From Bacilli bacterium (lineage in GTDB: Bacteria; Bacillota_I; Bacilli_A; RF39; UBA660), in NCBI GenBank assembly GCA_045638445.1, contig JAZUBJ010000048.1:1-38286 (forward strand): a stretch of 38,286 nt of DNA, in the 5' to 3' direction. The notes beneath the pieces are model-generated. The model saw only the letters and a program-made list of their open reading frames with translations. It was not told the DNA's origin and made no database searches. Both the position numbers and the translations under genes were made by a program. Of the stretch, positions 1-38,286 are shown one piece after another. How positions within the stretch are numbered: position 1 is the first letter of the stretch; each line of letters opens with the position of its first letter.

Positions 1-686
1 GTAGTATAATCTCTAGTAGATTTATCAATTCTTTTTTTCATTGGTTCAAACATATTAAAAGTTTTAACCTCACGAATACTTAATAAATATTCATCAATTA
101 TAGTATTTCTATTATCAAACTTAATTGATTTATTATGATTCAATTTTTCAATATATTTACTAGACAATAATATAACAAATACCGAAACGACAGCCATAGC
201 TATACTAGAAAAACCAACAAATAAATCAATCATAAAAAAATAAATAAATATAACTAAAACCTCAAATATTCTAATTATTCTAAGTATCAAATTACAATAA
301 AAATCTGCCATAACATTAATATCAGTACTCATCATATTTAAAAATTCTCCAATATTAAACCTAGATAAACTATATAAAGAATTATCAAATACCTTATTAA
401 TCCCAATTTTTGTATAATTATCATACATAGAATTATATAATTTATGCCAAGTATAAGTATTAATAATATCAAAAATTCTAAATATAATTACAAGTAATAT
501 AGCACCCATTGCAATAAACATAGCATTTTTATACATACCATTCGTAACGTAATCAACACATGTACTAAATAATATTGGTGTAATCATAGCTATTGCTCTA
601 TACAATATAGAAATAATAATTTTAAAAATAATAAATTTTCTTGATCTTTTTAACACTAATTTAGTCGCATCGCTTGCTTTTTTCAT
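1..686 (-). CDS. ABC transporter permease/ATP-binding protein, N-terminal transmembrane domain (runs off window)
   Basis: Manual translation from ATG at 686 (RBS GGGAGTG upstream): MKKASDATKLVLKRSRKF...MITPILFSTCVD...GEFLNMMSTDIN...EYLLSIREVKTF, typical of an ABC exporter membrane domain. Frame is open to the window edge. Confidence 0.8.
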   Translation of the reverse strand, partial: MKKASDATKLVLKRSRKFIIFKIIISILYRAIAMITPILFSTCVDYVTNGMYKNAMFIAMGAILLVIIFRIFDIINTYTWHKLYNSMYDNYTKIGINKVFDNSLYSLSRFNIGEFLNMMSTDINVMADFYCNLILRIIRIFEVLVIFIYFFMIDLFVGFSSIAMAVVSVFVILLSSKYIEKLNHNKSIKFDNRNTIIDEYLLSIREVKTFNMFEPMKKRIDKSTRDYT

Positions 687-838
687 ATTTTATCACTCCC
701 TTACTATTAAACCTAAAGAATTATATCACAGATATTTTAAATTTAAAATAGAAAATTATATTAATTGTAAAGATATTATTTAAAACTATATATTTAAAAA
801 AAATTAAGTTATAATATATATAAAGTATGGTGATTAAA

Positions 839-2995
839 ATGGATAAAATAAAAGCGATAATAGCTTTAATAATGATTTATGTAATATTAATATTTATAAT
901 AATGCCAGGAGAATCATTTTTTGGTCAAGATTTTGAAGGATTTTTAAAAAATGATTATGCACACATAACCGATATGGAATACAAAGCAGAAGTATTAGAT
1001 GAAAAAGAACTCGGTGGAAAAGTATTAATAACTGAAGTTATAACATTTGACATACACGCATCAGATGAAGATAATCCATTTTGGGAACTATGGAGAGATC
1101 TTCCCGAAAGTGAATATGATGGACTTAAAGTAGACTATGACGTATTATCAGTATACGAAATAAAAGAAAATGGTTCTAAAGTAAAATGGGAAGAAAGCGA
1201 TAAACTCTACTGGTACGATGAAGACTATGTATCTGAAGAATATGGACCAGGAAAATGGTACCATAGCAAAGGACCATATGATGACTATCAAAACTTTGAA
1301 TGCCTACTCTTCTACATAGACGGAATATATAGAGATACAATTACATTCGAAATAAAATATATAATGAATAACGCATCACTTAAATACTCAGATGTATCAG
1401 AACTATATTTATCAATGTTTTCAGGAGACTCAACAAAAAATTTAAAATCATTTAAAGGACAAATTTTAATACAAAACAAAGATATGCCTGAAAAAGGAAA
1501 TTATACAATTAGTACATATGGAACAACAAAACATAGATTTAATTTTAATGAATCAAAAACACTAAATAACGGATATCACACAATATATTTTGACCTTAAC
1601 GAAGAAGATTTAAAATTTAATAGTGATAATAATTATATTGAAATGACTTTATTATCATATGGAGATGATAAACATAGCTTTACAAACTATGCACCAGAAA
1701 ACAATGAAAGTGACAGTAAATATTTACAAGAAGCACTCAATAATGATAAAGAATATGATGAAAATATTAAAAATAAAATTAAAACAAAAAACAAAATATT
1801 CTTTTATACAATGCTTACAACAACTGTAGTATTATTACTAACATTTACAAAGCCATTAATATTAAAAAGAAAATACACAATATATAAATCAAGTATAAAT
1901 CCAGATTATTTTAGAGATATACCATCAGACTTAGATCCATATTTTGCAGCAACTTTAGTATTCTCTAAAAAAGGAAAAAAACCTGATTTAGGAGATATAT
2001 TCTCATCATTAATGCTAAGTTTAGCAAGAAAAGGATATATAGAATTAAAACAAATAGACCCAAATAAAAAATGGTCACAAAATAATATAGAAATAAATTT
2101 ATTATACTCACCTACTACAATTAGTACAATGAGTACAACAAATAATCAAACACCTGTAACAACACTAAAAGAAGCAGATTTAGAAATCAGAAATAAAAAT
2201 GGAAAAGTATTAGAAAAATTAACAGAAAATGAAAAAGAATATTTCAACTTAATATTAAAATATGCAGTTGAATCAAAATTATCAATGGAAACATTCCAAA
2301 ATAAAATATCAAAAGATTACGACAACACAGATTCATTCTTAGATAAAGTTAAAAAATCAATAACAGATATTGGAGTTTCAAAAAATTATTTCCAAAAACA
2401 AGATTATAATGATGCAAATAAAGAAATAAAAGGAAATGCAAATGTAATCCTAACAATAGGAATATGCGTATTTATATTTGGAAATTTACTAACATATGAT
2501 AACAATTACAATTTTGTATATGGTGTATTTACACTATTCGGATTAACAAGTATACTTTGTAGCATGTACTTATACAATTTATCAAGAAAATACACATTAT
2601 TAACACAATATGGTGAAGAAGAATATGCTAAATGGTTTGGACTTTATAATTTCTTAAATAGTAAAACACTTATGAATGAAAAAACAGTAATTGATGTAGT
2701 TTTATGGGAAAAATATTTAGTATATGCAACAGCATTTGGTATATCACAAAAAGTAATTGACGCACTTGAAATAGTTTGTCCAAATATACAAGTAACACAA
2801 AGTATTGTACTTAGTAATTCATATTATAGAAGTACAAGTTTCAGATCATACAACCGTTCATTCTATAGAAGTTCATATAACGCATCTAACACATCAAGAG
2901 CATCAAGATACTCTGGTGGTGGATACTACGGAGGTGGTGGAAGCTTCTATGGAGGTGGAGGCCGTGGAGGCGGCGGTGGTGGCGGAGGTCACTAA
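839..2995 (+). CDS. DUF2207-family membrane protein with Ser/Arg/Gly-rich C-terminal tail
   Basis: N-terminal anchor, large extracellular domain, YFRDIPSDLDP motif, TM pair, WEKYLVYATAFG motif and GGG tail. Start at 839 is preferred over 827 because a GGTGA RBS precedes it. Confidence 0.8.
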   Translation: MDKIKAIIALIMIYVILIFIIMPGESFFGQDFEGFLKNDYAHITDMEYKAEVLDEKELGGKVLITEVITFDIHASDEDNPFWELWRDLPESEYDGLKVDYDVLSVYEIKENGSKVKWEESDKLYWYDEDYVSEEYGPGKWYHSKGPYDDYQNFECLLFYIDGIYRDTITFEIKYIMNNASLKYSDVSELYLSMFSGDSTKNLKSFKGQILIQNKDMPEKGNYTISTYGTTKHRFNFNESKTLNNGYHTIYFDLNEEDLKFNSDNNYIEMTLLSYGDDKHSFTNYAPENNESDSKYLQEALNNDKEYDENIKNKIKTKNKIFFYTMLTTTVVLLLTFTKPLILKRKYTIYKSSINPDYFRDIPSDLDPYFAATLVFSKKGKKPDLGDIFSSLMLSLARKGYIELKQIDPNKKWSQNNIEINLLYSPTTISTMSTTNNQTPVTTLKEADLEIRNKNGKVLEKLTENEKEYFNLILKYAVESKLSMETFQNKISKDYDNTDSFLDKVKKSITDIGVSKNYFQKQDYNDANKEIKGNANVILTIGICVFIFGNLLTYDNNYNFVYGVFTLFGLTSILCSMYLYNLSRKYTLLTQYGEEEYAKWFGLYNFLNSKTLMNEKTVIDVVLWEKYLVYATAFGISQKVIDALEIVCPNIQVTQSIVLSNSYYRSTSFRSYNRSFYRSSYNASNTSRASRYSGGGYYGGGGSFYGGGGRGGGGGGGGH

Positions 2996-3028
2996 TACCA
3001 AAGACAAAATAAAAGATAAAAAAAAAAT

Positions 3029-3058
3029 AAAAAAGAATAATTTAAATTATTCTTTTTT
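3029..3058. terminator. Bidirectional intrinsic terminator between convergent genes
   Basis: Perfect 30-bp palindrome AAAAAAGAATAATTT/AAATTATTCTTTTTT between the two stop codons. Confidence 0.7.
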
Positions 3059-3708
3059 TAATTGTTTCTTAATCTATACTTATGAATCTTTACAAGTTTT
3101 GGTTCACTATATCCATCTGTAAAAAATATTTCTATCCCCTTCTCTTGATATTTATATAATATTTGACAAATATCATTTCTCATAAGTTCACTTTGTAAAA
3201 TCACTTTATTAATTTTATTTTTTAATAAATAATTAGCAGAAGGCATATCTTGATGATATATATCCCAACTATTATCAAATATACCAACATCGTATTTATA
3301 TCTATTCATTCTATTTTTATCAAGTAAAAATACAGGAGGAGCATCAACAGGTATTTCAATTTCTTTAAGTTCTAAAGCACCCCACAATAACAAAGGTTCA
3401 ACAAGTTCATTATTCATAACAGCTTCAACACCAATATTAGGAGTTGTACCATTAAATAAAGGAACTGGTCTATAACCAATAACTGCAAAACCAATACCCT
3501 CTTTAACGCTTTTTTCACCATCAACATCAAGAATAACACAAGTATGTTTATCTAAAAAATCTTTATAATATATTTCAGGAATATCATAATCAACATATTC
3601 TCTTAATTCTTTTTCAATATCAATATCTACAAAACAAACAGGTCTTACCCATCTAGTCCACTCTCTATCATAAGGTGCCCAAATTTTATATATTTCTCTT
3701 CCATTCAT
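3058..3708 (-). CDS. Hypothetical protein coupled to the GSP-synthase-like gene
   Basis: 216-aa ORF with an ATGA overlap to the upstream gene; motifs IWAP..W..WVRPV, GYRPVPLFNG and FDNSWD..QDMPSA. Confidence 0.75.
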   Translation of the reverse strand: MNGREIYKIWAPYDREWTRWVRPVCFVDIDIEKELREYVDYDIPEIYYKDFLDKHTCVILDVDGEKSVKEGIGFAVIGYRPVPLFNGTTPNIGVEAVMNNELVEPLLLWGALELKEIEIPVDAPPVFLLDKNRMNRYKYDVGIFDNSWDIYHQDMPSANYLLKNKINKVILQSELMRNDICQILYKYQEKGIEIFFTDGYSEPKLVKIHKYRLRNN

Positions 3709-4922
3709 TTCTTTTTACCTCTTTTAATAATTACAGGAATATCAGCCGCATCAGAATCAATTCTACATTTCTTACTGATTCTAGCATAAAATCCAGCATG
3801 ATTTCCATCAACAGTATAAGAGCCTAAACAAACATGATAAAGTTCCCCATCTTGACTCTTTAAAGGTTTACTTAAAAATTGTTCTTGAGCTAAATAATCT
3901 TTCGGATGCCATCTAACTTCTTTCATAATTTTCTTGTATTCATCATCTTTACAAGCTTCTTTAATTGAAATTCTCTCTCCGACTCTTCCACAAGCTGGCT
4001 TATATATAAAACCTTTTCTCCCTTTAGCATCTTTTACTTCAATAGTTTCTGGTAATAATTCTCTCCATGTATCAAGACAAATTCCTGCATCTTCAAGATC
4101 ATCCCAAATTAAAGGAAATCTTTTAGTTTGAGCAAATATGGCAATCGGATGATTACAAGAAGGAGTAATTGTATCAAAATACCCATCCCACTTCTTAGGT
4201 TTAATAGCTCTTAACCACTCTAGAGGAGTAAATCTAAAAATACAATCAACTTCTCCTTCATATCCATTAAGAACACTTATAGCCTTTTTATCTTTAAAAA
4301 TCAAATGATCTCCTGCTCCATATATAGAAGTATAACCAAGAGCACTCATTTTATCACCAATATATTGCATAACTTGTCTATCATCACTATAAGAAGTACA
4401 ATGAACAAACATAATTCTTCCATTTTTCTTTATTTTACCACATATAGCATTAACTAAATTTTCACCAAAATCAATACTATAATATTTACTTGATTTTAAA
4501 GTTTCAATTACAAGTTTAGGAAGCAAAGAAGCTTCAGCAAAACCACCTGGAACATCACTATTAACTTCACTAACTGCCCATTTTCCATCAGTCGTCGGAT
4601 GAAAATCATATCTCATTAACCTAATATGTTTTTTTTCATCATAATTACTCATTCTTGATAGTTCATTATAAACTTGCTTAGGTAATGCAAGAGGTAAAGC
4701 ATAATCTAAATTCTTATACAAAAAATTTTCTGCATTACGAGTTTCAACATCTAATTCCTCAGTAAGAGTTTTTAATTCAAAATACTCTTCTTCAGTAATT
4801 TCTAAAGCAAATTTAGCAACAGTATTATTATCCTCAAACATCGGATCCCATTTATAACAATCAAAAATTGCATTTAATCTATATTCTTCATATCTATCTT
4901 CAGGTATTTTAACTAATTTCAT
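3705..4922 (-). CDS. Glutathionylspermidine synthase-like ATP-grasp ligase
   Basis: RYDF, SEVNSDVPGGFAEA and YKPACGRVGE motifs match the GSP_synth R-x-D, E-x-N-x-D-x-P and KP..GREG pattern. No amidase domain. Start at 4922 follows a GGGTGG RBS. Confidence 0.8.
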   Translation of the reverse strand: MKLVKIPEDRYEEYRLNAIFDCYKWDPMFEDNNTVAKFALEITEEEYFELKTLTEELDVETRNAENFLYKNLDYALPLALPKQVYNELSRMSNYDEKKHIRLMRYDFHPTTDGKWAVSEVNSDVPGGFAEASLLPKLVIETLKSSKYYSIDFGENLVNAICGKIKKNGRIMFVHCTSYSDDRQVMQYIGDKMSALGYTSIYGAGDHLIFKDKKAISVLNGYEGEVDCIFRFTPLEWLRAIKPKKWDGYFDTITPSCNHPIAIFAQTKRFPLIWDDLEDAGICLDTWRELLPETIEVKDAKGRKGFIYKPACGRVGERISIKEACKDDEYKKIMKEVRWHPKDYLAQEQFLSKPLKSQDGELYHVCLGSYTVDGNHAGFYARISKKCRIDSDAADIPVIIKRGKKK

Positions 4923-4988
4923 TACTACCACCTACTATATAACAATTTTATCATAAATAAGACAAATAAAAAAGAAGATTTAAATCTT

Positions 4989-5552
4989 CTATTTACTAAA
5001 ATCAACTTTAACATTTTCCCTTTCAGTACTTGTTGCTTCAAAATATTTTTCTTCCTTAAATCCAAACATTGAAGCTACCATACTACCAGGAAAAACTTGT
5101 ATACTATTATTATATTTTAATACAGCATCACTATAAAATTGTCTTGCATAAGCAATTTTCTCTTCTGTACTAGATAATTCATTTTGTAAACTAACAAAAT
5201 TTTGATTAGCTTTTAAATCCGGATAACTCTCTGCTAAAGCAAATAGTTTTGAAACAGATTTAGTAAGTTCACTATCAGCCTTCATTGCATCCTCATGACT
5301 TGAAGCACTTTGATATGAATTACGAGCTTCTATTACTTTTTGAAGTGTTTCTTCTTCATGAGTCGCATATCCTTTTACAGTTTCAACTAAATTAGGAATT
5401 AAATCAAATCTTCTTTTTAATTGAATGTCAATTTGACTCCATTGATCTTTAACCGAATTTCTTAATTTAACAAAAGAATTATACATACTGATAAAGTAAA
5501 TTACTATTAAAACAATTAATACAACTACACCAATAATAATCCATTTTCCCAT
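4989..5552 (-). CDS. lemA: LemA family protein
   Basis: N-terminal TM; QLKRRFDLIPNLVETVKGYATHE, AESYPDLKANQNF and ARQFYSDAV..YN motifs. Confidence 0.95.
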   Translation of the reverse strand: MGKWIIIGVVVLIVLIVIYFISMYNSFVKLRNSVKDQWSQIDIQLKRRFDLIPNLVETVKGYATHEEETLQKVIEARNSYQSASSHEDAMKADSELTKSVSKLFALAESYPDLKANQNFVSLQNELSSTEEKIAYARQFYSDAVLKYNNSIQVFPGSMVASMFGFKEEKYFEATSTERENVKVDFSK

Positions 5553-5594
5553 AATCGTATCCTCCTTATACTAAAATAATAACACATTTTTTTA

Positions 5595-6086
5595 CTATAT
5601 TTCAACTATATAAACTAAATTACCATGAGACTTAATAATGTTTATTAAATCAACACTTTTTAACCATACAGTTGCAGTATTATCATTCGGATGTATTCCA
5701 ATAATATCTTCGTCCGTTTTAACTAAATCTTTATCTAAATAAAAACTAACACACAACTCCTTATCATTTAACAAGCCAAAAGGACTAACACTACCAGGAA
5801 TTAAACCAAGTATATTCAGTAAATCAGTTTCACTACAAAAAGTTAATCTTCTCGTATTATTTTTATCTTTAAATTCCTTTAAATCAACCCTCTTATCTCC
5901 ACAAACAGTAATCAAATAATAATTTCTTTTCTTATCATCACGAACAAATAAATTTTTAGCATCTCTATCTTTATAAGGTAAATCTATTTTACTCAACTCT
6001 TCCATATTATAAACAGCTTCATGTAAAGTAACTTCATACCATATATTTAAACTATCTAAATAATTAATAATTTCTTCTTTCTTCAT
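5595..6086 (-). CDS. YbaK/ProX-family aminoacyl-tRNA editing deacylase
   Basis: KNLFVRDDK, LGLIPGSVSPFGL and HPNDNTAT motifs of the ProXp-ala type. Confidence 0.9.
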   Translation of the reverse strand: MKKEEIINYLDSLNIWYEVTLHEAVYNMEELSKIDLPYKDRDAKNLFVRDDKKRNYYLITVCGDKRVDLKEFKDKNNTRRLTFCSETDLLNILGLIPGSVSPFGLLNDKELCVSFYLDKDLVKTDEDIIGIHPNDNTATVWLKSVDLINIIKSHGNLVYIVEI

Positions 6087-6094
6087 AAACCTCC

Positions 6095-6787
6095 TTAAAT
6101 ATATTTAAAATATTCTATAATTATATTATCTTTTTTAGTATTTTTAACTACTTTAGAAAACTTATATTTTCCATATTTACGAATACTAAATATATCATTT
6201 TCCTTTAAAATAGTAGAATCATTCTTCAAAATAGAATAATTCAATATAACACACTTATTTTTTATCAAATCAACACTATTACTTCTACTAGTATTAATAA
6301 TTTTAGAAATAACCGCATCTATTCTAAGACTAGGTACAATAATATTTTTAATCTCATATTTTTTCTTGTAGTTTTCTAAATATTCTAAACTAACTTCCTC
6401 AATAGTAACATACTTATTACCTATCATATATAAACTATTTTCTATATAAGAACTCATTTTATCAATAATATAAAAATAGTACTTTTCTTCATCAACAATA
6501 ATATCACCTATCATACTTTTATCAATACTTAAAGAATATAAACTCCCCATAATTTCTTGATGTTTTAATTTTTCATAACTATTTATTTTATATAATTTAA
6601 CACTAGGTATTTCGTTTTTATACAAAATCTTCTTATCAGCTTCTTCATATACACTATATATATTATATTCATTCTTTTTTAATTTAGATGTTACAAGTTT
6701 TAATTCAAGAGGATCTAAAAAACCACTAGATTCACCCCTTTTAATTTTATCTACATATTTTTTTATTAAATAATCCATACAAATCAC
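6095..6787 (-). CDS. ylmH: YlmH-like S4 RNA-binding protein
   Basis: FLDP, LKHQEIMGSL..L, IGDI, SLRIDAVIS and SIRKYGK motifs. True start may be 6778. Confidence 0.85.
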   Translation of the reverse strand: MICMDYLIKKYVDKIKRGESSGFLDPLELKLVTSKLKKNEYNIYSVYEEADKKILYKNEIPSVKLYKINSYEKLKHQEIMGSLYSLSIDKSMIGDIIVDEEKYYFYIIDKMSSYIENSLYMIGNKYVTIEEVSLEYLENYKKKYEIKNIIVPSLRIDAVISKIINTSRSNSVDLIKNKCVILNYSILKNDSTILKENDIFSIRKYGKYKFSKVVKNTKKDNIIIEYFKYI

Positions 6788-6793
6788 AAAAAA

Positions 6794-6826
6794 TATTATA
6801 CAAAAAAAGAGTAGATTTTTCTACTC
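6794..6826 (-). terminator. Terminator hairpin overlapping the stop codon, followed by a -10 box
   Basis: Minus strand GAGTAG-AAAAAT-CTACTC-TTTTTTTG-TATAATA. Confidence 0.65.
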
Positions 6827-7078
6827 ATCAAATATAGTCTTTTTAATATCATTATATGTCGTTAAAACCATTTCTTTTTCTTCAAACTTAATTGGTAATA
6901 ATTTATTAGTTTCAATGTCAACTTCATTTATTAAAACAACCGCAGTTTCAAGAGAATCATCATCATTTATTGTATATGCAATATAATTTTTATTAAATTC
7001 CTCTATACTAAACGATAAAATTACTTCAACTCTAATTTCTTCTCCATTTTCATTTATATATACCGCTTCATTTTTCAT
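6821..7078 (-). CDS. DUF1292-like small acidic protein
   Basis: 85 aa; ENGEE...ILSF.IEEFNKNYIAYT and C-terminal LLPI..EE pattern. Confidence 0.7.
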   Translation of the reverse strand: MKNEAVYINENGEEIRVEVILSFSIEEFNKNYIAYTINDDDSLETAVVLINEVDIETNKLLPIKFEEKEMVLTTYNDIKKTIFDE

Positions 7079-7080
7079 GT

Positions 7081-7569
7081 TTACATCCCCTTCTTTGTAA
7101 CTTCATCTAAATTTTGAGCAAATGTTTTAAAATCTTCAACAATCTCTCCATTTTCTAAGTTATATCCAGTAACATTTGGATTAGCACCATCACAATTAAG
7201 AAACCACTTTTCAAAAGTTCTTTTTCCTGTAATAAGTGCTTTCTTTTTAATATCAGCACAAACATCTACTAATGCACAAAAAGCAGGTGTTGCAAATAAT
7301 GTTGCAATTTCACCAAAAGGACCATCAGCAGGACAAAAAAATAAAACTACTGTAGCAACACTACCAGCAAATTTTACAAATTTCTTTGTCATTTTTGCTT
7401 GTTTATCAATTTTCTCTTCAATATCAGAAGATATCCCCGTATCAACTATATTCTCCTGATAAGACTTTTGTACTTCCTCCTTTTTACCATTCATTTTTTC
7501 ATAAAACATTCTAGCCTTATAAATAAAATCTCTGTTTTCTTCTGTTACAATTGCACTCGCACTACTCAT
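7081..7569 (-). CDS. Hypothetical protein with central hydrophobic segment
   Basis: 162-aa ORF with a strong GGAGGT RBS. Confidence 0.7.
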   Translation of the reverse strand: MSSASAIVTEENRDFIYKARMFYEKMNGKKEEVQKSYQENIVDTGISSDIEEKIDKQAKMTKKFVKFAGSVATVVLFFCPADGPFGEIATLFATPAFCALVDVCADIKKKALITGKRTFEKWFLNCDGANPNVTGYNLENGEIVEDFKTFAQNLDEVTKKGM

Positions 7570-7578
7570 AAATACCTC

Positions 7579-8091
7579 CTAATTCATTATAAACTTACTC
7601 ATATACTCATCAATTGTATATCTCTCATTTGTATAAGCATCGATCACATAATCATATGCTCCATGCTTTTCAGCAACAATAAACGCTCCATCAGTAAAAC
7701 TAAATTCACCACTATCTACAACTTCTTGTTTCCACTCAGTGCTTCCCCAAGAAGCAGTTTTACTCACAGTATTAATATATTCAAATCCCATATTACTTTG
7801 TCCATTATCAATTTTATAAATATATGTTGAATAAGTAATTTCACCACTTCCACCATGAAAAACAGCAATATAACCATCCTTAACATAATCATATTTTGTA
7901 TTAAATAACAAAACATAAAGTATATAAAATAAGAAAAGCAAAATTATAAAAAAACTTATAATACTAAGTCTAACAGTTAATTCTTTTTTCTTCTTTTTAG
8001 TTAAAACACCATCAAGTTTTTTAAACTTAATAAAAAATTCAACAAATAATACTAAAATTACAACAGAAATAATTATTAAAACATATTTCAT
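7579..8091 (-). CDS. Hypothetical membrane protein (2 TM plus extracellular domain)
   Basis: 170-aa ORF, GAGGT RBS, two hydrophobic helices. Confidence 0.75.
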   Translation of the reverse strand: MKYVLIIISVVILVLFVEFFIKFKKLDGVLTKKKKKELTVRLSIISFFIILLFLFYILYVLLFNTKYDYVKDGYIAVFHGGSGEITYSTYIYKIDNGQSNMGFEYINTVSKTASWGSTEWKQEVVDSGEFSFTDGAFIVAEKHGAYDYVIDAYTNERYTIDEYMSKFIMN

Positions 8092-8125
8092 ATTTCTTAC
8101 CTCTATTCTAATTATAACATATTTT

Positions 8126-8323
8126 TTAACGCTTTAATACTTTAATTATATATTTCTCTATATCAATATTACAATCTTGCGCATATTCTATTAATTCTTC
8201 ATAACTAGCTTTTTGAATTTTAACTAAATCCATAACTGCCATACCAAATCCACTACTCATTGCTGTACCATAATAATCCATTAAATCATTTCTTAATCTT
8301 TCAAAATCTAATAAAACTTCCAT
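8126..8323 (-). CDS. Small hypothetical protein
   Basis: 65 aa, AGGAG RBS, directly downstream of the phosphatase gene; LRNDLMDYYGTAM motif. Confidence 0.7.
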   Translation of the reverse strand: MEVLLDFERLRNDLMDYYGTAMSSGFGMAVMDLVKIQKASYEELIEYAQDCNIDIEKYIIKVLKR

Positions 8324-8324
8324 A

Positions 8325-8756
8325 TTAATCTCCTAACATCTTTAAAAGTTTATCTATTCCCATAACTATATCATCATACGTTTCATCAAAATTTCCTGTA
8401 TACCAAGGATCTTTAACATCTCTATCAAGCAATTTAATTATTTTATCATCCTTATTAAAAATATATTTTATATTTCTAATATTATTTTCATCCATACAAA
8501 TAAAATAATCATATTCATTATAGTCAGTTTCACACAGTCTCTTTGCACAATGTTTAGTATAAGGTATTTTGTTTAAATCAAGCATCCTTTTAGTTCCACG
8601 ATGCATATCATTCCCTATTTCTTCACTTGATGTTGCTCTTGATACAATTACATAATCTTCAAGACCTAATTTATTTACTTTATCTTTCAAAATAAATTCA
8701 GCCATTGGACTTCTACAAATATTACCATGACATACAAAACATATCTTTTTCACCAT
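8325..8756 (-). CDS. Low-molecular-weight protein-tyrosine phosphatase
   Basis: FVCHGNICRSPMAE P-loop and DPWY motif. Confidence 0.95.
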   Translation of the reverse strand: MVKKICFVCHGNICRSPMAEFILKDKVNKLGLEDYVIVSRATSSEEIGNDMHRGTKRMLDLNKIPYTKHCAKRLCETDYNEYDYFICMDENNIRNIKYIFNKDDKIIKLLDRDVKDPWYTGNFDETYDDIVMGIDKLLKMLGD

Positions 8757-8800
8757 AACACCTCACAATAATTTTACCATAAAAAAATAACTAATAAAAC

Positions 8801-9337
8801 TTAGTTATTTTTTACTTCAACTTTTTCATCTGGTTCTTTTTTTTCTACTAAATAATCAATTTTAAATTTTTCAAGGTCACTCATTAAAATAATACCTCTA
8901 TTAACGGCTTCTTTTATATTTTCACTTGTCCCATCATCATATTCTACCACAATAAATTCACTCTTAGGACAAGGAAAATAGTATATATTTTTATCATCTA
9001 CAAATAATATTTCTTTATTATTACTACATTTAAAATTTTCATCTTCTTTTGTTTTATCAATTATATTAGTAATCACAAGTTTTTTTACTTCTTCCACAAT
9101 CAAAGGTTTACATTTAAAATCTTTCTTTTTTCTAACAATGAATACACCATTCTCAACATTTCTAGAATTACAATCATATACATTGTAAGCAAGTCCTTTA
9201 TAAAAAATATGATTATCACTTATCTTTTCTTCAAAATAAATAACCGGTTTACCAGTATCTCCAATACAAAACAAATCTATTAAAAATACAATAGCTATAA
9301 CACTTATAATACATAATATAGACTGAACAATTTTCAT
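8801..9337 (-). CDS. Membrane-anchored hypothetical protein with Cys pairs
   Basis: N-terminal TM, GAGGAGG RBS. Confidence 0.7.
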   Translation of the reverse strand: MKIVQSILCIISVIAIVFLIDLFCIGDTGKPVIYFEEKISDNHIFYKGLAYNVYDCNSRNVENGVFIVRKKKDFKCKPLIVEEVKKLVITNIIDKTKEDENFKCSNNKEILFVDDKNIYYFPCPKSEFIVVEYDDGTSENIKEAVNRGIILMSDLEKFKIDYLVEKKEPDEKVEVKNN

Positions 9338-9384
9338 AAGTCCTCCTCTATGATAATTTAATTATAACATATTTTATATAAATT

Positions 9385-9789
9385 TTAACAATAAAAATTA
9401 TCTATTTCTATTTCGATAATACTATTCATATCTAACTTAAACTTATCATCAAACATAACGATCATTTTCAAATAATCAATTTTCTTTATAATTCCATACT
9501 TTTCAAAATATTTACCACCAGATTTTTTCTTATCTTTAATAAAATAAATAACTTTAACATAGATATCTTTATCCTTCAAAAAATTAAGTTTTTCATTAAT
9601 AATAAGTCTTTGATCATTTGTTAAAACAATTTCTTTTTCAGTAAGTCTTGCAGTTTCACGAACTTCATCTTCATACCCAGTCAATGCAGAAAAAGGAGCA
9701 AACTGAGCACTTCTTGATTCAATGCTCATCCTTTTATGATATTTAGGTTCATAATGAGGTAAATTAATAATATCATCATACTTACTCAT
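9385..9789 (-). CDS. YolD-like protein (Y-family polymerase partner)
   Basis: YDDIINLPH...RMS...RSAQFAPFSALTGY motif; ATGA overlap with the polymerase gene. Confidence 0.85.
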   Translation of the reverse strand: MSKYDDIINLPHYEPKYHKRMSIESRSAQFAPFSALTGYEDEVRETARLTEKEIVLTNDQRLIINEKLNFLKDKDIYVKVIYFIKDKKKSGGKYFEKYGIIKKIDYLKMIVMFDDKFKLDMNSIIEIEIDNFYC

Positions 9790-11288
9790 CCTCTATGACC
9801 TCCAATCTGAGAATTTCTATCAATAGTAGTTCCACCTTCTTCAAAATTCATTCCTTTTAATATTGAATTTTTTCCATATTTATTTTTTATATTAAGTAAA
9901 ACATTTTGAAGAATTATTTCATCTTTCTCATCTTCCAAACTTTTTTCTTTTTGATTTACTTTTGTACTATTATCAGAAAACAAATCTAGTTGTTCTACTA
10001 TAGGTTTCTTTTCAACATAATCTTCATCTACTAAATTACATACACACATATTAATTCTACGAGTCAATAAATCTTTATTAATAATTCTATCAAATAAAAT
10101 AATCATATTATCTACTATAACTTTAGATGAAGATGTTTTATGATCTATATTAATAGTACCATGAGCATGTTTAGGAACATTTCTTCCATAATGATCAGTT
10201 GTAATTTCACCATGATACTTACGTCTTATTTCAGGATTAGTTAAATTTTCAATATCATACCCTACTGTTAACACTAACTGATCACATTTAAGTTTTTTAC
10301 TTACTAAATCAAGCGCTATTAAATCAGCCATTTCTTTAATAATTAATTTTGTTTTTTCATAATTATAAGGACAATGTAAAACTTGCCCAGAACAAATGCT
10401 TTTTCTTTCAACCTTTATATTTTTAACATCTTTTATAGTACAAGGTTCATATCCCCACGCATGATCAATTAAAAGTTCTGCATTAATACCAAATAATTTA
10501 AAAAGTTTATCTTCATTTTCAATAGAACACTTGCATACATCACCCATCGTATACATATGATTTTCTTCAAGTTTACGAGCAATCCCTTTTCCTACTCTCC
10601 AAAAAGAAGTAAGAGGTTTATGATCCCATAATTTTTCTCTATAACTCATTTCATTAAGTTCAGCAATTCTAACACCATACTCATCTGCTTCACAATGTTT
10701 AGCAACTATATCCATAGCAACTTTAGCCAAATACATATTACTTCCAATACCACCAGTAGCAGTAATACCAGTTGTTTTATACACATCATGAATTATCATA
10801 GTAATTAATTCTCTAGGTGTTTTATTATAATATTTTAAATAATCAGTAATATCTAAAAATACCTCATCTATAGAATAAACATACATATCTTCATTAGATA
10901 TATATTTTAAATAAGTATTATATATTTTAGTACTATATTTCATATAATATGCCATTCTAGGAGGTGCAACAATATAATCAACTTCTAAACTTAAATTATT
11001 TTTTAATTCTTCATCATTAAAAGATTTACCACTAAAAACTCTATAATTATTTTCTTTTTTTCTTTTATAATTAACTTCTTTAATTTTTTGAACAACTTCA
11101 AATAATCTTGCTCTTCCACCTAAACCATATTGTTTAAGAGTTGGTGTAATAGCTAAACATACAGTTTTTTCAGTTCTTGATCCATCAGCAACAATCAAAT
11201 TTGTCTTCATAGGGTCAAGCCCTCGCTCCCTACACTCTACAGAAGCATAAAAACTTTTTAAATCAATACATGCATAAACTCTATTCAT
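9786..11288 (-). CDS. Y-family translesion DNA polymerase (UmuC/PolY2-like)
   Basis: CIDLKSFYASVEC, YSIDEVFLD, LAKVAMD and C-terminal QIGGH motifs. Start at 11288 gives proper spacing from the GGAGGT RBS. Confidence 0.92.
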   Translation of the reverse strand: MNRVYACIDLKSFYASVECRERGLDPMKTNLIVADGSRTEKTVCLAITPTLKQYGLGGRARLFEVVQKIKEVNYKRKKENNYRVFSGKSFNDEELKNNLSLEVDYIVAPPRMAYYMKYSTKIYNTYLKYISNEDMYVYSIDEVFLDITDYLKYYNKTPRELITMIIHDVYKTTGITATGGIGSNMYLAKVAMDIVAKHCEADEYGVRIAELNEMSYREKLWDHKPLTSFWRVGKGIARKLEENHMYTMGDVCKCSIENEDKLFKLFGINAELLIDHAWGYEPCTIKDVKNIKVERKSICSGQVLHCPYNYEKTKLIIKEMADLIALDLVSKKLKCDQLVLTVGYDIENLTNPEIRRKYHGEITTDHYGRNVPKHAHGTINIDHKTSSSKVIVDNMIILFDRIINKDLLTRRINMCVCNLVDEDYVEKKPIVEQLDLFSDNSTKVNQKEKSLEDEKDEIILQNVLLNIKNKYGKNSILKGMNFEEGGTTIDRNSQIGGHRG

Positions 11289-11307
11289 TTTCATACCTCC
11301 TAAAAAC

Positions 11308-11335
11308 ATTATAGCACAAAACAAACAACTTTTCG
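11308..11335 (-). promoter_or_regulatory. Extended -10 promoter with a possible degenerate LexA box
   Basis: TG-C-TATAAT at 11308-11316 and CGAAAAGTTGTTTG at 11322-11335 (Firmicutes consensus GAAC-N4-GTTC/T). Confidence 0.5.
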
Positions 11336-11354
11336 ATAAATAAAAAGAGCAAAT

Positions 11355-11798
11355 TTACTTTGCTCTTACTTTCTTATACGGTTTAAATAAAATATATAAA
11401 ATATATATAAACGGAATAATTATTGATAATAGTGATAAACCAAGCATAAAAAATAAATACTCATCTCCCCCAACTATGCAATTCCAACAATATTCATGAA
11501 GACCAGAAAGTTCTAAATGAGTAATAAAGAAATAAAATAGAATTGACATAACAAGCCAATTAACAAGAAAAACAGAATGAAATTTAATATTATCAATATT
11601 AACTTTATCAACCCATCTACTAAATACAAAGAAATAAAAAATTAAAAAAACAAAATACAATATACAAGAAGCAATCATTAAATTTTTAATTTCAAATTTA
11701 ATAATTTCCTTAAATATAATAAATAACGCCCAAACTATCAATTGAAGCACTACATCACAAATAGTAACTTTAATAAATTTTTTAAATTTAGTATTCAT
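11355..11798 (-). CDS. Hypothetical 4-TM membrane protein
   Basis: 147 aa with four hydrophobic segments. Confidence 0.7.
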   Translation of the reverse strand: MNTKFKKFIKVTICDVVLQLIVWALFIIFKEIIKFEIKNLMIASCILYFVFLIFYFFVFSRWVDKVNIDNIKFHSVFLVNWLVMSILFYFFITHLELSGLHEYCWNCIVGGDEYLFFMLGLSLLSIIIPFIYILYILFKPYKKVRAK

Positions 11799-11836
11799 AA
11801 CTTCACCACACTACTATATAAATTATAACATAAGTT

Positions 11837-12280
11837 CTATCTTTTTAATAATCTAATTGCTTCATATGCATTTTCACGTGTTAAACCACGATAAGGATCA
11901 GTTCTAACTAAATAACCATTTAACTCATTCATATAAGAATCATCAAGTATAACAAAATTACATGATATACCATTTAAAAAATCTTTTATTTCACTTTCTT
12001 TATTGCAAGAAATATTAGTCATAGCAATAACCCTATCAAATAAGTTGTATTGTATTAACTTATCTTTTAATACTTCCATATGATCATTATATTTTCTCCA
12101 TGAAGAACTTATAACAATGTATGAATTAGTTTCATCAATTATATATTTTAAATATTTCATACATTCTTCATCAAAAGGAAAATCTTTTCCTGAATGTCTT
12201 TTCCCAGTCAACATATATACTTCTTTAGATTTTCTATATGAATTTAAAACATAATCAACATCTAAAAAAATAAGTCTCAT
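11837..12280 (-). CDS. HAD-superfamily protein (HAD_SAK_2-like)
   Basis: IFLDVDYVLN, IVISSSWR and FVILDD motifs. Confidence 0.85.
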   Translation of the reverse strand: MRLIFLDVDYVLNSYRKSKEVYMLTGKRHSGKDFPFDEECMKYLKYIIDETNSYIVISSSWRKYNDHMEVLKDKLIQYNLFDRVIAMTNISCNKESEIKDFLNGISCNFVILDDSYMNELNGYLVRTDPYRGLTRENAYEAIRLLKR

Positions 12281-12816
12281 TTTCTTTTCCTTCTTTGTAC
12301 ATTCTCATCTTCATAAGTAATATTATATACATAATCAACTTCAATTCTTTCATAAGCAACACAAAAAAATTCTCTTTCTTCACTAGTCAATTCAGAGTGT
12401 AAAAAATAATAATCTACATTAGTATTATTAATATAATCACGAGTTACTTCCATAAGAATATTTTTATCACCTAATTTGTTTAATATATATACTTTACAAT
12501 TAGGATTTCTACTAAACATACATGATTTATCAAATAAATGATAAACATCAACAAATCTTTTTTCTTCAAAACAATTTACAACAAACTGATTATTAGAAGA
12601 ATTAAATAAATACTTCATATTATCATATTTTAATTTAGAACACACTTTTTGTACTTGAGAAATACTCATTCCCTCAAATTTTAAAACAAAAGGTAACTTT
12701 AATTTAGATTTCAATTTATTTATAGTTATTTCATTTACCTCGTATTCTTGGTTTTCAAAATTATAATAATATCTTTTCCCATTTCTAAAAAAATAAACTT
12801 CCATAAAACCCTCCAA
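12277..12816 (-). CDS. Hypothetical protein
   Basis: ORF with GGAGGG RBS (likely start 12804, MEVYFF); ATGA overlap with the HAD gene. Confidence 0.7.
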   Translation of the reverse strand: MEGFMEVYFFRNGKRYYYNFENQEYEVNEITINKLKSKLKLPFVLKFEGMSISQVQKVCSKLKYDNMKYLFNSSNNQFVVNCFEEKRFVDVYHLFDKSCMFSRNPNCKVYILNKLGDKNILMEVTRDYINNTNVDYYFLHSELTSEEREFFCVAYERIEVDYVYNITYEDENVQRRKRK

Positions 12817-12856
12817 AGTAAAATTTATTATATAATAAAAAAGTAGATTATAACAC

Positions 12857-14674
12857 CTACTTTTTAAAAAATTTATTAATAATTTTATTTAATTCAATTA
12901 TATCTATAGGTTTAGATATATATTCATCAAAACCTTGATTAATATAGTATTCATGACCACCAGTAACAGAGTTAGCTGTAAAAATAACTATCTTAGGTAA
13001 ATTATAATTTTCAAGGCTTTTTAACGCTTTTAAGACTTCTAAACCATTCATTCCTGGCATTTTATAGTCTAGCAGTAACATATCATAATTTTTTCCACTC
13101 TTTATTTTTTCAATACACTCAAATGGATCAGTAACATAATCAATTTTAAAATTATATCTTTTTAAAATTGCCTTTGTAACTTTAATATCCAAGTTATCAT
13201 CATCACATATAAGAATTTTATGTTCACTACAGTCAATAAAATTAATAATATCATCATTTTTATCAGCATTCTTATCTTCTAAAATAATCTTATTACCAAC
13301 TTTTCTTTGAGGTATATCTATATAAACAGTAGTACCTGCTTTATACACACTTTGAATTCTTAGATTACCATTAATTGATTCAACAATTTTTTTACACATA
13401 ACAAGTCCTTGCTTAGAAGAATCATTACCATCAAAAATAGAATCTAAATTTTCCTCTTTTATACCACAACCAGTATCTTGAATAATAAAATGAAGAATTT
13501 GTAAATCCTTATCATTTGTAACATTGACATTAAATACAACTTTTCCAATATCAGTATGAATACAAGCATTAGTAACAATATTTAATAACACACTTTGAAT
13601 TTTAGTAACATCACCAAATAATCTAGAACTAATATTATCATCAATATTCATTTCAAACCTTACTTGTTTTGAACCTATTCTAGAAGTAGCAACAGTCTCT
13701 ATTTTTTTAAATATTTCATAAGAAGAATATTCCTTCTCATTAACAAAATTACCATCTTCATTCATATTAGATAAATCTAAAATACTATCGATAGAATCAA
13801 GTAATGTATTACCGGCATATTTTATACTCTTTAAATCTCTAAATATTTCATCTTTATTTTCAATACACATATTAGACAACGACTGACTTAAAGAAACAAT
13901 TGCATTCATAGGATTAATTAAATCATATGATAAATTATATAAAAACTCATTTTTTACATTAGCAGTTTTATCTATCTTATTTTTAATTATTGAAACCTCC
14001 CTAAGTAATGCAATATCAGGATTTTCAATATTATAATATAATATCAACAAAATTATCATAGTAATAAAAGGCATAAAAGATATATATATGTACCTTGATT
14101 GAAAGAAAAAAGTTATCAATAATAATATTAATATTAATACAAATGTATTTAAAATATATTTTCTTTCTTTTCTAAATTTAACACCATAAAATAAACCAAC
14201 AAGACAACAAGAAAAAGTAACAATCATAGTTCCAATAAATCCGTTACCACCAGTAAAATCAGGCTCATCAAACACAAATCCAGGAAATTCACCACCACTA
14301 ATAGAAAAAACTAATATTAACATTAGCAAAAAAACTGATATTAAAACACCAACTCTTTTAAAATAATAAAATAAACTTTTATATTCTTTTCTATTTATTA
14401 ATACATTTAAATACCATCCAAACACAAATATATATATATATATAATACCATTTCTTACATTCCAAATAATTCTCACTAATTCACTCATATTGCCAAGTTC
14501 TTTAAGTATAAATATAAATGCAACATCAAATAATCCATACAACATAGATGACATAATTAAACCAACAAAAAATTTTGATTGAGTTGTTTTAGAACGTCTC
14601 TTAGTAAAATAAGTACAAAGCATCATAATTGTTAAAACCATACCAAGTATTGAAAATATTAAATTATATATCAT
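12857..14674 (-). CDS. Membrane hybrid histidine kinase-like protein lacking the phosphoacceptor His, with intact receiver
   Basis: About 7 TM; H-box reads LSYDLINPMNAI; N box NIVTNA; G1 DTGCG; REC has DD, LLDYKMP, T and KP. Confidence 0.85.
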   Translation of the reverse strand: MIYNLIFSILGMVLTIMMLCTYFTKRRSKTTQSKFFVGLIMSSMLYGLFDVAFIFILKELGNMSELVRIIWNVRNGIIYIYIFVFGWYLNVLINRKEYKSLFYYFKRVGVLISVFLLMLILVFSISGGEFPGFVFDEPDFTGGNGFIGTMIVTFSCCLVGLFYGVKFRKERKYILNTFVLILILLLITFFFQSRYIYISFMPFITMIILLILYYNIENPDIALLREVSIIKNKIDKTANVKNEFLYNLSYDLINPMNAIVSLSQSLSNMCIENKDEIFRDLKSIKYAGNTLLDSIDSILDLSNMNEDGNFVNEKEYSSYEIFKKIETVATSRIGSKQVRFEMNIDDNISSRLFGDVTKIQSVLLNIVTNACIHTDIGKVVFNVNVTNDKDLQILHFIIQDTGCGIKEENLDSIFDGNDSSKQGLVMCKKIVESINGNLRIQSVYKAGTTVYIDIPQRKVGNKIILEDKNADKNDDIINFIDCSEHKILICDDDNLDIKVTKAILKRYNFKIDYVTDPFECIEKIKSGKNYDMLLLDYKMPGMNGLEVLKALKSLENYNLPKIVIFTANSVTGGHEYYINQGFDEYISKPIDIIELNKIINKFFKK

Positions 14675-16524
14675 CTTTTCTCACCATCCAATACTTTATT
14701 TAAAACATTCCTTAAAAGTCTAGACTCTATAGGACACATAATATGATCAACATAAACATTTTCTTCCCAAAAAGTATCTGAAACAGATGTAAGTGCAATA
14801 ACAGGAGGAACTTTGATTCCTGACTCACTTATCTTTTTAACAAAATCAACTCCACTCATTTCCATCATATCATGATTTACAAAAATAAAATCGTATGTTG
14901 TATAACTAACTTTAGAAATAGCATCTAAAGGACTAATAATATTTTCTACGTTTAAATTATATTGCTTTAACATACGATTAAGAACTATAGTATTAATACC
15001 AGTATCATCTACAATCAAACACTTTTTATCGGAAATATCTAAAACTACTGAATTTCGTGTTTGTATTTTAGAAATGATATCACCAATCTTCTCATCATTT
15101 AAAACTTTTTGTTCAATTTTAATAATAAATTCTTCACCATTTGAAGAACTAACAAATTCAACACTACCATTAAGTAAATCAAGTAAACCCTTAACAATTA
15201 TTATTTTAATAATATCAACATCTATACCATTCTTACTATTAAAAATAAAACTTAATAATTCTTCAAAATTTTTATTAAAAAAATCATCATTTAAAAATCG
15301 AGCATTGTTTTTTATATGAAAAACATATTCATAAACATCATCATTTTTCAAACAAGAAGTAACATCTAAACTAATCTTTCCCCTATTAGAATGTTTAACT
15401 GAATAAGCAAGTAATATATTTAAAATTTTATCTATTTTATAGTCATCACCATTTAAACAATTATGAATATTTTCATCAACATTAATAAAAAACATTAACC
15501 CTTCTTTATCTATTAATCCATTAACATTACTACTAATATCAAAAATAATTGATTCTAATTTATAATCCTGATTATTTAACTTTTCTTTTTTAGAATCTAA
15601 TTTAGAAATATCAAGAATACTACTTACTAATTCATATAATTTTTTTGAAGCTTCTTCTATATCATTAATGCCTTCATCATATTCACTTTGAACAAATGAG
15701 TCAGAGGATAAAAGCATATCAGTAAAACCTAAAATAGTATTCATTGGAGCTCTAAGTTGATGAGACATATTAGTTATAAATTCACTTTTCGCATGATTTA
15801 ACTCTTCAGATTTTTTATTAGAATTATAAAATTCTTCTAAAAGAGAACTATCTTGACTTTCAATAGAAAAATATAAAAACATAATTACAACTGTATATAA
15901 AAAACAAACATCATTAATAAGCATAATACCACTTACACCTGTAAGAATTGAGATTAAACAAATAACAACAGATAATAAACCTAAAACACGAGTATTAAAA
16001 TCAACTTTTTTTCTATATACAATTATACTAACAATACTATATAAAATCGTTATACCACCCATCACAATCATAAAATATTTTAAAGGACCATCTAGTATAA
16101 ATAAATGTCCATCATTTAAACGAGTAATTTTAAATTCTAAAAAGACAGAACATAGTATATTTATAAGAACTAATATTCCACCAAGAACATAGCTTATTAT
16201 ATTATGTTCACGATAAAATTTTTCATTTTCCTCATCACTTTTAAATACAATAGCCATATAAAATACAAGTAAATAATCCCAACATACAAGAACAAAACAC
16301 AATATTTTTCCAAACAAAATTGCATTATCTGATAAACTAGTAGCTAAAAAACTCCATATAGTAAACATCATAATACATAACATTGTACAAGCAAGTAAAG
16401 CAAAAAATACTTTACCAGGAATTCTATGTGTTCTACCCTTCAAAAAGAACATTATAAGTATTATCAAAATATAAACGAAACAAACAATATTAATACAATT
16501 TGTAACAAAGAAATCACTCGCCAT
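14671..16524 (-). CDS. Membrane hybrid histidine kinase-like protein with H-box His, degenerate ATPase and pseudo-receiver
   Basis: About 7 TM; H-box MSHQLRAPMN; no N/G1/G2 consensus; REC has FVNHDM (D>N) and IMCPI (K>C). Start at 16524 follows a GAGGTG RBS. Confidence 0.85.
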   Translation of the reverse strand: MASDFFVTNCINIVCFVYILIILIMFFLKGRTHRIPGKVFFALLACTMLCIMMFTIWSFLATSLSDNAILFGKILCFVLVCWDYLLVFYMAIVFKSDEENEKFYREHNIISYVLGGILVLINILCSVFLEFKITRLNDGHLFILDGPLKYFMIVMGGITILYSIVSIIVYRKKVDFNTRVLGLLSVVICLISILTGVSGIMLINDVCFLYTVVIMFLYFSIESQDSSLLEEFYNSNKKSEELNHAKSEFITNMSHQLRAPMNTILGFTDMLLSSDSFVQSEYDEGINDIEEASKKLYELVSSILDISKLDSKKEKLNNQDYKLESIIFDISSNVNGLIDKEGLMFFINVDENIHNCLNGDDYKIDKILNILLAYSVKHSNRGKISLDVTSCLKNDDVYEYVFHIKNNARFLNDDFFNKNFEELLSFIFNSKNGIDVDIIKIIIVKGLLDLLNGSVEFVSSSNGEEFIIKIEQKVLNDEKIGDIISKIQTRNSVVLDISDKKCLIVDDTGINTIVLNRMLKQYNLNVENIISPLDAISKVSYTTYDFIFVNHDMMEMSGVDFVKKISESGIKVPPVIALTSVSDTFWEENVYVDHIMCPIESRLLRNVLNKVLDGEKR

Positions 16525-16634
16525 ATAAAACACCTCTCTACTATTTTCATTTTATCATATATAACAAAATAAAACATCAAAAACTTATAATTATATAAAT
16601 GAAAATTCAAATAAAAAATAAGATTTTTATAATC

Positions 16635-17729
16635 TTATTTCTTTATTCTTTCAAGAATATAATCATCAGTAAATTCAGAATTTAAAATAACTTCTTTATG
16701 CTTTTCTATATCAGCACCATCTACATCAGTCATAAAATAATAATTCATATCAGGATTTCCACTTTTTATAACAATTTCTCCCATTTTTTTCTTATCTACC
16801 CAATCAATATTAGCAGCCATCATATAACACAATTCATCTTCACCAAGAGATATAACTAAATTTTGAATTTCGTCGCATAATTGTTTATCTTTTTCATAAT
16901 CAAGTACTGAAAAAACATTTATAATTTGATCAATTGAAATTTCTTCATATAAATTTTCTACATTTGGTAAATTTCTCAGATATTCTAAAACTATTTCAAG
17001 AGCAGTATTTTGTATTCCTTTTCCATTATTTACATTATTAAAAACACTTATCAACATGTCAGCCTCTTCTTCATATGTTTCAATTTCATTATAATATCTA
17101 TCTGGATCTAATACAGAATTTAATTTTAAAGTTGTTATAAATACTCTAATTTTCTCTAAAAGATTTTTAATTTTTATCTTTTCTAATAAAGAATACACTA
17201 TATAATCAAAATACTCATCATCACACGACAAATCCTTGCTTTGATAACTTAATAAATATTTTATATCATCTTTTATATTATTAGCATTCTTTTTAGTTTT
17301 TCTACCAAAAGGATAAACCGGATAAATTTCACCTTCTTTAATTAATTCTTTTACCTCTTCAATTGTATATTCTTCTTTTAATGGAGTAAATTTATTTGAA
17401 AAAGCTTTTATCATTCTTTGATAATTTTGAGTCCACCAACTAAAGTCACGACCATGTCCCTCAGAACCAGAATCTATTGTTACTTTATCAATAGGAATTT
17501 CAATTATCTTATAAAATTTTCTTTCATATTTTCTATTTACATATTCTAAGTAATCATATATTTCAATTTCCATATCATAAAAATGACATATTAATTTGTA
17601 TAAATCTTTTGTATTCATTAATTCTTTATTATTCATAAAATCAATTGATAATTTTACTAAATTTAATACTTCCTTCTTTTTACAATCAAAATAATATTCA
17701 TAACTATATGTTTTTTCTTTAAGTTCCAT
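16635..17729 (-). CDS. Hypothetical cytoplasmic protein
   Basis: Long ORF; start at 17729 follows an AGGGGA RBS; no recognised motif. Confidence 0.75.
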   Translation of the reverse strand: MELKEKTYSYEYYFDCKKKEVLNLVKLSIDFMNNKELMNTKDLYKLICHFYDMEIEIYDYLEYVNRKYERKFYKIIEIPIDKVTIDSGSEGHGRDFSWWTQNYQRMIKAFSNKFTPLKEEYTIEEVKELIKEGEIYPVYPFGRKTKKNANNIKDDIKYLLSYQSKDLSCDDEYFDYIVYSLLEKIKIKNLLEKIRVFITTLKLNSVLDPDRYYNEIETYEEEADMLISVFNNVNNGKGIQNTALEIVLEYLRNLPNVENLYEEISIDQIINVFSVLDYEKDKQLCDEIQNLVISLGEDELCYMMAANIDWVDKKKMGEIVIKSGNPDMNYYFMTDVDGADIEKHKEVILNSEFTDDYILERIKK

Positions 17730-17786
17730 TTTTATATCCCCTACATTCACGAGTTCATGAATGCGATGTATATTATACCACTTCTT

Positions 17787-18734
17787 TTATTCTATATCAA
17801 ATTCAACTGAAAAATACTCACGTACATATGGACTAAGAACAATTGATTTAACAATTCTATAATGACCTTTATCAAGTGATCCATATAACCATTTCCAATT
17901 AACTTTCATCTCACGACCATTTTCATCGGTAAAATACCCTATCAAATTCCATCCATAATTATCTTTTAAAACAATTTCAGAATGCTTCCACTGACCATCA
18001 ACATATTCATCAATTCGATATTCTTCGCCATACACACTCTTCTCTTCACCAATATCACGAACAATAATAGTACATCCATCTTTAGTAAGAGTACCCTCTT
18101 TGATAGACATACTCATAACATCACTCTCTTCAAATTCCATAGTGGGAACATATTCATTAGGTGGAGTTAAAGGACAATTTATTTCATTATCAACAGGACA
18201 ATCAAATTTACTAAATTTTGATAAAACTATAACATTAACCATATCTTTTTCTTTAACACAGTAATATGTATCAACTAAAATACCTATATCAACATAACTA
18301 TCCGCATCGGCTAAATATTCATTTCTAACACCAATTAAAGGACTATTTTTAAATATAACGGCTTGAAAAGTATCAATTAATATTATGCAAATAATAGTTA
18401 AAAAGATAATTTTTATTGTTTTAATTTTACTTTTCATATCCTTTATTTTAGAACCAGAATAATCAATCGTTTTAATAATATTCTCTTCTAATTTTGAGTT
18501 ATATTCTTTTTTATTTAGTTTCTCACCACTTAATAACTCATTAATAGAAATATCTAACTCATCACATAAAGGCTTAATTAAACTTAAATCAGGCATACCA
18601 CGACCATTTTCCCATTTAGATATTGCTCTATCTGTTATATTTAATCTCATAGCAAGTTCTTTTTGCGTAAGTTCTTTCTCTTTTCTAAGTTCACATATAA
18701 ACTTTCCTATTTTTTCTTGATTCATACTTTTCAC
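17787..18734 (-). CDS. XRE-family HTH regulator fused to a TM helix and an extracellular Ig-like domain
   Basis: IGKFICELRKEKELTQKELA...AISKWENGRGMPD HTH, one TM, and a C-terminal W.WLYGSL.KGHYRIVK...SVEFDI domain. Confidence 0.85.
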   Translation of the reverse strand: MKSMNQEKIGKFICELRKEKELTQKELAMRLNITDRAISKWENGRGMPDLSLIKPLCDELDISINELLSGEKLNKKEYNSKLEENIIKTIDYSGSKIKDMKSKIKTIKIIFLTIICIILIDTFQAVIFKNSPLIGVRNEYLADADSYVDIGILVDTYYCVKEKDMVNVIVLSKFSKFDCPVDNEINCPLTPPNEYVPTMEFEESDVMSMSIKEGTLTKDGCTIIVRDIGEEKSVYGEEYRIDEYVDGQWKHSEIVLKDNYGWNLIGYFTDENGREMKVNWKWLYGSLDKGHYRIVKSIVLSPYVREYFSVEFDIE

Positions 18735-18787
18735 CCAAACTAATTATATAACATAGAAAACAAAAAAACACCAAACTTTCCGTAGAG

Positions 18788-19663
18788 TTAGTGTTTTTTA
18801 ATTCTCTTTAACTTACCAGGTTCACTCCACCAATCGTAGTCATAATAATCTATATAATTTAATATTAAATCCCAAGGAGCACCAAGTCTTTTTAAACTTT
18901 CAATTTGTCTTGTTAAACAATACATCTCACCACTATAACCACCAGCAGCTACATTAGGTTCTTTATTTTCATATACACTCTCTACATATAATTTGTTGTG
19001 ACAAGCTTCATGAAAAATCGCACAACAAAGATTTTCAATATATGAATCAAAATCATAAAAATTTATAACACAAGTTGGAACTTCTTGATAAGCATCGTAA
19101 TATGTATGATGAGATGATGGACAATACATAATCTTTCCTATATTTTGAATAACTACTTTATAACTCATATAATCACGTTCTTTTAATACTAATAAAGCAT
19201 CTTTTACTTTTCTAACAAATTCTCTAGTACCAACTATTTTAATTTCATGTTTATCTTCAATTTTATCATTATATTCATTTCTTACAGCCTCAATAACATC
19301 TTCAGGTGCATTCATTTTATTTAGCATTTCAAATTGAAATTGATATGACTCTATCATAGACGCTTTCCCATCATAACAACAAAACTCACCATTTTTATTT
19401 TTTCTATAATTAATACTAACTAAATAAGCATGATAAGCTTCTCTAAGTAAACAACTAGCATACAAATAAGTACTAGCTTTACTTATATTATTGCCAACAT
19501 AATAAGTAAGATCAGTATAAGGATATAAAAAAGAAATGTTATTTTTTTTAATTTTACAAATTCGCGACACAACAAACTCAAACTTTTCCCTATCAGTTTC
19601 CTTAATTAATCTCAAAGCTTTCTTAGTATTACGAATAAATTCTTTATCTCCAATTATCTCCAT
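18788..19663 (-). CDS. Tandem two-domain HExxH (zincin-like) protein, first domain degenerate
   Basis: Two internal repeats, with LLREAYH and IFHEACH...GEMYCL. Confidence 0.7.
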   Translation of the reverse strand: MEIIGDKEFIRNTKKALRLIKETDREKFEFVVSRICKIKKNNISFLYPYTDLTYYVGNNISKASTYLYASCLLREAYHAYLVSINYRKNKNGEFCCYDGKASMIESYQFQFEMLNKMNAPEDVIEAVRNEYNDKIEDKHEIKIVGTREFVRKVKDALLVLKERDYMSYKVVIQNIGKIMYCPSSHHTYYDAYQEVPTCVINFYDFDSYIENLCCAIFHEACHNKLYVESVYENKEPNVAAGGYSGEMYCLTRQIESLKRLGAPWDLILNYIDYYDYDWWSEPGKLKRIKKH

Positions 19664-20156
19664 ATTTCTTCTCCATCTTTATTTTATTTAAACAATCAAT
19701 TAAATTAAATTCATCACTTGAATCTTTCCACCATTTTTTATCATAATGCTCTATTGCATAAAGAATATCATTTTCACGAGCACCAATTTTCTTCAAACAT
19801 TCAATTTGTTTAGTTAAACAATACATTTCAGCACTATAACCACAGTATTCTTTTGAAGGATTTTTGTTATCCATTAAAGCATCATTAAATAACTTTCCAT
19901 GATATGCTTCATGAACAAGAGCAGCAGCATACCATTTTAAATCATATTCACAACATACCTTTGTCATAAAAGCAGTAGGTACTTCTTTAAAAGGATCAAA
20001 ATAAGATAAACCAATATCTACTTTATTTTCAACAATCGCCCCTAAATTTTGAATAACAACTTTATAACTCATAAAATCTTTTTCTCGTAAAAGAAGCAAA
20101 CATTCCTTTGTTCTATCAATAAAATTTCTACTTCCTATTAATCTAATTTTTCCCAT
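19644..20156 (-). CDS. Single-domain HExxH (zincin-like) protein, paralog of the downstream gene
   Basis: LVHEAYH...AEMYCLTKQIECLKKIGA; shares MSYKVVIQN and EVPT with the neighbour. Confidence 0.7.
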   Translation of the reverse strand: MGKIRLIGSRNFIDRTKECLLLLREKDFMSYKVVIQNLGAIVENKVDIGLSYFDPFKEVPTAFMTKVCCEYDLKWYAAALVHEAYHGKLFNDALMDNKNPSKEYCGYSAEMYCLTKQIECLKKIGARENDILYAIEHYDKKWWKDSSDEFNLIDCLNKIKMEKKYGDNWR

Positions 20157-20158
20157 AA

Positions 20159-20995
20159 TTATCTCCTCAATACAAGCAATTTAACATTTTCTCTAAGAGT
20201 TTCAATATAACCAGAGCCCCTTAAAATATCATTAAATGCTTTCTCAACATCACTATCAAAACGATAAAAATAATTAATAATTTCTCCATTTTTATCTAAA
20301 TTAAAATTACTTTTTAAAAAATCAACTAAATCATCTATATTATCAGCTTTATAATAATAAGAAAGAATATTAGATAAATTAATCAAATCATAGCTTTTAT
20401 CTATTCTCCTCTTTGTAATATCACATACACTACCAGAAATATTAAAACTATCATATTTTAAAATATTTTTAAGTTTCTGATAATTATCATCTTGTAAGTA
20501 AGGATTATATAATATAGCCATTTTTTCCAAAATTAAATCACTTCTAAATAATAAAGAATTATATATATCATATCCATCATCATACATAAATAAATAATCC
20601 CAAAATTCTTTATATTTTCCACTTAAAAACAAAGATATTTTTTCATACATTTCATCATTAAATATTACATTTCTATCATCAGAAAAATAAAACTTTAAAA
20701 AATCTTCCTTACTCAAAGCAAGAATACTTGCTAACTTTAAATGCATAAAATAAATTGGAAAAACAGATATATCAAAAACATCAATATTTCTACTTCCTGC
20801 AAGAAGAGAATTTGCAATTTGACACCCACTCCCAACTACACTTAAAACATTTTTTTTATTAATTAAATGATGAAAATAAGAACTCATATTTTCATTAGTA
20901 AACCTATATATAGAACTTGTTTCACTAAAAGTACTATTACCAAAATTAATCATATCACCACGAACAATTAAATTAGCTCTTACCATATCATCCAT
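20159..20995 (-). CDS. DUF3419/BtaA-like SAM-dependent transferase
   Basis: IYRFTNEN, VLSVVGSG, FDIS, LKLA and YDLINLSNI motifs; class I SAM fold. Confidence 0.65.
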   Translation of the reverse strand: MDDMVRANLIVRGDMINFGNSTFSETSSIYRFTNENMSSYFHHLINKKNVLSVVGSGCQIANSLLAGSRNIDVFDISVFPIYFMHLKLASILALSKEDFLKFYFSDDRNVIFNDEMYEKISLFLSGKYKEFWDYLFMYDDGYDIYNSLLFRSDLILEKMAILYNPYLQDDNYQKLKNILKYDSFNISGSVCDITKRRIDKSYDLINLSNILSYYYKADNIDDLVDFLKSNFNLDKNGEIINYFYRFDSDVEKAFNDILRGSGYIETLRENVKLLVLRR

Positions 20996-21004
20996 ATAAA
21001 ACTC

Positions 21005-21727
21005 CTAATACCAAGTTATTTTATCTTTTGGTAATTTTTGTAAAATTACTCTTTCCTCAGATATATCCTTTTCCTGTAAATATCTAATATTTTTATAAAA
21101 CTTTTTAATATCATTAAGTTCTTCACTTGTAAGTTCTCTATTCATCGGAAAACCAAGTAAACATTTTGATTCACAAGCACCTAAATTTTGATCCCACATA
21201 TATATTTCATTTTCTTTTTCATAATCATCAACTACATCTAAAACAGGAGTTAACAATTCAATATTAAATTTCTTACACAAATCTCTAAATTCATTTAATA
21301 ATTCATCTTGTTCTATAGCAAATAATTGACTCTTTCTTGCACCCTCAGCAATATATGAAATACCCATTTTACGAGCAAGAGCAATTGAATATGTATACAT
21401 AGCCATTCTACATAACAAACATCTATATTGACTTATAGATATTTTTCCACACTTTTCAAACAGCTCTTTAGCATTTAAGTTTTCAATATCAGCTACATTC
21501 CTATAATATAGAAAATAACTCGCAGTACTTGCTATACCCAAAAATTCAACATCATTTTTGAATCTATTTATTAATCTTTCAGCACCTTTTTGTATATTTT
21601 CACTTCCAATAGATGAACCATTATCAAAATTAATTAAATATACCTTATATCCATCCCTAACTAATCTAATACAAGAAAGAATACTATCAAGACCACCAGA
21701 ATACATTAAAATCACTTCTTTTTTCAT
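21005..21727 (-). CDS. PP-loop adenine-nucleotide alpha-hydrolase (ThiI/QueC-like)
   Basis: MYSGGLDS PP-loop, CLLCR, AEGARKSQ, LLTPV and a late ESKCLLG Cys. Confidence 0.8.
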   Translation of the reverse strand: MKKEVILMYSGGLDSILSCIRLVRDGYKVYLINFDNGSSIGSENIQKGAERLINRFKNDVEFLGIASTASYFLYYRNVADIENLNAKELFEKCGKISISQYRCLLCRMAMYTYSIALARKMGISYIAEGARKSQLFAIEQDELLNEFRDLCKKFNIELLTPVLDVVDDYEKENEIYMWDQNLGACESKCLLGFPMNRELTSEELNDIKKFYKNIRYLQEKDISEERVILQKLPKDKITWY

Positions 21728-22158
21728 ATATGTAATTTCCTAATAATTTCATCTTTATTTGTTTCAATTAAGCCATTGCCACCTTCATTTTGAGAAGTAA
21801 GTTTAACAAGGTGATCACTCATAGACTCAAAAAAATAATCATCATCAATAATACAATAATGTTGAATTTCAGGATGAGTATTCAAGTAATCAATAACTTC
21901 TTCTTCTCTACTACCTAATTTTTTAGTATAACCAAGTACTACAACACCATAACTACTAAGAACATTTATTAAATTGTTCATAATTTCATTATGTCTACCA
22001 TTCCTATAAAAATAATCTTTATTAGAAGAAGTAATAACAATCTTCGATTCTGTTAAATTGATTACATTCAAAAGAATATTTAAATTATTTTCATCAATAA
22101 CATCCATATTATCATATGTATCTAAAACGCCATTAAAATCTAAAAATATAACATTCAT
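21724..22158 (-). CDS. HAD-superfamily protein (HAD_SAK_2-like), DxN variant
   Basis: VIFLDFNGVLD, IVITSS and YCIIDDD. True start at 22158 follows an AGAGGGGA RBS. Confidence 0.8.
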   Translation of the reverse strand: MNVIFLDFNGVLDTYDNMDVIDENNLNILLNVINLTESKIVITSSNKDYFYRNGRHNEIMNNLINVLSSYGVVVLGYTKKLGSREEEVIDYLNTHPEIQHYCIIDDDYFFESMSDHLVKLTSQNEGGNGLIETNKDEIIRKLHI

Positions 22159-22178
22159 ATTATCCCCTCTTGGCTCGT

Positions 22179-22211
22179 TATTATAACAAAAAAAGAGTAG
22201 AAAATCTACTC
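22179..22211 (-). terminator. Terminator hairpin overlapping the stop codon, followed by an extended -10 promoter
   Basis: Minus strand GAGTAG-ATTTT-CTACTC-TTTTTTTG-T-TATAAT. Confidence 0.65.
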
Positions 22212-23459
22212 TATAATTGTTCCACCCCATTCAATAACACTATAACCTTTTCTTTTAACTGGAGTAAGTACTTGCTCTTTAACATTTATTTTTTCATCTA
22301 ATCCTTTAAAGGTCATTAATATTCTTATTACACTATCAGGTTTAGGTTCAATACTCAATCCCATATTTTCATCAATCTCTTCAATTGTAGCAAATCTAAT
22401 ATAATTATATTTATTCTTTTTTAGTATTGGTAACCAGTAAATAATAAATTCTTCACTCTCACGAGAATTTAAACCAAGAATCTCAAGTTTATTTTCTAAA
22501 AATGGAATAATTTCTTCTTCACTAACAACAAAACCATCATCCATAACATTAAAATTAACTTTATTTAAAGATTCATAATACAAAGAATATAATTCACGAT
22601 TTGTTTTTTTATCAATCAAAGTTCCATCAGCTAAAGCTCTTACATCCCAATAATTATTGTATTCTGGATAAGAAACAATAATTCTATCTTCACTTTCAAG
22701 TTTAACTTTAACATCCATTTCTTTTTCAGGATAAATATAAATAACAGGTTTATAGTCAACAGTAGGATCACTACTATTAGTTCCACTTACATTAACAGAT
22801 ATATCCATATCAGCATATTTTTTATCAAGTTCTATAAAATGCAATGATGTATACTTATCAGCAACAACACCATAAGAATCTTTACTAAAATATAGAGTTA
22901 ACTTATTATTATCTAAACAAATATCCTCTAAAATATGAGTATTAAGAATCATATTACTTGTTATATCTTCAACAACAATAAATACCTTATCATTAAATTT
23001 TTCACTTGTAATATTCGCTTCACCCATTATTTTTTTAATATCTTTATATCTTTGATCATTCATAACTTTATAATTATCAATTTCTCTAGTTTTATTATCT
23101 TCATCAAGAAACTCATTATTATTTATAAATTCAACATAATTATTATAACTTTCTTCAGTCCAAGTATCTAAAACACTAACAAAAGAATTGTAGTCTTCAA
23201 TAGATTTTAAAACTATATAATCTTCTTCTAATATTTTCTCATCTTCAAGATACATTGTGAAGTTCTCTCCTACACTCTCAAAAATAACTATATCTTCTTT
23301 AGGTTCCTCACTTTGTCTTCCCCTAATAATCGCAGTAATAAATATAATAGATATACCCACTAAAAATAAAGTTACACCAACTATTCTAGTAATTAATATA
23401 ATTTTATCTTGTTGTTTCTTTACTTGTTCAGAAGATAACTTTTTATCACTCTTTTTCAT
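22206..23459 (-). CDS. Membrane-anchored protein with C-terminal KPVIYxYP...EWGG domain of unknown function
   Basis: N-terminal TM; KPVIYIYPE, YSLYYE, EFIIYWLP, IEPKPD and VIEWGG motifs. Confidence 0.75.
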   Translation of the reverse strand: MKKSDKKLSSEQVKKQQDKIILITRIVGVTLFLVGISIIFITAIIRGRQSEEPKEDIVIFESVGENFTMYLEDEKILEEDYIVLKSIEDYNSFVSVLDTWTEESYNNYVEFINNNEFLDEDNKTREIDNYKVMNDQRYKDIKKIMGEANITSEKFNDKVFIVVEDITSNMILNTHILEDICLDNNKLTLYFSKDSYGVVADKYTSLHFIELDKKYADMDISVNVSGTNSSDPTVDYKPVIYIYPEKEMDVKVKLESEDRIIVSYPEYNNYWDVRALADGTLIDKKTNRELYSLYYESLNKVNFNVMDDGFVVSEEEIIPFLENKLEILGLNSRESEEFIIYWLPILKKNKYNYIRFATIEEIDENMGLSIEPKPDSVIRILMTFKGLDEKINVKEQVLTPVKRKGYSVIEWGGTIIE

Positions 23460-23505
23460 ACAACACCTCTATAATAAGTTTATCAAATAAAAACATGTAT
23501 TTCAA

Positions 23506-23997
23506 TTACTTAAGTACATGTTTACTGCTATTCAAAATATTTCTATATATTAAACAAAAATCATCTTGTAAAGTTAAACCACTATCTAAATTTCTTGAAT
23601 AAAATCCATTAAACAAAGGAGAAAAACTAATCATATAAAAACTTTTATTAATATTATATTTTTCAAAAAAAGGATTATAAACTCTCAATATAAATTTATC
23701 ATCTTTTCTCTCTATAATTAATCTATTAATCCTACTAATACTATCTTCATCCTCAATATCACAATACTGATCAGATAACCAAATTAATAAATCTTTATTT
23801 TTAAAAGAAGGAATATTTTCTTGAAAAATATAATTATTATCCATAATAAACGAAATGCTATCATAAAAATCACTATCTTTATCAATAATCATTTCTTTAG
23901 AATTAAATATCCAAACAAACTCATCTGCTACATATTTCATTTCTAAAACACATTCATTATCTTTTACAAAAACTACTTCATCATTAATATAAACCAT
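23506..23997 (-). CDS. Hypothetical protein
   Basis: 163-aa ORF overlapping the HD gene by 14 bp. Confidence 0.7.
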   Translation of the reverse strand: MVYINDEVVFVKDNECVLEMKYVADEFVWIFNSKEMIIDKDSDFYDSISFIMDNNYIFQENIPSFKNKDLLIWLSDQYCDIEDEDSISRINRLIIERKDDKFILRVYNPFFEKYNINKSFYMISFSPLFNGFYSRNLDSGLTLQDDFCLIYRNILNSSKHVLK

Positions 23998-24562
23998 TAT
24001 TATCTTTTAACTCCAAAACTCTCTTTGATTGATCATAATATTTTTCAAGTAAATAATGAAATTCACTACTTTGAGACAATAAATCTGCTCTTTTTAATTT
24101 AAATAGTAAAGTTAATTCCTCTCTTGAAAAAATATTAATAATTTCATACAATTCTTCTTCAGTTAAATGTTCAAAATTTATATCATGGTATTTAATCAAT
24201 TTAGAAATTTGTTCAATATCATTTTCACTAAATAAGTTTCTTTTAGCAAACTTTAAAAACAATTCTAAAGATTTATCCCAATGTCCATAAAAATGTCCAA
24301 CACCATTCTCATCTTCACTATAAACATATGGTTTTCCTATATCATGAAATAAAGCAGCATATCTCAAATTTATATTACTAGCATCCACATAATCTACTAC
24401 ATTTAACGTATGATCATAAACATCATATATATGCCACTTATTGTTTTGTTTAAACCCCTTTGATACTTTTAATTCAGGTATTAAATCAAAAATCATGTCT
24501 TCATATAACTTTATATAAATACTAGGTTTATTTAATGATAGTATTTCATTTAAAAATCTCAT
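23984..24562 (-). CDS. Stand-alone HD-domain protein resembling the C-terminal half of CCA/poly(A) polymerase-family enzymes
   Basis: IPEL..SKGFKQ...WHIYDVYDHTL, AALFHDIGKP, HFYGH, IKYHD and AD motifs; no nucleotidyltransferase head. Confidence 0.85.
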   Translation of the reverse strand: MRFLNEILSLNKPSIYIKLYEDMIFDLIPELKVSKGFKQNNKWHIYDVYDHTLNVVDYVDASNINLRYAALFHDIGKPYVYSEDENGVGHFYGHWDKSLELFLKFAKRNLFSENDIEQISKLIKYHDINFEHLTEEELYEIINIFSREELTLLFKLKRADLLSQSSEFHYLLEKYYDQSKRVLELKDNNGLY

Positions 24563-24571
24563 AATTTCCCC

Positions 24572-25279
24572 CTATAATCCAAAAAATATTCCTCCAATTA
24601 ATTCTTTTTCTGGATAATCACTTTCTAAAAATACTTTTTCAAACTTATCTCTATTATACAATAATTCTTTCTTTTCAATATTATATTTTCCATCATTTAT
24701 ATTAACAATAAAATAATGCGTCTTATTATCAGCTGTACAGCCACTACTACCAACATCAAATACCTTTTTATTATTATAATTCATCTCAAATACTCTATGT
24801 TCATGTCCTATAAATATTAAATCACTTTCTTCTTTTTCAATAATATCATTAATTTCACTAGTACTCAAAATATCAATTGAATAAAACGGATAATCTAAAT
24901 TACTATCCTTTTGAAAAAAATGTTTAAACGAAACTTTTACTCCTTCAAATTCCTCATTTATTTCTAGATTACAGTTTAATAAGTAATTTCTATGAGTATC
25001 ATCAAGATTACTTCTTATCCATGATTGATGTTCTTTTTCAATTTCACTAATATTTTCATCAATATCTACTCCACGAAGAAAATAAAGTTCATGATTACCA
25101 AGTATCATGTTTATATTGTTATTCATAACTAATTCCAAACATTCTTTAGGATTAGGTCCTTTACTCAATACATCTCCAAGAAAATAAACTTTATCATAAT
25201 TATTTTTATTTATATCATATATTACAGCATCAAGTGCTTCATAATTAGAATGTATATCAGAAAACACTGCAATTCTCAT
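24572..25279 (-). CDS. Calcineurin-like metallophosphoesterase
   Basis: SDIHSN, LGD, GNHE, GHEH and GS motifs. Confidence 0.92.
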   Translation of the reverse strand: MRIAVFSDIHSNYEALDAVIYDINKNNYDKVYFLGDVLSKGPNPKECLELVMNNNINMILGNHELYFLRGVDIDENISEIEKEHQSWIRSNLDDTHRNYLLNCNLEINEEFEGVKVSFKHFFQKDSNLDYPFYSIDILSTSEINDIIEKEESDLIFIGHEHRVFEMNYNNKKVFDVGSSGCTADNKTHYFIVNINDGKYNIEKKELLYNRDKFEKVFLESDYPEKELIGGIFFGL

Positions 25280-25280
25280 A

Positions 25281-25907
25281 TTAATCCTCCACCACTACTC
25301 CTAAATTACTAACAATATATTTGCATTGAAATGTATCAACTTTTATTCCCTTCAAAGAATAATTATCAAATATAATACCACACATATCATTACTTCTAAA
25401 ATCAATTTCTTTTAAATTAGTATTTGAAAATCTAGAAAAACTAAAATTATTATCAGTAATTTCCATATTTTTAACAAAACACTCATTAAATGAAGACTCT
25501 TTTAAAAAAGAAGAATTAATTTTAACATTAGATATATTACTACCAGAAAAATTAATATATTCACAACTAGAATTATCAAAAAAAACATCTTTCAAAGAAC
25601 AATCTATAAAAGATACACCAGTCATTTTACAATTATTAAATTCAACACGAGAAATATATTTATTATTAAAACTCTTATTAGATAAATCACAATTATTAAA
25701 AACAACATCTAAAAATTCAACATCCTCAAACTCAACTAAATCAAAATTAATATTATTAAATATACAAGAATCAATAGTAGTATTACTTATTACTATTTTA
25801 TTAAGAGGATTTTCATTTATTTCAAAATTACAAAATTCGTTATCTAAAAGAATATCACCAAATTTAAATTCACTTGTTATTTTTATTTTAGGTTTATTTA
25901 TTTTCAT
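25281..25907 (-). CDS. Pentapeptide repeat protein
   Basis: Repeating five-residue units such as F.NCDLS, F.NCKMTG and F.DCSL. Confidence 0.9.
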   Translation of the reverse strand: MKINKPKIKITSEFKFGDILLDNEFCNFEINENPLNKIVISNTTIDSCIFNNINFDLVEFEDVEFLDVVFNNCDLSNKSFNNKYISRVEFNNCKMTGVSFIDCSLKDVFFDNSSCEYINFSGSNISNVKINSSFLKESSFNECFVKNMEITDNNFSFSRFSNTNLKEIDFRSNDMCGIIFDNYSLKGIKVDTFQCKYIVSNLGVVVED

Positions 25908-26827
25908 TTAATCACCTTTTTAATAAATTTAGAAATAATATCTAAATATAATTTAGGATTTTCAAAATAAGAAGCACAATGATCAGCATTATCTATCAAA
26001 TTATATTCAACTTTCTTCTTATCAGATTTATATAACTCTTCACTTAATTTATAACTTATTGTATTATCATTTTTACCATGAATTATAAGTATTGGTAATT
26101 TAGTTTTTTTAACACTTTTAAGTGATGTATGATATTTAATGTTAAAGTCACCAAATAAAACTCCAGAATTACAAGCCAAAATTGAAACCAACTTAACTGG
26201 TAACTTCTTACGCCTTATTGTTTCATTCATAACTTCAAGAGGACTATCAAATGGAGCATCTGCTATTATACCACACACATTTTTACTCATAACTAAATCA
26301 CTAGCCATTAAAACAGTCGAAGCACCCATTGAAGTTCCAGCTAAAATTATTTTATTATTAGGAAATCTATCACTAATATATTTAACCCAGACCGCAACAT
26401 CACGTCTTTCCTTAATTCCAAAAGTAATAGTTTTCCCTTCACTCTCATAATGAGCTCTTTGACAAACTAAAAGTACATTATAATTATTATCAAAAACAAA
26501 TTTCTTTATTCCTAAATTATTATCTTTATAATTTCCCCTATAACCATGAAAACTTATAACAATAGGTTTCTTTTCATCAAGAATATATAATTTACCAAAT
26601 AACTTTAAATTATCAAATGACTCAACAAATACATCTTCATGAGACAATTTATATTTTTCATATATCTCTTTTTTAACATCATTCATTACTTTTCTTTGTT
26701 CAGACGTATAATTAATTTTAACAAGTTTACTAGGTTTATCACATCTGTAAAATATAACTCTATAAATTATAAAAGTCACTAACAAATAAACAAAAGTAAT
26801 AGAAAGTAAAACATAAATAAATATCAT
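25904..26827 (-). CDS. Membrane-anchored alpha/beta hydrolase
   Basis: N-terminal TM, FHGY, GTSMG nucleophile, IHGKND and ADH. Confidence 0.9.
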   Translation of the reverse strand: MIFIYVLLSITFVYLLVTFIIYRVIFYRCDKPSKLVKINYTSEQRKVMNDVKKEIYEKYKLSHEDVFVESFDNLKLFGKLYILDEKKPIVISFHGYRGNYKDNNLGIKKFVFDNNYNVLLVCQRAHYESEGKTITFGIKERRDVAVWVKYISDRFPNNKIILAGTSMGASTVLMASDLVMSKNVCGIIADAPFDSPLEVMNETIRRKKLPVKLVSILACNSGVLFGDFNIKYHTSLKSVKKTKLPILIIHGKNDNTISYKLSEELYKSDKKKVEYNLIDNADHCASYFENPKLYLDIISKFIKKVIK

Positions 26828-27693
26828 AATAACTCCTTATTTTTAATTCTTTTATTTTCAAGTCTCTTAAGAAAACCACAGGTTTTACATAAATCGCAAA
26901 CTATCTTACCATTACCAAAATTATCTTTTATAAATTTAGTTTTTTCTTTATTTAAAATTGATTCTAAATCTTCTTCAAATATATTACCAAGAGGAATATC
27001 CCCATTATTATCAAGACAACAAGGTACAACTGTACCATCTACTAATATAGCAATTTGTTTTCTAAGAGCCCAACATTTTCCCTTCTCAATAATTTTTTCA
27101 CCCTTCATACTAGGCCAAGTAAATTCAATATCCTGATTTATATATATATGTTCATTTATTTCAAAAGCATTTTTTAATTTCAATTTTTCCTTCAAATCAT
27201 TAAGTTCATAATAATTCTCAAGTTCACTAATTATATAACTATTAACATCATTATTTCGAATATCTTCTAAATTCCATAATCTATAAGAAATCGTAATTCC
27301 ATTAAGTTCACTAACACAATCAAATATATTTTTTAAATATAAACTAGACATATGATCATTTTGATTATAACTATGAAGTGAAAAATTAATTTGTTTTATA
27401 CACTTAGCATTCTTTAAAACATCCAAATTCTCTTTTATTAAAGTACCATTAGTCGTAATATTAACCTGTAAATTATACTTATGAATTATGTCTAAAATAC
27501 CTTCAAGATTTTTATGCAATAATGGTTCACCCTTAACATGAAGAGTAACAACTTTAGTATAATTACAAACCTTTTTTATAACCTCTTCAAATTCGATTAA
27601 ACTCATCATCCTAGCTTCTCTTCCACAAGGAATACAAAACTCACATTTTAAATTACACATATTAGTTATTTCAATATAAATTTTCTTAAACAT
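26824..27693 (-). CDS. Radical SAM protein with SPASM/twitch domain
   Basis: CNLKCEFC motif, GEPLLH, TTNG, and C-terminal C...DGTVVPCC...GNI...CKTC. Confidence 0.92.
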   Translation of the reverse strand: MFKKIYIEITNMCNLKCEFCIPCGREARMMSLIEFEEVIKKVCNYTKVVTLHVKGEPLLHKNLEGILDIIHKYNLQVNITTNGTLIKENLDVLKNAKCIKQINFSLHSYNQNDHMSSLYLKNIFDCVSELNGITISYRLWNLEDIRNNDVNSYIISELENYYELNDLKEKLKLKNAFEINEHIYINQDIEFTWPSMKGEKIIEKGKCWALRKQIAILVDGTVVPCCLDNNGDIPLGNIFEEDLESILNKEKTKFIKDNFGNGKIVCDLCKTCGFLKRLENKRIKNKELL

Positions 27694-27715
27694 AACACAC
27701 CTAATTTCTAAAAAT

Positions 27716-27757
27716 AATTATATCAAAACAAAATAAAAAATGCTATTTCTAGCATTT
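27716..27757. repeat. 42-bp direct repeat, copy 1 (terminator plus extended -10)
   Basis: AATTATATCAAAACAAAATAAAAAATGCTATTTCTAGCATTT, identical to 29582-29623. Confidence 0.95.
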
Positions 27758-29560
27758 TTATAATTCATAACTTTTTCTATAATTATTCATAACAAATAAT
27801 CCTATAAAGAAAACAATACATATAGTTAAAATATCATCAATTACACTATTAAAACCAGTTTTAGGATTCTCTATTATTTCTTTAAATAAAACTTCTACAC
27901 TAACATCATCATTCAAAGAAAAAGAATACGTTCCATCTTCAAGTTTAGTTACATCTAAATCTAATACATTACCAGTTTTATCTTTTATAACAATTTTATC
28001 GAATTCATATCCATCATTAGCTAAATAATTGATTATTACTTGTGAATCAAATTTTTCAACATTAAACGTTCCATTTTCACTAGGTACTTTTTCAACTTCA
28101 TATTCTAATAAATATTTTATTATAATAGCATCTGAACTACCATTATTTGATAAATCAGAAATATTTGTCGAATTAAAATATCCATTGATAAGAAAACCAT
28201 CATCTAGCATCAGTATATCACTAAAAGAATCATTTGATGCACCGCCCCAACTTAATTGTTTATAAATAGAACCATTCTTATTAATAAATAATATAGTACC
28301 ATCACTACCACCATTACATAAAAAATCAGGAATATTATCTGAACCTGTTTTTCCAACAACAATTAATGTACCATTTTTATAAATAATTGCATCATTAGAA
28401 TAATCAGCACCATCTCCTCCCCATGAAGTTTGCCATAATATATTTCCATCTTTATCATATTTTAATATAACAGTATCATAACCAAACGTCCCAGGATCAC
28501 TTTGATTTACAAAACTACCTACTTCAGTTGAAAGAGATTCACCAATAACTATAAATTCATCATTTTCATGAAGTAATTTAGCAAAAGTCTCATTATTATC
28601 TCCTCCCCATGAAGTCTGCCACAGTAGATTGGCATTTTTATCAAATTTTGCTAAAAATAAATCATTATCTTCTTGCGCATCTATATGTCCACCAACAACA
28701 AAACTGTCGTCACTTAATAATACAATATCGTTAATTGTAATTTTTGAGTTTAAATCTATATTTTTCTTCCATAAAACATTACCATTTTTATCATATTTAA
28801 ACAAAATTTCATTAGATAACCTGTCAACAGATAACCAATCTATATTCGATGATTTGGATGTTCCAGAAACAATAAAAGAATCATCCGAAGTAACATAGAC
28901 CTTATCAAAATTGTCATAATCATTTCCACCCCAAACATTCTTCCACAATAATTCTCCATCATAATTATATTTTAATAAAATAGCACTTTCATTAGTATCA
29001 CCTTCAAGTTCTTTTATATCAGTTGAATTAGTATTTCCAAAAAGAACAAAACTATTATCATCTAAGTTTGTTAATCCATAAACAAAATCAATTTGGTTTC
29101 CTCCCCAACTATTTTGCCACAATAAATTACCATTTTTATCATAACAAACTAAAATTATTTCAGTAGAACGACCAGAAAATAATAATCCATCAATGTCAGT
29201 TGAATAAGATTCACCAGCAACAACATAATTACCATTTTCAAGTTCAATCAAATACTTAAATCTATCTGCACCTGATCCTCCCCAATTTTTTTTCCATACA
29301 ATATTACCAGCTAAATCATATTTAATAATAATACCATCTGTTCCACGAGTACCTTTGCTAGGTAAATCAGCTAAATCATTAGAACCAGAAGAACCGATTA
29401 CAATAATATATCCATCACTTGATAAAATAATATCATCAAATTCTTCTGAACTACTCCCACCAAAACCTTTTTGCCAATCTAAATTTACTTCTTCAGCATT
29501 TACAACACATGGTAAATATAAACAAAAAATGATTATAAAAATCAAAAATATTTTTTTCAT
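27758..29560 (-). CDS. Secreted beta-propeller repeat surface protein with NPKTG-type C-terminal anchor
   Basis: Signal peptide (VVNA|EE), about 8 W-x3-WGG-x3-D repeats, a small C-terminal beta domain, then NPKTG, a hydrophobic helix and a basic tail. Confidence 0.85.
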   Translation of the reverse strand: MKKIFLIFIIIFCLYLPCVVNAEEVNLDWQKGFGGSSSEEFDDIILSSDGYIIVIGSSGSNDLADLPSKGTRGTDGIIIKYDLAGNIVWKKNWGGSGADRFKYLIELENGNYVVAGESYSTDIDGLLFSGRSTEIILVCYDKNGNLLWQNSWGGNQIDFVYGLTNLDDNSFVLFGNTNSTDIKELEGDTNESAILLKYNYDGELLWKNVWGGNDYDNFDKVYVTSDDSFIVSGTSKSSNIDWLSVDRLSNEILFKYDKNGNVLWKKNIDLNSKITINDIVLLSDDSFVVGGHIDAQEDNDLFLAKFDKNANLLWQTSWGGDNNETFAKLLHENDEFIVIGESLSTEVGSFVNQSDPGTFGYDTVILKYDKDGNILWQTSWGGDGADYSNDAIIYKNGTLIVVGKTGSDNIPDFLCNGGSDGTILFINKNGSIYKQLSWGGASNDSFSDILMLDDGFLINGYFNSTNISDLSNNGSSDAIIIKYLLEYEVEKVPSENGTFNVEKFDSQVIINYLANDGYEFDKIVIKDKTGNVLDLDVTKLEDGTYSFSLNDDVSVEVLFKEIIENPKTGFNSVIDDILTICIVFFIGLFVMNNYRKSYEL

Positions 29561-29581
29561 ATTATCACAACCTATTATAAC

Positions 29582-29623
29582 AATTATATCAAAACAAAAT
29601 AAAAAATGCTATTTCTAGCATTT
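29582..29623. repeat. 42-bp direct repeat, copy 2
   Basis: Identical to 27716-27757. Minus strand reads AAATGCTA-GAAA-TAGCATTTTTT followed by TG-A-TATAAT. Confidence 0.95.
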
Positions 29624-30116
29624 ATTTAACTGTTCCAAATTTTTTGAATGGAAATAATCTAAAATTAACTCTTCCAACTATATCATCTTCACTAAAAGTA
29701 CCAAGCATTCTACTATCTTTAGATACAACTCTATTGTCTCCAAGAACAAAATATTCTCCATCTTTAGTTTTATAAGCAAAATCTTCAGTATTAGTAAATT
29801 CATAATTTTCTTCTATTCTTTTACCATTTATATATAATTGGTTATTATTATATTCAATAGTTTCATTTGGTAGACCAATTATTCTTTTAATAATTTTATC
29901 TCCCTCTTTTTTATTATCAAGAACAACTACATCAAATCTTTTAACATCTTTAACATTATATACAAATTTATTTATAAGAACTAATTGTCCATTTTCAAGT
30001 GTATAGTCCATACTTGCTCCATCAACAACAGCAGGAGTTACAAGAAAAGTTCTTATTAACATTACCACTAAAATAATAATTAAATAATCTTTTGCTTCTT
30101 TCCAAAATTTATTCAT
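29622..30116 (-). CDS. lepB: Signal peptidase I
   Basis: VDGASMDYTL (catalytic Ser), IIKRIIGLP (catalytic Lys) and GDNR..SKDSR. Confidence 0.95.
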   Translation of the reverse strand: MNKFWKEAKDYLIIILVVMLIRTFLVTPAVVDGASMDYTLENGQLVLINKFVYNVKDVKRFDVVVLDNKKEGDKIIKRIIGLPNETIEYNNNQLYINGKRIEENYEFTNTEDFAYKTKDGEYFVLGDNRVVSKDSRMLGTFSEDDIVGRVNFRLFPFKKFGTVK

Positions 30117-30221
30117 TTTTCCCTCTCTTTTAACTATTACAACATATTCATATTAAAATAGAAAAAAATTAAAGTCAAGACAATCAACAAAAAAAGACAA
30201 TAAAAAAAATTAGTATAAATA

Positions 30222-30560
30222 CTAATTTCTTTCTTTAATTTTGAAACTTCCAGTCATTCCTTTTAAGAAGTTTAATTTAGCTCTTCTAACTTTACCCTTC
30301 TTAACAACTGTAATCTTATCGATAATTGGACTATTAACTTTGAAAACTCTGTTAATACCAACATTACCATTTTTCTTTCTTACAGTAAATGTTTCAGAAA
30401 CGCTTCCACCTTTACGAGAAGTTACAACACCTTCGTAAGCTTGAATTCTTTCTCTTTTACCTTCTTTAATCTTAACGTCTACTCTTACAGTATCACCAAC
30501 TTGGAAAGCTGGAACATTAGGATTAATTTGTTTCTTATTAATCTTGTCGATTAAATTCAC
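30222..30560 (-). CDS. rplS: 50S ribosomal protein L19
   Basis: GDTVRVDVKIKEGKRERIQAYEG, TFTVRK and GKVRRAKL; GTG start with AAGGAGG RBS. Confidence 0.98.
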   Translation of the reverse strand: MNLIDKINKKQINPNVPAFQVGDTVRVDVKIKEGKRERIQAYEGVVTSRKGGSVSETFTVRKKNGNVGINRVFKVNSPIIDKITVVKKGKVRRAKLNFLKGMTGSFKIKERN

Positions 30561-30585
30561 GATATATTCCTCCTTTGTGCTTTAT

Positions 30586-30622
30586 TTAATCATGCATAAA
30601 TTAAATATCTGCAGCGGATTAA
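30586..30622 (-). ncRNA. L19 leader (ribosomal protein autoregulatory RNA)
   Basis: Minus strand TTAAT-CCGC-TGCA...TGCA-TG-ATTAA hairpin with the UCCGCUG/CAUGA core, directly upstream of the rplS RBS. Confidence 0.7.
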
Positions 30623-30669
30623 GCGAATTAATAATACCATAAAAAAACTCAAGAATCAAGCATTTTAGG

Positions 30670-31869
30670 CTAATTCTTAAGTTTTTCTTTTTCCTTTGCT
30701 AAAGCACTATAAAATTTATTTTCAATATTAATTCTTTGTACAACTGTTAAAGAACATATAACAGTAACACAGAAACTACCACCATAACTTAAAAATGGAA
30801 GTGGTACACCAGTTAAAGGGATTAAACCTAAAACTCCACCTAAATTTATAAATATATGTAATAACAAATAAATTCCAACACCATAACATATTAATGAATT
30901 TTGAAGTTTTTTACTACTCGTTGCAACTCTAAATATAAAGAATATTAAAAGTATATATCCAATTATCAAAAGAATTCCAACTACTAATCCCAACTCTTCA
31001 ACAACAATTGGAAAAATAAAATCAGTATGACTCGCAGGTAAATATAAATATTTTTGAATTGAATTACCTATTCCTACTCCAAAAAGCCCACCATTATCAA
31101 TAGCTATATATCCGTTACACACTTGATATCCAGAATTCTCTTCATATCTATCACACGCATCAACATATATAAATCTATTTAAACGATAATCCGATTCAAG
31201 TATTCTCTGCGGAACAACTAAATAAGCAAACTTTAATGCCAAAATACAAAATATTAAACCACCCAAAGCAATCCGTTTAAATATAACAACTATTTTTTCT
31301 TGACAAGGAACTGCCATAAATACAAGTGCAAATAACGCAACCATCAAAGCTGCACTACCAAAGTCACCACCAAATAAAATCATTATACAACATGCACCAC
31401 ATAATAATAAAGGTGTAATAAATCCCCATTTTTTCCTATTAGGTTTATTAACCCAATCATCATAATAAGAAGCCATATACATAACAACAAATATTTTTAA
31501 AAACTCTGCAGGTTGAAAATTAAAACCAAATAAATTAAGCGAAACTTCGTTTACTCCAGTAGAGAATAATTTATTTTTCATATAAACTGCAAAAGTTAAA
31601 CCTAAAAAAGTAATTGATAAAAGTCCAGATAACTTCCGATAAGTTTTAGTACTAAATCTTAAAATAAATAAAGATGCAACTAATGACGCTCCAATAAAAA
31701 TAAGCTGTCTTTGAAAAAAATAATATGTATCCACTCCATATGTTAAGACAGACGAAATACTAGAAGCATCTAAAATCAAAAACGCTCCTATTATAGAATA
31801 CAATAGCATCAATATTAATATTGGCATATTTATATTAGCAAATAATTTTATTTTTTTAGTCTTTTTCAT
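30670..31869 (-). CDS. FtsW/RodA/SpoVE family SEDS protein
   Basis: FQPAEFLK, GDFGS, GYQ, GGLFGVGIGNS.QK..YLPASHTDFIF...EELG and PLTGVPLPFLSYGGS. Likely start MKKTKK at 31869. Confidence 0.95.
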   Translation of the reverse strand: MKKTKKIKLFANINMPILILMLLYSIIGAFLILDASSISSVLTYGVDTYYFFQRQLIFIGASLVASLFILRFSTKTYRKLSGLLSITFLGLTFAVYMKNKLFSTGVNEVSLNLFGFNFQPAEFLKIFVVMYMASYYDDWVNKPNRKKWGFITPLLLCGACCIMILFGGDFGSAALMVALFALVFMAVPCQEKIVVIFKRIALGGLIFCILALKFAYLVVPQRILESDYRLNRFIYVDACDRYEENSGYQVCNGYIAIDNGGLFGVGIGNSIQKYLYLPASHTDFIFPIVVEELGLVVGILLIIGYILLIFFIFRVATSSKKLQNSLICYGVGIYLLLHIFINLGGVLGLIPLTGVPLPFLSYGGSFCVTVICSLTVVQRINIENKFYSALAKEKEKLKN

Positions 31870-31985
31870 ATTATCAATATTATTATATAAAATATAAATA
31901 ATATTGTAAACCAATCATGACCAAATGTAGTGTCAAGAAATGTCATATTTGTATAAAATAATATAGATTATAAGGAGGTATTTTT

Positions 31986-32192
31986 ATGTACTATAATGGA
32001 TATAATGGATACAATGGCTACAATATGTATCAAAACTATCCACAATACTACTCAAACGGAAACTATGGATTTGGTCCAGCAATGATATTAGTATTATTTA
32101 TATTACTTGTTATTATTTTCGGAACTAACTTCTGTGGAAATAACAATAATAATTGTAATCAATGTAATCAATGTAATTCTTGTAGAAATTAA
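31986..32192 (+). CDS. YjcZ/SscA-like small sporulation-associated membrane peptide
   Basis: GFG..MILVLFILLVIIFG core motif, strong AAGGAGGT RBS, YNG repeats and a CNQ-repeat tail. Confidence 0.75.
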   Translation: MYYNGYNGYNGYNMYQNYPQYYSNGNYGFGPAMILVLFILLVIIFGTNFCGNNNNNCNQCNQCNSCRN

Positions 32193-32219
32193 AAAGTCAG
32201 GATCAAACCTGACTATTTT
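32191..32219. terminator. Bidirectional terminator
   Basis: AAAAAGTCAGG-ATCAAA-CCTGACTATTTT between convergent genes. Confidence 0.7.
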
Positions 32220-32692
32220 CTACTATATAAAACATGCTTATAAGAAATACCATTATCTTCATTATTTGAAATAACTTCACAATTAAATAAATTTTTATCA
32301 AAAGATGGAAAATAAACACTAGCTTTTTTATCTTCTTCATCTATTTCTGTTAAATAAAGTTTATCACAATATTCAAGAAATAAACTATATATACTTCCAC
32401 CACCAATAACAAATATTTCTTCATCACTATCTTTATATTTAATTAATAATTCTTTTATATTTTTATAAACTTCCACTTCATTTGGAAATTCATCTCTACT
32501 ACTAAGAACAATATGTTTACGATTAGGAAGCATTCTAGGTAAAGAATCAAAAGTATTTCTCCCCATAACTACAGTATGACCATTTGTAATATTTCTAAAA
32601 AATTTTAAATCTTCTGGAATTTTCCAAATCAAATCATTATTTTTCCCAAGTTCAAGATTCCTCCCAACAGCAGCAATAATTGAATAACTCAT
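32213..32692 (-). CDS. folA: Dihydrofolate reductase
   Basis: LGKNNDLIWKIPEDLKFF, VVMGRNTFDSLP..LPNR and IGGG motifs. Confidence 0.97.
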   Translation of the reverse strand: MSYSIIAAVGRNLELGKNNDLIWKIPEDLKFFRNITNGHTVVMGRNTFDSLPRMLPNRKHIVLSSRDEFPNEVEVYKNIKELLIKYKDSDEEIFVIGGGSIYSLFLEYCDKLYLTEIDEEDKKASVYFPSFDKNLFNCEVISNNEDNGISYKHVLYSRK

Positions 32693-32699
32693 ATTTCAC

Positions 32700-33803
32700 C
32701 TATTGCGCTAATGGAAAACTAATAGGACCATGATGTTTATATTTTAAAACTTTAACATTTGATAATTCTCTATCATCAATATCATTTAAATCAGTTAATT
32801 CTGGATCTATCCATAATTCAGGAGCTGGTAAATCTTCAAGTTCACCTTTTTCAACTTTATCTCCTCTTTCGATTTGTTCCATGATTCCTTCAACTTGATT
32901 TTCATAAATATGAGCATCTTTAATACTCCAACTAAGAGTACCTGGTTTAAGTCCAGTAACATGAGCAACTAAATAAAGAAGTGCAGAATATTGAGTTACA
33001 TTAAATGGAAGACCTAGAGGTACATCACAACTTCTTTGATGAACATAAAGATTTAACTTTCCATCTGTAACATCCCATTCACTACAAAATACACATGGCT
33101 TTAAAACTGCATCCTTTATATCATCTTCTTGCCATAAATTTATAATAATACGTCTTCCATCACTAATTGAAGGGTCTTCTTTACAAGCATTAATTAAATA
33201 GATTGCTCTCATAAATAAATCTCTTAGACCAACAGTATATCCATAAGCATGACCAATAGTATGAGCATATTCAGGACCAAACCATCTAGCACTCTTAATT
33301 ACTTTTCCTTTTTCTATAGCCTTTTCAGTTGCTTTAGCCATCATTTGTTTAGCAGTCTTCTTTTTGTTACTTTCAGTATATACTTTACCACGTGGAGTAA
33401 TATACATTTGTTCCATTATATCTTTTCCATCAGTACCAGTAACTCCTGTATTATAGTAAACTGGAACTTCTTTTGGAGCATCAACTGGTGCTTTTCCTTC
33501 TGGATAGTAAATTCTATATATACCATCTTCATCTACTTCCCATTCATCCCAAATATGAACTCCTCTTTCTTGAAGCCATCTTACATCATTACATGCTCTA
33601 ATCATAATCCATGTAATTTCTTTAATAGCAGCTTTATAATAAAGTTGTTTAGTAGTTAAAAAAGGAAACTCTTCACCTAAATCAAACTTTAATTCATATG
33701 ATGGTATTTTAATAGTATCAATACCAGTTCTATTTTTAACTCTTACTCCTTCTGTTAATATTTTTCTACAAAGTTTTAAATATTCTTTGTCCCATTTTGC
33801 CAT
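32700..33803 (-). CDS. thyA: Thymidylate synthase with a large insertion
   Basis: RTG, FPFLTTK, IWDEW, GRRII, LKPC, QRSCDVPLGLPFN and DAHIYENQ. Confidence 0.95.
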   Translation of the reverse strand: MAKWDKEYLKLCRKILTEGVRVKNRTGIDTIKIPSYELKFDLGEEFPFLTTKQLYYKAAIKEITWIMIRACNDVRWLQERGVHIWDEWEVDEDGIYRIYYPEGKAPVDAPKEVPVYYNTGVTGTDGKDIMEQMYITPRGKVYTESNKKKTAKQMMAKATEKAIEKGKVIKSARWFGPEYAHTIGHAYGYTVGLRDLFMRAIYLINACKEDPSISDGRRIIINLWQEDDIKDAVLKPCVFCSEWDVTDGKLNLYVHQRSCDVPLGLPFNVTQYSALLYLVAHVTGLKPGTLSWSIKDAHIYENQVEGIMEQIERGDKVEKGELEDLPAPELWIDPELTDLNDIDDRELSNVKVLKYKHHGPISFPLAQ

Positions 33804-33820
33804 AATATTACCTCCTTATA

Positions 33821-34546
33821 TTAAAATCTTGTCATTTTCATAACTTGATTCTCTTCATTTTTTAATTCTTCATCTACTAAAGTAATAATTTCTTCACTAA
33901 TTGTATCTATACTCTTAATATCTTCAAGACCATGATATTCCCCATTAATACAATTAATATACTTCCAATCACACTTATCACATAAATATAAATATGTATC
34001 TTCAGAATGTTTTTGATATTCTAAGTCTGCTTCATTGCCATCACTAAACTCCCTACCTTTTCTAAGTTCAGTTGCAGCTTCAAATGGCATATGCAAAAAT
34101 AATACCAAATCAGGAACAGGAAGTTCACACAAACCATATTCTAAAACATTTATAAATCTTAATATCTTCTCTCTTTCTTCATCAGTTTTAGCTTTAGCTA
34201 CTTGAAATCCCATATTAGACGTCGTATATCTATCTAAAATAACAATATCATTTTCTTGAATAGACTCTTCTATTTCATTTAAAAAATTATATCTTCTATC
34301 AGCAGCATAATATAAACTACTAACCAAAGGATCAACATGAGAAGATGTCTCCTCAAAAAAAGTATTCATAATTTCAGGTTTACCTAAAAAAGGACCACCA
34401 ACTATTTTACCAGTTGCACTTTCATATACAGGAAACGAATATCTTTTAACTTTATATCCTTTTTCTAAATAGTGTTTTTCTAACTTTTTACTTTGTGTCT
34501 CTTTTCCAGAACCATCAGTTCCTTCAATAACTATTATCTTTGCCAT
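33821..34546 (-). CDS. tmk: Thymidylate kinase
   Basis: IEGTDGSGKETQ P-loop, YAADR, LDRYTTSN and PDLVLFL; upstream of thyA-folA. Confidence 0.9.
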   Translation of the reverse strand: MAKIIVIEGTDGSGKETQSKKLEKHYLEKGYKVKRYSFPVYESATGKIVGGPFLGKPEIMNTFFEETSSHVDPLVSSLYYAADRRYNFLNEIEESIQENDIVILDRYTTSNMGFQVAKAKTDEEREKILRFINVLEYGLCELPVPDLVLFLHMPFEAATELRKGREFSDGNEADLEYQKHSEDTYLYLCDKCDWKYINCINGEYHGLEDIKSIDTISEEIITLVDEELKNEENQVMKMTRF

Positions 34547-34751
34547 ATACATTCCTTTCTAAAAAAAATAACATGCGTAAAACATGTTAAATCATCTATC
34601 ATTAACATTAATATTACCTCTATATAAACTATACCAAAATATTTTTAAAAGTAAATATTTTTTTATGACAAAATATTCAAAAAATTATCAAATTCTAGAT
34701 TTTACCTAAAGAAAAATCATAAAAAAAAATATCAAATAAAAAACAACTAAG

Positions 34752-35144
34752 TTAGTTGTTTGGTTTTAATACTAAATCATATTCATTTTCAAATTCCATA
34801 AATATAACATTCTCTTCACCTACTATTTCAGAAGCAAATTTTATACAATTATCTTTTCCTGTTAAAACTACACATGGAGTTTGAAGAAATTTCATAGACG
34901 CATAACTTTTATTAATAATAGCATACCCTTCTCTTGAGGAATAAGCAATAGCAGAACTATTATAAATAACCGCTTTATCCTCTAAAAAAACAATCAAATA
35001 ATTATTAATATCAAGAGGTTGTGTTATAATCTCATTCTGAATTTCTTCTTTTTTATCTTCACTATTACTACAAGCATTCATACTTAAAAGTAACAAACAC
35101 GTAAGCAATCCTGCTTTTAATCTTTTTAATTCTTCTTTTTTCAT
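34752..35144 (-). CDS. Putative lipoprotein, tandem paralog 1
   Basis: Start MKKEELKRLKAGLL at 35144 (AGAGGA RBS); lipobox SMNAC. Confidence 0.75.
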   Translation of the reverse strand: MKKEELKRLKAGLLTCLLLLSMNACSNSEDKKEEIQNEIITQPLDINNYLIVFLEDKAVIYNSSAIAYSSREGYAIINKSYASMKFLQTPCVVLTGKDNCIKFASEIVGEENVIFMEFENEYDLVLKPNN

Positions 35145-35145
35145 C

Positions 35146-35532
35146 TTAATATCCTCTATTATATGTAAGAACCATATCTCTATCATTATAATCAATATAA
35201 ATAATATTTTCTTCTCCAACTATAGCTGTAGCAAGTTCAATAGCATCTTCTTTACTTTGAACTTTTATCCCTTCTACCCCTTGAGAAAATAAAGTTAATT
35301 TATTATCAACTATAATTTCATCACCAATCGAATAACAATCATCTTCAATAGTTATTAAATAATCTTCTTCATAAATTAAAGCTTTTCCTTGAACAAAAAA
35401 TACAGCTGCACTCTTAGTTTCAACATTTTCCTTAGTTTCACTATCTTCTTCTCTTTTACATGCACCCATTGTTAAACATAACACACCAGCAAGTAATCCA
35501 GATTTTAATCTCTTTAATGTTTCTTTTTTCAT
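35146..35532 (-). CDS. Putative lipoprotein, tandem paralog 2
   Basis: MKKETLKRLKSGLL, lipobox TMGAC; shares KA.IY and A..IVGEEN.I with its neighbour. Confidence 0.75.
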   Translation of the reverse strand: MKKETLKRLKSGLLAGVLCLTMGACKREEDSETKENVETKSAAVFFVQGKALIYEEDYLITIEDDCYSIGDEIIVDNKLTLFSQGVEGIKVQSKEDAIELATAIVGEENIIYIDYNDRDMVLTYNRGY

Positions 35533-35639
35533 AAACCCTCCAAATAAGTAAAAAATATTATAAATATTTAATTATCTTAAGTCAAACAATATTGAAGAAA
35601 ATACTTAATTTTGCTAAAATATCTATGGAGTTGATTTAT

Positions 35640-36578
35640 ATGAACAAACAACAAACTATTGTATTTAAAGTTAGCGATAATATAAAAAAACAATTAATCG
35701 AACATTACTATGATATGAGAGAAGAAAAAACTCCTCCATATGCAGTATTTCAAGTTAAACAATATGATTGTGTAGTTACACTATACGAATCAGGAAAAGT
35801 TATGTTTCAAGGACTTGGAGCTGACATTGAAGCAAGTATGTGGAAAGATTTAGAAAATCATTTTAATGATCGCGACATAGATAAAGAAACAAAAGCTAAA
35901 GAAGAAAAAGAAGATGATAAAACATACTATTATTATGATGCAATCGGATCAGATGAAGTTGGAACAGGAGATTACTTTGGTCCTATCATCGTAACAGCTA
36001 CTTTAGTAAACAAAGATACAAGAAAATTACTTGAAGAATTAAAAATAATGGACTCAAAAAAAATGACAGACGAAAAAATATTAAGATGTGCTCCAATTAT
36101 TATGAAAAAAATTCCTTATGTTACTTTTACACTATCTAATGAAAAATTTAATGACTTATCAAACAAAGGATTCAACATGAATAAAATAAAAGCAATTCTT
36201 CACAATAGAGTACTTTATGAACTATCTAACAAAGACTTATCTTATCATAAAATTATAGTAGACCAATTCACTACACCAAGAAGCTACTTCAGTTATTTAA
36301 AACAAGAAAATATAACAGACAAAGTAACAAAAATAACTTTTCTAACAAAAGGAGAAAGCAAGCATTTAAGCGTTGCAGCAGCTTCAGTTATAAGTAGATA
36401 TATATTTTTACAAGAAATGGACAAACTAAGCAAAAAATATGGTGTAAACATTCTAAAAGGAGCTTCTGATAAAGTAGATGAAGTTGGAAAACAAATTGTA
36501 AAAAAATATGGAAAAGTAGAACTAAATAAAATCGCAAAAATAAATTTCAAAAACACAGAAAAAATACTAAACGATTAG
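35640..36578 (+). CDS. rnhC: Ribonuclease HIII
   Basis: N-terminal TBP-like domain (TLYESGKVMFQG), IGSDEVGTGDYFGP, DSKK, VDQF and KGE..H.SVAAAS. Start at 35640 follows a GGAG RBS. Confidence 0.95.
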   Translation: MNKQQTIVFKVSDNIKKQLIEHYYDMREEKTPPYAVFQVKQYDCVVTLYESGKVMFQGLGADIEASMWKDLENHFNDRDIDKETKAKEEKEDDKTYYYYDAIGSDEVGTGDYFGPIIVTATLVNKDTRKLLEELKIMDSKKMTDEKILRCAPIIMKKIPYVTFTLSNEKFNDLSNKGFNMNKIKAILHNRVLYELSNKDLSYHKIIVDQFTTPRSYFSYLKQENITDKVTKITFLTKGESKHLSVAAASVISRYIFLQEMDKLSKKYGVNILKGASDKVDEVGKQIVKKYGKVELNKIAKINFKNTEKILND

Positions 36579-36595
36579 TTTAGTATTTTTATTTA
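36550..36595. repeat. Diverged direct repeat copy 1 (rnhC 3' end plus terminator hairpin)
   Basis: AAAACACAGAAAAAATACTAAAC-GATTA-GTTTAGTATTTTTATTTA, similar to 38054-38100. Confidence 0.8.
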
Positions 36596-36597
36596 CA

Positions 36598-36927
36598 TTA
36601 AATTTGAACATCACCTAATGAAGAAGAACCATATCCATCTGTATAAACTTCATAAGTTTTATTTAAATCAATAACAGAACTAGGATTAACATAACTTTGA
36701 TCTCCAACATCAATAAGAACACCTGATAACATTTCAACATAATCAACTGAAATTATAGAAGAAACTTTAATAAATTTATTACTACTCTAAGTTCCATCGA
36801 GACTTACATTACCACTAGAACCAGGAGACAACTTCGCAGGAACAGTAACATTATAAGACTCACTACCTTTAGCTGCATATTCAAAATGATATTGCAATTA
36901 AACTTACTATAAAAATATTTTTTTCAT
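36598..36927 (-). pseudogene. Degraded paralog of the adjacent secreted protein
   Basis: Frameshifted signal peptide, then EYAAKGSESYNVTVPAKLSPGSSGNVSLDGT*SSNKFIKVSS aligning to EYMGNGNEEYVLTVPAKMTPGSSEIVVLDGVLNSDYIINVTS. Confidence 0.8.
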
Positions 36928-36953
36928 AAAAACTTCCAATTTATTATTAAAAA

Positions 36954-38018
36954 TTATCCAGATAAATATGCTTTAGGAAAGATAACATCACTTGGTAAAA
37001 TAATATTATTAAAATCACTGTCATCTTCATAATATAAATTTGCATATGAAACATGACCATAATAAAGTGTATCATTCTCAATAAAATTATTTAATTTATC
37101 AGTATTATAATCACTAACAATCCATTCATTCCAAGTCATACCAACTTCTGCATTATAAATACTGTTATCAATAGTAAAACTAAATCCCTTTTTAGGCTCA
37201 TTACCATCTAAATAAATACTATCATCAATAGAATATACCAAATCATAATTAGACCAAAGAATAACCTCCCCATCAATACTATAATCATCATAAGTCTCTT
37301 CACCAAAATCAACCCACGTATTAGTATCAATACCCATTTCATCTGCAATCGTTTCATCATTTGTTAAACCATAAGTGACAAATGAAACATTACTTCTATC
37401 AATCATTGCTTGAACACTACCATATTTATATTCGCAAACTAAAGGATTATCAGTTAAAATCAAATATGCAACATAAGCCCCCTCATCAAAATCATCGCCA
37501 AGATCATCTTCAAGTTCAATAAAAGCATACGGATACATTTCATTGTCCCAATCTGGTAGTCTAGGAAGAACTACACTGTTATACATATATAAGGGTATTT
37601 CTATTTCTAAATAATAATTAAAAACACCAGTCCATGTACCATATAATACATCACTTGGCATTGGATCAATAGAAATTGTTTTTTCAAATAACTGTTCATA
37701 AGAATCATTTCCTATTTCACTTATTCCACCAAAATCAACATTTAAAGTTCTTTTATCTTGTGAATTACTCTTATTTGTCAAAATAACACTATCATCAGAC
37801 GTTACATTAATTATATAATCACTGTTCAAAACACCATCTAAAACAACAATTTCACTAGAACCAGGAGTCATTTTTGCTGGTACTGTTAAAACATATTCCT
37901 CATTACCATTTCCCATATATTCAAGTAAAGCACTGCTCGAATAATCCTCACTAGCATAAGATATATAACTCAAAAAAGAAATAAGAATTAAACTAAAAAT
38001 TATTATAATTTTCTTCAT
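36954..38018 (-). CDS. Secreted acidic hypothetical protein
   Basis: Signal peptide MKKIIIIFSLILISFLSYISYA from 38018; TVPAK.TPG and GTWTG.F domain; C-terminal FTID...YNAEVGMTW.EW..S.YN motif. Confidence 0.8.
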   Translation of the reverse strand: MKKIIIIFSLILISFLSYISYASEDYSSSALLEYMGNGNEEYVLTVPAKMTPGSSEIVVLDGVLNSDYIINVTSDDSVILTNKSNSQDKRTLNVDFGGISEIGNDSYEQLFEKTISIDPMPSDVLYGTWTGVFNYYLEIEIPLYMYNSVVLPRLPDWDNEMYPYAFIELEDDLGDDFDEGAYVAYLILTDNPLVCEYKYGSVQAMIDRSNVSFVTYGLTNDETIADEMGIDTNTWVDFGEETYDDYSIDGEVILWSNYDLVYSIDDSIYLDGNEPKKGFSFTIDNSIYNAEVGMTWNEWIVSDYNTDKLNNFIENDTLYYGHVSYANLYYEDDSDFNNIILPSDVIFPKAYLSG

Positions 38019-38053
38019 ATATAACACTATCTTTCTATATAAAATTATATCAC

Positions 38054-38100
38054 AAAACACATAAAAAATACTAAACATAATTGTTTAGTATTTCTATTTA
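38054..38100. repeat. Diverged direct repeat copy 2 (terminator hairpin next to a TG-A-TATAAT promoter)
   Basis: AAAACACATAAAAAATACTAAAC-ATAATT-GTTTAGTATTTCTATTTA. Confidence 0.8.
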
Positions 38101-38286
38101 TTTCTTAGTTTTTTTAATTATTTTGATATTAAATAATAACTTAACAAAATAAATAAATACAAATATTATTAGAAAAGCAAATAAATTAACATATCCAACT
38201 TTACGCATATATAATAAATCTTTAGAACTAAAATGATAAGTTCCAGAACCAATAACACAAGAAATAATTTCATATATTACATTAAG
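38098..38286 (-). CDS. C-terminal part of a membrane protein (begins outside window)
   Basis: Open frame LNVIYEIISCVIGSG...VNLFAFLIIFVFIYFVKLLFNIKIIKKTKK* from the window edge. Confidence 0.6.
   Translation of the reverse strand, partial: LNVIYEIISCVIGSGTYHFSSKDLLYMRKVGYVNLFAFLIIFVFIYFVKLLFNIKIIKKTKK

Follow-up and report, generated by a model that had tools for sequence, protein, structure and literature searches.

Histidine kinases are treated as homodimers. In EnvZ/Taz1, NtrB and CheA, a subunit without the phosphoacceptor His and a subunit without the ATP site restore phosphorylation when they are combined in a mixed dimer. Spo0B and ChpT are soluble proteins that take phosphate from a receiver, and in which a DHp-like, His-bearing bundle is joined to a CA-like domain unable to bind ATP. 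To our knowledge, the known kinase-kinase heteromers are inhibitory, such as RetS-GacS, and the known split kinases are of the CheA type, in which whole domains are missing.

Neither member of the pairs CheA3/CheA4 of Rhodobacter sphaeroides and Hik36/Hik43 of Synechocystis autophosphorylates alone, but their mixture does, according to PMC3591291 and PMC7656254. As given in PMC3591291, HATPase is missing from 3.66% of the HisKA proteins, and a phosphatase motif is also present in 1.7% of HisKA proteins. The hybrid kinases RetS and GacS (and PA1611) of Pseudomonas aeruginosa interact via DHp, and their heterodimerization is described in PMC12189002. DivL of Caulobacter, which contains PAS domains, is presented in PMC4211667 as a sensor of DivK~P that binds ATP weakly and has no kinase or phosphatase activity. 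The HisKA rule set out in PMC3510030 links an acidic residue at His+1 to kinase activity and Thr or Asn at His+4 to phosphatase activity; the same source reports that four HisKA kinases need the acid at His+1 for autokinase activity.

Here we analyze two adjacent genes, A and B, which encode hybrid histidine kinases with complementary residue losses. Their residue logic is exactly that of the EnvZ/Taz1, NtrB and CheA complementation; however, those mutants were engineered in one protein, whereas the states of A and B are natural, lie in separate genes and are conserved across genera. A is similar to Spo0B/ChpT in that its DHp bears a His and is connected to a CA-like domain which has lost the residues for ATP binding, but it lies in the membrane with seven TM segments, has a pseudo-receiver and is coupled to an ATP-binding partner that has no His. 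B shares with DivL a Tyr at the HisKA phosphoacceptor site which is kept under selection (PMC4211667), and differs from it in the invariant N-box and G1 residues, in its own receiver and in its constant position beside a His-bearing partner. The nearest solved relatives by sequence are RetS (6dk7/6dk8) and 7n0e. RetS inhibits an otherwise complete kinase, whereas neither A nor B is complete, as the His and the ATP site are not found together in either; ten pairs described below, in which A has a dead ATP site and B is canonical, are closer analogues of RetS-GacS, as one partner is complete.

As in CheA3/CheA4 and Hik36/Hik43, and following the same idea as the predicted HisKA-only split kinases of PMC3591291, in which the HisKA and HATPase functions are on separate proteins, the phosphoacceptor and the ATP-binding catalytic domain of the A-B pair are on different polypeptides. 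CheA-class split kinases miss whole domains, whereas in A and B, known here from sequence, the 7TM-DHp-CA-REC architecture is complete and the differences are point losses only. The HisKA-only survey counts absent domains (PMC3591291), and the A-B pair would escape it, both domains being still recognizable. Furthermore, unlike in the CheA class, the His of the pair lies in the dimerization helix itself, which would call for a mixed DHp bundle.

Gene organization of the A-B locus

The window, that is the whole stretch of 38,286 nt that was analyzed, contains A and B on the minus strand (Table 1). The stop codon TGA of A overlaps the start codon ATG of B (AGATGATA), and a Shine-Dalgarno-like GGTGAG is located 7 nt upstream. 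The true start of A is the ATG at 16524 (MASDFF), which has GAGAGGTG just before it and a ribosome-binding site; homologues begin likewise, therefore the coordinates 14671-16524 are correct. Counted from the GTG at 16533, the protein would have 620 aa. The intergenic region upstream of A holds its ribosome-binding site, as well as an A/T-rich hairpin and a T-run after the upstream gene, and is a probable promoter region for an operon of A and B. A consensus scan of positions 12200-17000 found no terminator-like site, and promoter-like sites were not enriched there. Most of the window is present in several metagenome assemblies from animal gut and faeces, and one metatranscriptome matches 5% of its words, which is too little to use.

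Table 1. Coordinates of the features of the A-B locus in the window.
Feature	Position	Strand	Characteristics	Basis
Gene B	12857..14674	-	605 aa; 7TM, His-less DHp, CA, receiver	ORF, Pfam, alignment
B membrane region	14036..14662	-	seven predicted segments	hydropathy
B DHp	13760..13954	-	Tyr (TAT, 13925-13927) at phosphoacceptor site (Y-D-L-I-N-P)	Pfam, alignments
B catalytic ATP-binding domain	13304..13615	-	N-box Asn and G1 DxGxG intact	Pfam, alignments
B receiver	12878..13216	-	complete: DD491/492, D536, T566, K588	Pfam, alignment A2
Gene A	14671..16524	-	617 aa; 7TM, DHp (His), degenerate CA-like domain, pseudo-receiver	ORF, Pfam, motifs
A membrane region (sensor)	15874..16497	-	seven predicted segments; no Pfam family	hydropathy
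A HisKA/DHp domain	15592..15792	-	His codon 15760-15762 (H-Q-L-R-A-P)	Pfam, alignment
A CA-like domain	15112..15447	-	without ATP-binding residues	HATPase_c E = 0.077, motifs
A pseudo-receiver	14690..15018	-	DD acid pair kept; phospho-Asp to Asn, Lys to Cys	Pfam, alignments
A stop / B start overlap	14671..14674	-	ATGA (translational coupling)	sequence
Intergenic region upstream of A	16525..16634	-	AT-rich	sequence read

Hydropathy shows seven membrane segments in each protein, and the spacing from the membrane exit to the His of A or the Tyr of B is in the same register. No Pfam family matched the 7TM region of A. HisKA_7TM (PF16927) was considered for the sensor on the basis of a protein-atlas feature lead only (0.89, in the homologue P0036) and was rejected, as Pfam did not confirm it: none of 45 A-type proteins gave a match at E up to 1. 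A search of this region against 1.84 billion representative proteins gave 28 relatives only, all of them members of the A/B family or fragments, and a clue to the ligand is therefore absent.

Domains and conserved residues of A and B

In A, Pfam detected HisKA (1.3e-13) and Response_reg (4.3e-11, over profile positions 2-82 of 111 only), while the score of HATPase_c was below the cut-off. Alignments to solved kinases, of A versus B and of the family place the phosphoacceptor His of A in MSHQLRAP. The alignments show AYSV at the N-box NA site, KNNARF at the DxGxG site and neither G1 nor G2 glycines, as well as Asn at the Asp site (FVNHDM) and Cys at the Lys site (IMCP) of the receiver. Conservation of these states was observed among relatives: the His is invariant in alignment A1 of A-type sequences, the Asn in place of the G1 Asp is invariant across 45 A-type sequences, and the Asn and Cys of the pseudo-receiver are also present in the orthologues P0002-P0005. 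With Gln at His+1 and Ala at His+4, A departs from the HisKA rule at both positions.

B gave Pfam matches to HisKA (3.3e-6), HATPase_c (1.4e-15) and Response_reg (3.7e-20). The same alignments show Tyr (LSYDL) at the His position, and the N box (NIVTNA), G1 (DTGCG) and the DD, D, T and K residues of the receiver are all kept. Alignment A2 shows no variation at N369, D400, G402 and G404, which argues for nucleotide binding by B. Its ATP lid is around 11 residues shorter than that of 7z8n and its G2 is degenerate (SSKQGL); according to PMC10312584, a short ATP lid need not block ATP binding in DosS. The DHp translation of B contains no His elsewhere, and the DHp is entirely devoid of His in 97 of the 113 His-less B-type rows. 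In addition, B of the clade that holds this pair has Asp at +1 and Asn at +4, a phosphatase-type motif.

Much of the original prediction, read from the window alone, is borne out by these data: the coordinates of gene A, the ATGA overlap, around seven membrane segments per protein, the kept His and the loss of the N, G1 and G2 boxes and of the receiver Asp and Lys in A, and the Tyr for His with N box, G1 and full receiver kept in B. The same is true of the weak points that it had named, HQ and RAP instead of HE and RTP in A, and a shortened lid and degenerate G2 in B.

Distribution of the pair in genomes and databases

Adjacent pairs of an A-clade gene followed by a B-clade gene were found 31 times, in 16 genomes of four genera. 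Nineteen pairs are complementary, 10 show an A with a dead ATP site and a canonical B, two are canonical in both genes, and no other combination was found; a reversed or random loss pattern was seen in 0 of 31. The residue pattern observed at our locus, with phosphoacceptor and ATP-binding function on separate polypeptides, is thus shared by 18 further pairs. As it recurs in orthologous and paralogous pairs, it is far beyond chance. The 12 non-complementary pairs are earlier stages of the same series. Furthermore, in all 20 His-less B genes with a readable upstream side, the gene directly upstream belongs to the A clade. Complementary loss, which the original prediction had seen in a single pair and proposed to look for in orthologous ones, holds together with the A-then-B order and tight coupling in 19 of 31 adjacent pairs, and its recurrence across many related gut bacteria indicates that A and B probably work only together.

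Motifs were counted in database proteins of at least 480 aa. Among the 115 A-similar clusters listed, 59 have the His without the G1 Asp, 56 are canonical and none is devoid of His. The 116 B-similar clusters divide into 91 without His and 25 canonical ones. All 91 His-less clusters keep the N-box Asn and the G1 Asp, 89 keep the receiver Asp and Lys, and 88 the Thr; the exceptions are two gapped rows and one Ser for Thr. The His is replaced by Tyr in 79 clusters, Ser in eight, and Thr and Asn in two each. Gln at His+1 was found in 32 database clusters and three genome copies of the A clade of this pair, and Lys in the A copies of genus g55. An older pair type shows an A with the full H-E-x-x-T motif and a B with a fully canonical ATP-binding domain.

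Phylogeny, co-inheritance and selection

Trees were generated with rows of at least 520 aa, and the C46 pair was excluded from the 30-pair analyses because its A has 498 aa and no receiver. The 99-row tree places canonical members at the base of the A clade (34 rows), followed by 32 rows which are all without G1, that is one change, and 31 of these 32 rows with a dead ATP site keep the His. All 35 rows of the B clade have an intact G1, and 13 of them have the His. On the 30 concatenated pairs the His state requires two changes, and 0 of 200 bootstrap trees need only one. The AU test on these pairs rejected a single His-less clade (p = 0.0079), a group that was named after seeing the tree, and on the 99-row single-gene tree one His-less clade was not rejected (p = 0.381). 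Each His loss in B took place beside a His-bearing A. The order of events given by the trees is a tandem duplication, then one loss of ATP binding in A, and then at least two His losses in B.

Co-inheritance of the pair was also observed: A-to-A and B-to-B distances are correlated with r = 0.855, compared with 0.375 for the best of 1000 partner shuffles, and A and B are separated by -26 to +19 nt in each of the 30 pairs. Purifying selection acts on the degenerate domains, with dN/dS of 0.00-0.03 in the closest orthologue pairs. Values were 0.02, 0.03, and 0.11 for the dead CA domain of A in three close orthologue pairs, and 0.03 and 0.00 for the His-less DHp of B, in relation to 0.04-0.15 for canonical CA domains; among recent paralogues in this genome they are higher (0.10-0.49). 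A residue other than His at the phosphoacceptor site that is kept under selection, the feature known from DivL, is therefore found in B (Tyr, DHp dN/dS 0.00-0.03). The original prediction had asked whether the pair is conserved under purifying selection, and the mirrored trees, the tight spacers and these dN/dS values are in favour of it.

Related genes in the same genome

The genome of 1.7 Mb contains at least 10 A-type and at least nine B-type genes, three canonical members of the family (contigs C66, C109 and C51), two response regulators with output-length sequence and two HPt proteins, one with HPt-linker-REC organization (C4) and one stand-alone (C136). The original prediction had reported no HPt in the window; an HPt partner that it missed is encoded elsewhere. 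The large expansion of A and B genes against two output-length regulators and two HPt proteins suggests that, in uncultured gut bacteria, many sensors feed one relay. Two A-type copies (C130, and C111, which is truncated) have Tyr for His, hence not every copy fits the pattern. ORFs of 223 aa beside the arrays were considered as response regulators and rejected, as they proved to be B genes truncated at the ends of contigs.

Discussion

On balance, the data incline towards A and B forming a hetero-oligomeric split kinase, in which the CA domain of B would act on the His of A, and the phosphoryl group would pass to the receiver of B and then to an HPt encoded elsewhere. A and B would be the halves of one sensor kinase, derived by tandem duplication from a canonical 7TM hybrid histidine kinase. 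The two membrane proteins would assemble through their homologous DHp helices, in line with their shared register, coupled translation and co-inheritance, and the His of A would be phosphorylated in trans by the ATP-binding domain of B. The assembly may be a 1:1 DHp heterodimer or consist of A2 and B2. The phosphoryl group would then move to the receiver Asp of B, the own receiver of A being dead in this clade, and from there to one of the two HPt proteins of the genome and to a response regulator. Since each partner has its own fast-evolving 7TM sensor, the output could depend on both inputs, possibly with AND logic.

More tentatively, and with somewhat less than even confidence, the pair may represent a natural obligate heteromeric HisKA kinase in which complementary losses locked two 7TM sensors together and (A-B)n arrays feed a shared HPt. 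The ATP site would have been lost first, in one copy, followed by the His in the other and afterwards by the receiver Asp of the first copy. The asymmetric unit would then have been multiplied into (A-B)n arrays, a two-sensor receptor repertoire of small-genome gut Bacilli.

The main caveat is that Gln, rather than Glu or Asp, at His+1 in the clade of A counts against efficient autophosphorylation; the split kinase of the original prediction is thus supported by the comparative loss pattern and opposed by this residue. The lid shortened by around 11 residues and the degenerate G2 of B, as well as the C130 and C111 copies of A with Tyr, also count against it, as do the silent DivL and the single-gene tree, on which one His loss was not rejected. 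The conserved nucleotide-binding residues of B could also serve a nucleotide-dependent phosphatase role, such as that of EnvZ, and a cis geometry of autophosphorylation would defeat a 1:1 heterodimer.

It is unlikely, with perhaps one chance in a few, that the pair is itself inactive as a kinase and that A and B modulate a phosphorelay driven by the canonical hybrid kinases of the genome. The receiver of B would then pull phosphate from the shared HPt, as sink or phosphatase, with its nucleotide site as a cofactor site, and the His of A would be a shuttle or siphon, Spo0B/ChpT-like or RetS-like. The Gln and the Lys found at His+1 in this A clade and in g55, respectively, fit a lost autokinase chemistry in the light of PMC3510030, and the Asp at +1 and Asn at +4 of B fit a phosphatase; the three canonical kinases (C66, C109 and C51) and two HPt proteins are present in the genome. 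Moreover, the 10 pairs of a dead-ATP-site A and a canonical B resemble partners of the RetS-GacS type (PMC12189002), and DivL is a precedent for a silent kinase with His changed to Tyr (PMC4211667). However, 31 of the 32 A-clade rows whose ATP site is dead still have the His of A, and none of the 115 A-similar clusters listed has lost it; as it is kept even where the receiver of A is dead, this His needs a phosphodonor. Modulation also fits poorly with the two or more losses of His in B, all of them next to an A that has it, and with an older pair type which has H-E-x-x-T in A and a fully canonical ATP-binding domain in B, and the relay needed is longer and less economical.

Very improbable is a B acting as a kinase for a hydroxyl residue, either its own Tyr, Ser or Thr at the His site or one in another protein, with A as its regulator or substrate. 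Tyr, Ser or Thr occupies the His site in 89 of 91 His-less clusters and in 19 of 22 genome copies, Ser/Thr kinase activity is reported for other histidine-kinase folds, and KdpD is said to be called a tandem serine histidine kinase in the title of one paper. Nevertheless, other conserved His-less B lineages have Asn or Asp at this site, and one base change in a His codon is enough for Tyr, Asn or Asp, so that mutation alone explains much of the residue pattern. The Tyr of DivL was not phosphorylated in vitro in the assays given in PMC4211667, and the conservation of the His of A would be left unexplained. That A and B are decaying duplicates without function, a reading in line with the many catalytic residues gone, the absence of His from two A copies in the arrays of the genome and the dN/dS of 0.10-0.49 among its recent paralogues, is scarcely credible and already contradicted by the dN/dS, the database clusters and the tree, since the frames are intact, the "dead" domains show dN/dS of 0.00-0.03 in close orthologues, the same substitutions are kept over dozens of clusters in four genera, and the losses are ordered and non-random.

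In the literature searched, outside of which lay subscription papers and supplements, no prior description of such an A/B pair was found, and the exact phrase "heterodimeric histidine kinase" is absent from the papers covered. If A and B do form a split kinase, the pair would be a natural system for trans-autophosphorylation and dimer asymmetry, an in vivo equivalent of the classic complementation in mixed dimers and a natural template for two-input sensors. It would also show how duplication and complementary loss make an obligate heteromer, a clean, ratchet-like gain of complexity in signalling. Annotators should be aware that "response regulator" or "histidine kinase" labels may conceal halves that are not autonomous. 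Relatives were found under the name "response regulator [Bacilli bacterium]" only.

Gene organization and conserved residues of the A-B pair

The minus-strand genes A and B encode two hybrid histidine kinases, and their coordinates, with those of the other features discussed, are listed in the table. The true start of A is the ATG at 16524; this ATG is preceded by GAGAGGTG, and homologues share the same N-terminal MASxF. The TGA stop of A overlaps the ATG of B, and a GGTGAG is found 7 nt upstream of this ATG. Both proteins contain seven hydrophobic segments and have 30 residues between a conserved membrane-exit motif and the His/Tyr position, and they share 26% identity across the entire cytoplasmic part.

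According to Pfam, A shows HisKA (1.3e-13) and Response_reg (4.3e-11, covering only profile positions 2-82 of 111) domains and only a weak HATPase_c match at E = 0.077, and B shows HisKA (3.3e-6), HATPase_c (1.4e-15) and Response_reg (3.7e-20) domains. Alignments to solved kinases and the family alignment show that A has the phosphoacceptor His (MSHQLRAP) and is missing the Asn of the N box, the Asp and glycines of G1 and the glycines of G2; in its receiver, Asp is replaced by Asn and Lys by Cys. In B, the same alignments show, Tyr occupies the His position, and the N box, G1 and the receiver DD/D/T/K residues are all intact. The ATP lid of B is about 11 residues shorter than that of 7z8n, its G2 is degenerate, and no second His was found in its DHp. 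Every residue call of the original prediction for A and B was confirmed. In most A-type proteins, a conserved N-T-G-H-x-M motif with an invariant Asn replaces the DxGxG of G1; the window's own A is further diverged at this position (KNNARF).

Location, strand and characteristics of the features in the window, in other contigs of its genome (C) and in fetched loci (L)
Feature	Source	Coordinates	Strand	Characteristics
ORF A	window	14671-16533 (start-corrected 14671-16524)	-	ORF reading
G1 position of A	window	about 15300-15320		
ORF B	window	12857-14674	-	ORF reading; head to tail with A
XRE-type helix-turn-helix protein	window	17787-18734	-	membrane segment; C-terminal Big_14; two genes upstream of A, same strand
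Longer adjacent paralogue	window	18788-19663	-	two module copies, each with a HEAxH-like motif; no Pfam match
Shorter adjacent paralogue	window	19644-20156	-	overlaps the longer paralogue; 40% identical over 154 residues; no Pfam match
Radical SAM/SPASM protein, alpha/beta hydrolase, 600-aa protein	window	25904-29560	-	weak beta-propeller and jacalin-like matches in the 600-aa protein
HPt-plus-receiver protein	C4	6339-7577	+	412 aa
Array	C102	53-8225		order B-A-B-A-B; breaks at contig ends
Array	C111	1-6176		breaks at contig ends
Array	C130	143-2743		breaks at contig ends
Array	C142	3-2380		breaks at contig ends
A copy with Tyr for His	C130	143-2020		neither His nor ATP site
A copy with Tyr for His	C111	1-1199		neither His nor ATP site
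B-clade kinase of another genus	L061	2861-5017		719 aa; receiver Lys to Met (LPMPI)
B-clade kinase of another genus	L062	1-2802		at least 934 aa; receiver Lys to Met (LPMPI)

Distribution of the pair and of its motif losses

The genome bin of the window (1.72 Mb in 158 contigs, 90% complete, 5.7% contamination, about 24% G+C) contains 28 ORFs that phmmer relates to A or B, a copy number that strain mixture in the bin could inflate. A and B types alternate in tandem on C8, C17, C46, C48 (the window), C102, C111, C130 and C142. On C102, C111 and C130, the small terminal ORFs are B genes truncated by the end of the contig, so that the small contigs are pieces of (A-B)n arrays. Family members were found in all 24 sampled genomes of the same genus, and a match at E <= 1e-40 was found in 55 of 81 genomes of the order (59 genera).

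Fifty-two loci were fetched and each family member was classed by its motif columns. This gave 31 adjacent pairs, in 16 genomes of four genera, in which the A-clade gene precedes the B-clade gene: 19 are complementary (His kept and G1 lost in A, His lost and G1 kept in B), 10 combine an A with a dead ATP site and a fully canonical B, two have both copies canonical, and none shows any other combination. Across all 30 pairs analysed, the A-to-B spacer lies between -26 and +19 nt. The conserved adjacency and complementary losses that the original prediction had proposed to look for in orthologous pairs are thus present. The two B-clade kinases of another genus, in L061 and L062, are longer and otherwise canonical.

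Motifs were also counted in listed database clusters of at least 480 aa, sets that partly overlap the genome loci. All 115 listed A-similar clusters have the His; 59 of them lack the G1 Asp and 56 are canonical. Among the B-similar clusters, 91 of 116 lack the His and the other 25 are canonical. All 91 His-less clusters keep the N-box Asn and the G1 Asp, 89 keep the receiver Asp and Lys, and 88 the receiver Thr (two rows are gapped and one has Ser for Thr). In place of the His, 79 of these 91 clusters have Tyr, eight Ser, two Thr and two Asn. Sequencing or assembly error as the source of the losses is excluded, since orthologues at 47-68% identity to the window's A and B share the exact substitutions, including the receiver Asn and Cys of A. 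The pattern is confirmed, and is much stronger than the reading of a single sequence could show.

One database cluster, P0226, is a chimera that has an A-type 7TM region and H box (NMSHQFRTP) and is of B type from just past the H box, this part being 44% identical to B, which restores a complete kinase on paper. It comes from a single 6.4-kb contig and may be a natural chimera or the product of misassembly within the conserved stretch around the H box.

Order of the losses

A 99-row tree was generated by a quick IQ-TREE run (LG+G4). The A clade contains 34 rows (SH-aLRT 97), with canonical upstream copies of one genus of the order, g46, at its base; inside it, a 32-row clade (support 99) has lost G1 in 32 of 32 rows and kept the His in 31. 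The B clade contains 35 rows (support 98), with G1 intact in all and the His in 13. Parsimony on this tree gives one change for the ATP site, four for the His (three in B and one in the C130 copy of A) and two for the receiver Asp. The B subtree mirrors that of A, with a correlation of r = 0.855 between pairwise A-to-A and B-to-B distances; the maximum over 1000 partner shuffles was 0.375.

Furthermore, the sequences of 30 pairs were concatenated without the His column, and the resulting tree was rooted on the both-canonical pairs. It requires two changes of the His state, and a single change suffices in 0 of 200 bootstrap trees. An AU test on these pairs rejected a single His-less clade (p = 0.0079), this group having been defined after the tree was seen; on the single-gene tree it was not rejected (p = 0.381). 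Tree topology, parsimony and the concatenated-pair test therefore give an ordered series: tandem duplication, a single loss of ATP binding in A, at least two losses of the His in B, each beside a His-bearing A, and loss of the A receiver Asp in the clade of the window's genome and once elsewhere.

Proposed mechanism and alternatives

Duplicates of a homodimeric protein that lie in tandem would be expected to co-assemble. Complementation in mixed dimers of engineered kinase mutants is classical. Translational coupling would favour equal synthesis of A and B. Within a mixed assembly, the ATP site of B would phosphorylate the His of A, and the phosphate would then pass from this His to the receiver of B and on to an HPt. 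A split kinase is the most economical reading of A-B; we give it slightly better than an even chance for the window's pair. The obligate heterodimeric split kinase of the original prediction is partly supported: it agrees with all the comparative results but carries a clear chemical caveat, the Gln at His+1.

This restraint has several reasons. The clade holding the window's pair (32 database clusters) has Gln at His+1, the window's A has Ala at His+4, and both residues count against a split kinase: in four HisKA proteins kinase activity needed the acid at His+1, and phosphatase activity the Thr/Asn at His+4 (PMC3510030, in excerpt). The short lid of B also points against it, although a short ATP lid can still bind ATP, as in DosS (PMC10312584, in excerpt), and so do the two A copies of the same genome with Tyr for His. 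The split-kinase model is rated higher for the older pair type, in which A has H-E-x-x-T and B a full lid.

The alternative that survives best, a kinase-silent modulator or sink, is possible but unlikely. The His-to-Tyr kinase DivL can be a silent sensor (PMC4211667, in excerpt), a precedent that also lowers our estimate for the split kinase, and known kinase heteromers, such as RetS-GacS, are inhibitory (PMC12189002, in excerpt). Phosphorylation of a hydroxyl residue by B is improbable.

Decay of the pair is very improbable in view of its selection. In Nei-Gojobori estimates by domain, where many dS values are near saturation and reliability is limited to the closest pairs (dS 0.3-0.5), close orthologue pairs gave dN/dS of 0.02, 0.03 and 0.11 for the dead CA domain of A, 0.03 and 0.00 for the His-less DHp of B, and 0.04-0.15 for canonical CA domains. 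The 7TM regions evolve fastest (0.06-0.8), and recent paralogues within the window's genome show higher values (0.10-0.31 in the CA domain of A, 0.27-0.48 in its pseudo-receiver and 0.49 in the DHp of B). His258, Arg261, Pro263 and the Asn replacing the G1 Asp are invariant in 45 A-type sequences, as are N369, D400, G402, G404, D491, D492, D536 and K588 in 46 B-type sequences. The strong conservation of the A-type CA-like domain suggests that it keeps some role, for example in docking.

Split kinases are established in the CheA class (CheA3/CheA4 and Hik36/Hik43; PMC3591291 and PMC7656254, in excerpt), and HisKA-only proteins were predicted to be split kinases (PMC3591291). For a His-less hybrid kinase of Caulobacter, pairing with another kinase was only speculated (PMC11481889). 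In the literature searched, most subscription papers lying outside it, we found no account of full-length HisKA kinases that occur naturally as conserved pairs whose losses mirror one another.

Candidate relay partners and genomic surroundings

As originally noted, neither an HPt nor a response regulator was found in the window. Elsewhere in the genome, C4 encodes an HPt-linker-receiver protein and C136 a stand-alone HPt; three canonical family kinases are found on C66, C109 and C51, and only two receiver proteins, on C84 and C76, are long enough for an output domain. With so few HPt and receiver proteins, many sensors probably feed one relay. In 12 loci of canonical single-copy relatives the next gene is a 259-aa ORF, which is an HPt-plus-receiver protein in the two scanned. 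The C4 protein is longer than these relatives by an inserted Pro/Ala/Val/Gln-rich linker of about three near-identical repeats between HPt and receiver.

The 7TM region of A matches no Pfam model, and a search of 1.84 billion representative proteins gave only 28 relatives, each a member of A's own family. The window is ordinary chromosome, with genes for FtsW/RodA, thymidylate synthase and a Y-family polymerase. The genes for the radical SAM/SPASM protein, the hydrolase and the 600-aa protein could form a small peptide-modification or cell-surface cluster.
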